A stretch of 64,000 nt of DNA from Candidatus Gastranaerophilales bacterium (GTDB lineage Bacteria > Cyanobacteriota > Vampirovibrionia > Gastranaerophilales > CAJFVJ01): NCBI GenBank assembly GCA_944323485.1, contig CALUSR010000003.1, positions 201,466 through 265,465 on the forward strand, read 5' to 3'. The notes below the pieces were generated by a model. That model did no database searches. It worked only from the letters and a program-made list of their open reading frames with translations, and was not told the origin of the DNA. Shown piece by piece: positions 1-64,000 of the stretch. Both the position numbers and the translations under genes were made by a program. Positions within the stretch are counted from its first letter, which is position 1, and every line of letters starts with the position of its first letter.

Positions 1-645
1 TCTTGCTTTATCAAAATCTCTGGTTGATACATCAAGAATTTTTTGAACATCTTGATTTGAAGAATATCTTTTTCCTGCAAGTTTTTTGACAAATTCGCTG
101 AAATCCTCATCACAGGCAAATTCACCTGAAGGAATCCTCTCTTTTCCGTTTCCTTCAAACGTCATAGCCCCCTTTGTTTCTTGCAGCGGTTCAGCAACAG
201 CCATTGTTTCTTCTCCCGCGTGTTTTGTCATAACAGGCTGTTCATCTCCGGAGAGTGGAATCTCTTCATTCGGTTTCTTTTTGGTATCAACGACCCCATC
301 AAGAATCTCATCCAACTTTGAGGTTGACGCCTTTCTTGCCTTTGAGAGTTTTTCAATAGCCTCATCACCGGCAAAGAGAGTTTTCAGTTTTTTAGAAAAA
401 CTGACACCTTTCATATCACTATCTTTGAAAAGTGCATTGAATGATTCCATAAGATTCTTGTTATTCTTTTTTAACACGGCTAAGCTTAAAATTGCGGCAC
501 CAAACACAACGGCTGCACCTATAGCAGTTTTTATTTTATTATTCTTTTTATTTTTTTTCTCAATTTTATCAGAAGATTCAAAACTGTCAGATTGTTCTGA
601 ATTATTTTTGACAACAGAACTGCTATCCTGTTTATTAACCATCAT
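1..645 (-). CDS. hypothetical membrane-anchored protein, 3' end outside window
   Basis: Reverse-strand reading from ATGATG at 645 gives MMVNKQDSSSVVKNNSEQSD...KIKTAIGAAVVFGAAILSLAVLKK... and stays open to the window edge, with one hydrophobic helix. It is absent from the ORF track because it has no stop in the window. The + ORF 86..649 is its low-complexity shadow. Confidence 0.5.
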   Translation of the reverse strand, partial: MMVNKQDSSSVVKNNSEQSDSFESSDKIEKKNKKNNKIKTAIGAAVVFGAAILSLAVLKKNNKNLMESFNALFKDSDMKGVSFSKKLKTLFAGDEAIEKLSKARKASTSKLDEILDGVVDTKKKPNEEIPLSGDEQPVMTKHAGEETMAVAEPLQETKGAMTFEGNGKERIPSGEFACDEDFSEFVKKLAGKRYSSNQDVQKILDVSTRDFDKAR

Positions 646-771
646 TTGAGGGTTAATGTAGTTAGAATAACTCAAAGGGCTTACACTGCTATTTGACAAA
701 ACTTCACTCCGCTCATTAAACACATTTCTTATAAAACAAGCAGAGATAAAAAATTGCCACAAAAACAGATA

Positions 772-1854
772 TTATTTCTTAATATAAAGAGTTTCCGTCG
801 GAAACGCAAATTCAATGCCTTCTTTGTTAAACTCTTCAAAGAGCTTGAGGAGATATTCTTCTCTGACTTTCAGATATTCGGCATATTCAGTAGTATCAAC
901 ATACATGCTCAAATATATCTTCAACGAAGAAGAATCGAGTTTGTTGAGAAAAACTCTGTAATCCTTCAGTATCTTCGGATTTTCATTAGCTACAATTTTG
1001 CAAATTTCAACGGCTCTTTCAACTTTATTTGCAGGTGTGTCATATGTCACATCAATAAATTCATATATACGTCTTTTAGTCACCATGGAAATATTCTTAA
1101 CAATCGAGTTTCCGATTATATTATTCGGAACAATAATCACACTGTCATCCAGAGCTCTTATCTTTGTTGAGCGCAGAGAAATAGTCTCAATTGTTCCCTC
1201 AACATCGCTGCCTGCAACAGCCTTATCAATAACCACGTAGTCGCCTATTTTATAAGTTCCATCGCCGATAATTGCAAATGCTCCAAAAACATTTGCGATA
1301 TACTCTTTTGATGCAAAACTGACAGCAACACCCAAAATTCCAACCCCTGCCAAAAGCGTTGATACGGAATATCCAAAATATTGAAGGATATTCACTATCA
1401 TCACAAAAGTTATTGTGGTTTTCAGCAATATATTCAAAAGAGGAATAAACTTGAGAATAGGAAAACTTGATTGTTCGTATTTGAAAGAGAAAAATCTATC
1501 AACAAAATCAACAAGAACATATCCCATCCATGTCAGCATAACAGTACTGGCTACCCTTACAAAGAGAGTCAGTCCCGTCTTAATCGGGAAAACGGCATCG
1601 GTCGGATGCAATACGGCAATGGAAATTCCAAAACCAACGATATAAACAAACAGTGCAAACGGTGTGTTAATTTTGTTCAAATTTACTTTTCCGCTTGTAC
1701 TAATATGCTTTGAGAAAATTTTCTCAATAATTTTATCAAGGAAATACTGTCCTGCCCTTGCAACAACAATAGTAATAAACGCAATGACAGAAGCAACAAT
1801 TATATGCCAGAAATCAAGATGATTGAAAAAGTTCAGTTTTATATATTCAAACAT
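772..1854 (-). CDS. mechanosensitive ion channel, MscS family
   Basis: N-terminal TM helices followed by the MscS beta-domain signature (IGDYVVI...GTIETISLRSTKIRALDDSVIIVPNNIIGNSIVKN). Confidence 0.85.
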   Translation of the reverse strand: MFEYIKLNFFNHLDFWHIIVASVIAFITIVVARAGQYFLDKIIEKIFSKHISTSGKVNLNKINTPFALFVYIVGFGISIAVLHPTDAVFPIKTGLTLFVRVASTVMLTWMGYVLVDFVDRFFSFKYEQSSFPILKFIPLLNILLKTTITFVMIVNILQYFGYSVSTLLAGVGILGVAVSFASKEYIANVFGAFAIIGDGTYKIGDYVVIDKAVAGSDVEGTIETISLRSTKIRALDDSVIIVPNNIIGNSIVKNISMVTKRRIYEFIDVTYDTPANKVERAVEICKIVANENPKILKDYRVFLNKLDSSSLKIYLSMYVDTTEYAEYLKVREEYLLKLFEEFNKEGIEFAFPTETLYIKK

Positions 1855-1882
1855 AATCCGCCTTTAGTCCTTCATAAAATAC

Positions 1883-1920
1883 AAAAAAGCGGTAACCCAA
1901 AACTGAGATACCGCCTTTTT
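1883..1920. terminator. hairpin flanked by an A-run and a T-run, possibly a bidirectional terminator
   Basis: aaaaaaGCGGTA-14 nt-TACCGCcttttt lies just downstream of the minus-strand ferredoxin gene. The stem is short (6 bp). Confidence 0.45.
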
Positions 1921-1935
1921 GCATACTGATTAGAA

Positions 1936-2112
1936 TTATTCGATAATGATTACGCTAACAGGGCAAGCATCAGCAGCTTCTTTCACTGCATCGATGTTTG
2001 CATCAACAGCATCTTCATCAACAACAGCAGCATCTTCCACATGGAAAACATCGCTGCAAATTGATTCGCATGCACCGCAAGCTATACATCCATCGTCGAT
2101 TCTTACTTTCAT
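1936..2112 (-). CDS. small 4Fe-4S ferredoxin (58 aa)
   Basis: Hand translation gives MKVRIDDGCIACGACESICSDVFHVEDAAVVDEDAVDANIDAVKEAADACPVSVIIIE. It carries a CxxCxxC...CP cluster motif and is below the ORF-track size cutoff. The + ORF 1946..2164 is its shadow. Confidence 0.8.
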   Translation of the reverse strand: MKVRIDDGCIACGACESICSDVFHVEDAAVVDEDAVDANIDAVKEAADACPVSVIIIE

Positions 2113-2220
2113 TTTTTTTCTCCTAAATGATTATCCATTACATTATAACAGAAACTCTGTTTAATATACCAAATTTTATAAAAATTTTCAATTTAATATT
2201 AAAAAACATACGGCTAATTT

Positions 2221-3426
2221 TTAAAACAACGCATCAGAATTACATCCAAAGTCCGCACCGAGCCATTTTGCAACGCTCGCAGCAATACGTCCAAACCCAT
2301 CAGTTGTTCCCAAATTTTGTGGTTTCAACGATTTTGAATATAACACAACGGGAATCATCTCTCTTGTATGATCGGTGCCAGCTACAGTCGGGTCGCAGCC
2401 ATGGTCAGCTGTTATAATCAACAAATCATCATCAGTTAACAAATTCAAAAATTTATCAACATATGAGTCTATCTCTTCGATAGCCCTTCCATAGCCTACA
2501 GCATCATTTCTATGCCCGAAGAGCATATCTGTATCAACAAGATTGACAAATATAAACTCTTTATCAAAGTCTGAAAAATTTTTATCAGTCAGGTATTTAT
2601 CATAATCAAATCTGTCATCAAGAGCAGAAAGCAAAATTTCAAGCCCCTCTTTATTTGAACCTGTATGAATCGCATGGGTTATACCTGTTTTTACAAATAT
2701 ATCCTCAATTTTTCCTATACCAAGAACTCTTCCGTTCTGTTCTTTCACCGCATCAAGAACTGTTTTGCCTGTCGGAGGAACGGAATAGTCTCTTCTGTCT
2801 TTTGATATTCTCTGGTATTTCCCGTCAACTTTATGATAAGGTCTTGCAATAACACGGCTGACATTGTATTTTCCATCAAGAAGTTTTCTTGCAATTTCAC
2901 ACCATCTATAAAGCGTTTCAAGAGGAATAACATCAACATCGCATGCTATTTGAAAAACACTGTCTGCACTTGTATAAACTATAGGAAATTTTGTCTTTTC
3001 ATGCTCTGATGCAAGCTCTTCAATAATTTTTGTACCTGAGGCGGGGTAGTTTCCAAGCACGCCGCCGCAGCCTGTTTCTTTCACAAAATCATCAATGAGT
3101 TCTTTGGGAAATCCTTCAGGGTAAGTCAAAAACGGTTTTTCAAGGACAAGCCCGGCTATCTCCCAGTGACCTGTTGTTGTATCTTTGCCCTTTGAAATCT
3201 CTTTCAATATACCGACGGAAGCTGATGGATTATCAACTTTTTTTACTCCTTCAATATCAGCAAGATTCCCCAAGCCCATTTTCTCAAGATTTGGCAGACA
3301 AAGACCTCCATTTGCTTTAGCAACGTTGACAAGAGTATTGCACTCTTTGACATCTCCATACTCACATGCATCAGGCATGGCACCTATACCCATTGAATCT
3401 ATTACTACAACAACAGCTCGTTTCAT
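2221..3426 (-). CDS. deoB: phosphopentomutase
   Basis: Full-length DeoB-like protein: VVVIDSMGIGAMPDA N-terminus and the ADHGCDPT..GTDHTRE metal-site motifs. Confidence 0.9.
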   Translation of the reverse strand: MKRAVVVVIDSMGIGAMPDACEYGDVKECNTLVNVAKANGGLCLPNLEKMGLGNLADIEGVKKVDNPSASVGILKEISKGKDTTTGHWEIAGLVLEKPFLTYPEGFPKELIDDFVKETGCGGVLGNYPASGTKIIEELASEHEKTKFPIVYTSADSVFQIACDVDVIPLETLYRWCEIARKLLDGKYNVSRVIARPYHKVDGKYQRISKDRRDYSVPPTGKTVLDAVKEQNGRVLGIGKIEDIFVKTGITHAIHTGSNKEGLEILLSALDDRFDYDKYLTDKNFSDFDKEFIFVNLVDTDMLFGHRNDAVGYGRAIEEIDSYVDKFLNLLTDDDLLIITADHGCDPTVAGTDHTREMIPVVLYSKSLKPQNLGTTDGFGRIAASVAKWLGADFGCNSDALF

Positions 3427-3429
3427 AAC

Positions 3430-4677
3430 CTATACACCCGTCTTTTCTTCTATCATCAACATGTCTTCATCTTCTTCTTTTGAAAGAAGCTCCTGTGGAA
3501 TTTGTTTTTTTGCTTTTGCTCCGAGTTTTTTGAGATTTTCTATTCGTTTTGTAATATTGCCCCTTCCTTCAGACAGTCTGTTCATAACGGAAGTAAATCC
3601 ATCTGATACTGATTTGAAGGATTTTTCAATCGAAGCCAAATCACCAATCAATGCAACAAAACTGTCATATAGTTTACCGCTTTCATCGGCTATATTGATT
3701 GCATTCTGGTTCTGTTTTGCTTGAACCCAGAAAAGATTGATACTCTTGAGCGTAGCAAGAAGAGTTGTCGGACTCACAAGTATAATCTTCTGATTCCAAG
3801 CTTCAGAGAAAATTGTTTCGCTCATCTGCAAAACGAGAGAAAAACATGCTTCCGAGGGAACAAACAAAAGAACAAAATCAGGCGAGTTCAAATCTCCTGA
3901 TGCATAATATTCTTTCTGCGCAAGTCCTTTTATATGCTGTTTGAGCGACTCAAGAAATTTCTTGAAAGCCTCTGATTTTTGAACTTCATTCTCAGAGTTA
4001 AAATATTCAACATAAGAATTCAACGATACCTTTGAGTCAACTATAATCTGTCTGTTATCAGGAAGATAAACAACCGCATCCGGACGCTGTGTTGAGTCTG
4101 TTTCTGATTTTATGGTAGTCTGCAAACTGTATTCAACACCTTCCTGCAATCCTGAAAGTTCAAAAATGCGTTTCAGCTGCATTTCTCCCCAGTTTCCCTG
4201 AATTTTGTTACTTCCTTTCAGTGCCGATGCAAGGTTGCGGGCTTCTTTTTCGATTTGTCTGTTATTTTCCATAAGATTTCTTATCTGCGTGTCAAAAGTA
4301 ATATTGTTTTTTTCATTTGACTGAATATTCTCTTCTACTTTCTTTTGAAATTCGTTTATTTTGATGCGGAAGGGTTCAAGAAGAGAATCAAGTTCTTTCT
4401 TGCTCATTGTGTTAAATTCATTTGTATTCTCTTTAAGAATTTTTGAAGCAAGATTTTCAAATTCCATAGAAAGCTTTTTTTGCATCTCTTCTTCTTTTTG
4501 AGAAAATTCTTCTTTTTTTGAGTTTAAAGCATTCAACTCTGCAACCTGTCTGTTGAGTTCAACTATCTCCCGTTGTTTTTTTTCCAAATCAGAAAAAGAA
4601 ACTGACGATTTTCTCATAATAAAAAATACAAGACCAGCTCCAACTAATAAACCAGCCAAAAATAAAACTATTTCCAT
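3430..4677 (-). CDS. rmuC: DNA recombination protein RmuC
   Basis: N-terminal TM helix, a long coiled coil, and a C-terminal RmuC nuclease-like region (GNWGEMQL..., QRPDAVVYLPDNRQIIVDSK). Confidence 0.85.
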   Translation of the reverse strand: MEIVLFLAGLLVGAGLVFFIMRKSSVSFSDLEKKQREIVELNRQVAELNALNSKKEEFSQKEEEMQKKLSMEFENLASKILKENTNEFNTMSKKELDSLLEPFRIKINEFQKKVEENIQSNEKNNITFDTQIRNLMENNRQIEKEARNLASALKGSNKIQGNWGEMQLKRIFELSGLQEGVEYSLQTTIKSETDSTQRPDAVVYLPDNRQIIVDSKVSLNSYVEYFNSENEVQKSEAFKKFLESLKQHIKGLAQKEYYASGDLNSPDFVLLFVPSEACFSLVLQMSETIFSEAWNQKIILVSPTTLLATLKSINLFWVQAKQNQNAINIADESGKLYDSFVALIGDLASIEKSFKSVSDGFTSVMNRLSEGRGNITKRIENLKKLGAKAKKQIPQELLSKEEDEDMLMIEEKTGV

Positions 4678-4755
4678 AACAAGCCCTTAACCTGTACCCT
4701 ACGGATAAAATTTTATCATGATTATGCAGGAGATAGATGAATATTTTACTTTTAA

Positions 4756-5433
4756 TTAAGCACTTTCTTTCCAGGAGATATCTTGTTTTATAATTTTTGC
4801 CGGATTACCTGCTGCAATTGAATGAGGAGGAACATCTTTGGTTACAACAGCACCCGCAGCAACTATAGAGCCTTTCCCAACGGTTACCCCTTTCAATATC
4901 AAAGCTCTTGAGCCTAACCAAACATTATCTTCAAGCACAACAGGTGCATCAGGATTTATGCAAGCTCCATTCTGATAAATAGGATGCCCGTCACCTGCAA
5001 AAATCTGAACACCGCTCGCTATCATACAATTTTTTCCTATTGAAATATTATCATGAGCGAGTATTTTCACATTTGAAGAGATATAAGTCTGAGAGCCTAC
5101 TGAAAGATTTTTGCCCTTCCCGACATAAACAACACATCCCTTATCAATAATAGTCCAATCTTCCTCTAGAGAAAACGTAGCATTTTCTTCAAGTATCAGC
5201 TTTGTATTGCTGCGATGAGAAAACTCATGAACTATATTCCCGAAATCAAGACGTCCGCCTTTGGGAATTGAGATTTTTGAATTCTTGCCGAGTTTCAACT
5301 CAACATCGCCATCCATTAATATAAGTCGACGGCGGTCTAACATCCCGTTATAGCGGAAGTTTATATACAACAATCTTAAAAAATGGTGAGGAAGTAAAAA
5401 TTTCAGTTTATTCATAATAATATGATTATACAT
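4756..5433 (-). CDS. hexapeptide-repeat (LbH) acyl/acetyltransferase
   Basis: The C-terminal half has left-handed beta-helix hexapeptide repeats ([20 protein letters not shown]..., [27 protein letters not shown]). The start is ambiguous (5433 or 5415). Confidence 0.7.
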
Positions 5434-5522
5434 AAATATTAGAAAATTGCTTAATTCTTTATTTTTCTTAAGTTATCAACTATAATTATCGTCAGAGTCT
5501 ACAATTCTGGATAGAAGGAAGT

Positions 5523-7031
5523 ATGTCTGACGAGAAAATAGTACATAAAGAAAACAAAATCATATCCTCCGCAATATTTACATCTTTTCTGAAGTACGGA
5601 GTAAATATAGTTTCGGGGCTTGTATTTTATATATTTACCGCAAGATTTTTCGGAAGTGAAATAATCGGTATTTTTGCATTTCTGATGATGTTCATCGGAA
5701 TCTTTGGCATACTAACAAACTTTGCCGAGCAGGGGGGATTTATCAGAGTACTGAACAAATACCCGCAAGATTCACCAAATGCGAGTGCGTTATGTATTGT
5801 ATTTTTCGTTATGACTTTTCTTATTACGGCAATCCTCGCCATGCCTGCACTGCTGCTCGGAAAATATATTATAGTAGACATCTATCACAAGGATATATTC
5901 CCTTATTTTGCAATCCTGCTTGTGAGCTATCTTCTGTTTACAAATACGGCTGCAATACTCAACAGTATATATGCGGCGTATCAACAGATAAAATATCCTC
6001 TGATTGCTGAGATAGCTATTTTTATCGCCAAAATATCGGCATTTGTCTGCGTATATTTTTGTTTCACCAAGAGTATAACATCCTTTGTCGGTTTGCAGGT
6101 ATTAATTGACATATCGTCATGTGTTTTTATGCTCGTATTCATAGGCAAAGTAATAAACCTGAATATCCGCTGGAACAAGGACATTTTCAAAACAGCTTAT
6201 GAAGACTTCAAAGAAGCGCTGATTTTCGGTTTAAAACTCCTTCCGAAAAATACAAATTATCTGATTACAGAATACACTGACAGAGCTGTCATTCCTTTAT
6301 ATCTTCCGATTTCAGCTCTCGGCATTTATTATGTCGTGTATCAAATATTCTCAAAACTCGCAACAATGGACTCCATTTTCTCAAGAATGCTCTATCCGTC
6401 TTTATCACGTCTTTTTTATGGAGAAAAATTTGAAGAACTTATCATAATCTACCGGGAAACACAGATTAAGGTACTTGTGTTTATGGGGCTTGCCTGCGCA
6501 CTTGTCTGCGGATTTTCAACAACAATCCTCGGTATATTCGGAGAAGAATTTTCAAAGGGAACACTTGTTTTATGCATTCTTGTTCTGGGAATTTTGATTA
6601 ATGTATTCTCAACACTGCCATCAACACTTATCACAGCAATGAACAAACCATTGTTTGTATCTTTTACAATGTGCATAGTTGCTGTTGTCAATTTTATTTT
6701 GAATATCGTACTTATTCCCAAAATCGGTCTTGAGGGTGCCGCATGGGCAAACACAGCAGGACTTCTTATCGGTGCCGTGATATTCAACATAGCATTTGAC
6801 GTTATTTTAAAAGAAAAAGTTTATAACATCAGTTACTCCCTAAAACTCGGAAAAATACTATTTTTAATACTGCTTGTTACTCTTATATCAAAAATAATCG
6901 AAATAAAATTCCATTCAATCATTTTGATGTTTGTATGCTTTGCAGTGTTTACGCTGTTGTATTTTATTCTGCTCGAAAAATTCAACCTGTTTAACATAAG
7001 AAACACCATAAAAGAAATAGTCAAAAAATGA
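5523..7031 (+). CDS. polysaccharide/oligosaccharide flippase (MOP/Wzx-like)
   Basis: About 12-14 predicted TM helices across 502 aa, located next to a GT2 gene and an acyltransferase gene. Confidence 0.7.
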   Translation: MSDEKIVHKENKIISSAIFTSFLKYGVNIVSGLVFYIFTARFFGSEIIGIFAFLMMFIGIFGILTNFAEQGGFIRVLNKYPQDSPNASALCIVFFVMTFLITAILAMPALLLGKYIIVDIYHKDIFPYFAILLVSYLLFTNTAAILNSIYAAYQQIKYPLIAEIAIFIAKISAFVCVYFCFTKSITSFVGLQVLIDISSCVFMLVFIGKVINLNIRWNKDIFKTAYEDFKEALIFGLKLLPKNTNYLITEYTDRAVIPLYLPISALGIYYVVYQIFSKLATMDSIFSRMLYPSLSRLFYGEKFEELIIIYRETQIKVLVFMGLACALVCGFSTTILGIFGEEFSKGTLVLCILVLGILINVFSTLPSTLITAMNKPLFVSFTMCIVAVVNFILNIVLIPKIGLEGAAWANTAGLLIGAVIFNIAFDVILKEKVYNISYSLKLGKILFLILLVTLISKIIEIKFHSIILMFVCFAVFTLLYFILLEKFNLFNIRNTIKEIVKK

Positions 7032-7038
7032 GGATAAT

Positions 7039-7974
7039 ATGAGCAATCTGTTTTTATCAGTCGGTGTATGTGTCTACAACAAAGAAAAAGAAATTCCCAA
7101 TGCCCTGCAGTCACTTGCAGAGCAGACTATCTCAAAAGATTTGTTCGAAATAATCGTCGTAGATAACAACTCAACAGACAACACTGAAGCTGTAGTCAAA
7201 GAATTTATTAACAATCATCCGGAACTTAATATAAAATACTTCAAAGAAATAAATCAAGGTGTGTCTTATGCAAGAAACAGATGCTACAAAGAGGCTTCCG
7301 GTAACTATATAGTCTATTTTGATGATGATGAAATAGCATTCAAAGACTGGCTTCAGAATTTTTATGACTCAATCAAAAAACATCCTGAAGCGGTCATCCT
7401 CGCAGGAAAAGTAATTGTCAAATACGAGGACCCTGAATTTGCCAAAATTGCAGACAGCTATATAGACAACTGGTTTGCAAATTATGAATATGGTGATGAG
7501 GAGATAGTTCTGAGCAAAGAACTTATTGAAAAAGGAAAAATCGACTATCCCATTGCCGGCAACATGGCAGTGAAAATGGACTACATCAAAGAAGTAAACG
7601 GATTTGATACAGACCTTGGACGAAGCGAAAATCTTATGCTCGGGGGTGAAGAAACAAAATTCACGAAAGATGCTCTTGAAAACGGCAAAATTGCTATTTA
7701 TACCCCTCAAAGCACTGTCCATCATATAGTAATAAAAAATCGCTGCTCCATCGACTTTTTGAAGATGAAACACTTCCAGCAGGGAATGACCTTCATCAGA
7801 ATATATTTCAACGGTGTATCATTATTCAAGCGGCTGAAAATTGTCATCTACCACATCATTTTAATTCTTGCAAAATCAGTGCAATATCTGTTTTCCTCAA
7901 ATAAAGAACGCAACTTTATTGCTATGAAAAACTGCTTTGCAAAAGGGATAATTTATCAGTGTTTGCATAAATAA
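7039..7974 (+). CDS. glycosyltransferase family 2
   Basis: GT2 N-terminal motif (VCVYNKEKEIPNALQSLAEQT...EIIVVDNNSTDNT) and a DDD region. Confidence 0.8.
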   Translation: MSNLFLSVGVCVYNKEKEIPNALQSLAEQTISKDLFEIIVVDNNSTDNTEAVVKEFINNHPELNIKYFKEINQGVSYARNRCYKEASGNYIVYFDDDEIAFKDWLQNFYDSIKKHPEAVILAGKVIVKYEDPEFAKIADSYIDNWFANYEYGDEEIVLSKELIEKGKIDYPIAGNMAVKMDYIKEVNGFDTDLGRSENLMLGGEETKFTKDALENGKIAIYTPQSTVHHIVIKNRCSIDFLKMKHFQQGMTFIRIYFNGVSLFKRLKIVIYHIILILAKSVQYLFSSNKERNFIAMKNCFAKGIIYQCLHK

Positions 7975-8048
7975 TTTGATTTTGTATTGACAAATTCAAG
8001 TTCATAATTTATACTTAAAGTATAAACACAAAAGGAGAAGAATTTGTT

Positions 8049-8462
8049 ATGAAAAACTGTTGTCATGGACATGGCAATCACAACTGCCACAACAATCATG
8101 GAAGCTATGGAAGAGGACACGGTAGAAGACGCGAACTATTTGAACAAAAATACGAAGAATATTTGAGAAGCACTTCCATCCCTGAATTTGAAAATGACGA
8201 AGATTACGAAAACTGGCTTACGAAAACAGAAGAAGGGCAAAGGCATTTTCTTCATATTCAAAAAATTAAAGAAGAAGTGAACAGAGAAATTCCATGGGGC
8301 GGACGAAGAATGAACGCCGGACGAAAAAGCTGCGGAAATAAAATTCCTTTCAACCGCCGCATCGATGAATCAAAACTCGAAATTCTCAAAGATTATGCAC
8401 AAAAACACAACATAACAGAAACCGAAGCACTTGAAATTGCCATCGAAAAACTGCTCGACTAA
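8049..8462 (+). CDS. hypothetical protein with a His/Cys-rich N-terminus and a C-terminal ribbon-helix-helix-like region
   Basis: The N-terminus MKNCCHGHGNHNCHNNHGSYGRGHG is metal-binding-like. The C-terminus IPFNRRIDESKLEILKDYAQKHNITETEALEIAIEKLL resembles a CopG/NikR-type RHH. Confidence 0.5.
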   Translation: MKNCCHGHGNHNCHNNHGSYGRGHGRRRELFEQKYEEYLRSTSIPEFENDEDYENWLTKTEEGQRHFLHIQKIKEEVNREIPWGGRRMNAGRKSCGNKIPFNRRIDESKLEILKDYAQKHNITETEALEIAIEKLLD

Positions 8463-8788
8463 TGAGTTACCGTCTTTGAAAAAAGCTGGATAACAACGAC
8501 ACCGGCAATAATCAACCCGATACCGAGAACAGCAGGCAAATCAAGAGATTGTTTGTAGACAAAATATGCGGCAGCAGAAATCAGAACAATCCCGACACCT
8601 GACCAGATTGCATAAACAACACCCGTTGGTATCTGTGCCATACAAACACTCAAAAAATAAAAAGATACGCCATATAAACAAAGCGATATAATCGTAGGCA
8701 CAAGCACCGTAAATCCGTGAGAAGCCTTCAACACGGTAGTCGCCGCAACCTCAGCGATAATTGCTGCAAGCAAATACAAATAAATCAT
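8459..8788 (-). CDS. SMR-family small multidrug efflux protein (EmrE/QacE-like)
   Basis: 109 aa, four TM helices, and a conserved membrane Glu in MIYLYLLAAIIAEVAATTVLK. Confidence 0.85.
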   Translation of the reverse strand: MIYLYLLAAIIAEVAATTVLKASHGFTVLVPTIISLCLYGVSFYFLSVCMAQIPTGVVYAIWSGVGIVLISAAAYFVYKQSLDLPAVLGIGLIIAGVVVIQLFSKTVTH

Positions 8789-8860
8789 ACAGCCCTCTCT
8801 TTCTCAGGAATTATATCGTCGTAAATTTTAAAAAGCAAGCAGCTCACATTTTTGAGAAAG

Positions 8861-8999
8861 TTGATTTATATAGTCAATTCCGCCCAAAATTTCCAAAGCA
8901 ACGTCATACCGAGTATCTGAACAAAAAGGATTCTTCGGGCTAAAGCCCTCAGAATAACGGACTTTTAATAATATCTTCGGAATTTGCTATATAAGTTCC
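8861..8999. repeat. MITE-like element, diverged copy A (inverted relative to copy B at 40210..40359)
   Basis: The ends ttgatttatatagtcaatt and aatttgctatataagttcc are inverted repeats. The interior aligns by eye with the reverse complement of 40229..40340, including the hairpin GATTCTTCGGGCTAAAGCCCTCAGAAT. Confidence 0.55.
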
Positions 9000-9041
9000 T
9001 TAGAAAGTATGTTGTAAAAAAAATTTTTTATTGTATGATTA

Positions 9042-10589
9042 TCAATATAATATGGCGGGTGTCGCCAAGCGGTTAAGGCCTCGGATTGTGGTTCCGATAT
9101 TCGTGGGTTCGAATCCCATCATCCGCCCCATATTAAACTTATTATCAGTCAATCGGTCTAAGAACTCGAATATGACTGATTTTTTATGTGTTCGAAAATT
9201 ACTCAAATCAAAACTTGCTCCCTCTGGATAAATCAGTTTTTGTAAACGCTGTCTAAATTCAAGCCCACCACTTTCCCATAGGCTTTTAATATTATTCAGA
9301 GCAAAGCAACAACTGTCTAAGAATTGATTAATACTACTTTCAGGGATTTCCATGCCTGCTAATATCGTCTTTTTATCCAAAATAGCCTGCTCTATATCAT
9401 CATTAACAAGCTTATAATCTCTTTCGGACAGTTTATCATCTATGTACTTTTTAGTCAGCCTTAATTTGCTTTCATTAAGTTCTTTGAGTTCATTTTCAAG
9501 TTGCTTTTTCAGGTTGGTCTGCTCTTTTATTTCTTCATTGTAAACATCTTCCAGTATGCTTCTAAACAAGGTTAAAAGCTCTTTTTTAGGTTTAATCACT
9601 TCAAGATGTTTTTTAAACTCCTCTTCTAATCTATCCTTTCTAATCCTGAACTTTAGCATACAGTCTTTATTGTGACAGTGATAATATGCATATTTCTGAT
9701 TTCTGCCTTTACTGTAACTTGCTGTTAAAGGTTTGTTGCAATAAGGACACTTAATATACTGTCTTAAAGGGAATTCTTCTCTATTTCGTTTGTAGCCGGT
9801 AATTAATGGCTTTTTACCGTCTAATATTGCCTGAACTTTATAAAAAGTATCTTCATCGATAAGCGGTTCGAAAATTCCCCTGACTGGTTCATCAAGCCAG
9901 CTATAAGTAAGCATTCCGATATAAACTTTATTTCTTAAAATCCTGCCTACTTTGTTTTTATTGAGGTCTTTCATGCCTGCTTGTCTTAACTTTTCCATAA
10001 CTTCTATTTGAGAATATAAACCAGTAGCAAATAATTCAAACGCCATTTTGATATACTTTGCATTTTCAGGACAAGGGATTAAAGATTTTTCTTTATCATT
10101 TTTATATCCGACAGGGGCTAAATTTACCCATCTGCCTTTATTAACAGCCCCTCTCATTCCTAGTTTAGTTCTTTCACATATTTTTCGCCATTCATAACGG
10201 CTTGTTCCTTGTGTTATCCATCTTAAAAACTCTGCTTCGGGTGTATCTTCATTATTTTCTGTTACAGATAAGGGCTTAATATTGGTTCGTTCAAAAAACT
10301 GTCCTAAGACATGATAGTCTGATTGCTCACCTCTTGATAGTCTGTCCCATTTCCAAAATATCAAAACATTAATATCTTTTTTATGTTCGGCACAAAACTC
10401 AAACATTCTTTTTAATTCTGTACGGATTAAGTCTTTAGCACTTTCGCCTTTTTCTCTAAAAATCTTAACAACTTCATAACCGTTCTTTACGGCAAATTCC
10501 ATACATTCCTGTTCTTGTTGACCTAAACTATAACCATGTTTAGCTTGTTCTTCCGTTGATACTCGACAGTATATTACAGCTTTTTGCAT
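9042..10589 (-). CDS. large serine recombinase (integrase)
   Basis: Resolvase catalytic N-domain (AVIYCRVSTEEQ), a recombinase domain, a zinc ribbon (CPYCNKPLTASYSKGRNQKYAYYHCHNKDC) and a coiled coil. The last ~29 codons run antisense through the tRNA-His gene. Confidence 0.85.
   Translation of the reverse strand: MQKAVIYCRVSTEEQAKHGYSLGQQEQECMEFAVKNGYEVVKIFREKGESAKDLIRTELKRMFEFCAEHKKDINVLIFWKWDRLSRGEQSDYHVLGQFFERTNIKPLSVTENNEDTPEAEFLRWITQGTSRYEWRKICERTKLGMRGAVNKGRWVNLAPVGYKNDKEKSLIPCPENAKYIKMAFELFATGLYSQIEVMEKLRQAGMKDLNKNKVGRILRNKVYIGMLTYSWLDEPVRGIFEPLIDEDTFYKVQAILDGKKPLITGYKRNREEFPLRQYIKCPYCNKPLTASYSKGRNQKYAYYHCHNKDCMLKFRIRKDRLEEEFKKHLEVIKPKKELLTLFRSILEDVYNEEIKEQTNLKKQLENELKELNESKLRLTKKYIDDKLSERDYKLVNDDIEQAILDKKTILAGMEIPESSINQFLDSCCFALNNIKSLWESGGLEFRQRLQKLIYPEGASFDLSNFRTHKKSVIFEFLDRLTDNKFNMGRMMGFEPTNIGTTIRGLNRLATPAILY
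9054..9130 (+). tRNA. tRNA-His (anticodon GTG)
   Basis: Folded by hand into a cloverleaf: acceptor GCGGGTG/CATCCGC, anticodon arm TCGGA-TTGTGGT-TCCGA, T arm GTGGG-TTCGAAT-CCCAT. An extra G-1 pairs with discriminator C73, the His identity hallmark. CCA is encoded. Confidence 0.9.
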
Positions 10590-10726
10590 AATATTACCCC
10601 CTTGTAATTTTTGACTAAAACCTTAGCCATTTGATACAGCAACTCTTGAATTTCTTTGATTTCTTGGTCTGTCATTTCTTCCTTTGTTTTCCCTAAAATT
10701 TTTCGGCAAGCTTCGATACTAAGCAT
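10574..10726 (-). CDS. small hypothetical ORF (50 aa) upstream of and overlapping the recombinase start
   Basis: Hand translation gives MLSIEACRKILGKTKEEMTDQEIKEIQELLYQMAKVLVKNYKGVILCKKL, ending 16 nt inside the recombinase gene. No recognisable domain. Confidence 0.35.
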   Translation of the reverse strand: MLSIEACRKILGKTKEEMTDQEIKEIQELLYQMAKVLVKNYKGVILCKKL

Positions 10727-10826
10727 TTTTCAATCCTTATTGCTTTGTATTGAAGCTCAACTTGCCTCATTGCCACTTCAAATATTTAGTTATAACTTTA
10801 AATAAGCTCTATGCTTCCATAGCCAC

Positions 10827-11636
10827 TTACTTAATTTTGATAGTTTCTTCTTTTGTTAAAAATACAGAATTGCCATTTGTGAATTTTACTTCTATATTTT
10901 CATATTCTGAATTTTTTACTAATTCAACAAGTTCTTCCCTTGTTAGCTTATTGTCTTTGCATTTGGGTTTTATGATGTAATCAGCTTTTTTCTTTCTAAT
11001 TAAAATCTCAATATAATTTTCGTTTTCAATGGTATCAAGAATAAGAACACGTCTTAAAGCTGCTGGTATGTCGCAAAATGGATTGACTTTATTATTTTTA
11101 TCTAATTCTAATTCCTTTTTAAAATATTTAAGCATTCCTTCTTTGTAATACTGTCCGATAGGTATTATTAAAAGACTTTCACTTAGAAGATTTTCTTGTT
11201 TAAAATCAGATGATACCTCTCTATGAAAATTAACAAGTGAATTGTTCCCCTTGCCTATTCCATAACCGCCCCTTTGACTTACAGCCAAATAATAGTAATC
11301 TTGTTCATCGCTATGAAATATGCCTGTAAGCAAAGCTGGTTTTATATTAGTAACCTGTTGCAAAATGAAATTAATAACTTCATCAGAATATAAGTTTTTC
11401 TTCATATCTCGAATGATTTTAAGACAAGTAATGTCAAAAACAGAGAATTTTCGCCATCCATTTGTATTATCCCTTTTGCAGCTTTTTAAAAATCCTCTTT
11501 TATCCCAATCATTTAATTGACGATATGAGACTTCTTCTAAATCTTTAATTGTAAAAACTTGCCTTTCATCTGTTTTAGACTGGTTGTCTAATTGCTCTGC
11601 AACTCTTAATAATCCCTTTTTTTCTGCTGCTTCCAT
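10827..11636 (-). CDS. hypothetical protein with an N-terminal MerR-like HTH
   Basis: FTIKDLEEVSYRQLNDWDKRGFL resembles the MerR-type HTH-wing. The rest is unrecognised. Confidence 0.5.
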   Translation of the reverse strand: MEAAEKKGLLRVAEQLDNQSKTDERQVFTIKDLEEVSYRQLNDWDKRGFLKSCKRDNTNGWRKFSVFDITCLKIIRDMKKNLYSDEVINFILQQVTNIKPALLTGIFHSDEQDYYYLAVSQRGGYGIGKGNNSLVNFHREVSSDFKQENLLSESLLIIPIGQYYKEGMLKYFKKELELDKNNKVNPFCDIPAALRRVLILDTIENENYIEILIRKKKADYIIKPKCKDNKLTREELVELVKNSEYENIEVKFTNGNSVFLTKEETIKIK

Positions 11637-11725
11637 GTTTAATTCCCCATGTTAAATTACACATCTATGTATATTATAACATAATAAATTATACATGCAA
11701 GTATAAATATCTTTCTAAATTGTTT

Positions 11726-12718
11726 TTATAGATTTGTATTAGAAAACATTATTACAGTGTTAAGTCCAGTATTTGAAGTTAATGTGAGAGTCCCATATAA
11801 ACATATTGGTATTTCTCTATTATTTTTAAACCTTCTATCAGGACCGCCAGATTTATTTATATAACGCCAAGTTTTTCCTATAACATTAGCATCACTTGGT
11901 ATGGTCTCTTCTTCTACAAATTGTGTGGTAGAGGCGTTTGTTTGAATATCACAGTAATCAATTGCTATGATTTTACAATCTTGAATAACAAATAATTTAT
12001 CAGGTAAAAATATTATAGTTTCTTGTGGGGTGATAAAAGATACGGCACTTGTTTCAAATTTAAAAGGAAACACAGATTTTCTACTTGTAGTACAATTAAT
12101 CCTCTTTATTGTGCTAGTTGCCCCTGCTGAATATTTGGTATCTATAACCCTATTTGAACTTAAAATACGCCAAGTTTTTGCACTTTGGGCTACTTTTACC
12201 ATTGGTTGCATTTTATTTTCAATAACAGCCCGCAAATCATCATCTATGTTATATTCTAAATCTATTGTTCCAAAAATTCTAACGTATCCAAATAGACATA
12301 TAAAAAGGAATAAAGGGATAAGAAAAAAATGATTAAATAACATCAATATAAAAGATATTATCATACCAATAGTGGCTATTTGGTTAATTTTTAAACTTTT
12401 CCTAGCTAATGATAATATTTCGTCGCAACTTTCACTATTGCTCAAATTTGACATCTCATTTATGAATTCTTTTTCACCATAACAATTATTGTTATTTTGT
12501 ATGTGTGTATATTCTTTTTCGTTTTCTTTATTATTGCTAGTTTCTTCAACATATGATAATCCAGTACCTGGAATAGAAGCTGTTTTTCTAATTGTCCCTT
12601 TTGCAGTTTTCGTAATTCTATAACCTTTTACACCCCAACTATAGCCTATTCCAGATTTACTAAGATTTATTCTGAAACCACCTCCAATATTAATACTTTT
12701 TCTATATCTAAATCCCAT
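11726..12718 (-). CDS. DUF4236-like membrane protein
   Basis: The N-terminus MGFRYRKSINIGGGFRINLSKSGIGYSWGVKGYRITKTAKG matches my memory of the DUF4236 signature. A central TM hairpin is present. Confidence 0.55.
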   Translation of the reverse strand: MGFRYRKSINIGGGFRINLSKSGIGYSWGVKGYRITKTAKGTIRKTASIPGTGLSYVEETSNNKENEKEYTHIQNNNNCYGEKEFINEMSNLSNSESCDEILSLARKSLKINQIATIGMIISFILMLFNHFFLIPLFLFICLFGYVRIFGTIDLEYNIDDDLRAVIENKMQPMVKVAQSAKTWRILSSNRVIDTKYSAGATSTIKRINCTTSRKSVFPFKFETSAVSFITPQETIIFLPDKLFVIQDCKIIAIDYCDIQTNASTTQFVEEETIPSDANVIGKTWRYINKSGGPDRRFKNNREIPICLYGTLTLTSNTGLNTVIMFSNTNL

Positions 12719-12795
12719 TTGTAACTCCTTGCTTAAATAAATTTAGCACAAAAATAGCTTAAATTTATATTTTTATAGATACAAAAAAATGGTAG

Positions 12796-13212
12796 CTATA
12801 TTTGTTTTAATATATTATTTATAATTCTTTTGGTTTCCTGCTTGTTGATTGGTGATAATTCACAGACCTGTTGAAATGGAATTTGCCCTAAAGTATCACG
12901 TATAAATGTTAAATACCTTACTAATTCACTAAGAGTTGTTTTTTCTGCATAGGCTTTGTATGTAGTGAATAAAATAATGCTTTCAAGATAATTTAATTTT
13001 GTAGTGTTTTTTATACCTTGTTCCTTTAAAATGACTATTAAATCATCGCTTGGTTTACTTTGTAGTATTTGAGTTAAAACCTTATTGAAATTTGCCTTTT
13101 CTTTTCTTGCTACCCCTGATTTAATCCCTGCTTTTCTTGCAAGTTCCGCTCTTTGTTTCGGAGTTCTTTCGGAGTTCGATTTTAGATTTTTTAAACTTTT
13201 GTTATTTATCAT
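12796..13212 (-). CDS. hypothetical protein (element cargo)
   Basis: ORF with a basic N-terminus (RTPKQRAELARKAGIKSGVARKEK). An inverted repeat ATTACGCA-N11-TGCGTAAT lies just upstream at about 13233..13260. Confidence 0.45.
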   Translation of the reverse strand: MINNKSLKNLKSNSERTPKQRAELARKAGIKSGVARKEKANFNKVLTQILQSKPSDDLIVILKEQGIKNTTKLNYLESIILFTTYKAYAEKTTLSELVRYLTFIRDTLGQIPFQQVCELSPINKQETKRIINNILKQI

Positions 13213-13292
13213 CAGTAAATACTCATAAAACAGGATTACGCACTATTTATACATGCGTAATTTATGAAACTCTTTTACCTCATTTATTAACT

Positions 13293-13323
13293 GGTTCGAA
13301 TTAAAATCTAATACCCGCCCCAT
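13293..13323 (+). repeat. degenerate tRNA-His 3'-half mimic and right-hand att core
   Basis: GGTTCGAAT (identical to the tRNA T-loop 9106..9114), then 13 nt, then CCGCCCCAT (identical to 9123..9131). Confidence 0.55.
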
Positions 13324-13330
13324 TTATTAA

Positions 13331-13352
13331 AGCTCCCTAAAGGGAGTTTTTT
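13331..13352 (+). terminator. rho-independent terminator (likely the original tRNA-His terminator)
   Basis: agCTCCC-taaa-GGGAG followed by TTTTTT. Confidence 0.7.
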
Positions 13353-13409
13353 AGTGCGTAAATAATAAGAATATATTTTTTAAATTTTAAGAATACGTCC
13401 ATATTTGTC

Positions 13410-14027
13410 ATGATGACCAATCATAATATACTAAAAGGAGACACAAATATGGATGATATTAAATTATTAACAAAAGGAAGAGAACACGACGTCTATTCAA
13501 TTCACTATTCAAGCAACGGTTTTTACGACGGAGGAGCACTTGCCCCCGCAATATGCTGTATATCCCTCGTAAACTTTTCAACTCATGAACTGCACTCTTT
13601 TGCTTTGCATAACTATATCTTTACTGAAAAATGCATTGTTGATGCCCAAAAAAGACTCCTTTGTGAATTTTCGGAATTTATAAAAAACTTAAACAATCCA
13701 ATTTATATCCACTGGAACATGTATTCTCTTGAATATGGGTTTAAATCACTCATAACAAGCTGCGAAAACTTCGGAATCTATGACTTATCGTTTAATGAAG
13801 CTGATTCTTATAATCTGGCTGATAAAATAGAAGGATCTCTTTTTGGAGCATTCGAAGACTATGGTTATCTTTCACCGGCGTTCTTATCAGGGAAAGAAGA
13901 ACTTGCCTGCTTCGATAAACGCAGTTACAACCTTGTAAAATGTTCAACAGACGCCAAAGCAATCGGCATAATGGCATTATTTAAAAAACTTATGAAAAAT
14001 GAAATTACTCCTGAGATTTTATATTAA
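13410..14027 (+). CDS. hypothetical protein
   Basis: 205-aa ORF with no motif I recognise. Confidence 0.45.
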   Translation: MMTNHNILKGDTNMDDIKLLTKGREHDVYSIHYSSNGFYDGGALAPAICCISLVNFSTHELHSFALHNYIFTEKCIVDAQKRLLCEFSEFIKNLNNPIYIHWNMYSLEYGFKSLITSCENFGIYDLSFNEADSYNLADKIEGSLFGAFEDYGYLSPAFLSGKEELACFDKRSYNLVKCSTDAKAIGIMALFKKLMKNEITPEILY

Positions 14028-14042
14028 TACTAAAAACATATA

Positions 14043-14051
14043 TGCTATAAT
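14043..14051 (+). promoter_or_regulatory. extended -10 promoter element upstream of the cas12a remnant
   Basis: TGCTATAAT lies 39 nt upstream of the ATG at 14090. An RBS AGGAAGGTGG sits directly before the ATG. Confidence 0.4.
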
Positions 14052-14089
14052 CATACAAATTCAATATATAAAGCAGGAAGGTGGGAAAT

Positions 14090-14203
14090 ATGGAAAAATT
14101 TTATGACAAATTTAACAATCTGTTCAGTATTTCAAAGACTCTGAGATTTGAACTTAAACCTGCTTTGAGGGAGTTTCCTGCGTTTGGTTTAATACCTATT
14201 TAA
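14090..14203 (+). pseudogene. cas12a: cas12a (cpf1) N-terminal remnant: 24 conserved codons, then unrelated sequence
   Basis: MEKFYDKFNNLFSISKTLRFELKP matches the hallmark Cas12a N-terminus (compare ..YSLSKTLRFELIPQGKT in FnCas12a). Similarity ends after KP and the ORF stops at 37 aa. Confidence 0.65.
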
Positions 14204-14222
14204 AATTTCTACTATTGTAGAT
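14187..14222 (+). CRISPR. solitary type V-A (Cas12a) CRISPR repeat
   Basis: GTTTAATACCTATTTAAAATTTCTACTATTGTAGAT. The 3' 19 nt, AATTTCTACT-ATT-GTAGAT, is the conserved Cas12a crRNA handle with the TCTAC/GTAGA stem. I found no second copy in the window by eye. Confidence 0.7.
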
Positions 14223-14636
14223 ATTTCTGAATTTATCATATTTGCAAAATATTCTATGCCAGATTTCCGCATTGGAATCGGGCGGAATATCAGTCCAGGA
14301 AGAAGTATAAGGCAGAGCAACGAGAGGATATTTTTTTAGATCATAAAAGTTCGATGACAAAACCCTAAATTGTCTTTTTTTACAATTAATCTCATATTTT
14401 GATAGCATATACCATACTTTTTTCCCGTCTATGTCCTCTAATGTTCCATCATTTAGGATTTTGAGCCAAAATATTGCCCCGCTGTCAATATACTTGATAC
14501 TTGATTTGTCGATATATGTTTTATGTCCGAATTCTTCCCAGGTTGCCGCCATTGCAAGCGGTGTAAAAATTGCAAACATGAGTAAAAACAGCAATATTTT
14601 TTTCATAGAAAAACCTTTATTGATATTTATTGTCAT
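14196..14636 (-). CDS. hypothetical secreted protein
   Basis: Signal peptide MKKILLFLLMFAIFTPLAMA. The last 8 codons overlap the Cas12a-type repeat. Confidence 0.55.
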   Translation of the reverse strand: MTININKGFSMKKILLFLLMFAIFTPLAMAATWEEFGHKTYIDKSSIKYIDSGAIFWLKILNDGTLEDIDGKKVWYMLSKYEINCKKRQFRVLSSNFYDLKKYPLVALPYTSSWTDIPPDSNAEIWHRIFCKYDKFRNIYNSRNFK

Positions 14637-15238
14637 TTCTCTCTTCTCGCTAAACGAACTAAATATAGAACTGGCGTATCAAATGCGTTTATTTCTTTCT
14701 GTTTTATTTGTGTTGTCAGAAGATATCCGTCGGTTAGTTTCTTATAAGCTGTTCTGTTCCCGACATCAAATGTTGAATCTTTTTTCCCTTTTGGCAGCTG
14801 CCGGGATGTAACTTCTTTAGTGTTAGTGTTTAAAGTTAATTCTGTAATAATATAATCGGTTTCTCTTTGAGCTGTTATTATTCCGTTTTTTATGCTTGTT
14901 ATGTCATATAAATAATGATCTATAAACCAAACAGCAAATTCTTCTACATAAGTTTCTTCGCAATAACCTGATTTAATAAAACATCTTATGTTTGACAGTC
15001 TGGGGTATCTGTATTGTCCGCCTTCAGTGTCGTGTATATCCCAGCTGCCTTTTGTTTCAATATATTCGTTATCAAAATAAAAATGAAAAGAATCAAGAAG
15101 CGGTGCCGCTTTTTTAAGATAATTGTTTTCTCTAACCATTTCATAGAAAAACAGACAAACAACAAAAACAATTGAGATAGTTGTTATTATCAATTTTTTT
15201 ATTAGTTTTTTTGAGAAAAATTCTTTAATCTTGTTCAT
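14633..15238 (-). CDS. hypothetical membrane-anchored protein
   Basis: The preferred start MNKIKEFFSKK at 15238 lies just after the stop of the upstream repressor gene. One N-terminal TM helix. It overlaps the downstream ORF by 4 nt. Confidence 0.5.
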   Translation of the reverse strand: MNKIKEFFSKKLIKKLIITTISIVFVVCLFFYEMVRENNYLKKAAPLLDSFHFYFDNEYIETKGSWDIHDTEGGQYRYPRLSNIRCFIKSGYCEETYVEEFAVWFIDHYLYDITSIKNGIITAQRETDYIITELTLNTNTKEVTSRQLPKGKKDSTFDVGNRTAYKKLTDGYLLTTQIKQKEINAFDTPVLYLVRLARREK

Positions 15239-15239
15239 T

Positions 15240-16181
15240 TTACCTCGACACTCTTCCCCACCAGCGCACCTCGCCGATGATTTCAAAATCGTAGTTGATT
15301 TCTTTTGACAGATCAACATCAAAACTTTTATACTTCCGGTTGTCAGATATCACAACAACGGTTGAGGGAGGCACAAACTGAAGCCTCTTTGCATAAAGTT
15401 CCCCGTTGATTCTCACGCAATAGATTTTCCCGTCGTGGATTTCTGTTTTTGAGCGGTCAATCAAAAGACTATCACCGCCTTCTATTGTCGGCGACATACT
15501 GTCACCTGATGCAAAAATCATTTCGGTCTTTTTGATATTCAAGTTCAAATCTTCGGCAAGCTGGCGGCTTACCGGATATATTCCGGTCCGGTTTTGTTCA
15601 AAAACCGTCACACCATAACCCATAGAAGCTTTGACATCTCCGAGTACGGGAATTTCAAAACATTCCGGGCTTGAAGGATTTGAAGAAGAGAACATTTCTC
15701 CCTCGCCTGTTAGGAGCCAGTGAGCATTTATCCCAAATTGTGTAATAATGAATTCTAATAATTCAAGAGGCGGTTTTCTTTCACCACGTTCATATTTTAC
15801 ATAAGTAGTTTGTAAAATATTTAGCTGGCGTGCAAATGCGCTGGCATTGGGATTTATTTGTTCTCTTATTTTTTTTAATCTTTCTGAAATTAAATCATTC
15901 ATTTTTTTATTCCAAAATGTGTTGACATCAGGGCTATCTGCCACAGGCTGAACAGACGAAGAAAACATTTCGCCTTCACCTGTTAGGAGCCAGTTCATAT
16001 TTACTCCGTATTTGTAAACTAATTGTTCCAGCAATTCAAGAGGCGGTTTTCTCTCCCCACGTTCATAACTCTGATATGTCCTATATTGTATCCCTAATTT
16101 TTCTGCAAAATCAGACACTTTAAACCCGAGATATTTCCTTAATATTATTAAATTTTGAGGTAATTGTAACATATTGCACAT
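15240..16181 (-). CDS. CI/LexA-like repressor: two XRE-type HTH domains plus an S24 peptidase domain
   Basis: Tandem HTH modules both end ..ERGERKPPLELLE...NWLLTGEGEMFSSS. The C-terminal region GDSMSPTIEGGDSLLID...YAKRL carries the Ser/Lys dyad. The ATG at 16181 is preferred over the TTG at 16196. Confidence 0.8.
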   Translation of the reverse strand: MCNMLQLPQNLIILRKYLGFKVSDFAEKLGIQYRTYQSYERGERKPPLELLEQLVYKYGVNMNWLLTGEGEMFSSSVQPVADSPDVNTFWNKKMNDLISERLKKIREQINPNASAFARQLNILQTTYVKYERGERKPPLELLEFIITQFGINAHWLLTGEGEMFSSSNPSSPECFEIPVLGDVKASMGYGVTVFEQNRTGIYPVSRQLAEDLNLNIKKTEMIFASGDSMSPTIEGGDSLLIDRSKTEIHDGKIYCVRINGELYAKRLQFVPPSTVVVISDNRKYKSFDVDLSKEINYDFEIIGEVRWWGRVSR

Positions 16182-16189
16182 AAAATTCC

Positions 16190-16218
16190 TTGACAATTAT
16201 GAACAAATAGTGTATAGT
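16190..16218 (+). promoter_or_regulatory. near-consensus sigma70-type promoter for the divergent small gene
   Basis: TTGACA, a 17-nt spacer, then TATAGT. It overlaps the 5' end of the repressor gene region. Confidence 0.5.
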
Positions 16219-16254
16219 AATAATACAGATTACACAAGTTAGTGAGAATAACTT

Positions 16255-16413
16255 ATGAACGTAACACTACATATTAGATTAAAAACGAAAGAGCTGGCTG
16301 AGAAAGTAAAGCAGATGAGAGAACAGGGATATACGATTCCCGTTCTTGTGAGAAACTTTCTGTCAGATTTTCCGTTAGAGAAGAAAAAGGAGAAGAGCTC
16401 GCTCGATTGCTAA
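16255..16413 (+). CDS. small RHH-like (Cro/Arc-like) protein, about 52 aa, coordinates approximate
   Basis: MNVTLHIRLKTKELAEKVKQMREQGYTIPVLVRNFL has a strand-helix-helix pattern. The gene is divergent from the CI-like repressor and below the ORF-track cutoff. Confidence 0.4.
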   Translation: MNVTLHIRLKTKELAEKVKQMREQGYTIPVLVRNFLSDFPLEKKKEKSSLDC

Positions 16414-16488
16414 TCTTCCCCGTAATTAAATCTCATAAAAAACATTTTTACACAAAAAATCACAATGCGCAAGACAACAAAAGCAATA

Positions 16489-25238: not shown

Positions 25239-26399
25239 TCATCCGGTTATTATGAAATCTTTCATATTTTTCTTCAAAATATTTGACATCTCTGAATAAT
25301 CATCAGTTTTTGCAAATACAATCGCAAAAATAGGATGCCTGCGATAATCAATTTTTCGAACCTCAAGAGGATGGGAGATATTTTTCAAAAATGCATTATA
25401 ATCAATATCTTTTATCTCAGATTTATCAAGAGATACTGGAACTTCTGCAATCGTAAAATAATAAAATTCTCCTCCCCTGTCTTTCAAAATCTTCTCCCAA
25501 TCAGGTGACTTTTGCTCAAAATAATATTCATAAACATCTATCCCGTAGGCAAAATAAGCAAGATCTGTCACACACCACCCGGCAAATCTCATCGGATTAA
25601 TCTCTATAGGCATAACCTTTCCCGCATCAACTCTAACTTCCATATGCAGCGGAAAATTCCTGAGTTCAGCCAAATCACCTATTTTCAAGAGCAAATGCTC
25701 AAATCTTTCATGGTTGCTTTTGATTATCTCTCCCGATGTAAAATACACCCTGTCACTGACATCAGTTTCTCCTGAAAACGGATGTTTAAAAATATTCAAA
25801 ATAACAGGTTTTCCATCCTTATCAAAATATGCATCTATCGCAAACTCTTCTCCGTTGATTAATTCTTCAACTATAAAACTAGAAGCATCAACCACCTCAG
25901 GGGGAAACTGCCCTCTGAATTTTTCAATGTCATCCCGAAGATTTTTTATAACTTCAATCCACTCTTTCGCATTTCTGATTATATAAACACCCATACTCAA
26001 AAAACCGACACAGGGTTTCAAAACAACAGGAAACCGAATTTTTTCAGTATCCAATGTGCTAAGATTTTCAAAACCTGACTCGAAAAAATAAAAATCAGGA
26101 TAAATACTCTTCAACAATCTTCTGAATTCAGCCTTGTTTTTAAATAACTCTATTTTTTGAGGCAAGCTGCTAAATTTCAAACAAGTTGATATCCAGTTTA
26201 TTGCATTCTCGGAATTTGAATACAACTGCGGATTTTTCTCCATTTTCAGCAAATCAACAGCAGCTTCATCACTCAAAACATTCATCATCTCAAACTTTGA
26301 CAAACTGCGCACCATCTCGTTATTCAATACGGGATAAGATTTTTTTACGACAACATCTTCTAACAATGGTGAAACATAAGGATTATCAAGTATAATCAT
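25239..26399 (-). CDS. ATP-grasp domain protein
   Basis: ATP-grasp-like core (PVVLKPCVGFLSMGVYII..., FIVEELINGEEFAIDAYF..., MEVRV..PIEINPMRFAG). The start at MIILDNPYVS (26399) avoids overlap with the upstream gene. Confidence 0.7.
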   Translation of the reverse strand: MIILDNPYVSPLLEDVVVKKSYPVLNNEMVRSLSKFEMMNVLSDEAAVDLLKMEKNPQLYSNSENAINWISTCLKFSSLPQKIELFKNKAEFRRLLKSIYPDFYFFESGFENLSTLDTEKIRFPVVLKPCVGFLSMGVYIIRNAKEWIEVIKNLRDDIEKFRGQFPPEVVDASSFIVEELINGEEFAIDAYFDKDGKPVILNIFKHPFSGETDVSDRVYFTSGEIIKSNHERFEHLLLKIGDLAELRNFPLHMEVRVDAGKVMPIEINPMRFAGWCVTDLAYFAYGIDVYEYYFEQKSPDWEKILKDRGGEFYYFTIAEVPVSLDKSEIKDIDYNAFLKNISHPLEVRKIDYRRHPIFAIVFAKTDDYSEMSNILKKNMKDFIITG

Positions 26400-26412
26400 A
26401 ACCACATCCCCC

Positions 26413-27192
26413 CTACAAACTCTCAACAGGAAATTCTTTCCTGATTTTTTCGACCTCATCCAAATCTATTTGAGCAAAAATAACACCCTCTTCTTTATCC
26501 AAAGTATCAAGCACAACACCGTAAGGATTTACTATAGCTGAATTGCCAGATGCAGGAACGGGATAATACGGAATCTCACCACATAAATCAGCTGACACAA
26601 AAAACAACGCATTTTCTGACGCCCGAACTATATTCAAAGCTTTCCACTCCTCTACAATCGGAGAACCCCAAGCAGCAGGACTGACTATAATCTGAGCCCC
26701 TTTTTTCATAAGCTCACGTGAATGAAGAGGAAATTTTATATCAAAACAAACAGACATCCCTATTTTACCGATATCAGTATTGACAACTACAACCTCTTCC
26801 CCGGGGGTAATACACTCTCCCTCTCTGCCCCCCATATAGTTGAAAAGATGAATTTTTCGATATTTTCCTTCGACTCTCCCCTGTCTGTCAATCATATAAC
26901 TCGTATTATAGAGTTTATCTCCATCTCTTTCTATGATTGTTCCGCACACAATATGGGTGTTGTATCTGGCTGCCAGATTTGAGAAAAATTTTAGTGTTTC
27001 ACTGTGCTGTTCTTCTTCTGCCTGTTGTTCAAAAACATCATGCCCGACTCCTGTCGTAAAAAACTCTGGAAAAACAATCAAATCAGGATTTATATGAGCT
27101 TGTTCAACTAAATTCTTTGCCTTTTGCAAATTATGCGTTTTATCCCCGTAAACAGGATGCATCTGCACACTCAGTATATTTATTTTTGCCAT
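26413..27192 (-). CDS. carbon-nitrogen hydrolase (nitrilase superfamily)
   Basis: Glu-Lys-Cys triad context (VFPEFF..., YRKIHLF, GMSVCFDIKFP). Confidence 0.8.
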   Translation of the reverse strand: MAKINILSVQMHPVYGDKTHNLQKAKNLVEQAHINPDLIVFPEFFTTGVGHDVFEQQAEEEQHSETLKFFSNLAARYNTHIVCGTIIERDGDKLYNTSYMIDRQGRVEGKYRKIHLFNYMGGREGECITPGEEVVVVNTDIGKIGMSVCFDIKFPLHSRELMKKGAQIIVSPAAWGSPIVEEWKALNIVRASENALFFVSADLCGEIPYYPVPASGNSAIVNPYGVVLDTLDKEEGVIFAQIDLDEVEKIRKEFPVESL

Positions 27193-27298
27193 AAAAAATC
27201 CTCTCTTTTTGTTTTCTATTCTTAATTAAATGTTACAAGCTGTCAAATTTTTATGTTGAGAGGCTTTTAAGCATAAACAAAAGAGATCATAAGGGGGA

Positions 27299-29971
27299 AT
27301 GATGTTAGTAAGCCTTAACAGCATAAATCTACAGCAGATATATAACAATAAATACCAACATAAATATACAAAGAAAACTATTTCTCAAAATAACACAAAT
27401 GCTTCTTTACAAACCTATTTGCAAAATCTCTCATCTTTTAACAAACTTGGTATAACCTTTGGCTCTCAAGCAGAAACAGAACGTGTTATCAAGCGATACA
27501 AAGAACTTAAACCCCATATAACTCCTGATAAATATCAAATTCTTGCGGCAGAAGCAATTGAAAGAGGGGATTCTCTCGTTCTTACCGCTCCTACAGGCAC
27601 AGGGAAAACCCTCGTCGGGGAATATGCCATACATAAAAATATGGAAAATGGAGACAGAACTTATTATACAACTCCTTTAAAAGCCCTCACAAACCAGAAA
27701 CTAGACGACTTCACTCAAGAATTTGCAGACGTAGGCATCATGACAGGAGACATAAAACACAATATAACAATGCCTACAATAGTTATGACCACTGAAATTT
27801 ATCAGAATATGCTGAGCAGCTCGCAGCAGGATAATGAAACCATGCCTGATAAGCCTCATAGCGTTGTTGTTGATGAGTTTCACTACATGAACGACACAGA
27901 CAGAGGCGCAGCCTGGGAAGAAGCAATTATGCTGAGCCCGTCTGATACCCAGCTGATAGCGCTTTCTGCAACAGTTGCAAACAGCGATAAAATAACACAG
28001 TGGATGCAGCATATTAATCCTACAAAACATGTCACAAGTATAGATGTTCCTCCTGAAGAAAGACATGTTCCTCTGAAGTTCTACAGCTTCGACGCCTCAG
28101 GTATGAGCCCTATGTTCTCAAAAAAAATTGACCTGAAAGAACTTTCAAAAACCCTGCATCTTGAAAATATACCCGATAGAACAAACCAAATTCTCGAAGA
28201 ACTCGCACAATATCTCCATCCGGACAAAAAAAGCACACCGCAGGAGGGATTAAGCGCACTGCTCGAATTATATCACTATGATACAAACGCCAAAATAGAC
28301 ACTGACGATTTAATTTCAAAACTCGAAACACAATATATACCAAAAGAAGATGCCGAAAAAATAGCTCTGACACTTGCTAATATAACAACCCCTCTTGAAA
28401 AATCAATTTCTCCGTATCCGAAGAAAAAAGGTGACACATCAAAAATAAACTCTGAAGCGGTAAACTCTCTGCTTGATCACCTGCATGGCATCAAAAAATC
28501 CGACTCCTCAAAAATGCCCGCAATAGTCTTTGTCTTCAGCAAAAAAGACTGCGAACGGCTTGCTGAGGAATACTCAGACCACATAGATGCAACCCGCTCA
28601 AAACTGGATTCCAAAAAGGTAAAGAAGAAACATCAGCAGCAATTTGCTCAAACAAGCAGACGTGAAAAAAGAGAGCGCATGGAGCTAATAAAACAAAAAA
28701 TAAAAGAATACGAGGACAACGGCATCGTCCTCGGAACAGAATTCAACAACAAAGCAAGAAAATGTCTCTACAACGGAGTTGCAATCCATAATGCGGGCAT
28801 GCTTCCGGGGTATAAAAGACTTATAGAAGAACTCTTTAGAGACAGATTAATAGACGTCGTCTTCTCAACGGAAACTCTCTCTGCAGGAATAAATATGCCC
28901 GCAAAAACAACCGTTTTGACAAGCTTGTACAAACCGGTATCAATACCGACAGAAGGCACGGATGGAATAAAAAGGCGCCCTCTCACGGCAAATGAATACC
29001 AGCAAATGACAGGAAGAGCGGGCAGAAGAGGTATTGATAAAGTCGGGAATGTTATAATTTTATCGGAAACAGAAAAAGATTATAAACTGGCCCAACAGCT
29101 GGCAGTTGCTGAACCTGACAAAATCACAAGCAAACTTGATATGTCTTACCGCCTGTTAATTAACTTATTAAAGAAAAACAACGGACACTACAGCTCGGAA
29201 ATGGCGGATGAATTTCTCGACAGATCATTCCTTGTCTTCAACTCCGATAACCCTCAAGAAACAAAAAATAAAAGCTTGAAGAAACTCAACGGACTTAAAA
29301 ATATTATGGAAGAACTCGGCTTCATTGAAAAACGCAGCGACGGAACTTACAACATCCCTCTCAAAGGAAGCCTTGTATCTGACGTAAGAGGAACAAACGA
29401 ACTCCTTCTTTCAGAACTTATAGCAGGCGGTATGTTCTTTGGAATGGCTCCAGAAGATATGGCAGGAATTGTAGGTTCTCTGTGTGCACCTCAAATATAC
29501 CAGGACCCTCATAAATCAAATCAATCAGGACGAAAAAAACAACAGAATGAAGAAAACCTGGACTTAATCAAATCTTTCGATATCTTGAAAAAAGAGGGGC
29601 AGAAAATCAATAACCTGCAGCTAAAATACCTCGGTTTAGATTCACTCTCGGATGAAATACACATAGACTCAAATTATGCAAAATACATAATGCAATGGGC
29701 TCAACCATCGGAAAATAATTCGGAACTGTGGAAAAATACAATTACTGAAATGGAAGATAAAGGTCTGATAAAATTCGAAGGTGACTTTTTCAAATCAATA
29801 AAAAGTACTATCAATCTGCTAAGACAGGTTGAAAAACTATCACAAGACGCCTCAAAACAAACTGAAGGATTAGAAAGCCAATACTACAACGACGTAGCAT
29901 CAACAGCAGAGCAAGCTATTGAACTTCTGAACAAATCACCTGTCAAAGATGACCTAATCTCCGAGCAATAA
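27299..29971 (+). CDS. Ski2-like DExH-box helicase (superfamily II)
   Basis: Motifs APTGTGKT, DEFH, SAT and QMTGRAGRRG. Long C-terminal region. The exact start is uncertain. Confidence 0.8.
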   Translation: MMLVSLNSINLQQIYNNKYQHKYTKKTISQNNTNASLQTYLQNLSSFNKLGITFGSQAETERVIKRYKELKPHITPDKYQILAAEAIERGDSLVLTAPTGTGKTLVGEYAIHKNMENGDRTYYTTPLKALTNQKLDDFTQEFADVGIMTGDIKHNITMPTIVMTTEIYQNMLSSSQQDNETMPDKPHSVVVDEFHYMNDTDRGAAWEEAIMLSPSDTQLIALSATVANSDKITQWMQHINPTKHVTSIDVPPEERHVPLKFYSFDASGMSPMFSKKIDLKELSKTLHLENIPDRTNQILEELAQYLHPDKKSTPQEGLSALLELYHYDTNAKIDTDDLISKLETQYIPKEDAEKIALTLANITTPLEKSISPYPKKKGDTSKINSEAVNSLLDHLHGIKKSDSSKMPAIVFVFSKKDCERLAEEYSDHIDATRSKLDSKKVKKKHQQQFAQTSRREKRERMELIKQKIKEYEDNGIVLGTEFNNKARKCLYNGVAIHNAGMLPGYKRLIEELFRDRLIDVVFSTETLSAGINMPAKTTVLTSLYKPVSIPTEGTDGIKRRPLTANEYQQMTGRAGRRGIDKVGNVIILSETEKDYKLAQQLAVAEPDKITSKLDMSYRLLINLLKKNNGHYSSEMADEFLDRSFLVFNSDNPQETKNKSLKKLNGLKNIMEELGFIEKRSDGTYNIPLKGSLVSDVRGTNELLLSELIAGGMFFGMAPEDMAGIVGSLCAPQIYQDPHKSNQSGRKKQQNEENLDLIKSFDILKKEGQKINNLQLKYLGLDSLSDEIHIDSNYAKYIMQWAQPSENNSELWKNTITEMEDKGLIKFEGDFFKSIKSTINLLRQVEKLSQDASKQTEGLESQYYNDVASTAEQAIELLNKSPVKDDLISEQ

Positions 29972-30035
29972 CTCCTGTCAATCTATACCGTTTTATGGTA
30001 TTATATGTATGGTTTAGAATTATGGGATTGGCGTT

Positions 30036-31628
30036 ATGTCCGTAATAATCCTGTTTTGCGCAATTGTAATACTATCATGTATTGTCACAAACAAATTTTC
30101 AAACAAATTGGGCATACCTTCGCTTGTGTTCTTTATGTTTTTGGGAGTTTTATTCGGCTCTGACGGCATTCTCAAATTATCTTTCGATGATTATGACCTT
30201 ACTTCAAAACTCTGCTCAATAGGTCTGCTGTTCATAATCTTCTACGGAGGATTCTGCACAAAAAAACCTGATGACAGCAAAGTCACCATACAGGCAGCAC
30301 TGTTATCTTCTCTAGGAACAGTGCTTACAGCAGCATTCACCGCAATTTTCTGTTATTACGGACTTAAAATGCCGCTTGCAGAAAGTTTTCTAATCGGCGC
30401 CATCATCAGCTCAACAGACGCAGCATCGGTATTTTCCATCTTACGTTCAAAAAGGCTCAATCTAAAACACAATACAGCCCCCCTTCTTGAAATGGAAAGC
30501 GGAAGCAATGACCCGTTTGCATACCTGCTCACTATGCTCGGGATTGTCCTTATGAAAGGGGGAAGCCTGCATAGCCTTACTCCAATGTTGTTTAAGCAAA
30601 TATTCTTCGGTGTACTTTTCGGAGTTCTGATTGCCTATGCAACTATATATATATTCAAAAAAACAAAACTGCTGTCTGAAGGAACAGACACAATATTTAT
30701 GGTCGCAGTTGCGCTCGTATCATTTTCAATTCCTGACCTGCTAGGAGGCAACGGTTATCTGAGCGTATATCTGACAGGAATTATTCTCGGAAACAGCCCG
30801 ATAAAAAACAAAATAAATTTAATATACTTCTTCGACGGAATCACGGCACTGTCACAGGTCATTATATTCTTCCTTATAGGATTTCTCTCATTCCCGCATA
30901 AAATCCCTGAAATTCTTGTGCCTGCAGTATTAATTACGGTTTTCCTGTCATTTGTTGCAAGACCTCTTGCGGTTTCAGCTATCATGCTTCCTTTCAAAGC
31001 AAAATGGAACCAGATATCTTTCATCTCATGGGCAGGGCTCCGTGGTGCAGCTTCAATCGTTTTTGCCATTATGGTTGTAGCTGAAAGCAGTGCAATGAAA
31101 CATGATATATTTCATATTGTATTTGTCGTTGCCCTCCTCTCTGTAACAATACAGGGCTCTATGCTGCCGGTTATTGCAAAACGTGACGATATGATAGATA
31201 AATTTTCTGATGTCAGAAAAACTTTCAACGACTACCAACAGGAGTCTGCTATCGCACTTAACAAACTTACAATAAAAGATTCTCACCCCTGGAAAGGCTG
31301 TGCTCTCAAGGACATAAAAGTCAGCAATAATGCATTGATTTTGGTTATCAACCGTAACAACGAAAAAATTGTCCCTAAAGGCAGCACCATACTGCAGGAA
31401 GGAGATGAAGTGCTAATCGGCACAACAGTTGTTCAATCAAGCGACGACATAAAACTCTGCGAAACAGTTATCGACAAAGGACATGAATGGCTTAATAAAA
31501 AAATTAACGAAATAGATTTCCCAAATAACTTCCTTATAGCACTCATAAAACGCGGCGTTGAATCTTTTGTTCCGCATGGAAACACTGAAATCAAACTCGG
31601 CGATACAATTGTTTTCTATGAAACATGA
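30036..31628 (+). CDS. K+/H+ (cation/proton) antiporter, CPA1/NhaP2-like, with C-terminal RCK_C/TrkA_C domains
   Basis: About 12 TM helices, then two TrkA_C-like repeats (..LQEGDEVLIGT.., ..IKLGDTIVFYE). Confidence 0.8.
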   Translation: MSVIILFCAIVILSCIVTNKFSNKLGIPSLVFFMFLGVLFGSDGILKLSFDDYDLTSKLCSIGLLFIIFYGGFCTKKPDDSKVTIQAALLSSLGTVLTAAFTAIFCYYGLKMPLAESFLIGAIISSTDAASVFSILRSKRLNLKHNTAPLLEMESGSNDPFAYLLTMLGIVLMKGGSLHSLTPMLFKQIFFGVLFGVLIAYATIYIFKKTKLLSEGTDTIFMVAVALVSFSIPDLLGGNGYLSVYLTGIILGNSPIKNKINLIYFFDGITALSQVIIFFLIGFLSFPHKIPEILVPAVLITVFLSFVARPLAVSAIMLPFKAKWNQISFISWAGLRGAASIVFAIMVVAESSAMKHDIFHIVFVVALLSVTIQGSMLPVIAKRDDMIDKFSDVRKTFNDYQQESAIALNKLTIKDSHPWKGCALKDIKVSNNALILVINRNNEKIVPKGSTILQEGDEVLIGTTVVQSSDDIKLCETVIDKGHEWLNKKINEIDFPNNFLIALIKRGVESFVPHGNTEIKLGDTIVFYET

Positions 31629-31715
31629 TACATATTTAATGAGTGTTTCTGGCACAATTGCTGATTTTGTAGTACAATTTAGAAAAGTTTCGGATATAAA
31701 CAATAAATTAGTATT

Positions 31716-32450
31716 ATGCCTAAATATAGAATTATCTATTTCAATGAACTGGAGTCAACAAACAAATACGCTTTAGAGAATATTCTGCAGCTGGATGACA
31801 AAACAATAATCCGTGCCAAAACACAAACAAATGGATACGGGCGTTTCAAAAGAAAATGGATATCTGATGACTATGACAATCTCTATTTCTCAATAGTTCT
31901 CAAACCATCTGAAAATATTGACAATACGCTTCCTCTTCCAAATCTTACCCAGTACATGTCCGTAATAATTGCCGAATTGATTGAACAATACGGCCTTATT
32001 CCTGAAATAAAATGGCCTAACGATGTAAAAATTAATCACAAAAAAGTTTCAGGCATACTGAGTGAAACATCAATCAGAGGAAACAAACTCAACGGAATTA
32101 TAATAGGCGTCGGCATAAACCTGAATACAAAAAAAGAAGTTCTCGACCAAATCGACCAGCCGGCAACCTCTCTCAGAATCGAATTGAAACAAGAAACAGA
32201 CCCTGACATTTTCTTGAGAAGCCTTCTAAACGCTTTTTTTGATGAATATGATACTTTTATGAACAAAGGATTCAATCTGATAAAAGAAAGATACATCTCA
32301 AAATGTACTTTTCTCGGGAAAGAAATTCTTATAAAAAACTTTGACAAAGAACAACGGGCAACAGCCGCACGAATTAATAACGACGGCTCTCTGCTCATTG
32401 ACGATAAAGGTCACAAATCTGTAGTAGTAGTTGGAGATATATTATGTTAG
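31716..32450 (+). CDS. birA: biotin--[acetyl-CoA-carboxylase] ligase (no N-terminal HTH)
   Basis: GYGRFKRKW (GRGRxGRxW-type) motif, KWPNDV, and 244 aa length. Confidence 0.85.
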   Translation: MPKYRIIYFNELESTNKYALENILQLDDKTIIRAKTQTNGYGRFKRKWISDDYDNLYFSIVLKPSENIDNTLPLPNLTQYMSVIIAELIEQYGLIPEIKWPNDVKINHKKVSGILSETSIRGNKLNGIIIGVGINLNTKKEVLDQIDQPATSLRIELKQETDPDIFLRSLLNAFFDEYDTFMNKGFNLIKERYISKCTFLGKEILIKNFDKEQRATAARINNDGSLLIDDKGHKSVVVVGDILC

Positions 32451-32665
32451 AAAACGGATTAATTGTCACCGTAGTGGGAATGGGAGTTGTGTTCATCTTC
32501 CTTACCATTCAGGTGTTTGCTATGCACCTGTGCGCAAAAATAATCAGCGTAGTTAACAAGTTCTTTCCTGAAAAAACAGAAGAAGACACAACAAAGAAAA
32601 AAACTTCCTCTTCTTCTGATGAAGAAATAGCTATCGCTATAGCGGCAACAAAAGCATTAAGTTAA
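32444..32665 (+). CDS. oadG: oxaloacetate decarboxylase gamma subunit
   Basis: 73 aa with a single N-terminal TM helix, a Ser/Glu-rich linker and an ..IAIAIAA.. tail. It lies immediately upstream of oadA. Confidence 0.6.
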   Translation: MLENGLIVTVVGMGVVFIFLTIQVFAMHLCAKIISVVNKFFPEKTEEDTTKKKTSSSSDEEIAIAIAATKALS

Positions 32666-32687
32666 AAGACTAAAAAAGGATATCAAC

Positions 32688-34475
32688 ATGACAACAAAAC
32701 AAATTAAAGTAATGGACACCTCTTTCAGAGACGGATTCCAATCAGTATACGGGGCAAGAGTTTTTACAAAAGACTTTCTTCCCGCTCTTGAATCTGCAGT
32801 CAATGCAGGTCTTAAACACTTTGAAGTCGGAGGCGGGGCCAGATTTCAATCACCGATATTCTACTGCAACGAAAATGCCTTTGATATGATGGATACCATC
32901 AGAAAAACCGTCGGCCCGGATATAAATCTGCAAACTCTGGCAAGAGGCGTTAATGTCGTCGGGCTTGACTCACAACCTAGAGATATAATCAATCTCCACG
33001 CAAAATTGTTCAAAAAACACGGTATGACAACTATAAGAAACTTTGATGCCCTAAATGATGTCCACAACCTCATCTATTCAGGTCAATGCATCGTTGACAA
33101 CGGACTGAACCACGAAGTTACCATAACTATGATGGAACTTCCCATCGGCTGTACAGGAGCACATGACGTGGACTTCTATGAAAGAGTCCTGAGAAACATC
33201 CTCGATGCAGGAATACCTTTCACATCTATAGCATTTAAAGATGCATCAGGAACATCAGCTCCAAGAAAAGTTTATGAAACAATTAAAAGAACAAGAGAAA
33301 TTCTTGGCGCAGACACTCACATCAGATTTCACTCTCATGAAACAGCAGGCACCGGACTTGCAGCTTACCTTGCAGCACTCGACGGCGGTGCTGACGGAAT
33401 AGACTTATCTATGAAACCGGTGTCAGGAGGTACTGCACAGCCTGATATAGTATCAATGTGGCATGCACTCAAAGGAACAGAATATGACCTTGGCATAAAC
33501 ATTGAAAAAATTCTTGAAACTGAAGAAATATTCAAAGAATGTATGAAGGACTACTTCCTCCCTCCTGAAGCTCTCGCAGTCAACCCGGTTATAATCTCAT
33601 CACCTCTCCCCGGTGGTGCACTGACTGCAAACACCCAGATGATGAGAGATAACGGAACCATGGACAAATTCCCTGAAGTTGTAACAGCAATGAAAGAAGT
33701 TGTCGAAAAAGGAGGATTTGCAACCTCTGTTACTCCCGTTTCACAATTCTACTTCCAACAAGCTTACTCAAACGTAATGTTCGGTCCCTGGAAGAAAATA
33801 ACCGAAGGCTACGGAAAAATGGTTCTCGGATATTTCGGAAAAACACCTTGCGAACCTGATAAAGACATTATCAAACTTGCCTCGGAACAACTCGGACTCG
33901 AGCAAACAACCGAAACCGTTGTCGATCTGAACGATAAAGACCCTAATAAAGGAATTGAAGCTGCAAAGAAAATGCTCGCTGATGCTAATCTCGAACAAAC
34001 CGAAGAAAATATATTCATAGCAGCAACCTGCAAAGAAAAAGGTATCGCCTTCCTCCAAGGTCATGGAACAATCGGCGTAAGGAAAAACTCACCTGCCTCA
34101 ACAACATCAGCAGGCAAGTCTGATGCATATACGGTTAAAGTCAACGGCAAAAACTATGCGGTAAAATTTGAAGGAAATAAAGCCGTCGTAAACGGTAAAA
34201 CTTATGATGTTTCACTAAAAGAAGGCATCGACTCATCATCACCTTCTCACCATACAGAAGGAGAAACAGAAGTAAAATCACCTCTCCCGGGTGCAATTAT
34301 GAGAATAATCGTATCCGAAGGCGACCATGTTGACGAAGGTGACACACTCTTAGTTATAGAAGCAATGAAAATGGAAACAGACATCAAAGCTCCAAAATCA
34401 GGTGTTGTTTCATCAATTTCGGTCTCTTCTGGAGATCAGGTTGTCACAGGACAAACGCTCGTTAGCATAAACTAA
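32688..34475 (+). CDS. oadA: oxaloacetate decarboxylase alpha subunit (carboxyltransferase plus biotinyl domain)
   Basis: DTSFRDGFQS carboxyltransferase N-terminus and a C-terminal biotin attachment motif EAMKMET. Confidence 0.9.
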   Translation: MTTKQIKVMDTSFRDGFQSVYGARVFTKDFLPALESAVNAGLKHFEVGGGARFQSPIFYCNENAFDMMDTIRKTVGPDINLQTLARGVNVVGLDSQPRDIINLHAKLFKKHGMTTIRNFDALNDVHNLIYSGQCIVDNGLNHEVTITMMELPIGCTGAHDVDFYERVLRNILDAGIPFTSIAFKDASGTSAPRKVYETIKRTREILGADTHIRFHSHETAGTGLAAYLAALDGGADGIDLSMKPVSGGTAQPDIVSMWHALKGTEYDLGINIEKILETEEIFKECMKDYFLPPEALAVNPVIISSPLPGGALTANTQMMRDNGTMDKFPEVVTAMKEVVEKGGFATSVTPVSQFYFQQAYSNVMFGPWKKITEGYGKMVLGYFGKTPCEPDKDIIKLASEQLGLEQTTETVVDLNDKDPNKGIEAAKKMLADANLEQTEENIFIAATCKEKGIAFLQGHGTIGVRKNSPASTTSAGKSDAYTVKVNGKNYAVKFEGNKAVVNGKTYDVSLKEGIDSSSPSHHTEGETEVKSPLPGAIMRIIVSEGDHVDEGDTLLVIEAMKMETDIKAPKSGVVSSISVSSGDQVVTGQTLVSIN

Positions 34476-34493
34476 GAAAAGGAGATAGAGAAA

Positions 34494-35681
34494 GTGGATA
34501 TAATAAAGAGTTTAACAGACCTGAACAATGTAACAGGCTACGCAAATATGATAAAATCTCCTGAAGCCGGTCTAAGCGGAATAGAACAATTCCTGCATAT
34601 GTACGGAACAATTATTATGTTTGGAGTGTGTCTTGTACTGCTGTATCTGGCAATCAAAAAAGAATTTGAACCGCTTCTTCTGCTGCCTATCGGCTTTGGA
34701 GGCATTCTTGCAAATATACCGGTTGCTGGGATTGCCGAAGGAAACGGATTTCTTCACCTGATATATCTCTATGGTATTGAATCAGGTTTATTCCCGTTAT
34801 TTATATTTATGGGAGTAGGGGCTATGACAGACTTTGGACCGCTGATTGCAAACCCAAAAACAGCCCTTCTGGGTGGTGCAGCCCAATTCGGAATATTCGG
34901 GGCATTGATGGGAGCTCTTCTTCTGGGACAATATTGCGGTTTTGACTTCGGGATGAGAGAAGCGGCATCAATAGGTATTATCGGTGGTGCTGACGGTCCT
35001 ACTTCAATCTTCGTGACAACAAAACTTGCGCCTGATTTATTGGGAGCTATAGCTGTTGCGGCCTATTCTTATATGGCACTTGTACCGATTATTCAACCTC
35101 CGATTATGTATGCGCTGACTACACCGGAGGAAAGAAAAATTGAGATGAAACAGCTGAGACCCGTGACAAAACGAGAAAAAATTATATTTCCTCTCGTTGT
35201 CCTTGGTCTTTGTATAATATTCCTGCCTGATGCTACACCTCTTATCGGTGCTCTGACTTTCGGTAATCTGGTTAAAGAATGCGGCGTTACCGAAAGATTA
35301 TCAAAAACTCTTCAAAATGAATTTATCAACATCGTAACTATCCTGCTTGGTTTAACCGTAGGCTCGAAGCTGTCTGCCGATAAGTTCCTATCACTTGAAA
35401 CTCTTGGAATTTTATTCCTCGGATTGTTCGCATTCTGTGTTGCAACGGCTTCAGGTGTTTTATTCGGACGAGTTATGAACTTGTTCTCAAAAGACAAAAT
35501 TAATCCGCTCATCGGCGCAGCAGGTGTTTCAGCAGTTCCAATGGCTGCACGTGTTGTAAACAAAGTAGGATTAGAGAACAACCCTCAAAACTTCCTGCTT
35601 ATGCATGCAATGGGACCAAACGTTGCAGGCGTAATCGGGTCGGCTGTCGCAGCAGGTGTTCTGCTGTCATTATGTAAATAA
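34494..35681 (+). CDS. oadB: Na+-transporting decarboxylase beta subunit
   Basis: Polytopic membrane protein typical of OadB/GcdB/MmdB (..GGADGPT.., ..[13 protein letters not shown]..). GTG start. Confidence 0.9.
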
Positions 35682-35712
35682 AATCATGATTAAAAAATAA
35701 AGGAGGCAAAAA

Positions 35713-37374
35713 ATGAGTACTATCGAATTTTTTACAAGTTCTGATGAGCTGAAATCAATCATGTCAGCTACCAGAGCAACAATTACGGCACCGTTTTTCG
35801 GGAACAACGTAGAACCTGTCAAAACGGTTTCAGAAGCTTATAAGCTGGCAAAAGACAGTCCGGGAACAATTGAGTTAACAGGCATGCCGGTTTATCAGCC
35901 TGAGAAAATCGGTTTACCTCAAGGCGCAAACCAGCTGTTGTTTAACGACGGAACAGTTGTCGGACGATGCGCCGCTGCAAGAAAAATCGTCGGAGAACCC
36001 GGATGCGACATCGCAAAACTTCTTCCCGTAATCAGAGAAGCTGTATATCAAACACGCTACAAACTTATGTACAGAACAGAAGTAGTAGTAGGTCTTGATA
36101 AAGACTTTATGGTAAAAGCTCACCTTTTGATACCTGAAGGCTTTGAGAATATTATGTATTCCTGGATGCTGAATTTCCAGTATATGAACGAAGCATATTC
36201 TCAAATGTACGAAAACTCAAGAAAAATTGCTGAAGGCGACCTGTATGTCTTCTCCGATCCTGATTGGTCACATCCTGATTTCCCTTACGGATTGACTTTC
36301 TTTGACCCCGCTCACAACTGTGCGGCTATTCTTGGTATGAGATACTTTGGCGAGCATAAAAAAGGTACTCTTACTCTCGCCTGGGGAGCAGCAGCAAGAA
36401 ACGGCTACGCATCATGCCATGGCGGAATGAAAAGATATAACCTTGAAGGCGGTAAATCTTTCCAGGCAGCCGTATTCGGTCTTTCAGGCTCGGGCAAATC
36501 AACAATCACTCACGCAAAACACAATAACAAATATGATATTACCGTTTTGCATGATGATGCATTCATCATCAACGTCCATGACAAATATTCAATAGCTCTT
36601 GAGCCTGCTTATTTCGACAAAACAGCGGACTACCCGATAGGATGTGACGATAATAAATATATCCTCACTCAACAAAACAACGGTGCTATCGAAGGTCAGG
36701 ACGGAAAAGTCTATTCGGTAACAGAGGATATAAGAAACGGCAACGGTCGTGCAGTCAAGTCAAAACTCTGGTCTCCAAACAGAGTTGATCGTGTCGATGA
36801 ACCGATTAATGCAATATTCTGGTTGATGAAAGACCCGACAATCCCGCCTGTGTTAAAACTCAGCGGAGCATCTCTCGGTTCTGCAATGGGCGCAACGCTT
36901 GCAACAAAACGTTCATCAGCAGAAAGACTCGTCGCAGGAGTTGACCCGAACGCACTTGTTGTTGAACCTTATGCAAACCCGTTCAGAGTTTATCCTCTCG
37001 AAATGGATTATACAAGATTCAAACAGCTGATAGCTGACGGCGTTGACTGCTATATATTGAACACAGGCGAATTTATGGGAACAAAAGTCCAGCCGAAACA
37101 CACACTTGGTATTTTGGAAGCAATTGTTGAAGGAACAGCCAAATTCGAAAAATGGGAAAATTTCTCTGATATAGAAATCATGAACATCGAAGGGTTTGAT
37201 GCTTCTTTCAAAAACACTGAATACGCAGAACAATTTATTAAACGTATGCAAGATAGAATTGATTTCGTAAAATCAAGAGAAACCGAAAAAGCAGGACTCG
37301 ACAAACTGCCTGCTGACGCACTTGAAGCTCTTGAAAATGTTGTAAAACAAGCAAAAGCAACAGCAAACGTATAA
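35713..37374 (+). CDS. pckA: phosphoenolpyruvate carboxykinase (ATP)
   Basis: Kinase-1a loop FGLSGSGKSTITH and overall PckA-like length. Confidence 0.8.
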   Translation: MSTIEFFTSSDELKSIMSATRATITAPFFGNNVEPVKTVSEAYKLAKDSPGTIELTGMPVYQPEKIGLPQGANQLLFNDGTVVGRCAAARKIVGEPGCDIAKLLPVIREAVYQTRYKLMYRTEVVVGLDKDFMVKAHLLIPEGFENIMYSWMLNFQYMNEAYSQMYENSRKIAEGDLYVFSDPDWSHPDFPYGLTFFDPAHNCAAILGMRYFGEHKKGTLTLAWGAAARNGYASCHGGMKRYNLEGGKSFQAAVFGLSGSGKSTITHAKHNNKYDITVLHDDAFIINVHDKYSIALEPAYFDKTADYPIGCDDNKYILTQQNNGAIEGQDGKVYSVTEDIRNGNGRAVKSKLWSPNRVDRVDEPINAIFWLMKDPTIPPVLKLSGASLGSAMGATLATKRSSAERLVAGVDPNALVVEPYANPFRVYPLEMDYTRFKQLIADGVDCYILNTGEFMGTKVQPKHTLGILEAIVEGTAKFEKWENFSDIEIMNIEGFDASFKNTEYAEQFIKRMQDRIDFVKSRETEKAGLDKLPADALEALENVVKQAKATANV

Positions 37375-37393
37375 CAGGTTTTCCAAAAATAAA

Positions 37394-37427
37394 ACAGTCC
37401 GTATCTTTTGATGCGGGCTGTTTTTTA
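37394..37427 (+). terminator. rho-independent terminator after pckA
   Basis: ACAGTCCGTATC-tttt-GATGCGGGCTGT (12 bp including two G-U pairs) followed by TTTTTT. Confidence 0.8.
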
Positions 37428-37476
37428 TTTGTTTTTTAGTATAAGATAATTGAAAGAAGCTGGAGGAGTTTTCAAA

Positions 37477-38313
37477 ATGGACTTAATGCAAACGATAATA
37501 ACAAGTGTAGTACAGGGATTGAGCGAATTTCTGCCTATTAGCAGCTCAGGTCACCTTATTATTACATCATCTTTATACAAAATATTTACGGGAGCAGAAC
37601 TCACATCGGGAGGAAATCAGGAAGTCTTTTATGATATTATGCTGCATATAGGCACTTTGGTTGCTGTAGTAATCTATTTCTGGGAAGATTTGGTAAATAT
37701 ATTCAAAAGTTTTTTCAAAGCAGTAAAAGAAAAATCTTTTGACAACAATCCTGAAGCAATGATGGTGCCGTATGTTGCATTAGGAACCGTTGTCACAATA
37801 GCTTTTGCTCTGCCGTTCAAAGACTTCTTCGAGTCACTCGTTTCTAATCCAAGAGGAGTCGGAATATTCCTTCTTTTGACAGCCTTCGTGCTGTGGTTCA
37901 CAGAGTTATATTCAAAAAAACACCCGCGAGATAACAAGCTAACATGGAAAAAAGCTCTCTTAATCGGATTATTTCAAGGGTTTGCAGTTACCCCGGGGCT
38001 CTCACGCTCAGGGTCAACAATCGCTGCAGGACTCTTATGCGGAATGGACAGAGTGAAATCAGCCCGTTATTCATTTTTGCTCAGTATCCCCGTTATATTG
38101 CTTGCTGCGTTGTATCACTGCATTGAAGTTACGGGATTTGAAGAACTCAAGACCTTTAACTGGGGGCTTATCCTTCTTGGCAGTGTCCTCGCTGCCGTTG
38201 TCGGCTATGCATGCATAAAATACTTCTTAATTTTCCTAGGGAAATACAGTCTGAATTTCTTCGCCGCTTATTGTGTTGTAGTAGGACTTTTTGCAATTTT
38301 ATATTTTAAGTAA
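37477..38313 (+). CDS. uppP: undecaprenyl-diphosphate phosphatase
   Basis: SEFLPISSSGHL motif and PGxSRSG motif (TPGLSRSGST). The ATG at 37477 is preferred over the upstream alternative start. Confidence 0.85.
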   Translation: MDLMQTIITSVVQGLSEFLPISSSGHLIITSSLYKIFTGAELTSGGNQEVFYDIMLHIGTLVAVVIYFWEDLVNIFKSFFKAVKEKSFDNNPEAMMVPYVALGTVVTIAFALPFKDFFESLVSNPRGVGIFLLLTAFVLWFTELYSKKHPRDNKLTWKKALLIGLFQGFAVTPGLSRSGSTIAAGLLCGMDRVKSARYSFLLSIPVILLAALYHCIEVTGFEELKTFNWGLILLGSVLAAVVGYACIKYFLIFLGKYSLNFFAAYCVVVGLFAILYFK

Positions 38314-38324
38314 GGAGAGCAGCT

Positions 38325-38816
38325 ATGGAGATAACCAGAGTTTTAAATAACCAACATATCAAAGAACTTAGCATACTTGCTCATAAAATATGGAATGAAT
38401 ACTTCATATCTATTATCTCACAGGAGCAAATTGACTATATGCTCAAAAATCTTCAGTCAGAAGAACCTATCGCAAAACAAATTCAGAATGACGGATATGA
38501 ATATTTTCTTGTGAAAGACGGAGATAAAAATATCGGATATTTTGCAATACAACAAAGACCTGAATATCTGTTCTTATCAAAGCTTTATATAGATAAGAGT
38601 CAACGGGGACAAGGTATCGGAAAAGAAGCGTTTGAATTTATCAAAACAAAAGCAAAAGAGTATAATCTCCCTAAAATTCAGCTCACCTGCAACAAATTCA
38701 ATCTGCCGTCGCTTGCTGTTTATGAACGCTGGGGATTTGAGATTGTAAAATCAGCGGAAGCAGATATCGGCGGCGGTTTTGTGATGGATGACTATATCCT
38801 TGAGAAAGCTGTCTGA
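38325..38816 (+). CDS. GNAT-family N-acetyltransferase
   Basis: QRGQGIGK acetyl-CoA binding motif. Confidence 0.8.
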   Translation: MEITRVLNNQHIKELSILAHKIWNEYFISIISQEQIDYMLKNLQSEEPIAKQIQNDGYEYFLVKDGDKNIGYFAIQQRPEYLFLSKLYIDKSQRGQGIGKEAFEFIKTKAKEYNLPKIQLTCNKFNLPSLAVYERWGFEIVKSAEADIGGGFVMDDYILEKAV

Positions 38817-38837
38817 AACAATTGAGAAACTCATCAT

Positions 38838-38899
38838 CACTCTGAGCGCAAGCGAAGAGTCTAAGGAAAGATTCTTCGCCACTTCGGGCTCAGAATAAC
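38838..38899. repeat. REP-like palindromic module pair related to the MITE interior
   Basis: cACTCTGAGCGCAAGCGAAGAGTct plus GATTCTTCGCCACTTCGGGCTCAGAATaac. Compare the MITE interior: ACTGAGCGCTAGCGGAGTAT ... GATTCTGAGGGCTTTAACCCTCAGAAT. Confidence 0.4.
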
Positions 38900-38909
38900 A
38901 CACAAAAAT

Positions 38910-39140
38910 TTATCTCAAGAATTCCTGTTCTAAAATTCTTCCAATACTTTCATTAACTTTATATGCTCTTTTAGCTATTTTATTCGAAATATTTCCAAAA
39001 ATCTGAGCAGATTCAATTTCTTCTTCATCGCCTATTTTTTCTGTTAATAACTTTAATTCACCCAGAGCAGCCATAACTTCACTTCTCAGATATAAAAGAT
39101 GTTCTATTTTATCTTTCATTTTCAGACCTTTTAATAACAT
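38910..39140 (-). CDS. hypothetical small protein
   Basis: 76-aa helical ORF with no recognised motif. Confidence 0.35.
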   Translation of the reverse strand: MLLKGLKMKDKIEHLLYLRSEVMAALGELKLLTEKIGDEEEIESAQIFGNISNKIAKRAYKVNESIGRILEQEFLR

Positions 39141-39218
39141 TTTCCAACTTTTATTATTGCACTTTATTTTTATTTTTGGTTACAACAATGTTATTACAGG
39201 AATATGAGATTTCTAAAC

Positions 39219-40148
39219 TTAAGAATTAATACCTACCATCTTCTCTATCGGGGCATAGGCTCTTTTCGCCAGCTCAGGGTCAACATCTATCTCATGCTGT
39301 TCTGCTTCAAGAGAGTTCAATATATCTTCGAGATGAATCCACTTCATATTTGCGCATACAGCTTTCGGAGATACAAGAACAAATTTCTTATCAGGAAAAT
39401 CTCTCTCAAGTCTTTCAACAACACCTAGTTCCGTCACAATAATAAAAGTTTTCGCACTGCTCTCTTTTGCCCTTTTCATAATTCCTGTTGTTGACCCGAC
39501 AAAATCAGCGAGTTTGACAACTTCCTTATGACACTCAGGATGAACCAAAACTTCAGCATCAGGATATTGTTTTTTCCTCTCGAGAATATCCTCAGGTCTT
39601 ATTCTCAGGTGAGTCGGACAGTACCCCGGATATGTTATGACTTCTACATCCTTAAGCTGCTCTCCGACATAAGTACCCAAGTATGTATCAGGAACAAACA
39701 AAACTTTGGGAACATTCATTGATTTGACTACTTTTACTGCATTCGCACTCGTGCAGCAGATGTCTGATTCAGATTTCACTTCTGCCGTTGAGTTCACATA
39801 ACATACAACAGGGATATTCGGATGTTTTGATTTAAATTCTCTGATTTGCTGCAGATTAATCATATCAGCCATCTGACATCCTGCCTCAAGACGTGGAAGA
39901 AGGACTTTTTTGTCGGGAGATAAAATCTTGGCAGTCTCAGCCATGAAATAAACACCCGCAAAGACAATAATATCAGCATCCGTTTTGGCTGCCTGCTGGC
40001 TCAAATAAAGAGAATCTCCGACAAAATCAGCAACTTCATCAATCTCTACATTTTGATAGCAATGTGCCAGCACAATGGCATTTTTCTCTTTTTTGAGTTT
40101 TTGAATTTTTTCTATTATCTCTTTTTTGTCTTTGGTAGTCATTCTCAC
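39219..40148 (-). CDS. nadA: quinolinate synthase
   Basis: Full-length NadA-like protein (..ILAHCYQ.., ..VCYVNSTAEVKA-like.., ..HPEC..). Confidence 0.9.
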   Translation of the reverse strand: MRMTTKDKKEIIEKIQKLKKEKNAIVLAHCYQNVEIDEVADFVGDSLYLSQQAAKTDADIIVFAGVYFMAETAKILSPDKKVLLPRLEAGCQMADMINLQQIREFKSKHPNIPVVCYVNSTAEVKSESDICCTSANAVKVVKSMNVPKVLFVPDTYLGTYVGEQLKDVEVITYPGYCPTHLRIRPEDILERKKQYPDAEVLVHPECHKEVVKLADFVGSTTGIMKRAKESSAKTFIIVTELGVVERLERDFPDKKFVLVSPKAVCANMKWIHLEDILNSLEAEQHEIDVDPELAKRAYAPIEKMVGINS

Positions 40149-40209
40149 AGCCTCCGATCTTTTTCAATATTGTATTCAAAAGATAGTTTTTATTCAAACT
40201 AAAAAAATA

Positions 40210-40359
40210 GGGATTTATATAGCAAATTCCACAGATACTATTAAAAGTCCGTCATTCTGAGGGTTAAAGCCCTCAGAATCTTTTTTGTTTAGATACTCCG
40301 CTAGCGCTCAGTATGACTTTGTTTTGGAAATTTTTGGTAAAATTTGCTATATAAATCCC
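40210..40359. mobile_element. 150-bp MITE with perfect 19-bp terminal inverted repeats (copy B)
   Basis: GGGATTTATATAGCAAATT at 40210..40228 is the exact reverse complement of AATTTGCTATATAAATCCC at 40341..40359. The interior carries the hairpin ATTCTGAGGGTTAAAGCCCTCAGAAT. aaaaata is present on both flanks. Confidence 0.65.
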
Positions 40360-40371
40360 CAAAAATAATAC

Positions 40372-40399
40372 TTGCAATAATCACAAAAAAATGTATAAT
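40372..40399 (+). promoter_or_regulatory. candidate promoter of the arg operon leader
   Basis: TTGCAA, a 16-nt spacer, then TGtATAAT (extended -10). Confidence 0.4.
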
Positions 40400-40436
40400 A
40401 AGTGTAAATTGAACGATTAATTAAAGAGATATCAAA

Positions 40437-40487
40437 TTGAACAAGATTATTTTCACAACAGAACTTCGACGTCGCAACCTCTTCTAG
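40437..40487 (+). CDS. candidate arg operon leader peptide, MNKIIFTTELRRRNLF (TTG start)
   Basis: 16-codon ORF with three consecutive Arg codons (CGA CGT CGC). It is embedded in a stem-loop and followed by a terminator directly upstream of argF. Confidence 0.45.
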   Translation: MNKIIFTTELRRRNLF

Positions 40488-40544
40488 CAGGTTGAATCTG
40501 GTGTGCAAAAATAATCGCATAAAAAATTTTAGTTTTAATTTTAA

Positions 40545-40584
40545 AACACCATATTCTCCCAAAATACGGATATGGTGTTTTTTT
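40545..40584 (+). terminator. intrinsic terminator (attenuator) 22 nt upstream of the argF start
   Basis: AACACCATAT-15 nt-ATATGGTGTT followed by TTTTTTT. Confidence 0.65.
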
Positions 40585-40606
40585 GTGTATAACGGAAAGG
40601 GCAGAA

Positions 40607-41533
40607 ATGAACTTAAAAGGCAAACATTTTATTAATCTTGAAGATTTTTCAAAAGATGACATCCTTGGACTCCTCGATTTGGCAGAGGCTTTGAAAAAAG
40701 ATGTCAAAGAAAAAAAAGACCTAAACATCCTGAAAAATAAAACTCTCGTTATGTACTTTTCAAAACCGAGTTTGAGAACAAGAATAAGCTTTGAAGTCGG
40801 AATGCAAAAACTCGGAGGAAATGCTGTTGTAATAAAACAGGATGAAATTATCCTCGGGAAAAGAGAGAGCATTGAAGACACGGCAAGAGTCATCTCAAGA
40901 TATGCTGATGGGATTACTATCAGAACTTTTGCTCACAGCGATGTTGAACAGTTCGCAAAATACTCTTCAATCCCAGTAATAAATGCCCTGACTGATTTAT
41001 CTCACCCATGCCAGATTATGGCCGACCTGTTAACGATAAAAGAACACTTCAAAAAATTCAACGGATTGAAACTTGCTTATATCGGAGATGGAAACAACGT
41101 TACAAACAGCTTGCTAATCGGATGCTCTCTTCTGGGAATTGATATATCAGTAGCGGCACCAGAGGGCTATGAACCTGACAGCGAATGTGTTTTAAACGCA
41201 AAAAAATTCGCTTCGAGCTCAGGAGCAAAAGTCGAAATTTTGAACTCTCCTGATGATGCAGCTAAAGGGGCACATGTTTTCTACACTGATGTGTGGACAA
41301 GCATGGGTCAGGAAGCTGAGGCGGAAAAAAGAAAAGAAATATTCAAAAACTATCAGATAAACACCAATCTGCTGAAACTGGCAGATAAAAACCACATTGT
41401 CCTCCACTGTCTGCCGGCGCATAAGGGAGAGGAAATTACAGAAGAAGCCTTTGAGCTGCATGCAGCATCAATTTTTGAGCAGGCAGAAAACAGAATGCAT
41501 GCACAAATGGCAATTATGGCATCTATAATGTAG
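40607..41533 (+). CDS. argF: ornithine carbamoyltransferase
   Basis: STRTR motif (SLRTRISFE), HPCQ, and HCLPA near the C-terminus. The ATG at 40607 is preferred. Confidence 0.9.
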
Positions 41534-41561
41534 AAAATTTCAAAATAAAAGGAGAAAAGAG

Positions 41562-42806
41562 ATGAAGAAAAAAGTTATTTTGGCTTACTCAGGAGGTTTG
41601 GATACAACAGTTATTATTCCATGGCTGAAAGAGAATTATGATTATGATGTAGTGGCTGCCTGCATAGATGTAGGACAGGGAACGGAAACTGACGGATTAG
41701 AACAAAAAGCGCTTGATACAGGTGCTTGCAAGTATTATTTGATTAACTGCGAAGAAGAGTTTGTAGAAGATTATGTTTATCCGACACTGAAAGCTGATGC
41801 GGTATATGAAGGGAAATATCTCCTCGGAACATCAATCGCAAGACCGCTGATTGCAAAAAAACTTGTCGAAATAGCAATTCAAGAGGGCGCTTCAGCTATC
41901 TGCCACGGGGCAACAGGGAAAGGCAACGATCAGGTAAGATTTGAACTCGGCATCAAAGCTCTTGCCCCTGAACTTGAGATAATTGCCCCATGGAGAATAT
42001 GGGATATCAAATCAAGAGAAGATGAGATTGAATATCTTGAAAAAAGAGGCATTCCTGTTCCTATGAAAAAAGATGATACTTACTCAAGAGATAAAAATCT
42101 CTGGCACCTGAGCCATGAGGGATTGGAACTTGAAGACCCCGCTAACGAGCCGAATTATGACAAACTTCTGCATCTTTCTGTCACACCAGAAAAAGCACCT
42201 GATACCCCTGAATATGTCGTAATTGATTTTGAGGAAGGAATTCCAGTTAAAGTAAACGGCGAAACAATGAGTCCTGCCTCAATTGTCAAAAAACTCAATG
42301 AGATAGGCGGAAAAAATGCAATAGGAACAATAGACCTCGTAGAAAACAGAGTTGTCGGAATGAAATCAAGAGGGGTATATGAAACGCCCGGAGGGACTAT
42401 TCTTTATGCTGCGCATAAAGAGCTTGAATACCTCTGCCTTGATAAACAGACTCAATCTTTCAAACAAATCGTTGCAAACAAGTTCGCAGAACTCACTTAC
42501 AGCGGAGAATGGTTTACTCCTCTGAGAGAAGCTCTCTCTGCATTTGTTGATGAAACACAAAAGACAGTCACTGGAACGGTAAAACTCAAACTCTACAAAG
42601 GTAATATTATACCGGCAGGTGCAAAATCACCATATTCTTTGTATAATGAAAGCCTCGCAAGTTTCACTACAGGTGATTTATACAGCCATAAAGATGCTGA
42701 AGGTTTTATCAACCTGTTTGGTCTGCCGCTGAAGGTTAATGCATTGATGAAGAAGAAAAATGAACTGAATAAGGAACAAAAAGATGCAGCAACTCTGGGG
42801 GTCTAG
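41562..42806 (+). CDS. argG: argininosuccinate synthase
   Basis: [13 protein letters not shown] N-terminus ([10 protein letters not shown]) and [13 protein letters not shown]. Confidence 0.9.
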
Positions 42807-44172
42807 GTTCTCAAAAAAATTGGATGAGTCAGTCAACGACTTCAACTCATCTTTGAGCTTCGATAAAAAACTTTGTAAATATGACATACAGGGCAGTGTT
42901 GCTCATGTTTTGATGTTGAAAGACCAGAAAATTCTCGATGAAGATGAAGCACTGCTTCTTGTCAATGCACTGAATGAAATACTCCTTGACTATGAAGAAG
43001 GGAAAATTGTCTTTGACACGGCATTTGAAGATATCCATACAAATGTCGAAAAACTCCTCATTGAAAAAGTCGGAGATATCGGGAAAAAAGTCCATACGGC
43101 AAGAAGCAGAAATGATCAGGTTGCTCTTGATGTGAGGATGTATTTGAAAGAAGAAACCAAAGCAATTCAGTCACTTTTGCTTGAACTGCTCAAAACTCTT
43201 CTTGATATCTCAAAACAGCATACGGAAACAATTATGCCTGGGTATACGCATCTTCAAAGAGCACAGCCCATCACATTTGCCCATCATCTTGGTGCTTATA
43301 TCGAGATGTTCAAAAGAGATTTCGAAAGGCTCTCTGACTCATACAAAAGAATAAACATCCTGCCTCTCGGTTCAGGAGCGCTTGCGACAACTCCTCATAA
43401 CATTGACAGATACAAAACAGCGCAATATCTCGGGTTTGATGATGTTTCTCTAAACAGCCTCGATGGAGTTTCTGACAGAGATTTTATCATCGAAACTCTT
43501 AGTGATTTATCACTGATTATGACTCACCTGAGCAGATTTTCAGAGGAGCTTGTGCTGTGGTCAAGCTTTGAATTTAAATTTATAGAGCTTGACGACGGAT
43601 TTTCAACGGGAAGCAGCCTTATGCCCCAGAAGAAAAATCCAGATATCCCCGAGTTAATAAGGGGTAAAACAGGCAGAGTCTACGGAAGTCTTGTTTCTCT
43701 TCTCACAACTATGAAGGCGCTGCCTCTTGCTTATAACAAAGATATGCAGGAAGATAAAGAACCCCTCTTTGACGCAGTAGAAACTGTGAAACTCTGTCTC
43801 TCGATACTTCCTCCTATGCTAAAAACAATGAGGATTAACAAAGATAAGATGCTCTCAGCCGTGAAAGAAGGATTTTTGAATGCAACTGATGTCGCTGATT
43901 ATCTTGTCAAAAAAGGTGTTCCATTCAGAGATGCCCACGAATGTGCAGGAGCGCTTGTTGCCTATGCAATTCAGCAGAACAAAACTCTTAATGAGCTGAC
44001 TATTGATGAGTATAAACAAAAAAGCATTCTTTTCGAAGATGACATTTTTGAAGAGATATCTCCTCAAAAATCGGTATTATCAAGAAAAGTGACAGGCGGC
44101 CCGGCACCTGATACCATGAAAAAAGTTATTGAAATGAATGAAAAGTGGATAAAAAACAATGAGCAAAATTAA
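42784..44172 (+). CDS. argH: argininosuccinate lyase
   Basis: LWGSRF N-terminus and the fumarate-lyase signature [12 protein letters not shown]. It overlaps argG by 23 nt. Confidence 0.9.
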
Positions 44173-45208
44173 AGCAGCAATAATCGGCGCAACAGGCTAT
44201 GTCGGAGAAGAGTTGTTCAGACTCCTGTCCTCACACCCTGATGTTGAAATCAGTCATATAACATCAGTGAGCTATCTCGGTAAAAAATACACTGATGTAT
44301 ATGAGAACTTCAAACATATAACTAACCTCTCATGCAGCGAAGATAATCTTGAAAAAATATCTGATGAAGCTGATGTTATGTTCCTCGCACTGCCTCATGG
44401 AATTGCCTCAGGTAAGATAAATGAAACCATACTCTCAAAATGTAAGGTTATAGATATGGGCGCTGATTTCAGACTCAAAGATATAGAAGTTTATGAAAAG
44501 TGGTACGCAACAGAGCATAAAAGCAGAGAACTCCTCTCAAAAGCTGTCTATGGTTTATGCGAGCTGAATAGAGAAGAAATTAAAAACTCTTCTCTCATCG
44601 CAAACCCGGGGTGTTATACAACTTGCTCGATTTTGAGTCTTGTCCCTTTGTTGAAAGAAGATTTAATCAAAGAAGATTCAATTATCATAGATGCAAAATC
44701 AGGAGTAACCGGTGCAGGACGGGGTGTCAGCCTGAGCAACCTCTACTGCGAGGTGAATGAATCAATAAAGGCTTATAAAGTGACATCTCACAGACATACT
44801 CCTGAGATTGAGCAAGAACTCTCAAAAGTTGCAGGAAAAGATATTCTATTATCCTTCACTCCTCATCTAATCCCAATGAACAGAGGGATTCTTGCAACAT
44901 GTTATGCAAAATTGAAAAAACATATCAGTTACAAAGAGTTGAAAGCTGTCTATGAAAAATATTACGGAAATGAATATTTCATCAGACTTACAAAAGAAGG
45001 CGTATTCCCCGAGACAAAATGGGTAAAAGGCTCAAACTTTGTTGATATAGGACTGTCTGTAGATGAACGAAGCGGAAATGTCGTTGTTATTGGTGCAATT
45101 GATAACCTTATGAAAGGTGCAGCAGGACAAGCTGTCCAAAATATGAATATTATATTCGGTCTTGATGAAAAAACATCGCTGACAACACCGGGGATATTCC
45201 CTGTATAA
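44159..45208 (+). CDS. argC: N-acetyl-gamma-glutamyl-phosphate reductase
   Basis: GATGYVG Rossmann N-terminus and the active-site region NPGCYTT. Confidence 0.9.
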
Positions 45209-45220
45209 GAAGGAGATAAA

Positions 45221-46441
45221 ATGAATATTATAGAAGGCGGAATTACTGCTCCAAAAGGTTTTCTGGCAACAGGAGAACATGTGGGAGTAAAAAAAGTAAA
45301 AAAAGATCTGGCAATCATCTACAGCGAAAAACCTGCATTATGCTCGGCTGTTTTCACAAAGAATCTTGTGAAAGCTCCCCCGCTATGGTGGTGTGAAAAA
45401 CTTGTCAAAGAAAAACAAAAAATTCAGGCAATAGTAATCAACAGCGGTAACGCAAATGCCTGCACAGGAGATAGAGGTTATCAGGATGCACTTGCTATGG
45501 CTGAAACTCTTTCTGAATGCCTGCATATCAAAAAAGAGTCCGTACTTGTAACTTCAACAGGAGTCATAGGGGTTTATCTCCCGATGGATAAGATTATCCC
45601 GGGAATAAAAGAAACTTCAAAAACTCTCGGGGCTGATGAAAAATCAGCAAAAAGATGCGCAAAAGCAATCATGACAACAGATACTTTCAGAAAAGAAATT
45701 GCCGTAGAAATAGAGATAAAAGGTAAAAAAGTAAAACTTGCCGGAATTGCAAAAGGTTCGGGGATGATTCATCCGAATATGGCTACTATGCTTGGTTTTA
45801 TTACTACAGATATCAACATATCCCAAGAGCTTTTGGATAAAGCATTTAAAGAAAACATCAATGATTCGTTCAATATGATTACTGTCGATGGAGAAACAAG
45901 CACGAATGATATGGCTGTAATTCTTGCAAACGGCCTAGCTGAGAACCCCGTTGTTGATAAAGAAGATGAAGACTATGAAAAATTCAAAACAGCCCTCGAC
46001 TACATAACAAAATACCTTGCAAAACAAATAGTCAAAGACGGCGAAGGTGCTACAAAGTTTTTGGAATGCCAGATTTTCAATGCAAAAAACAAAGAAGAAG
46101 CAAGAGTCTTATGCAAAGCAATCTTGAACTCAAACCTCGTCAAAACAGCATTTTTCGGGAATGATGCAAACTGGGGCAGAGTCCTGTCAGCTATGGGGGC
46201 ATCAGGAATTGATTTTGATCCGAATCAGGTAAAAATCTCCTTCAAAAACGATAAAGGCGAAATAAAGTTATTCGAAAACGGTCTGCCTGTTGAGTTTGAT
46301 GAAGACTTCGCCTTCAAAATTCTAAAACAGGAAGAGGTAAAAATTCTGATTGATATGAACCGTGGGATGGAGTCAATTACCGGATGGGGATGCGATTTGA
46401 GCTTTGATTATGTCAAAATCAATGCAGAATACAGAACTTAG
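45221..46441 (+). CDS. argJ: bifunctional ornithine acetyltransferase / N-acetylglutamate synthase
   Basis: GITAPKGF N-terminus and the autoprocessing site ATMLGFITTDI. Confidence 0.9.
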   Translation: MNIIEGGITAPKGFLATGEHVGVKKVKKDLAIIYSEKPALCSAVFTKNLVKAPPLWWCEKLVKEKQKIQAIVINSGNANACTGDRGYQDALAMAETLSECLHIKKESVLVTSTGVIGVYLPMDKIIPGIKETSKTLGADEKSAKRCAKAIMTTDTFRKEIAVEIEIKGKKVKLAGIAKGSGMIHPNMATMLGFITTDINISQELLDKAFKENINDSFNMITVDGETSTNDMAVILANGLAENPVVDKEDEDYEKFKTALDYITKYLAKQIVKDGEGATKFLECQIFNAKNKEEARVLCKAILNSNLVKTAFFGNDANWGRVLSAMGASGIDFDPNQVKISFKNDKGEIKLFENGLPVEFDEDFAFKILKQEEVKILIDMNRGMESITGWGCDLSFDYVKINAEYRT

Positions 46442-46454
46442 AAGGAAATAAACA

Positions 46455-47345
46455 ATGCAGGAATACATAAAAAAAGCAGGAATATTGATTGAGGCAATGC
46501 CATATATCAGCAAGTTTCACGGGAAAACCGTCGTCATCAAATACGGCGGCAGCGCTATGACCGATGAAGAAATAAAACACTCCGTAATAGGTGATATTGC
46601 TTTCATGAAAATGGTCGGTATCAACCCTGTCATTATTCACGGCGGCGGTCCTGAGATAAACAAAGCACTTGCATTAGAGGGTATTGAACCAAAATTTTTC
46701 AACGGACTCAGAGTTACCGATGAAAAGACAATGCAGGTTGTTGAGTCTGTTCTGTCAGGAAAAATTAACAAATCAATTGTCGCAGAATTCCAGCGTCATA
46801 AAACAAAAGCAGTAGGCATCTCAGGAAAAGACGGAATGTTGATTGAAGCGGAGAAAAAAATGCCTGATGGAGCTGATATAGGCTTTGTCGGTGACATAAA
46901 AAAAATAAATACTGAAGTACTTGATACTCTTATCAAAAGCGATTTTGTTCCGGTTATATCTCCTGTCGGAGCTGATAACGAGGCAAACACTTATAACATC
47001 AACGCTGATTATGCCGCTGTAGAGATTGCAATTGCACTCAAAGCAACAAAACTTGTGTTCCTGACGGACATAGAAGGCGTAAGAATGAACGCAGATAATC
47101 CTGATTCTTTAATATCACGTTTAACCCCTCTTGAAATAGAAAATATGATTAACAACGGAACAATTACGGGAGGAATGATTCCAAAAGTTGAGTGCTGCTC
47201 AAAGGCAATCAAGTCAGGTGTTAATTCAGTTCACATAATCAACGGAAAAATAGAACATTCTATTCTTTTGGAAATTTATACAAAAGACGGCATAGGTACA
47301 GTAATTGAGGAGGCTGAAGATGAACAAGTTGCTCTCGTCCACTAA
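46455..47345 (+). CDS. argB: acetylglutamate kinase
   Basis: VIKYGGSAM and HGGGPEI motifs. Confidence 0.9.
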   Translation: MQEYIKKAGILIEAMPYISKFHGKTVVIKYGGSAMTDEEIKHSVIGDIAFMKMVGINPVIIHGGGPEINKALALEGIEPKFFNGLRVTDEKTMQVVESVLSGKINKSIVAEFQRHKTKAVGISGKDGMLIEAEKKMPDGADIGFVGDIKKINTEVLDTLIKSDFVPVISPVGADNEANTYNINADYAAVEIAIALKATKLVFLTDIEGVRMNADNPDSLISRLTPLEIENMINNGTITGGMIPKVECCSKAIKSGVNSVHIINGKIEHSILLEIYTKDGIGTVIEEAEDEQVALVH

Positions 47346-48522
47346 GGAATTGTCAGATAAATATATTATGAACACTTACAAACGCCTCCCTCTTGTCATT
47401 GAAAAAGGAGAAGGAGTCTATCTTTTTGATGAAGACGGAAATAAATTTCTCGATTTTGTAGCAGGTATAGCAGTCAACTGCCTCGGATACGGGAACAAAA
47501 AATTTATTGAGGCTGTAAGCTCTCAGCTCGAGTTATTCAACCACTGCTCAAATATTTATTACAATAAACCTCAAACTGATGTTGCAGAGATTCTTGTTGA
47601 AAACAGTTGTTTTGATAAAGTATTTTTCTGCAACAGCGGAGCTGAGTCAATTGAGGCGGCATTGAAATTATGCAGAAAATTCGGTAATTCAAAAAAAGAA
47701 GGGTGTAATGAAATAATCACCATGAAAAACTCTTTCCATGGGAGAACTCTCGGAGCAATAACAGCAACAGGACAGGAGAAATATCAAAAAGGGCTTGATC
47801 CCCTTCTTCCAAACATTTTTTATGGAGAGTATAACAACCTCGAGTCAATAAAAGCGTTGATAAACGAAAACACCTGCGCCATTTTAATGGAAGTTATACA
47901 GGGTGAAGGAGGTGTAATTCCTGCTGATAAAGAATTTCTTGAACAGGTAAGAACCTTGTGCGATGAAAATGATATCCTGCTTGTTTTTGACGAAGTACAG
48001 ACAGGAATCGGCAGAACAGGGAAATTATTTGCTTACGAGAATTATAATGTTGAACCTGATATCATCTGTCTTGCAAAAGGACTTGCAAACGGTATTCCGG
48101 TTGGAGCAATGATGGCAAAAGAAAAAGCAGCTAAATATTTCTCACCGGGGGACCATGCTTCGACCTTCGGCGGTAATCCTATCGCTATGAGCGGAGCAAA
48201 AGTCGTACTGGATGAAATTATTAATCAAAAACTTCTTCAAAATGTACGTCAGGTTGGAGATTATCTGAAAGCCGAGCTAAAAGTGCTGAAGATAAAATAC
48301 CCTGATATCATTCAGGATGTAAGAGGTTTGGGGCTTATGCTCGGAGTTGAATGCAGCATTTCTCCTTCTGAGATAATATCCGAATGCCAGAAAAACGGTT
48401 TGCTGTTAATAGGCGCAGGACACAATGTCATAAGATTCGTTCCTCCTCTTGTTATATCAAAAGCTGATGTTGATGAGGCTGTTTCTGTTTTTGAAAAAGT
48501 ACTTATGAAGATTAATAAATAA
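47320..48522 (+). CDS. argD: acetylornithine aminotransferase
   Basis: Class III aminotransferase (DEVQTGIGRTGK, PLP-Lys context CLAKGLANG). The ATG at 47320 behind the GAGGAGG RBS is preferred. It overlaps argB by 26 nt. Confidence 0.9.
   Translation: MNKLLSSTKELSDKYIMNTYKRLPLVIEKGEGVYLFDEDGNKFLDFVAGIAVNCLGYGNKKFIEAVSSQLELFNHCSNIYYNKPQTDVAEILVENSCFDKVFFCNSGAESIEAALKLCRKFGNSKKEGCNEIITMKNSFHGRTLGAITATGQEKYQKGLDPLLPNIFYGEYNNLESIKALINENTCAILMEVIQGEGGVIPADKEFLEQVRTLCDENDILLVFDEVQTGIGRTGKLFAYENYNVEPDIICLAKGLANGIPVGAMMAKEKAAKYFSPGDHASTFGGNPIAMSGAKVVLDEIINQKLLQNVRQVGDYLKAELKVLKIKYPDIIQDVRGLGLMLGVECSISPSEIISECQKNGLLLIGAGHNVIRFVPPLVISKADVDEAVSVFEKVLMKINK
48380..48520 (+). repeat. direct repeat copy 1 (the functional 3' end of argD)
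   Basis: About 140 nt, nearly identical (3 mismatches by eye) to 49050..49190, offset 670 bp. Confidence 0.85.
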
Positions 48523-48565
48523 TATTTCATCACATCACTCTGAAGCACAAGTTGAAGAGTATATT

Positions 48566-48724
48566 ATGTCTAAATACGATATGTCAAAAGCTGCCGGCTA
48601 TGATGTGCATTTAAGGCTTGTTGATTTGCCTATTGAAAAAACAATAGAAAGAGCTGTAAACAGATATAGAAAAACCGGAAGGCTTGTACCTATTGAATAT
48701 ATCACTAATGAAGTAGGGATATAG
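48566..48724 (+). pseudogene. gene fragment, zeta-toxin/P-loop kinase C-terminal-like
   Basis: MSKYDMSKAAGYDVHLRLVDLPIEKTIERAVNRYRKTGRLVPIEYITNEVGI resembles the C-terminal part of zeta/PezT-type kinases from memory. It is an isolated 52-aa ORF with no N-terminal P-loop. Confidence 0.4.
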
Positions 48725-48746
48725 ACCTGTACAGAATTATGTTATA

Positions 48747-49079
48747 ATGGAAAAGAAAGGTATATTTGCAAGTTATGAAGCAATCTCAACAGACGTCAAA
48801 TACGGCGAAAAACCGCAACCAATCACAACAGAAGAAGTCATTGAAAGACTTAACGACAGAGGATATGGACTTCAGCAAGAAGAAAATATCAGGGGAAATG
48901 AACTGGTTTCACGATCCGACAGGGGAGGATCTGATAATAGAGTAGTTTATAATCAATCAGCATATCACGGAACGCCACACAGTTTTAATGAATTTTCTCT
49001 TGAACATATAGGAACTGGCGAGGGGCACAGGTTAATGGTTGAAGATTACCCGAATGCCAGAAAAACGGTTTGCTGTTAA
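48747..49079 (+). pseudogene. truncated fragment of a mobile-element (polyvalent-protein-like) gene, running out of frame into argD repeat copy 2
   Basis: ..AYHGTPHSFNEFSLEHIGTGEGHR.. then a nonsense tail EDYPNARKTVCC where the ORF enters the duplicated argD sequence at about 49050. Confidence 0.4.
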
Positions 49080-49190
49080 TAGGCGCAGGACACAATGTCA
49101 TAAGATTCGTTCCTCCTCTTATTATATCAAAAGCTGATGTTGATGAGGCTGTTTCTGTTTTCGAAAAAGTACTCATGAAGATTAATAAAC
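49050..49190 (+). repeat. direct repeat copy 2 (orphan copy of the argD 3' end)
   Basis: See 48380..48520. This copy would read ..MKINKL* instead of ..MKINK* and is followed by REP-like modules. Confidence 0.85.
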
Positions 49191-49320
49191 TCTGAACGCC
49201 AGATTAAGAGTCTTCGAACGAGGAAATTCTTACGGCTATAACGGTTATGTTGTCATCTTAAGTGTAGCTAAGGATTTCTTTGTATTCACTCACTCTGAGC
49301 GGCAAGCAGGTCTTTCATTC
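49188..49320. repeat. REP-like modules downstream of the orphan argD end
   Basis: ACTCTGAACGCCAGATTAAGAGTCT and cACTCTGAGCGGCAAGCAGGTCT. Related to 38838..38899, to 48536..48560 (ACTCTGAAGCACAAGTTGAAGAGT) and to the MITE interior. Confidence 0.4.
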
Positions 49321-49340
49321 CCAAAATAACAGAAAACAAT

Positions 49341-49368
49341 AAAAAAAAGCCTCTTGAAATCAAGAGGC
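49341..49368 (-). terminator. rho-independent terminator of adhE
   Basis: GCCTCTTG-aaat-CAAGAGGC with an 8-nt A-run on the + strand (a T-run on the minus strand), 30 nt after the adhE stop. Confidence 0.8.
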
Positions 49369-49397
49369 CGGTAAAACAAATTATGTGTAAAAATAAC

Positions 49398-52028
49398 TTA
49401 GATGACACCGTTATAAGCATCAATATACATTTGTTTGATTTCCTTAAATAACGGATATCTCGGGTTTGCTCCCGTGCACTGGTCATCAAATGCAAGTTCA
49501 ACCATTTCATCGAGTTTTGACATAAACTCTGCTTCGTCAATACCGTATTCTCTGATTGACATCGGAAGACCGAGGTCTTTTTTCATCTGTATCAGAGCTT
49601 CTTGAAGAAGTTGAACTTTTTCATCGTCATTCTTACCGCCCAAGCCCAATTCATCAGCAATCTGACCGTATTTCATTTTTGCATTCGGGAATTTGTATTG
49701 CGGGAATGCTGTTTGTTTAGCCGGTTTATCAGTTGCGTTGAATTTGATAACCTGGTTGATTAACAATGCGTTAGCAAGACCATGCGGTACGTGGAACATA
49801 GCGCCCAACTTGTGAGCCATTGAGTGGCACATACCAAGGAATGCGTTTGCAAAAGCCATACCTGCGATTGTTGCTGCATAGTGGACTTTTTCTCTTGCAA
49901 CCGGATCATTCTTACCTTCGTTATAAGAACGACGCAGATATCTGAACAACAACTTGAGCGCTTCTAATGAATTGCTGTTTGTAAAGTTAGTGCCCATTAC
50001 TGATACATAAGCTTCAAGAGCGTGTACGATAGCGTCATATCCGGAAACAGCAGTCAAACCTTTAGGCATAGAGTCTACCAGGTTCGGGTCAACGATAGCT
50101 ACGTTCGGAGTCAATGCATAGTCAGCAATTGCATACTTAACATGTGTTTCATCATCAGTGATGATTGAGAACGGTGTAACTTCTGAACCGGTACCTGAAG
50201 TTGTAGGTATACATACCATTTCAGCTTTTTTACCGAGATCAGGTATCTGGCAAATTCTCTTTCTGATATCCATAAATCTCATAGCGATATCTTCAAATAC
50301 CGTATCAGGTTGTTCGTACATCAACCAGAGAATTTTAGCTGCGTCCATAGAAGAACCGCCGCCAAGAGCAATGAACACATCAGGTTCATAAGCTTTAACC
50401 ATCATCATTGCATCATTGATTGTTGACAATGTCGGATCTGGTTTTACATCAAAGAAGATTTGATAATCAACACCGATATCATCCAATACGTTTGTAATAC
50501 CTTGAGTCATTCCTGAATTGAAGAGGAATCTGTCTGTTACGATAAATGCTCTTTTCTTTCCTTTCAATTCTCTGAGAGCCAAATCAAGTGCGCCTCTCTT
50601 GAAGTAAATTTTTGCAGGAACCTTATACCAGAGCATGTTTTCTCTCCTTTCAGCTACTGTTTTGATGTTTAATAAGTGGTGGACTCCAACGTTTTCGCTG
50701 GTAGCGTTACCGCCCCAAGAGCCGCATCCGAGTGTAAGTGACGGATTTACTCTGAAGTTGTACAAATCACCGATACCACCTTGTGATGATGGAGTATTAA
50801 TCAAGATTCTGCAAGTATGTAATCTTCTTCCGAAGTAGTCAATTCTGTCAGTTTTTCTTTCATCAGTGTAAAGAACAGATGTATGACCTGCTCCGCCAAA
50901 GTCAACCAGTTCATAAGCTGTTTGAACAGCAGCTTCAAAGTTTGATGCACGGTACATAGCAAGAACAGGTGAGAGTTTTTCATGTGCAAACGGTTCTTCT
51001 TCGCAAACATCAGTAACTTCACCGATAAGAACTTTTGTTTCTTCAGGAACAGTAATCCCTGCAACTTCTGCAATTTTGGAAGCAGGCTGACCTACGATTG
51101 CTGCGTTTACTCTTCCGTTTTGAATAACAGTTTTGCCTACTTTTTCTCTTTCTTCAGGATTGAGGATATAAGCACCTCTGTATTCAAATTCTTTTTTAAC
51201 TTCTTCATATACTTCATCAACAACAATAACTGATTGTTCAGAAGCACAAATCATACCGTTATCAAAAGTTTTACTCAAAAGAATTGAAGAAACAGCCATT
51301 TTGATATCTGCAGTTTCATCGATTACAGCAGGAGTATTACCGGGACCTACACCCAATGCAGGTTTCCCTGAAGAATAAGCAGCAGTAACCATGCCGGGGC
51401 CGCCTGTAGCAAGAATCATATCTATATCAGGGTGTTTCATCAATGCATTTGATAATGCAACAGATGGCTCATCTATCCAGCTGATTAAACCTTCAGGAGC
51501 GCCGGCTTTTACGGCAGCATCCAAAACGACTTTTGCAGCTGCAATTGTGCATTTTTTAGCTCTCGGGTGAGGAGAGAAAACAAGAGCGTTTCTTGTTTTT
51601 AATGCGATTAAAGATTTGAAAATAGCTGTAGAAGTCGGGTTTGTAGTCGGGATAACAGCAGCTATTACACCGATAGGTTCAGCTACCATCTTGATACCGT
51701 TCGCTTTATCTTCGCTGATGATATCGCATGTTTTGTAGTTTTTGTATTTGTTGTAGATGTATTCCGATGCAAAGTGGTTTTTGATAATCTTATCTTCCAT
51801 AACCCCCATGCCTGTTTCTTCAACAGCCATTCTTGCAAGAGGAATTCTCATTTTGTCTGCTGCTGTAGCAGCTGCTTTGAAAATTTTGTCTACTTGTTCC
51901 TGGTTGAATGTTGCGTAAATTTTTTGAGCTTTTGCAGCTTTATCAATAGCAAAGTGCAAATCTTCTTCTGTCTTTACTTCAACATTTGCCGGACAAGTTG
52001 TTTCTTCAGGTAATTTTTCTGTAATCAT
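49398..52028 (-). CDS. adhE: bifunctional acetaldehyde-CoA/alcohol dehydrogenase
   Basis: 876 aa: an N-terminal aldehyde dehydrogenase domain plus a C-terminal iron-type ADH domain (GGGSSMDAAK, metal-site His cluster). Confidence 0.95.
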   Translation of the reverse strand: MITEKLPEETTCPANVEVKTEEDLHFAIDKAAKAQKIYATFNQEQVDKIFKAAATAADKMRIPLARMAVEETGMGVMEDKIIKNHFASEYIYNKYKNYKTCDIISEDKANGIKMVAEPIGVIAAVIPTTNPTSTAIFKSLIALKTRNALVFSPHPRAKKCTIAAAKVVLDAAVKAGAPEGLISWIDEPSVALSNALMKHPDIDMILATGGPGMVTAAYSSGKPALGVGPGNTPAVIDETADIKMAVSSILLSKTFDNGMICASEQSVIVVDEVYEEVKKEFEYRGAYILNPEEREKVGKTVIQNGRVNAAIVGQPASKIAEVAGITVPEETKVLIGEVTDVCEEEPFAHEKLSPVLAMYRASNFEAAVQTAYELVDFGGAGHTSVLYTDERKTDRIDYFGRRLHTCRILINTPSSQGGIGDLYNFRVNPSLTLGCGSWGGNATSENVGVHHLLNIKTVAERRENMLWYKVPAKIYFKRGALDLALRELKGKKRAFIVTDRFLFNSGMTQGITNVLDDIGVDYQIFFDVKPDPTLSTINDAMMMVKAYEPDVFIALGGGSSMDAAKILWLMYEQPDTVFEDIAMRFMDIRKRICQIPDLGKKAEMVCIPTTSGTGSEVTPFSIITDDETHVKYAIADYALTPNVAIVDPNLVDSMPKGLTAVSGYDAIVHALEAYVSVMGTNFTNSNSLEALKLLFRYLRRSYNEGKNDPVAREKVHYAATIAGMAFANAFLGMCHSMAHKLGAMFHVPHGLANALLINQVIKFNATDKPAKQTAFPQYKFPNAKMKYGQIADELGLGGKNDDEKVQLLQEALIQMKKDLGLPMSIREYGIDEAEFMSKLDEMVELAFDDQCTGANPRYPLFKEIKQMYIDAYNGVI

Positions 52029-52076
52029 GTTTCAATGTCCTTTATTTCTAACATCGTGTAGTATAACGCAAAATAA

Positions 52077-52094
52077 TTGTGATTTATTTCACTA
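52077..52094. promoter_or_regulatory. Rex/CRP-type palindrome upstream of adhE
   Basis: TTGTGAtttattTCACta against the Rex consensus TTGTGAAnnnnTTCACAA (or CRP/FNR-type TGTGA-N6-TCACA). It lies 49 nt upstream of the adhE start. Confidence 0.45.
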
Positions 52095-52215
52095 TTCATA
52101 ATATAGCAAATGATAAAAATTTTTCAAGTGTATCTTTAACAATTATTTACAAAAATACTTCATCTAAACTAAGTCACTGCCCTGACTTTGCAAAATAATA
52201 TAGGCCGAATAAACG

Positions 52216-52243
52216 TTGACAGAAACAGCACAGATGTTATAAT
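52216..52243 (+). promoter_or_regulatory. candidate promoter of the hydS-like operon
   Basis: TTGACA, a 16-nt spacer, then TGtTATAAT. Confidence 0.45.
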
Positions 52244-52256
52244 TTTAGTTATATAA

Positions 52257-52274
52257 GTGTGAAAAATATCACGA
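52257..52274. promoter_or_regulatory. Rex/CRP-type palindrome just downstream of the hydS promoter -10
   Basis: gTGTGAAaaataTCACga, positioned as a repressor site. Confidence 0.45.
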
Positions 52275-52302
52275 TTTTAGGTAATGGATTAAAGGTATAA
52301 AA

Positions 52303-53994
52303 ATGGGAATAATAGAAATTATAAAATCCAACTGCAAGGATTGTTATAAATGTATAAAACACTGTCCTGTCAATGCAATCAGTTATTCAGACAACAGAGT
52401 CTGCATTGATTTTGACAAGTGTATTCTTGATGGAACATGCGTCAATGTCTGCCCGCAGAAGGCAAAAAAAGTAAAAACCTCTCTCCCTGAGCTGAAAGAA
52501 GCTTTAAAAAACGGAGAAAAAGTTATAGCAAGCATCGCTCCATCTTTTTATGCTTATTATGATTTTGACAAAACAGGCTGTATTTTATCATTTCTCAAAT
52601 CTCAAGGAATTTTCAGGGTAGAGCAGACCTCTCAATTTGCAAAAATAAATGCAATAAAACACTATGAATACATGAAGATTACCAAACTGCCTGTTATTTC
52701 AACGGCATGCCCGGTTATAGTGAAGCTGATAGAAAATTTCTATCCTGACTTGATAAACCTGCTCGCTCCGGTTGATAGCCCTATGGTGCTGCATGCAAAA
52801 GAAATAAAAGAAAACTATCCTGACTCAAAAGTAGTGTTCATAGGCCCATGCCTTGCAAAAAAGAATGAAGCGGAGGAAAACGGAATAGAGTATGCTCTGT
52901 CGTTCAACGAGCTAGAAGAGTGGATGAATGATGAGAACTTTTCTTTTGACAAAGTTACTCCGGAATTTTTCAATGACGATTATATCTACGAAACATCGAC
53001 ATATCCTCTTGAGGGTTCTCTTCTGACTCTGTGCGGTGCCGATAAAGAGTTATCAAAAGATGAGATGATTTCTCTGAGCGGATTAGAAGAAATTATGGAA
53101 TTTCTCAAGTACCTGAGAGGCAAATCAAATGTTCAATACAAAATGATTGAGATGTTAGCCTGCAAAAACGGTTGCATAAACGGGCCTCTCAAACCATCCA
53201 GTTATTGTGATGCAAATTATTTTGAGATAGAGGAAAAATTCAACAAAGAAATAAATATGTTTGAGAAAAAAGACCAAAAAATCCTCAACATAAACAAATA
53301 TCCTCTTAACAGAAGATTTGCCAATCATTACGAAGAAGAGATTGTGCCGACTGAGGAACAAATCAGAGCAACTCTGCGTTCAATGGAAAAATACACAAAA
53401 GAGGATGAAATTAACTGCGGAGCCTGCGGTTATAAGTCTTGCCGGGATAAAGCGATTGCTGTCATACAGGGGAAAGCTGAGAAAGAGATGTGCATTCCTT
53501 ATATGAAAAATCGTGCTGAAAAATTTTCGAGAATTTTGCTTGAGTCAAATCCAAACGGAGTAATTATTCTTGATGACAATCTGAAAATAACGGGCGTGAA
53601 TGATGCGCTTCTTGAGATGGCTGATAAAAAAGCCGATGAGCTTATTAATCAGAATATATCAGTATTGTTTGATGATTTGGAACCATTCCAGAATGTTTTG
53701 AAAAACAAAAAGCATGTCTACGAAGCAATAAGAGCATTCAACAATAAAAAGGTAAAGAAAATAATCTTCTCTATAAAAGACCTTGGAATAACGATTGTGT
53801 TTCTGGTTGATATTACGGAAGCTGATGTCCACAAACAGGCGCTTGAAAAAGTTAAGATGGAAACACTCGAAAAAGCGCAGGCCGTTTTGGATAAGCAGAT
53901 GAAAGTAACTCATGATGTAGCTGTACTCCTTGGTGAATCAACAGCTGAAACGGAGATGTTGTTAGGTAAACTGATAAATCTGATAAAACAATGA
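52303..53994 (+). CDS. sensory [FeFe]-hydrogenase-like protein (HydS-type: 2x[4Fe-4S], H-domain, Cx2Cx4Cx16C, PAS)
   Basis: Ferredoxin motifs CKDCYKCIKHCP and CILDGTCVNVCP. H-cluster motifs are variant: TACP (canonical TSCCP), GPCLAKKNE (MPCxxKxxE) and MLACKNGCINGP. Then CGACGYKSC-x16-C and a PAS-like C-terminus. Confidence 0.8.
   Translation: MGIIEIIKSNCKDCYKCIKHCPVNAISYSDNRVCIDFDKCILDGTCVNVCPQKAKKVKTSLPELKEALKNGEKVIASIAPSFYAYYDFDKTGCILSFLKSQGIFRVEQTSQFAKINAIKHYEYMKITKLPVISTACPVIVKLIENFYPDLINLLAPVDSPMVLHAKEIKENYPDSKVVFIGPCLAKKNEAEENGIEYALSFNELEEWMNDENFSFDKVTPEFFNDDYIYETSTYPLEGSLLTLCGADKELSKDEMISLSGLEEIMEFLKYLRGKSNVQYKMIEMLACKNGCINGPLKPSSYCDANYFEIEEKFNKEINMFEKKDQKILNINKYPLNRRFANHYEEEIVPTEEQIRATLRSMEKYTKEDEINCGACGYKSCRDKAIAVIQGKAEKEMCIPYMKNRAEKFSRILLESNPNGVIILDDNLKITGVNDALLEMADKKADELINQNISVLFDDLEPFQNVLKNKKHVYEAIRAFNNKKVKKIIFSIKDLGITIVFLVDITEADVHKQALEKVKMETLEKAQAVLDKQMKVTHDVAVLLGESTAETEMLLGKLINLIKQ

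Positions 53995-64000: not shown

Follow-up and report, generated by a model that had tools for sequence, protein, structure and literature searches.

Among the major tools of genome engineering are the serine integrases, whose natural sites usually lie in protein-coding or intergenic DNA. Islands and prophages with tyrosine integrases insert into the 3' ends of tRNA genes, restore the tRNA and keep the integrase gene adjoining it, with tandem arrays and remnants piling up at the site. In the SSV-type archaeal integrases, which target a tRNA gene, attP is located within the integrase ORF, so that integration alters the integrase gene. Riemerella RAP44-like phages likewise have attP inside the integrase gene and a tRNA target (PMC12169736). 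In both of these groups the enzymes are tyrosine recombinases, and the break in the gene either falls close to its 5' end or leaves two large parts. In mycobacteriophage BPs and its relatives, attP lies in a coding sequence, and the proteins of the integrated and free forms differ in their C termini and properties (PMC4557955); there the gene concerned encodes the repressor, a tyrosine recombinase serves as integrase, and the effect comes about through loss of an ssrA-like degron. The Prochlorococcus tycheposons are, like the element described here, small and cargo-carrying and reside in tRNA genes; large serine recombinases are present in 27 of 937 of them (10.1101/2020.12.28.424599), and they are not known to have an ORF overlapping attP.

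Here we analyse a stretch of 64,000 nucleotides (the window) from a Candidatus Gastranaerophilales bacterium (contig CALUSR010000003.1, positions 201,466 to 265,465), in which a 4,192-bp element led by a large serine recombinase (LSR) is inserted in the last 8 nt of tRNA-His(GTG). Its system resembles those of the phage serine integrases A118/LI, Bxb1 and phiC31 in domain order (Resolvase, Recombinase and Zn ribbon with an inserted coiled coil), in short att sites that share a small core, and in a 9-bp zinc-ribbon-domain (ZD) motif shifted by 5 bp between attP and attB. Unlike those phage systems, it targets a tRNA 3' end, with the T-loop as the motif; its attP also spans the integrase's own last codons, and the C terminus changes with integration state. 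With the tyrosine-integrase islands it shares insertion at a tRNA 3' end that is restored, an integrase gene beside the tRNA, and a site where tandem arrays and remnants build up; it differs from them in belonging to an unrelated recombinase family, in an identity block of only 9 bp instead of a long tRNA 3' copy, and in a T-loop-like sequence that appears to be a displaced binding motif and not a tRNA duplicate. In contrast to the SSV-type and RAP44-like genes, the exchange here is confined to the last ~25 residues of a serine integrase. An attP inside an ORF with two alternative C termini, as in BPs, is found in the window and is general in the family; here, however, it is the serine integrase itself whose C terminus changes. 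No prior description of such a split arrangement for serine integrases was found in open-access papers and preprints.

The element and its insertion site

ARAGORN places tRNA-His(GTG) on the plus strand at 9055..9130, which agrees with the first-pass annotation of this DNA except that the latter began the gene one nucleotide earlier, at 9054. The tRNA gene is intact, encodes its CCA and forms the B arm of attL. The antisense LSR ORF covers its full length, and its sequence shows no difference between occupied and empty alleles (alignment A1). The proposed repeated core, CCGCCCCAT, is present on the plus strand both at 9123..9131 in attL, where it comprises tRNA nt 69-76 plus one further nucleotide and its minus strand codes for integrase residues M-G-R, and at 13315..13323 in attR, a copy backed by the sequence itself, by the empty-site alignment and by repeat statistics. 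This 9-mer occurs three times in the window against 0.10 expected, and none of 100 shuffles reached three copies. In other tRNA-His alleles host-specific bases extend up to the core edge; as read from the sequences, the crossover must lie within the 9-bp core.

To the right of the second core, the B' arm (13324..13352, plus strand) carries the native tRNA-His terminator, which lies directly 3' of the tRNA in empty-site alleles. It is the hairpin and T6 that had been noticed there, consisting of CTCCC-TAAA-GGGAG (13333..13346) and a T6 reaching 13352, with a folding energy of -11.5 kcal/mol. On the left, the P' arm (9132..9197, plus strand) holds a replacement terminator within the integrase coding sequence, with a hairpin at 9144..9180 and a T-run at 9180..9185 (-12 kcal/mol, z = -2.3). 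Relatives have replacement terminators too, with an equivalent hairpin and T6, and the ~66-nt P' block hardly varies between elements with LSR genes of only ~72-74% identity. The element restores the last 8 nt of the tRNA and provides it with a new terminator that lies within the integrase coding sequence. A wider promoter and terminator scan in this AT-rich DNA returned 28 promoter-like sites, with 23 expected.

The attB predicted by joining the two flanks, tRNA-His through CCGCCCCAT followed by TTATTAAAGCTCCCTAAAGGGAGTTTTTT, exists: genomes of the same species with an uninterrupted tRNA-His-terminator junction agree with it base for base, and so do occupied and empty alleles when their att regions are aligned. 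The matching empty alleles are L002, L003, L005, L006 and L007; L003 and L006 have one A fewer in the TTATTAAAG stretch. We consider it likely that the element was inserted by its large serine recombinase into the 3' end of tRNA-His(GTG), with crossover within the 9-bp core and with attP lying over the end of the integrase gene. A transposon with target-site duplication was ruled out, as the insertion is site-specific in different hosts and comes without a transposase.

Movement between genomes

The divergence of flank and element was compared by counting mismatches. Locus L012 has 66 mismatches in the flank and 1 in the element, L004 has 15 in the flank and 126 in the element, and L007 has 13 in the flank around an empty site. 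Flank and element divergence are incongruent, a pattern that points to movement between genomes. In addition, one and the same P' junction abuts three different tRNA-His alleles, whose flanks are unrelated; in other hosts, related elements sit in different tRNA-His alleles. Of the predicted attP x attB recombination, the products attL and attR and the substrate attB are seen in sequence.

The search for a circular junction, which the first-pass annotation had suggested, found no attP junction in metagenome and viral collections: a 27-mer across it had 0 matches there, in collections that cover this organism thinly (5 loci). The P'-side pattern was found at 5 loci, four being attL junctions and one a decayed array at the tRNA-His site (L105), with no circle among them. 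Protein searches with the excised-form C terminus returned fragments only; a 512-aa cluster member was considered as the excised form and rejected, its tail being that of a different junction. Because the circular junction and the excised-form protein are absent from these searches, excision is deduced from population data only.

The locus might instead be an immobile remnant, such as the decayed end of a prophage or island, in which the repeat and the T-loop-like motif are due to chance or are left over from a duplicated tRNA 3' half. The small size (4.2 kb), the lack of recognisable replication, packaging and transfer genes, and the existence of decayed arrays at the tRNA-His site would suit such an origin, but it is hard to reconcile with precise empty sites, a statistically significant core repeat, incongruent divergence of element and flank, and the same junction on different tRNA-His alleles. 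Moreover, the backbone genes are all intact and conserved, and the motif displacement described below is a constant 5 bp across Glu and His elements, unlike what a decaying duplicate would show. This explanation is already contradicted by the results, and we regard it as very improbable.

Spacing of a putative recognition motif in attP and attB

As had been noted, the T-loop sequence GGTTCGAAT (9106..9114, plus strand) recurs at the right end (13293..13301, plus strand), so that both the B arm and the P arm carry a putative ZD-binding motif. In the tRNA this motif stops 8 nt short of the core; in the P arm the gap is 13 nt, which puts the motif 5 bp further out. A scan of the spacing between the T-loop motif and the tRNA tail found 12 nt (the native 7 plus 5) at 8 loci, the window among them, while any other spacing occurred in at most 2 loci and shuffles gave about 0.4. 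The ZD motif of serine integrases occupies half-site positions 16-24 in attP and 11-19 in attB (PMC3783163), and the 5-bp shift seen here matches that rule. The right-end sequence had been interpreted as a degenerate mimic of the tRNA 3' half; the T-loop copy is indeed present, but with the +5 spacing in 8 loci it is better explained as the ZD motif of the integrase P arm. The integrase ZD would accordingly read the T-loop DNA GGTTCGAAT in attB and its displaced copy in the P arm.

Only one arm per site shows the motif; neither P' nor B' has a clear ZD-like counterpart. The dyad symmetry of attP and attB is weak (best centre CC at core positions 1-2, 15 of 28 matches), and because of this the crossover is not fixed by symmetry. 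In L038 and L081, the first guesses for attR from a simple repeat search were wrong, and the tail HMM described below gave better positions.

The integrase and its two C termini

The LSR gene (9042..10589, minus strand) encodes a protein of 515 aa in its integrated isoform, supported by its ORF, Pfam matches and an AF2 model. Its domains are Resolvase (9.2e-27), Recombinase (8.5e-12) and Zn_ribbon_recom (2.1e-8). Residues R9, S11, D82, R83 and R86, which include the catalytic Ser, and the zinc-ribbon cysteines C281, C284, C305 and C310 are invariant in a 24-sequence alignment (A2). In the AF2 model, helices 336-383 and 389-412 form a long coiled coil. Solved integrases resemble it weakly in sequence, and only over the N-terminal, Recombinase and early Zn-ribbon parts. 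This protein is the integrase of the element.

Lacking its own stop codon, the LSR ORF runs across the 9-bp core. In the integrated element, the last 26 residues after M-G-R are antisense of tRNA-His and its promoter region, and the stop codon lies 11 nt past the tRNA 5' end, giving a 515-aa protein that ends in NMGRMMGFEPTNIGTTIRGLNRLATPAILY. In the circular form the predicted tail is NMGRVLDFNSNQLINEVKEFHKLRMYK, at 512 aa. Both tails had been predicted from the DNA and were reproduced exactly; the passage of an ORF without an internal stop antisense through the tRNA also held, as did, at the level of the coding sequence, the dependence of the C terminus on integration state, with the last ~25 residues exchanged. 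In the database, the same recombinase has many different tails (492 to 539 aa), set by the sequence across the core.

The segment that encodes the other tail, VLDFNSNQLINEVKEFHKLRMYK followed by a stop (13243..13314, minus strand), comes into frame with the integrase only when an attP-type junction connects the two, and it matches the tail HMM with an i-E of 2.4e-9. The tail is in frame across the reconstructed junction in all 8 elements examined, and the motif N-W-N-x-I-V-x-E-I-x-x-F-Y-E-L-R is evident in most of these 8 tails. In L066, L080, L085, L086 and L102 and in protein P0045, the tail is contiguous with the LSR ORF. Substitutions at the three codon positions number 842/542/965 beyond the motif, compared with 151/159/156 over the motif. 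By these sequence measures the attP-junction tail is a conserved amphipathic helix under protein-coding selection, and the helix-tailed form can for this reason be taken as the native protein. The tail of the integrated form, as translated, is tRNA antisense only. Since attP spans the end of the integrase gene, the full-length, helix-bearing protein can be encoded only by a gene linked to a P arm, as in a circular element or a tandem array; upon integration, tRNA-antisense residues take the place of the helix. An AF2 model of the excised-form integrase shows the tail as helical with a pLDDT of about 50 and no docking site, a confidence too low for any docking inference. The tails end in -DIA, -NIA or -NVA in some elements, these endings being absent in others, and there is no consistent degron-like ending.

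Distribution of the split architecture

In 49 of 80 related loci the LSR ORF ends antisense over a called tRNA, and a further 12 have tRNA-antisense tails on truncated or read-through ORFs. In total, the ORFs of about 61 of the 80 loci, from at least 8 phyla, terminate antisense within a tRNA gene, most often tRNA-Glu. Such tails are also present in 124 of 156 database proteins of the LSR family; for annotation, this means that about 80% of the family's entries end in antisense-tRNA residues. In the tRNA-Glu elements, the LSR stop codon is the antisense of the anticodon loop. The split integrase-tRNA architecture is not peculiar to the window element but characterises a widespread LSR clade with tRNA 3' ends as its targets. 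It extends tRNA targeting beyond the tyrosine integrases, and a clade docking on the near-universal tRNA T-loop would offer ready-made landing sites in almost any bacterium.

Possible roles of the exchanged tail

The two isoforms may differ in activity or abundance, and convergent tRNA transcription might damp integrase expression in the integrated state. A tentative and rather unlikely reading is that the exchange forms a built-in directionality or activity switch, in which the state of the DNA sets the isoform. The helix-bearing protein of the circular element would then be the integration-proficient form, its heptad-like helix possibly engaging the coiled coil or blocking the co-translated small protein, and the tRNA-tailed protein of the integrated copy would be excision-prone or silenced. 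If true, the switch would be common to a clade of at least 8 phyla docking on the universal tRNA T-loop.

The exchange could also be a neutral by-product of compaction, with attP happening to lie on the last codons: the helix would help somewhat, or in integration only, and the tRNA-tailed protein would be good enough, with no switch involved. The AF2 fold is complete by about residue 480 and continues as a flexible linker, integrated tails vary freely in length and sequence (492 to 565 aa), and in tRNA-Glu the stop is merely anticodon-loop antisense, all of which neutrality would accommodate. It sits less easily with a helix that is under coding selection across phyla and is retained even though most sequenced copies lack it in frame, or with the maintenance of the split arrangement in at least 8 phyla; we hold it to be conceivable without expecting it. 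An integrase whose C terminus is rewritten by its own reaction opens the long-standing question of directionality control to direct test, because the two natural isoforms can be compared.

Other genes of the element

As first described, the element carries five co-oriented ORFs led by the LSR, all on the minus strand, the others being of 50, 269, 330 and 138 aa. These four had all been listed as cargo, an assignment that stands for two. The 330-aa protein (11726..12718, minus strand) matches DUF4236 (4.8e-22), as had been suspected, and phrog_17982 (1.5e-70), and the 138-aa protein (12796..13212, minus strand) matches phrog_2412 (1.2e-12). The 50- and 269-aa proteins instead belong to a conserved backbone with homologues in relatives. 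Searches of PADLOC, NCBIfam and PDB sequences gave no match for the 50-, 269-, 330- and 138-aa proteins or for a 205-aa protein of the right flank, and no directionality factor, replication or transfer gene was recognised in the element with Pfam, PHROG, PADLOC and NCBIfam.

The right-flank 205-aa protein and the two cargo proteins match phage protein families, and relatives carry defence-type cargo, for example ThsB-TIR, Schlafen/AlbA and R-M modules. The element may be a non-autonomous satellite or mobilisable island that needs a helper phage or conjugative element to pass from cell to cell and whose integrase module serves insertion and excision only. The phage-family matches, the defence-type cargo, the absence of transfer and replication genes and the spread between hosts all agree with this, although no helper was found; we consider it a serious possibility, if still short of probable, and one compatible with insertion by the LSR into tRNA-His rather than an alternative to it.

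Within the backbone, the 50-aa ORF (10574..10726, minus strand) overlaps the integrase start by 16 nt and has counterparts at the same position in relatives, among them a 58-aa ORF of L018 (46% identity, E = 2e-13); by position and size only, it is a candidate directionality factor. The 269-aa protein (10827..11636, minus strand) has the MerR-like HTH that had been proposed for it (Pfam MerR_1, E = 3.7e-6), and shares 42% identity over the HTH with a 289-aa MerR_1 protein of L018.

An integrative element in the 3' end of tRNA-His

The only tRNA gene of the window is tRNA-His(GTG), at 9055..9130 on the plus strand (ARAGORN). The core 9-mer CCGCCCCAT at its 3' end (9123..9131) recurs at 13315..13323, and the T-loop motif GGTTCGAAT (9106..9114) at 13293..13301, so that the repeats proposed in the first-pass annotation as bounding an element are indeed present by sequence match. 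The core 9-mer occurs three times in the 64 kb (0.10 expected); the third exact copy, at 8294..8302 on the minus strand within a 137-aa ORF (8049..8462), lacks the T-loop motif and is probably a chance match.

We compared contigs encoding exactly the same SMR protein as the left flank. Some of them (L001, L004) carry the five element genes, and in L002, L003 and L005 to L008 the 205-aa right-flank gene directly adjoins the tRNA. The empty site reads tRNA-His...CATCATCCGCCCCAT and then TTATTAAAGCTCCCTAAAGGGAGTTTTTT, with one A fewer in TTATTAAAG in L003 and L006; base by base, it matches a fusion of the two flanks at the core, the very sequence that had been put forward as the empty attB. The element is thus a discrete insertion of 4,192 bp, one core copy included. 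Its G+C content drops to 0.27-0.30 over most of its length; the left flank has about 0.31-0.40, and the sequence past about 15 kb has 0.33-0.41. Ordinary chromosomal genes flank it: the left side encodes an SMR transporter, glycosyltransferases and RmuC, and the right side, past a variable stretch, HAD, CreD and ClC. The nearest named RmuC is 49% identical and comes from Gastranaerophilales, as do the nearest LSR loci, so the host is probably a member of that group. Strain variation to the right of the 205-aa gene is large: window 14196..18786 holds an adhesin-E-like lipoprotein, a 318-aa double-HTH S24-peptidase repressor and a WYL regulator, and L005 and L007 have in their place a Cas12a (Cpf1) locus with Cas4, Cas1 and Cas2.

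The repeats enclose five ORFs, all on the minus strand. The first encodes a 515-aa large serine recombinase (LSR), whose domains are Resolvase, Recombinase and Zn_ribbon_recom, and a 50-aa ORF overlaps its start by 16 nt; the other three code for proteins of 269 aa (MerR-like), 330 aa (DUF4236) and 138 aa. Of the cargo listed initially, the DUF4236 and 138-aa proteins stand as such, and their sole matches are to phage families of unknown function. The other two belong to the element backbone, having counterparts in elements in tRNA-Glu: the MerR-like protein is 42% identical over the HTH (E = 2e-13) and the 50-aa protein is 46% identical (E = 2e-13). Cargo varies by element and includes ThsB-TIR, Schlafen/AlbA, PDZ proteins and R-M modules. 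The 50-aa ORF falls in the size range of known small directionality factors and is, as a lead only, a candidate for one.

The integrase gene reads across its own att site

No stop codon closes the integrase ORF within the element. In the integrated form it ends ...NKFNMGR MMGFEPTNIGTTIRGLNRLATPAILY, where MGR is the core read antisense and the remainder is antisense tRNA-His, with the stop 11 nt past the tRNA 5' end. Translation across the predicted circular junction would give ...NMGR VLDFNSNQLINEVKEFHKLRMYK instead. Both tails reproduce the earlier proposal that the recombinase C-terminus depends on integration state. Within the 90%-identity cluster of the window LSR, length variants range from 492 to 539 aa, the tail being set by the junction partner; a 497-aa variant (L103) sits in a tandem array and reads into the adjoining element.

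An antisense end in a tRNA is a trait of this LSR family. The closest homologues, at 98-48% identity, all cross tRNA-His in antisense and diverge beyond it. In the wider family, at about 40-46% identity and mostly of 497-499 aa, the C-termini read ...MVPPSEFESLSTP, ...GFEPLSHP and the like, which are antisense tRNA T-arms; on the contigs of database proteins P0019 and P0013 the LSR ORF ends about 40 nt inside tRNA-Glu(TTC). A scan with one genome per species returned 80 loci from Gastranaerophilales/Melainabacteria (which hold the loci nearest to the window's), Acidobacteriota, Myxococcota, Verrucomicrobiota, Planctomycetota, Patescibacteria, Bacteroidota, Actinomycetota and Elusimicrobia. The LSR ORF end overlaps a minus-strand tRNA in 49 of the 80, mostly tRNA-Glu at the same offset of -40, and otherwise tRNAs for His, Asn, Met, Pro, Lys, Ser, Leu and Arg. 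Twelve further loci have tRNA-antisense tails on truncated contigs or in ORFs reading through the whole tRNA, and such tails are found in 124/156 database proteins of at least 450 aa. In tRNA-Glu loci (for example L018, 9454..9529) the anticodon loop supplies the integrase stop, T35-C36-A37 reading TGA on the opposite strand, and therefore the integrated tail is always 13 residues; tRNA-His has no such antisense stop, which is why the ORF reads through it entirely. Distant Bacteroidota members (L076, L078, L084, L091-L093) have longer C-termini with a contiguous helix [FY]W-x-x-V-x-x-x-L-x-x-L, and tRNA calling gave none anywhere in these loci; they may represent an unsplit ancestral arrangement or a different target.

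A conserved tail encoded beyond the attP core

Across reconstructed circular junctions the tails are in frame in 8/8 elements, and most share a motif: NSNQLINEVKEFHKLR in the window, NWNTIVNEIYKFYELR in L018, DLNQIIVTLQQFYELR in L027, NWNQIVGWLQGVYLLR in L039, NWNQITEWLQEVKSFR in L050 and KWNSLFENIKKIVDLR in L077. An HMM of the tail found additional copies at the far ends of elements and tails contiguous with the ORF in L080, L085, L086 and L102; by eye, the same tail type is contiguous in L066 and protein P0045. In the tandem array of L080, the P arm of a neighbouring element supplies the tail of an internal integrase. Over 15 tails, substitutions by codon position are flat across the four codons covering the DNA motif (151/159/156). 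The next 13 codons give 842/542/965, and close relatives 45/16/53, a protein-coding signature. The conserved hydrophobic residues have heptad-like spacing, and AF2 predicts a confident fold to about residue 480, a low-confidence linker (484-494) and a helix at 495-511 (pLDDT about 50). On these sequence grounds, we take the attP-type tail to be the native C-terminus of the integrase.

A 7-bp inverted repeat (TTACGCA...TGCGTAA; window 13213..13260, minus strand) contains the tail's stop codon, 30 nt upstream of the start of the 138-aa gene. The circle would therefore form an unbroken ring of co-oriented ORFs, five genes plus the tail.

A displaced T-loop motif in the P arm

In every element whose ends could be paired (the window's and L018, L023, L027, L039, L050, L077 and L081), a T-loop-like 9-mer is present in the far arm and lies 5 nt farther from the core than the true T-loop does. 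An unbiased scan of 57 loci, in which each locus's T-loop 9-mer (<=3 mismatches) had to be followed after 0 to 25 nt by tRNA positions 68-76 (<=1 mismatch), gave a gap of 12 (the native 7 + 5) in 8 loci, any other gap in at most 2, and about 0.4 in shuffled sequence. The right end had been described as a tRNA 3'-half mimic. The T-loop match holds; a decayed tRNA duplicate is rejected because the 12-13 nt between motif and core are unlike tRNA, and a displaced, probable binding motif replaces that reading. According to Rutherford et al. (PMC3783163), the 9-bp zinc-ribbon-domain motif of a serine integrase occupies half-site positions 16-24 of attP and 11-19 of attB. Given this agreement with the 5-nt shift, we infer that integrases of this clade recognise T-loop DNA through their zinc-ribbon domain, which, if true, would explain the clade's use of many tRNA genes in many phyla. 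No T-loop-like motif was found in the P' and B' arms, and the dyad symmetry of the att sites is weak.

Relation to known integrases

By its sequence and att sites the enzyme classes as a large serine integrase. Unusual among such enzymes are the tRNA target, the putative use of the T-loop as a docking motif and an attP lying across the integrase's own last codons. SSV-type archaeal integrases are tyrosine recombinases whose gene is changed by integration. A gene is likewise altered, again by a tyrosine recombinase, in Riemerella RAP44-like phages (PMC12169736) and in the BPs repressor switch (PMC4557955), whereas here the enzyme is a serine integrase. Among tycheposons, too, a few elements at tRNA genes bear an LSR (10.1101/2020.12.28.424599). 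In open-access papers and preprints we found no description of the attP-spanning arrangement for serine integrases. The structural account is well supported, and the overall interpretation first proposed is both upheld and extended. In function, the tail swap could be an isoform switch, a damping of expression by convergent tRNA transcription, or a neutral by-product.

Repair of the interrupted tRNA gene

The element repairs the tRNA gene it interrupts: tRNA-His is identical in occupied and empty alleles. The native terminator remains at attR (the right-end junction), and a replacement hairpin with a U-run (9144..9185; fold -12 kcal/mol) follows the tRNA at attL, within the integrase coding sequence. 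An equivalent structure is present in relatives. Past the core, the first ~66 nt hardly vary between elements even where the rest of the LSR gene is only ~73% identical, which shows a DNA-level constraint added to coding.

Movement and tandem arrays

Scored separately against the window over the 6.1-kb left flank and the 4.2-kb element, L012 has 66 flank mismatches and 1 element mismatch, L004 has 15 and 126, and L007 has 13 with the site empty. A junction scan also found the identical 28 nt of the recombinase-side junction joined to other tRNA-His alleles, ...CATCTT before the core in L106 and L109 and ...CATCAC in L108. In these loci the 5' acceptor strand has changed to match, the flanks are unrelated and the LSR genes are only 72-74% identical to the window's. 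The element has therefore moved, and the crossover lies inside the core, since host-specific bases extend right to the core edge. The predicted attP junction reads ...AATCTAATACCCGCCCCATATTAAAC...; neither this circular junction nor the excised-form protein was found in the collections searched, a weak negative given how few contigs of this organism they hold. Samples with the element include ERZ28614198 and ERZ2915988.

In some strains (L103 9001..19494 and L104) the element stands mid-way in a tandem array at tRNA-His, where its 497-aa integrase ends in NMGRDMCSCYNH within a neighbour encoding Vsr, a methylase, an NgoFVII-like enzyme, a small resolvase and a second LSR of 571 aa. L013 (4944..7378; also L016 and L103) has a ~2.2-kb module in tandem on the element's right, with a cytosine methylase and a HaeIII-like restriction enzyme but no recombinase. 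Its two borders are CCGCCCCATTTATTAAA and CCTGCCCCATTTATTAAAG, and it could be either a remnant or a hitchhiker on the same att core. A decayed array is seen in L105 (2436..3541), where tRNA-His is followed by a ~800-bp remnant ending in P-arm-type sequence (AGTTCGAGC + 13 nt + core) and then by an LSR gene of which just the final ~75 codons are left.

What the first reader, a model, noticed from the sequence alone, without database searches (positions are those of the whole stretch)
14040..14260. Remnant of a type V-A CRISPR-Cas locus: 24 cas12a codons fused to a single canonical Cas12a repeat, still behind an intact promoter
**What the sequence shows**
- The short ORF 14090..14203 starts MEKFYDKFNNLFSISKTLRFELKP. 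The SKTLRFEL(I/K)P block is the hallmark N-terminus of Cas12a/Cpf1 proteins.
- Similarity stops after codon 24.
- 25 nt later lies GTTTAATACCTATTTAAAATTTCTACTATTGTAGAT (14187..14222). Its last 19 nt, AATTTCTACT-ATT-GTAGAT, are the conserved V-A crRNA handle with the TCTAC/GTAGA stem.
- I see no cas12a body, no cas4/cas1/cas2 and no second repeat anywhere in the window.
- The extended -10 (TGCTATAAT) and a strong RBS are intact. The lone repeat should therefore be transcribed in the sense orientation.
- That transcript would be handle plus pseudo-spacer, and it reads antisense into the 3' end of the convergent gene 14196..14636, whose last 8 codons are encoded by the repeat.

**Two readings**
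- (a) It is the scar of a deletion that removed an entire V-A locus.
- (b) It is a retained or co-opted solitary repeat, acting as a crRNA-like decoy or regulator. RNA anti-CRISPRs built from solitary repeat units have been reported for several CRISPR types, from memory.

The mobile-DNA neighbourhood next to tRNA-His fits both readings.
Basis: partly seen in the sequence, partly recalled or inferred. Interest (0 to 1): 0.85.

Follow-up and report, generated by a model that had tools for sequence, protein, structure and literature searches.

The report
Deletion scar of a Cas12a locus
This is the leftover of a Cas12a CRISPR immune locus: sister strains of the same gut bacterium (Candidatus Adamsella) still carry it whole at this spot, while here only the promoter, 24 codons, one spacer and one repeat survive, fused to phage-derived DNA, and nothing suggests the leftover has a job.

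Summary
**Observation: confirmed.**
- Window 14090-14160 is the first 71 nt of cas12a.
- 14187-14222 is a perfect 36-nt type V-A repeat, the only one in the window.
- The cas12a promoter and ribosome-binding site are intact.

**Reading (a), a deletion scar: shown directly.**
- Conspecific contigs (Ca. Adamsella, gut Melainabacteria) carry the same upstream gene and promoter.
- They then have full cas12a-cas4-cas1-cas2, a leader and an array of 5-30 copies of the identical repeat.
- They match the window at 99.6% up to cas12a nt 71.

**New details.**
- The 26 nt between stub and repeat are spacer-sized, so one spacer-repeat unit survives.
- The DNA after the repeat is a phage-derived cassette.
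- Its homology to the natural copy of the adhesin-like gene stops exactly at the repeat's end.
- In that natural copy, a TTTA Cas12a PAM sits just before this point.
- The array-end junction of an intact-locus strain shows the same feature inside a phage gene.
- This looks like a spacer-protospacer joint.
- A second, independent deletion allele exists in the population.
- The tRNA-His islet is an unrelated insertion.

**Reading (b), a co-opted RNA decoy: no support.**

Ordinary CRISPR loss, unusually well documented. Interest is low to moderate.

The parts
13410..14027 (+). 205-aa gene of unknown function, the conserved left neighbour of cas12a in this species (context, left anchor of the deletion alleles)
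   Evidence: The same protein sits directly upstream of intact cas12a in L008, L011 and (as a 192-aa variant) L010 and L097-L104. It is present in all three allele types. No Pfam or PADLOC hit.
14024..14051 (+). Retained cas12a promoter: TTAATA, 16 nt, TG-extended TATAAT
   Evidence: Promoter scan, 10/12 matches with TG. The sequence is identical in strains with intact cas12a. Its activity is inferred, not measured.
14090..14160 (+). cas12a stub: nucleotides 1-71 (codons 1-23 plus two bases of codon 24)
   Evidence: One mismatch over the 71 nt to L008 cas12a, then an abrupt loss of homology. tblastn gives 23/24 aa, E=1.8e-8. In-register PDB Cas12a hits.
14090..14203 (+). Chimeric 37-codon ORF: cas12a codons 1-24, then read-through of the spacer, with its stop codon inside the repeat
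   Evidence: No longer protein with this sequence exists in the 5.8-billion-protein set; only the 37-aa cluster itself is found. Disrupted by a 38-nt deletion in L018.
14161..14186 (+). Spacer-sized segment TGCTTTGAGGGAGTTTCCTGCGTTTG (26 nt; 27-28 nt if the preceding C or CC belonged to it): the one surviving spacer
   Evidence: Its length matches the spacers of this species: 26-29 nt in 47 of 48 distinct spacers. 50% GC. Unrelated to cas12a or to any fetched locus. Not found among 99 distinct spacers of the sampled arrays, nor in IMG/VR.
14187..14222 (+). Single type V-A CRISPR repeat. The crRNA handle is 14204-14222: stem 14208-14212 / 14217-14221, loop 14213-14216
   Evidence: Identical to every non-terminal repeat of the intact arrays in L008, L010, L043, L063 and L097-L104. 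The hairpin is predicted in the RNA fold. Its 3' 23-mer is shared with V-A arrays of many other taxa.
14223..14249 (+). First 27 nt after the repeat (ATTTCTGAATTTATCATATTTGCAAAA): inferred former spacer, equivalent to a protospacer, through which phage-type DNA was joined to the array
   Evidence: Homology to the natural adhesin-gene copy (L087, L107) ends exactly at 14223. In that copy, TTTA directly precedes this sequence.
14196..14636 (-). Adhesin_E-like lipoprotein gene whose native stop codon was lost; its last 8 codons (IYNSRNFK) and its stop are read from the repeat
   Evidence: Pfam Adhesin_E, E=4.8e-10, residues 36-132. The natural 128/138-aa forms end at ...DKFRN*. They lie at another locus, next to GH77 and a prophage.
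14223..16450 (.). Phage-derived cassette between the repeat and the WYL gene: adhesin-like gene, 201-aa gene, S24/CI-type repressor, 52-aa cro-position gene (right end approximate)
   Evidence: The same module order occurs in a prophage (L016) and a phage contig (L095). Allelic cassettes follow the arrays of intact-locus strains. The right end is shared with L008 (trailer type T1).
16489..17451 (-). HTH-WYL-WCX regulator gene, the conserved right anchor of the locus
   Evidence: Pfam WYL/WCX. PADLOC 'CAS-associated WYL', E=2e-24. In allele 2 it lies about 50 nt beyond the degenerate terminal repeat.

Best explanation
**What it is.** It is an in-situ evolutionary scar of a type V-A CRISPR-Cas locus, with no demonstrable function today.

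**Intact form.** In Candidatus Adamsella strains the intact locus reads: 205-aa gene, cas12a, cas4, cas1, cas2, leader, array, phage-derived cassette, WYL regulator gene.

**Two events made the window allele.**
- Step 1 (inferred, moderately supported). The far end of the array became joined to phage-type DNA through a spacer.
  - The array held, or acquired, a spacer taken from the 3' end of a phage adhesin-like gene, next to a TTTA PAM.
  - Recombination or break repair between that spacer and its protospacer then fused a repeat directly to the phage DNA.
  - This removed the PAM, and with it the gene's stop codon, which overlapped the PAM.
- Step 2 (the deletion is shown; its mechanism is unknown). 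A deletion of roughly 5.5 kb or more removed cas12a from nucleotide 72, cas4, cas1, cas2, the leader and all of the array except the last spacer-repeat unit. Microhomology at the joint is 0-2 nt.

**Likely driver (inferred from established knowledge).** Conflict between Cas12a and resident or incoming temperate phages, because spacers of this species match its own prophages.

**What remains.**
- The cas12a promoter and ribosome-binding site.
- A 37-codon chimeric ORF.
- One spacer and one repeat.

**Predicted behaviour now.** The promoter probably still drives a short transcript that runs antisense into the adhesin-like gene. With no Cas12a at this locus to bind or process it, it is most likely inert.
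For: **An intact locus sits at the same site in conspecific strains**
- Shown in L008, L010-L013, L042-L044, L063 and L097-L104.
- The window is 99.6% identical to L008 over 846 nt, up to cas12a nt 71, and then diverges.
- The repeat is identical to the arrays' repeat, and the intervening 26 nt match the spacer length.
- No other cas sequence occurs in the window.

**Step 1, the spacer-mediated junction**
- The 1,067-nt [201-aa gene + adhesin gene] module also lies at a second locus, with a natural stop codon.
- It is 98.3% identical to the window, and the homology ends exactly at 14223.
- There the sequence reads ...TTTA|ATTTCTGAATTT.
- Independently, the junction after the array of L008 and related strains maps inside a phage DUF4942 gene, right after TTTA. 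This holds in the phage contig L095 and in L010, L043 and L063.
- The background frequency of TTTV before a random position is 2.8-3.6%. Two of two testable junctions therefore give p of about 1e-3.
- Spacers of this species match its phages: L043 spacers 7 and 9 match L016 and L095.
- Spacer-target recombination is a described phenomenon (Varble et al. 2019, as summarised in PMC8616872).

**Loss of cas is recurrent in this population**
- A second allele (L002, L004, L007, L029) keeps only a 27-nt spacer plus 13 nt of the terminal repeat.
- Of 22 contigs of the 205-aa lineage, about 12 carry the window's allele, 9 carry allele 2 and 1 is intact.
- All 23 contigs of the 192-aa lineage are intact.
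- Deletion of cas genes as an escape from self-targeting, and large deletions by end-joining at 1-9 bp of microhomology, are documented (PMC6990116).

**Decay argues against function**
- L018 has a frameshifting 38-nt deletion in the stub.
- L037 has a deletion inside the adhesin gene.
- L033 has a truncated 205-aa gene.
Against: **Step 1**
- The free spacer ATTTCTGAATTT... has not been seen in any sampled array.
- A direct ancestor, an intact locus with the adhesin gene downstream, was not found.
- The two protospacers found for genuine spacers carry CTTG and TTCA rather than TTTV. The PAM of this particular Cas12a is therefore assumed from the family rule.

**Step 2**
- No mechanism explains why both independent cas deletions end within 0-2 nt of a repeat-spacer boundary. 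Chance is about 5% for each.

**Function**
- It cannot be excluded from sequence alone.
- The promoter and the repeat are invariant in all six distinct sequence versions seen (haplotypes). About 2 variable sites would be expected in those 98 nt, so this is not significant.
- The rest of the genome was not available to check for a second cas12a.
Confidence: 0.85

Rival explanations
1. The solitary repeat is retained as an RNA decoy or anti-CRISPR (Racr-like). The repeat, transcribed from the strong cas12a promoter, would bind Cas12a made elsewhere, either from a second locus or from incoming DNA, and block it or load it with a harmless guide.
For: **Fits the Racr picture**
- It is a perfect repeat with an intact hairpin, downstream of an intact promoter.
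- V-A solitary repeats from phages do inhibit Cas12a (RacrVA1-3; PMC10651486).
- The repeat is unchanged in all six remnant haplotypes, including the one with a deletion in the stub.
Against: **Does not fit**
- It arose by deletion in situ on the chromosome, not on a phage or plasmid.
- The promoter is simply the old cas12a promoter, about 136 nt upstream of the repeat.
- The repeat overlaps two ORFs rather than lying in an intergenic region.
- No Cas12a is encoded in the window, and the locus that encoded it in sister strains is the one deleted here.
- The second deletion allele keeps only 13 nt of a repeat and is about as common, so a full repeat is not needed for strain success.
- Invariance of the repeat is not statistically above expectation.
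- The exact repeat is absent from IMG/VR.
Confidence: 0.06
2. The remnant now serves the neighbouring gene. Either the read-through transcript acts as an antisense regulator of the adhesin-like gene, or the 8-residue C-terminal extension encoded by the repeat matters for that protein.
For: **Points in favour**
- The arrangement is convergent, with no terminator-like site between the genes.
- The fused 136/146-aa form was recorded on roughly 100 contigs.
- It is kept across several variants of the cassette.
Against: **Points against**
- The extension lies outside the Pfam domain, which covers residues 36-132.
- The natural form without it is also common (P0034, P0036, P0037).
- The adhesin gene itself is broken in L037.
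- Nothing here measures expression.
Confidence: 0.05
3. The exact positions of the junctions reflect site-specific breakage at repeat-spacer boundaries rather than spacer-protospacer recombination plus chance. Candidate causes are aberrant Cas1-Cas2 integration or disintegration, and cleavage at the base of the repeat hairpin.
For: **Junctions at repeat or spacer boundaries**
- All lie within 0-2 nt of a repeat or spacer boundary.
- cas12a stub | spacer in the window.
- 205-aa gene | spacer in allele 2 (L002).
- Repeat | phage DNA in the window and in L008.
- Phage DNA | truncated repeat in L010.

**Chemistry**
- Cas1-Cas2 acts at exactly these phosphodiester bonds (established knowledge of spacer integration).
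- The repeat hairpin ends 1 nt before the boundary.
Against: **Points against**
- Breakage alone does not predict the TTTA found before the source sequence at the two testable junctions. A spacer origin does.
- The two remaining coincidences have a joint chance of about 0.3-1.5%, and they were noticed after the fact.
- No direct evidence of integrase involvement is possible from sequence.
Confidence: 0.12
4. The arrangement is an assembly artefact: a chimeric join of the cas12a 5' end, one array unit and an unrelated contig.
For: **Points in favour**
- Arrays are known to collapse in short-read assemblies. L012 shows a leader followed by a single repeat, which is probably such a collapse.
Against: **Points against**
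- Identical junctions occur in at least 17 retrieved loci assembled from many different samples by different assemblers.
- Some of these contigs are several hundred kb long.
- Strain-level SNPs and secondary deletions are superimposed on the same junctions.
Confidence: 0.01

Closest known systems
Degenerate or lost CRISPR-Cas loci (cas operon deletion leaving orphan repeats), e.g. the loss of the cas cassette in Lactobacillus acidophilus NCFM attributed to self-targeting (reviewed in PMC6990116)
   Same: - The cas genes are removed by a large deletion with little or no microhomology.
- A fragment of the array is left behind.
- The locus is polymorphic within the species.
- Temperate-phage conflict is a plausible driver.
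   Different: - Both breakpoints are resolved to the nucleotide, because intact sister alleles exist.
- The remnant keeps the effector's promoter, start codon and 24 codons, plus exactly one spacer-repeat unit.
- Two independent deletions in the same population both end at a spacer boundary.
Recombination between CRISPR spacers and their phage targets (Varble et al. 2019, Nat Microbiol; summarised in PMC8616872)
   Same: - The junction lies exactly at the 3' end of a repeat.
- It continues collinearly into phage DNA from a PAM-adjacent position.
   Different: - The known case is experimental, in staphylococci, and yields transducing phage-CRISPR hybrids.
- Here it is inferred from natural chromosomal junctions in a V-A array of a gut Melainabacterium.
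- The partner may be a neighbouring prophage remnant, giving a deletion, or a second chromosomal copy.
- The free spacer has not been observed.
RNA anti-CRISPRs / solitary repeat units (Racrs; Camara-Wilpert et al. 2023, PMC10651486), including RacrVA1-3
   Same: - A single repeat with the V-A handle.
- No second repeat within 100 bp.
- A promoter upstream.
- The matching subtype exists in the species.
   Different: - It lies on the chromosome at the former cas locus, not on a virus or plasmid.
- It was produced by deletion.
- It overlaps coding sequence on both strands.
- No partner Cas12a is known in this genome.
- Inhibition has not been tested.
crRNA-like regulatory RNAs and mini-arrays (crlRNA/CreR-type; bioRxiv 10.1101/2024.12.27.630466 and 10.1101/2024.10.29.618823)
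   Same: - A repeat-derived RNA element sits close to the cas promoter.
   Different: - Those elements need a functional effector and a partially matching target near a promoter.
- They usually have a pair of, often degenerate, repeats.
- Here the effector is deleted and there is only one, perfect, repeat.

Membership tests
Type V-A CRISPR-Cas locus (functional) | Full-length Cas12a effector with RuvC and Nuc domains | tested here: not met
   Only residues 1-24 are encoded, at 14090-14161. There is no other Cas12a similarity in the window. Sister strains encode 1221-1222 aa with the REC1, PI-like, RuvC and NUC Pfam domains.
Type V-A CRISPR-Cas locus (functional) | Adaptation genes cas4, cas1 and cas2 | tested here: not met
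   tblastn with the L008 proteins finds nothing below E=0.5.
Type V-A CRISPR-Cas locus (functional) | Array of at least two repeats separated by spacers, preceded by a leader | tested here: not met
   There is one repeat only. The leader sequence of L008 (16140-16271) is absent from the window.
Type V-A CRISPR-Cas locus (functional) | Repeat carrying the conserved 3' handle AAUUUCUACU-loop-GUAGAU | tested here: met
   Exact match at 14204-14222. The repeat is identical to that of the conspecific arrays. Its 3' 23-mer is shared with V-A arrays in 37 genome loci.
RNA anti-CRISPR (Racr) / solitary repeat unit | Repeat-like sequence with no other full or partial repeat within 100 bp | tested here: met
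   No second handle-like or 5'-repeat-like sequence lies nearby.
RNA anti-CRISPR (Racr) / solitary repeat unit | Encoded in an intergenic region of a virus, prophage or plasmid | tested here: not met
   The left flank is chromosomal and continuous with the cas12a 5' end of sister strains. The repeat overlaps the ends of two ORFs. The exact repeat is absent from IMG/VR. The criteria are taken from PMC10651486.
RNA anti-CRISPR (Racr) / solitary repeat unit | Expressed as a small RNA from its own promoter immediately upstream | not testable with these tools
   A consensus promoter lies at 14024-14051, about 136 nt upstream, but it is the inherited cas12a promoter. No expression data are available.
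RNA anti-CRISPR (Racr) / solitary repeat unit | Binds the cognate Cas protein and inhibits interference | not testable with these tools
   This needs an interference assay. No cognate Cas12a is encoded in the window.
Spacer-protospacer recombination junction | Novel joint exactly at the 3' end of a repeat, continuing collinearly into the target DNA | tested here: met
   Homology to the natural gene copy runs from 14223 for 406-1,067 nt, with zero ambiguity at the boundary.
Spacer-protospacer recombination junction | A PAM (TTTV for Cas12a) directly 5' of the joint in the source DNA | tested here: met
   TTTA in L087 and L107 for the window's junction. TTTA in L095, L010, L043 and L063 for the L008-type junction. 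The background rate is about 3%. The PAM of this particular Cas12a is assumed from the family rule.
Spacer-protospacer recombination junction | The same sequence present as an ordinary spacer in related arrays | tested here: not met
   It is not among the 99 distinct spacers of the 12 sampled arrays. Sampling is small.
crRNA-like regulatory mini-array (crlRNA/CreR) | Functional effector present, and a guide partially matching a promoter target | tested here: not met
   The effector is deleted. The 'guide' after the repeat matches only the sequence it is part of.

The most novel reading that the evidence does not exclude
**The reading**
- The V-A array of this species would act as a recombination hub with nucleotide-precise breakpoints.
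- Spacers would capture or delete neighbouring phage DNA by pairing with PAM-adjacent protospacers.
- A site-specific process at repeat-spacer boundaries, either Cas1-Cas2 misfiring or hairpin cleavage, would excise the whole cas operon. That process would leave exactly one spacer-repeat unit.

**What would follow**
- The surviving unit would still sit behind the cas12a promoter.
- It could then work in trans as a chromosomal Racr-like decoy.
- This would matter when Cas12a re-enters by gene transfer from intact sister strains.
Probability: 0.1. Interest if true: 0.7.

Novelty: new member of a known kind. Interest (0 to 1): 0.35.

Why it matters
**Value as a documented case**
- It is a clean natural example of how a class 2 CRISPR-Cas locus is lost.
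- Intact alleles and two different deleted alleles coexist in one gut species.
- Both breakpoints can therefore be read to the base.

**Wider points**
- Solitary repeats found by sequence scans can be plain deletion scars rather than anti-CRISPR RNAs. This is a useful caution for Racr/SRU surveys.
- The PAM-adjacent array-phage junctions are field evidence that spacers can act as recombination handles between arrays and phage DNA.
- Such recombination has been described experimentally in staphylococci.

**Limits**
- None of this changes what is known about Cas12a itself.

Tried and rejected
**Searches that found nothing**
- IMG/VR scans for the 36-nt repeat, the 26-nt spacer, the allele-2 spacer and the adhesin 3' end gave no hits.
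- Protein-guided scans of IMG/VR with the adhesin-like and 201-aa proteins gave no relatives.
- The JGI metagenome scan for the adhesin 3' end returned only a contig already in hand.
- Rfam gave nothing beyond tRNA-His. A sub-threshold CRISPR-DR26 hit (16.6 bits against a threshold of 39) is not usable.
- The peptide search of the large protein set returned only the 37-aa cluster. This excludes a full-length unrelated gene starting with this sequence, but adds nothing else.

**Ideas rejected**
- The 26 nt might continue a divergent cas12a allele. Rejected: there is no similarity to any cas12a, and the translation (ALREFPAFG) does not fit the conserved P-x-GKT motif.
- The repeat might come from a phage-borne solitary repeat that integrated into the array. 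Rejected: the prophage and phage contigs L016, L038, L087-L096 and L105-L110 carry no repeat-like sequence, and the PAM evidence favours a spacer origin.
- The tRNA-His serine-recombinase islet might have caused the deletion. Rejected: the same remnant exists without the islet.

**Checks that failed**
- The PAM test on the right-hand junction of the L010-type cassette (phage DNA | truncated repeat) found no TTTV at 26-29 nt.
- Self-targeting spacers against the chromosome were sought among 99 spacers. None was found apart from the two phage matches.
Full report
**1.

Window 14090-14203 encodes MEKFYDKFNNLFSISKTLRFELKPALREFPAFGLIPI.
- Against all PDB chains, 23 of the 24 hits are Cas12a/Cpf1. 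Each aligns the peptide's first ~25 residues with the protein's own N-terminus.
- The 36-nt sequence at 14187-14222 ends in the V-A handle AATTTCTACTATTGTAGAT.
- It is the only exact handle in the 64 kb.
- A TG-extended -10 promoter lies at 14024-14051, followed by a strong ribosome-binding site.
- The convergent ORF 14196-14636 ends inside the repeat.

**2. Where it comes from.**

I looked up the neighbouring 205-aa protein by exact sequence in public assemblies. This returned long contigs of the same organism.
- One of them (L001) is 100% identical to the window over 13 kb.
- A cluster member is annotated Candidatus Adamsella sp., a gut member of the Melainabacteria group.
- The species representative of Ca. 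Adamsella avium carries a full V-A locus that is 91-96% identical in DNA to the intact loci found here.

**3. The intact allele.**

In L008 the same 205-aa gene and the same intergenic promoter are followed by:
- cas12a (1222 aa, all Cas12a Pfam domains);
- cas4, cas1 and cas2;
- a 130-nt leader;
- ten copies of exactly the window's repeat, separated by 27-28-nt spacers.

Other strains have 5-30 repeats.

The window matches L008 at 99.6% from 13315 to 14160, which is cas12a nucleotide 71. Homology then stops dead.
- L008 continues AATAGGAAAAAC... (P-I-G-K-T).
- The window continues TGCTTTGAGGGAGTTTCCTGCGTTTG and then the repeat.
- tblastn with the L008 Cas proteins finds only Cas12a residues 1-24 in the window.

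**4. What exactly survives.**

The 26 nt between stub and repeat have the length of a spacer.
- 47 of 48 distinct spacers are 26-29 nt long.
- The segment is 50% GC and resembles nothing else fetched.

The remnant is therefore: promoter, cas12a nt 1-71, one spacer, one repeat. I could not find this spacer in the 12 arrays sampled (99 distinct spacers), nor its target in IMG/VR.

**5. The right-hand junction.**

The gene that ends in the repeat is an Adhesin_E-like lipoprotein gene.
- Its cluster contains forms of 128 and 138 aa that stop at ...DKFRN*. That is eight codons before the window's form.
- Those natural forms lie at a different chromosomal site, next to a GH77 gene and a prophage end.
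- The 1,067-nt module [201-aa gene + adhesin gene] is 98.3% identical between the two sites. The homology ends exactly at window 14223, the first base after the repeat.
- In the natural copy, written in the window's + orientation, the sequence reads ...CATTATTTTA|ATTTCTGAATTT....
- A TTTA therefore directly precedes the joint. TTTA is the canonical Cas12a PAM (TTTV, a family rule from established knowledge).
- The PAM overlaps the gene's TAA stop codon, which explains why the stop was lost and the gene now reads into the repeat.

**6. A second junction behaves the same way.**

In L008, L097, L098 and L101-L103 the last repeat is followed by ATGATATAATGTCGG....
- Homologous sequence occurs in a phage contig (L095: structural genes, DUF4942 gene, 69-aa gene, moron genes, S24 repressor, a gene in the cro position, YqaJ, SSB).
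- It also occurs, inverted, in the cassettes of L010, L043 and L063.
- In all of these, homology begins at the first base after the repeat and is preceded by TTTA, in the middle of the DUF4942 gene.
- TTTV precedes only 2.8-3.6% of positions in these sequences. Two of two testable junctions give roughly p = 1e-3.

I conclude that the array-distal junctions are spacer-protospacer joints.
- Recombination between spacers and their phage targets is known from staphylococci (Varble et al. 2019, as cited in PMC8616872).
- Repair of a self-inflicted Cas12a cut in a neighbouring prophage remnant, using the spacer copy as homology, would give the same product.
- Integration of an untrimmed prespacer cannot be excluded.
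- Two other junction types (L010-type and L043/L104-type) could not be tested, because no source DNA was found.

**7. The cassette.**

Between the repeat and the WYL regulator gene lie the adhesin-like gene, a 201-aa gene, an S24/CI-type repressor and a 52-aa gene in the cro position.
- The same module order is seen in a prophage elsewhere (L016, with ERF and a tyrosine integrase) and in the phage contig L095.
- Intact-locus strains carry allelic versions of this cassette after their arrays, with the same right end.
- The species' spacers hit these phages. L043 spacer 7 matches L016 with 2 mismatches and upstream CTTG. L043 spacer 9 matches L095 with 1 mismatch and upstream TTCA.
- These imperfect PAMs fit escape variants. 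They also mean the PAM of this enzyme is not established here.

**8. A second, independent loss.**

L002, L004, L007 and L029 have a different allele:
- the stop codon of the 205-aa gene;
- then TTGCGTCCCGGCTTCCCCAATTGTGTC (27 nt);
- then the first 13 nt of a repeat;
- then a short trailer and the WYL gene.

Here even the cas12a promoter is gone and there is no phage cassette.

Allele counts:
- Among 22 long contigs that share the window's exact 205-aa protein, about 12 carry the window's allele, 9 carry this second allele and 1 is intact. This count assumes that the 'similar places not shown' are of the same type as the one shown.
- All 23 contigs with the 192-aa variant of the upstream protein are intact.

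CRISPR-Cas is thus polymorphic and lineage-structured in this species.

**9. An unexplained regularity.**

Both cas deletions end within 0-2 nt of the 5' end of a spacer.
- The window joint is ...AAACC|TGCTTT.
- The allele-2 joint is ...TTAAT|TTGCGT, where AT could also be the last two bases of the repeat.
- In both cases the spacer kept is the last one before non-array DNA.
- By chance this is about 5% each, and I noticed it after the fact.
- Candidate causes are breakage at the base of the repeat hairpin, a Cas1-Cas2 nick at the repeat-spacer bond, or prior collapse of the array to one spacer.
- None can be tested here. I record it as unexplained.

**10. Is the remnant used?**

Seventeen remnant loci fall into six haplotypes.
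- The promoter and repeat (98 nt) have no variable site.
- The flanking genes vary at about 2 sites per 100 nt, so about two would be expected. This is not significant.
- The stub has two SNPs, and in L018 a 38-nt frameshifting deletion.
- L037 has lost part of the adhesin gene, and L033 part of the 205-aa gene.
- The region is therefore decaying.
- No longer protein starts with this peptide.

The Racr criteria of Camara-Wilpert et al. are an intergenic position on a virus or plasmid, an own promoter, and a matching host system (PMC10651486).
- The position criterion is not met.
- The activity criterion cannot be tested.

I put a retained decoy function at about 6% and a role for the neighbouring gene at about 5%.

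**11. The tRNA-His neighbourhood.**

The serine-recombinase islet (9138-13314) is flanked by CCGCCCCAT, the 3' end of tRNA-His.
- It is present in some remnant strains and absent in others.
- It is therefore unrelated to the CRISPR scar.

**12. Verdict.**

This is a real and correctly recognised remnant of a V-A locus. It is explained by deletion, with a well-supported extra twist at its phage-side junction.
- CRISPR loss by deletion and orphan repeats are known (PMC6990116).
- It is therefore a new member of a known kind.
- Interest is low to moderate. Its main value is as a base-resolved natural example and as a caution for surveys of solitary repeats.

Noticed in passing
window 9042-13314 (islet 9138-13314; tRNA-His 9055-9130): A 4.2-kb islet is inserted at the 3' end of tRNA-His and flanked by CCGCCCCAT. 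It carries a large serine recombinase (whose C-terminal codons overlap the tRNA gene), a 50-aa ORF, a MerR-like protein, a DUF4236 protein and a 138-aa protein. It is present or absent among otherwise near-identical strains. In L005 and L027 it also carries a HaeIII-type restriction-modification pair. In L038 the recombinase (492 aa there) adjoins phage genes including a lysozyme, so the islet may be a phage remnant or satellite.
   Followed up: partly
window 16489-18786: An HTH-WYL-WCX regulator (PADLOC 'CAS-associated WYL', E=2e-24) lies convergent to the former array, about 50 nt past the terminal repeat in the cassette-free allele. It is followed by a 420-aa protein with no family hit. In L004, L015 and L037 the 420-aa gene is replaced by a different four-gene set (with faint WG_beta_rep hits). 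This looks like a variable defence-type slot under a BrxR/CapW-like regulator.
   Followed up: partly
window 13410-14027: A 205-aa protein (192-aa in another lineage) always sits directly upstream of cas12a in this species and is kept in both deletion alleles. It has no Pfam or PADLOC hit. Whether it is linked to the CRISPR system is unknown.
   Followed up: no
window 15682-16067 (within ORF 15240-16196): The S24/CI-type repressor here is 313-318 aa with two HTH domains, because of a 273-nt tandem duplication (copies 78-88% identical). Other strains have 220-222-aa single-HTH versions.
   Followed up: no
L010 19371-19393, L043 and L012 equivalents: Intact-locus strains of one type carry a truncated repeat (first 23 nt, with A12G) about 2.6 kb beyond the array, just before the WYL gene. 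The phage-derived cassette is therefore bracketed by a full repeat and a partial repeat, like a giant spacer. Homology to phage L095 ends exactly at the 5' end of that partial repeat, but no PAM is found at spacer distance.
   Followed up: partly
L050, L054, L059, L068 (genome-contig hits): Single copies of V-A repeats with the same 3' 23-mer, and no array nearby in the 8-kb loci held, occur in Lentimicrobiaceae, Bacteroidota and Gammaproteobacteria MAGs. In L050 and L054 a partial ACTATTGTAGA motif lies about 40-50 nt upstream. They could be scars, mini-arrays or Racr-like units.
   Followed up: no
L043 spacers 7 and 9 versus L016 15531 and L095 4811: The only two spacer-to-phage matches found have non-canonical upstream motifs (CTTG, TTCA) and 1-2 mismatches. 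This is consistent with phage escape variants coexisting with the spacers.
   Followed up: no
L087-L094 and L105-L110 (GH77 locus): The [148-aa or 201-aa gene + adhesin-like gene] module also sits beside a GH77 gene. It lies next to HicAB and P2-like tail genes, preceded by a 56-nt piece of the S24-repressor 3' end. These moron modules therefore move between at least two chromosomal sites.
   Followed up: partly
L012 6384-6419: One contig with an intact cas operon shows the leader followed by a single repeat and then the downstream cassette. This is probably array collapse in a short-read assembly, but a genuinely spacer-less array is not excluded.
   Followed up: no

Follow-up and report, generated by a model that had tools for sequence, protein, structure and literature searches.

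A candidate arginine-codon leader-peptide attenuator upstream of the argFGHCJBD operon in gut Gastranaerophilales

In enterobacteria, the attenuators trpL, hisL, leuL, thrL, pheL and ilvL, which are understood in terms of the Yanofsky model, each place a promoter-proximal mini-ORF with a cluster of end-product codons ahead of overlapping 1:2, 2:3 and 3:4 hairpins and an intrinsic terminator near the first structural gene. To our knowledge, arginine is a conspicuous gap among the amino acids with known classical leader-peptide attenuation; textbook control of arg operons is exerted by ArgR/AhrC, or by T-boxes in some Firmicutes. In fungi, the arginine attenuator peptide is encoded by an arginine-responsive upstream peptide ORF (arg-2/CPA1 uORF) on an arginine-pathway gene. 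The enterobacterial SpeFL peptide has a multi-layer mechanism that involves Rho and the sensing of ornithine by the nascent chain. According to PMC6386406, consecutive Arg codons in ORF34 of the Salmonella/E. coli speF leader link the availability of arginine to alternative mRNA conformations and to premature termination. In Staphylococcus aureus, rare Arg codons of rbfL sense arginine limitation via a scarce tRNA-Arg isoacceptor, and the effect is on translation, rbf being repressed by a paused ribosome that blocks the RBS (PMC13009471). PMC1262725 states that T-boxes control the arginine genes of other species. The original prediction, which knew of no described Arg-codon attenuator for a bacterial arg operon, agrees with our literature searches, which found no published description of one; none is described in PMC2965389, PMC1262725 or PMC8632094.

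Here we analyse a 64-kb stretch of DNA (the window) from a Melainabacterium (Gastranaerophilales) that carries argF, argG, argH, argC, argJ, argB and argD in that order. NCBIfam equivalog or subfamily models, matched far above their cut-offs, assign all seven genes (7/7), in keeping with the operon's first description as argFGHCJBD. Upstream of argF lie a candidate promoter, a 16-codon ORF with three consecutive Arg codons exactly as first described, a hairpin and a terminator (Table 1). We consider it likely, from the comparison of 13 related leaders and from folding with a masked ribosome, that this region acts as a transcription attenuator of the ribosome-mediated (leader-peptide) type, sensing charged tRNA-Arg and controlling the operon; both lines of analysis support the ribosome-stalling interpretation with which the work began.

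Table 1. Positions of the leader and operon features in the window
Feature	Position	Strand	Details	Basis
Sigma-70-type promoter	40372..40399	+	TTGCAA (-35) 40372-40377, 16-nt spacer, TATAAT (-10) 40394-40399	sequence
Weak Shine-Dalgarno-like AAAGAGA	40423..40429	+	7 nt before the TTG of the leader ORF	
Leader ORF	40437..40487	+	16 codons plus TAG; TTG at 40437, TAG 40485-40487; peptide MNKIIFTTELRRRNLF	
Candidate regulatory Arg codons	40467..40475	+	CGA CGT CGC, proposed stall site	
Region 1, leader hairpin 5' side	40454..40480	+	outer arm CACAACAGA, Arg codons, inner arm CAACCT	MFE fold
Outer stem	40454-40462 with 40497-40505	+	CACAACAGA with TCTGGTGTG	
Inner stem	40475-40480 with 40489-40494	+	CAACCT with AGGTTG	
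Region 2	40489..40505	+	AGGTTGAATCTGGTGTG, partner of region 1 or of the terminator 5' arm	duplex energies
Intrinsic terminator	40543..40584	+	AACACCATAT, 15-nt loop, ATATGGTGTT, T-tract to 40584	folds, alignment
Terminator arms, regions 3 and 4	within 40543..40584	+	region 3, 5' arm AAAACACCATAT; region 4, 3' arm ATATGGTGTT	
argFGHCJBD operon, candidate regulated unit	40594..48522	+		NCBIfam matches
argF Shine-Dalgarno	40594-40601	+	GGAAAGGG	
argF, first gene of the operon	40607-41533	+	ATG at 40607	

All of the elements in the original prediction are found in the sequence, with small corrections of coordinates only. The promoter, proposed as TTGCAA-16-TGtATAAT, matches 10/12 consensus positions and retains its hexamers and spacer, but the TG directly adjoins the -10 hexamer and a canonical TGn extended -10 is not formed. 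A ACTTGCAA-type -35 element occurs upstream of most related leaders; promoter-like hexamers are not above chance frequency in the surrounding AT-rich region. The terminator and its T-tract end 22 nt before the argF ATG, as proposed, but the terminator starts at 40543 rather than 40545. An MFE fold recovers it together with the composite leader hairpin, both the outer and the inner stem being as originally drawn; the 211-nt region has z = -1.95 against shuffles, and the leader-hairpin segment exceeds its shuffles in stability, with z = -2.9 for the window and a mean of -2.2 for the 13 leaders. The alternative pairing with the terminator 5' arm is likewise present, and is longer than first described: the region 2 segment GAAUCUGGUGU can pair with ACACCAUAUUC of the arm at 10/11 positions, with a duplex energy of -13.0 kcal/mol versus -5.6 +/- 1.9 in shuffles (z = -3.9, window leader).

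Like the enterobacterial attenuators, the locus has a short ORF with initiation signals, a cluster of cognate codons and an intrinsic terminator before the first gene; in the low number of regulatory codons (2-4) it is closest to trpL. Also predicted are an antiterminator that is mutually exclusive with the terminator, and an anti-antiterminator that stalling would disrupt, with caveats from fixed-register covariation and from full-length folds that are given below. The amino acid differs, being arginine, for which no such attenuator turned up in the literature searches, and the host is a Melainabacterium rather than a proteobacterium. Further differences are the frequent TTG starts, two apparently leaderless lineages, and the confinement of the regulatory codons to the CGN box, against AGA in the regulated genes. 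Neither in sequence nor in structure does the leader match any Rfam leader family, Trp_leader, His_leader, Leu_leader and Thr_leader included; an Rfam scan of the window at E up to 10 returned no leader-family and no T-box match, and neither did a scan of 12-15 related loci at the gathering score. Matches of Yfr10 and U1A_PIE to the terminator, and unrelated tRNA and fluoride-riboswitch matches, were rejected as chance. The classical comparison also draws on Vitreschak et al. as cited in PMC12508126.

The other described systems are less close. SpeFL shares a short upstream ORF, consecutive arginine codons and alternative mRNA conformations, but its target is ornithine decarboxylase (polyamine synthesis), not arginine biosynthesis, and its sequence is unrelated. 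In rbfL, too, arginine limitation is sensed through the Arg codons of a leader peptide; there, however, the target is a biofilm regulator rather than an arg operon, no terminator/antiterminator switch is involved, and the rare codons are AGA and AGG (tRNA-Arg UCU), as opposed to CGA, CGU and CGC here. ArgR/AhrC at ARG boxes also provides arginine feedback on arg biosynthetic operons, but does so at the initiation of transcription, by way of a repressor bound to DNA. Near the promoter, no ARG box (TGAATWWWWATTCA) with <=2 mismatches was found, the best sites having 3 mismatches (at 40183 and 40535), and matches across the whole window were not above chance; nor is an ArgR signature encoded within the 64-kb window, which was the reach of that search. 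The Arg T-boxes of Firmicutes likewise respond to the charging of tRNA-Arg by switching a terminator ahead of arginine-related genes, but they bind the tRNA directly and do not need translation; the present leader (~150 nt from start codon to T-tract) is too short for a T-box and matches none. The fungal arg-2/CPA1 uORF resembles it in being an upstream peptide ORF with an arginine-pathway target, and differs in being eukaryotic, in having no terminator switch and in its opposite sensing logic: free arginine is sensed by the nascent chain, which stalls at the termination step, with repression of translation downstream.

Codon usage sets the leader apart from the genes around it. The original contrast between CGN codons in the leader and a preference for AGA nearby is confirmed by counts of Arg codons in the window genes (AGA 318, AGG 66, CGT 67, CGC 34, CGA 28, CGG 23), and AGA accounts for 49/63 Arg codons of the arg operon. 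Over 13 leaders, 38/41 leader Arg codons are CGN, versus 77/83 AGR in the adjacent argF genes (Fisher p = 5e-22). CGN codons are G+C-rich, and a role in base pairing may partly favour them. Arginine makes up ~3% of the residues in window proteins, versus 2-4 Arg codons in each leader ORF. When both strands of the window were scanned for a short, Shine-Dalgarno-led ORF with >=2 consecutive Arg codons followed by a terminator, the leader site was found together with one other locus, near 34236-34239 on the minus strand.

The leader set comprises 13 distinct sequences, the window leader and 12 further relatives, upstream of ArgF orthologues that are 67-100% identical; the nearest genome matches to ArgF are Candidatus Gastranaerophilales MAGs, at 72-73% identity. 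The full layout of mini-ORF, hairpin, pairing segment and terminator occurs in 13/13 leaders despite diverged leader sequences and flanking genes, although all 13 come from one clade and such counts are therefore not independent events. The mini-ORFs span 16-35 codons; in 13/13 the first of the 2-4 Arg codons falls at codon 10-15 and the others within the 6 that follow, which places the clusters at codons 10-20. At the Arg cluster the peptides read LRRR, ARRR, VRRSR, IRRQDR, IRRTSRR or LRQSR. Over the 27 nt that precede the first Arg codon, stops occur in the Arg frame of 0/13 leaders, versus 6/13 and 9/13 in the other frames. A purine-rich SD-like motif (mostly AAGGAA or AGAGG) lies just upstream of the start codon in 11/13 leaders. 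In the remaining two, L002 and L171, leaderless initiation is suggested, because the ATG falls exactly 7 nt after the -10 hexamer; ribosome recruitment thus appears to be conserved by two different routes. A CGA-CGT pair is found in 11/13 leaders, and arginine is kept where the nucleotides differ: L171 has CGC CGC, L162 has CGA CGC CGC AGA, and L002 has only two Arg codons, CGT and CGA, which are not adjacent. The window leader has weak points in its TTG start and weak Shine-Dalgarno, and the regulatory codons number only 2-4.

Beyond this clade, a metagenome scan with ArgF added no leaders, the relatives being <=56% identical among the matches listed, and no such leader emerged when 151 argF loci of other phyla were scanned for an Arg-rich mini-ORF plus terminator. 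The matches that this second scan did return were rejected; they were without convincing Shine-Dalgarno context, and several came from G+C-rich upstream sequence. A candidate from Megamonas (L075) lies within argD in another frame.

The RNA structures are also maintained across the leader set. A hairpin overlaps or directly follows the Arg codons in 13/13 leaders, and the segment able to pair with the terminator 5' arm begins 16-36 nt after the first Arg codon (13/13; mean z = -2.1). RNAalifold predicted no structure on the MAFFT core alignment, because the hairpin registers differ between lineages, and named-structure counting and per-sequence tests were used in place of its consensus. By this counting, 86.6% of cells are paired in hairpin plus terminator, versus 77.7% in shuffles (0/500 as high) and 51.5% at most in slid controls, and 11/18 pairs have changed on both sides. 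For the terminator helix alone, which is present in 13/13 leaders, 95% are paired and both-side changes occur in 8/11 pairs. Covariation across argF upstream regions, proposed at the outset as a check, is thus borne out for the hairpin and the terminator. The expectation that the mini-ORF and the alternative pairings would be conserved holds for the mini-ORF and for the pairing segment in 13/13 leaders, but not for covariation of a fixed-register antiterminator helix, which does not rise above shuffles (61.9% paired; 91/500 as high). The register of antiterminator pairing varies between lineages. Pairing between region 2 and the terminator arm is stronger in cognate than in non-cognate combinations (means -10.2 versus -7.9 kcal/mol; 13 leaders, permutation p = 0.0007).

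Could a stalled ribosome shift this balance? Masking a ribosome in full-length MFE folds leaves the terminator in place in 12/13 leaders. Thermodynamic switching was rejected on these grounds; antitermination, if it occurs, must therefore be kinetic, and co-transcriptional snapshots were accordingly examined, with transcripts cut before the terminator 3' arm and the ribosome masked at given positions. Without a ribosome, the terminator 5' arm has an upstream pairing probability of 0.39; the value rises to 0.74-0.75 with a ribosome on Arg codon 1 or 2, and is 0.37 with a ribosome on the stop codon (Wilcoxon p ~0.001 and ~0.0005). Counted from the first Arg codon, sequestration is maximal with the ribosome at codon positions -1 to +2. 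In masked folding, antitermination is thus predicted specifically for ribosomes whose A site holds one of the Arg codons.

In the mechanism that we propose, RNA polymerase would start at the promoter and a ribosome would engage the leader ORF. With CGN-reading Arg-tRNA plentiful, the ribosome would pass CGA-CGU-CGC and reach the stop codon or read through region 2, which would then be ribosome-covered or re-paired with region 1; the terminator would form, and transcription would stop 22 nt before argF. With arginine scarce, the ribosome would stall while its A site held an Arg codon, and region 1 would lie beneath it. The stall would leave region 2 (AGGUUGAAUCUGGUGUG) free for pairing with the 5' arm of the terminator (ACACCAUAUUC) while the 3' arm has yet to be transcribed, and the resulting antiterminator would allow polymerase to read through into the operon. 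We infer translation of the ORF, stalling, the kinetic competition between antiterminator and terminator, and the response to arginine alike.

The same conserved features must be weighed under other explanations. An RNA-binding protein or a small ligand might read the ACGACGU-containing hairpin, the ORF being incidental. Such a sensor would account for the near-invariance of the nucleotides CGACGU in 11/13 leaders, synonymous positions included, and for the base pairing of the Arg codons themselves in several MFE folds; the layout of promoter, terminator and alternative pairing would suit any attenuator type. It would not explain why the Arg frame is open in 13/13 leaders while the other frames contain stops, why a start codon with its SD, or a leaderless ATG, is conserved, or why arginine persists through nucleotide change in L171, L002 and L162. 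Further, beyond the Arg codons and stems there is no conserved unpaired aptamer-like core, no Rfam family matches, and the predicted switch is maximal with a ribosome on the Arg codons. We regard a non-ribosome sensor as improbable. Still less probable is a constitutive partial terminator or RNA-stability element, with the ORF and pairings fortuitous in AT-rich DNA. The modest z = -1.95 of the window region, the chance frequency of promoter-like hexamers and the retention of the terminator in full-length folds are in its favour, but it is hard to reconcile with an architecture kept in 13 lineages with diverged flanking genes and leaders, with covariation in both the hairpin and the terminator helices, with the preference for cognate region 2/terminator pairings, with the Arg-codon bias (p = 5e-22), and with the passing of the window scan by only one other locus.

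A further explanation accepts translation but changes the signal. The fungal arginine attenuator peptide, TnaC and SpeFL are sensing arrest peptides, and a (Q/E)-hydrophobic-R-R motif could similarly sense free arginine in the ribosome tunnel, hungry codons then not being the signal. The motif (Q/E)-(L/A/V/I)-R-R is kept at the peptide level, with 5 different codons at the hydrophobic position, and ligand-sensing leader peptides are known, for example TnaC (PMC8429421) and speF ORF34 (PMC6386406). The sign, however, is wrong, because the predicted outcome of stalling at the RR site is sequestration of the terminator arm and hence induction of the operon; an arginine-triggered stall would thus switch biosynthesis on in the presence of plentiful arginine. 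In addition, these are short peptides (16-35 residues), otherwise unconserved and with variable C-terminal tails, and the strict CGN usage, as against AGR in argF, points to a signal at the level of tRNA. An arrest peptide is, in our judgement, very unlikely. On the modelled and comparative evidence, we judge it very probable that the element is a genuine attenuator of the ribosome-mediated kind and that its amino-acid specificity is new.

A broader claim is that here, for the first time, an operon for arginine biosynthesis is found under an arginine-specific leader-peptide attenuator, that this attenuator is confined to a clade of gut Melainabacteria, that it is wired to a single tRNA-Arg isoacceptor, and that it may replace a missing ArgR; we hold this to be plausible, at slightly less than even chances. 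As a conserved candidate in an uncultured gut lineage, the Arg attenuator offers a clean comparative case. If real, it would mean that leader-peptide attenuation has been invented for a six-codon amino acid, with ribosome recruitment kept through Shine-Dalgarno-led TTG or leaderless ATG starts. It also has value for annotation, as the leader ORFs are below gene-finder size and the element has no Rfam model. The opposition of CGN leader codons and AGR argF codons makes the system a test bed for isoacceptor-specific starvation sensing, and a design based on selective charging was reportedly proposed by Elf and Ehrenberg. The Arg codons of the sensor ORF are almost all CGA, CGU or CGC, and those of the enzymes under its putative control almost all AGA. 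If a single isoacceptor is indeed read, the locus would be a natural example of selective charging, with sensitive codons in the sensor and robust ones in the rescue genes.

The argFGHCJBD operon in the window is preceded by a leader that quite probably functions as a classical ribosome-mediated (leader-peptide) attenuator. The comparative and folding evidence detailed below supports the ribosome-stalling reading put forward in the original prediction, and the elements named there (a promoter, an ORF with three consecutive Arg codons, a composite hairpin and a terminator) were all found at 40372-40606. The Arg codons are enclosed by the composite hairpin, whose loop contains the stop codon of the ORF; computational folding with RNAfold, which had been proposed as a check, recovers both this hairpin and the terminator. 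All seven genes of the operon (argF, argG, argH, argC, argJ, argB and argD) score far over their NCBIfam cut-offs. A scan of both strands of the window for a short ORF that is led by a Shine-Dalgarno (SD) motif, has at least two consecutive Arg codons and is followed by a terminator returned only this site and one other locus.

Elements of the arg leader in the window
Feature	Position	Strand	Basis
Sigma-70-type promoter, TTGCAA + 16-nt spacer + TATAAT	40372-40377, 40394-40399	+	sequence
Shine-Dalgarno-like AAAGAGA, weak	40423-40429	+	sequence
Leader ORF, TTG start, 16 codons, product MNKIIFTTELRRRNLF	40437-40487	+	sequence
Three Arg codons of the leader ORF, CGA CGT CGC	40467-40475	+	sequence
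Terminator, hairpin plus T-tract, ending 22 nt 5' of argF	40543-40584	+	sequence, RNAfold
argF ATG start	40607	+	

The surroundings of the operon have features of their own. The stretch from the nadA start to the arg promoter contains a MITE-like element of ~150 bp (40210-40359), whose 19-bp terminal inverted repeats match perfectly (GGGATTTATATAGCAAATT) and within which a terminator-like hairpin is followed by a T-run (40254-40285). Another copy, with 87-92% identity to the first, occurs at about 8886-8994 on the minus strand, just upstream of tRNA-His (9055-9130). The element is absent from L161, the argF locus of the closest relative that shares the nadA-argF arrangement. Just 3' of argD, a 110-aa ORF (48747-49079, plus strand) has no NCBIfam match.

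Melainabacteria, which include the Gastranaerophilales, are the non-photosynthetic sister group of Cyanobacteria. Among species-representative genomes, the best ArgF matches belong to two Candidatus Gastranaerophilales MAGs (72-73% identity), and the next-best to Brachyspira (63%); a protein search returned many nearer relatives (66-99%). DNA was fetched around twelve of the latter, and the argF loci L001 and L002 were added. The 13 distinct leaders studied are those of the window, L001, L002, L161 to L168, L171 and L173. Their upstream neighbours differ (nadA, DUF2971, ferredoxin, YibE_F, LemA, Prismane and others), and they thus represent separate genomic contexts. Every one of them has a promoter, usually with the -35 element ACTTGCAA; a mini-ORF of 16-35 codons with 2-4 Arg codons, the first at codon 10-15 and the others at most six codons later; a hairpin overlapping or directly 3' of these codons (the post-Arg hairpin), followed by a linker; and an intrinsic terminator that ends 3-37 nt 5' of argF. 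The peptides are diverse except for a core, (Q/E)-(L/A/V/I)-R-R, seen as TELRRRNLF in the window, SQLRRSNLI in L161, TQLRRRRLF in L162, TQARRRSLI in L163, NQVRRSRF in L165, AQIRRQDR in L168, AELRRQGLR in L001, NQIRRTSRRT in L171 and TELRQSRF in L002.

Over the 27 nt 5' of the first Arg codon, all 13 leaders are free of stops in the Arg frame, whereas the two other frames have stops in 6 and 9 of the 13. A purine-rich, SD-like motif (mostly AAGGAA or AGAGG) lies just 5' of the start in 11 leaders, eight of which use TTG as the start codon. L002 (about 2790-2830) and L171 (about 1270-1310) have no such motif, but an ATG exactly 7 nt past the -10 hexamer, an arrangement that suggests leaderless translation of their peptides. 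Ribosome recruitment therefore appears to have been kept by two routes, and the open frame, the SD motifs and the leaderless geometry together point to translation as the property conserved in these leaders.

Codon choice differs sharply between the leaders and the genes that they precede. CGN codons make up 38 of the 41 leader Arg codons (CGA 14, CGT 13, CGC 10, CGG 1), whereas in the 13 argF genes next to them 77 of 83 Arg codons are AGR, 70 of them AGA (Fisher p = 5e-22). The predicted AGA preference of neighbouring genes is likewise evident: AGA accounts for 49 of 63 Arg codons in the window's arg operon and, in its long ORFs, occurs 318 times versus 28 for CGA, 67 for CGT and 34 for CGC. 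Because bacterial tRNA-Arg(ICG) reads CGU, CGC and CGA, the sensor ORF and the regulated genes appear to depend on different tRNA-Arg isoacceptors. Elf, Ehrenberg and colleagues reportedly proposed in 2003 a division between starvation-sensitive codons in attenuator leaders and robust ones in biosynthetic enzymes, an idea that this split matches. An alternative or additional cause of CGN use may be that such G+C-rich codons help to build their stems.

Covariation across argF upstream regions and an alternative pairing with the terminator 5' arm, respectively a suggested check and a component of the original prediction, are both present. In pair counts for the post-Arg hairpin plus terminator on the MAFFT alignment A1, 86.6% of cells form standard pairs, versus 77.7% in column shuffles (0/500 as high) and at most 51.5% in a control with the 3' partners slid by 1-3 columns. 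Both-sided changes occur in 11 of 18 pairs (shuffle mean 5.4); the terminator helix alone is 95% paired, with compensatory changes in 8 of its 11 pairs. The post-Arg hairpin has at least seven different stem sequences (CAACCUU/AAGGUUG, CAGCCUU/AAGGUUG, GCCGCU/AGCGGU, AGCCGAU/AUCGGCU, AAGACC/GGUCUU, AAGGCCUU/AAGGUCUU and CUCGAAUCAA/UUGAAUCGGG), and the 73-nt segment with the leader hairpin folds more stably than its dinucleotide shuffles (mean z = -2.2). The antiterminator, taken as the best duplex between sequence 3' of a stalled ribosome and the terminator 5' arm, is found in all 13 leaders, starting 16-36 nt past the first Arg codon (mean z = -2.1; in the window, -13.0 kcal/mol and z = -3.9). 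On the leader side, the duplex draws on region 2, which comprises the post-Arg hairpin's 3' arm, the GAAUUUGGUGU-like element that follows it, or both. Region 2 forms a stronger duplex with the terminator arm of the same leader (-10.2 kcal/mol) than with those of other leaders (-7.9 kcal/mol; permutation p = 0.0007), and in L173 an altered arm (CCCUAUUCAA) is accompanied by an altered region 2 (UUGAAUCGGG). Treated as a single fixed-register helix on the MAFFT alignment, the antiterminator shows covariation not above shuffles, since its register varies between lineages.

When full-length MFE folds of the 13 leaders were computed with a 29-nt ribosome mask, the terminator persisted in 12; a purely thermodynamic switch is thus unsupported. 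Co-transcriptional snapshots, in which the transcript ended just 5' of the terminator 3' arm, were scored by the mean probability that terminator 5'-arm nucleotides pair with upstream sequence. This was 0.39 with no ribosome, 0.74-0.75 with Arg codon 1 or 2 in the A site and 0.37 with the stop codon there. A ribosome on the Arg codons raised the value in 11 leaders and left it unchanged in two (Wilcoxon p about 0.001 for no ribosome, and 0.0005 for the stop codon, versus Arg codon 1). Shifted codon by codon, the ribosome gave 0.56-0.60 at upstream codons, a peak of 0.71-0.75 at codons -1 to +2 from the first Arg codon, and 0.37-0.42 by codons +5 to +6. Thus, the strongest antitermination is predicted for a stall at the position of the Arg codons.

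In the mechanism that we infer, leader translation, stalling and kinetics would render the operon responsive to arginine. With ample Arg-tRNA, the ribosome would clear the Arg codons and either reach the stop codon or translate through region 2, which the longer ORFs of six leaders span. Region 2 would then be covered, or back on region 1 (the 5' side of the leader hairpin, Arg codons included), and the terminator would form. With scarce Arg-tRNA, a stall on CGA, CGU or CGC would place region 1 under the ribosome; region 2 would pair with the terminator 5' arm, and polymerase would enter argFGHCJBD.

The near-invariance of CGACGU could instead reflect an RNA that senses a protein or ligand. 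This explanation is disfavoured: the open frame and start signals are conserved, Arg is kept despite nucleotide change (CGC CGC in L171; CGT and CGA in L002), and there is no aptamer-like core. An arginine-sensing arrest peptide would, given the stall site, regulate a biosynthetic operon in the wrong direction, and a constitutive element explains neither the conservation across lineages nor the Arg-codon bias.

The leader is absent at the argF loci L175 and L176 (more distant or G+C-richer orthologues), at that of Brachyspira (L003) and at L013 and L073, which belong to two other Melainabacteria; when 151 argF loci of other phyla were scanned systematically, no credible case emerged. In the G+C-richer L175 genome, argF stands alone without a leader, and a fluoride riboswitch (Rfam RF01734, 44.3 bits; L175 136-219, plus strand) lies upstream of a Na+/H+ exchanger-family gene. 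Beyond the Melainabacteria clade, the nearest ArgF proteins are those of Brachyspira, gut spirochaetes (L003-L005 and protein-search matches P0088-P0120); at 63-64% identity they rank above other Melainabacteria ArgF (52-54%), a ranking suggestive of argF having moved horizontally between gut lineages. The argF-argG spacer is 28 nt in the window and 130-330 nt in L173 (2446-2773), L164 (2428-2561) and L171 (2440-2609). Spacers of some relatives hold long, G+C-rich palindromes, such as GGCGGTAGATTTTCAGGCGGGGGC...GCCCCCGCCTGAAAATCTAC in L173, which are possibly repeat insertions or internal terminators.

In architecture, the arg leader matches the trp, his, leu, thr and phe leaders. Rfam covariance models of leader families and of T-box riboswitches matched neither the window nor 12 related argF loci, and no ARG box was found at the window's arg promoter. 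Arginine genes are listed as T-box regulated elsewhere (PMC1262725), and arginine goes unmentioned in a genome-wide survey of attenuators (PMC2965389). Like the original prediction, which knew of none, our literature searches, with subscription journals mostly outside their coverage, found no description of an Arg-codon attenuator of an arg operon; an older report may exist. Among arginine-sensing leaders, the nearest are Salmonella speF ORF34, which also has consecutive Arg codons but lies upstream of a polyamine gene (PMC6386406), and S. aureus rbfL, which works by RBS occlusion and has AGA and AGG as its rare codons (PMC13009471). The evidence supports a family of leader-peptide attenuators specific for Arg in Gastranaerophilales-type Melainabacteria. 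The mechanism itself is textbook; what is new here, and directly testable, is the specificity for arginine, the clade of the hosts and the strict division of codons between isoacceptors.
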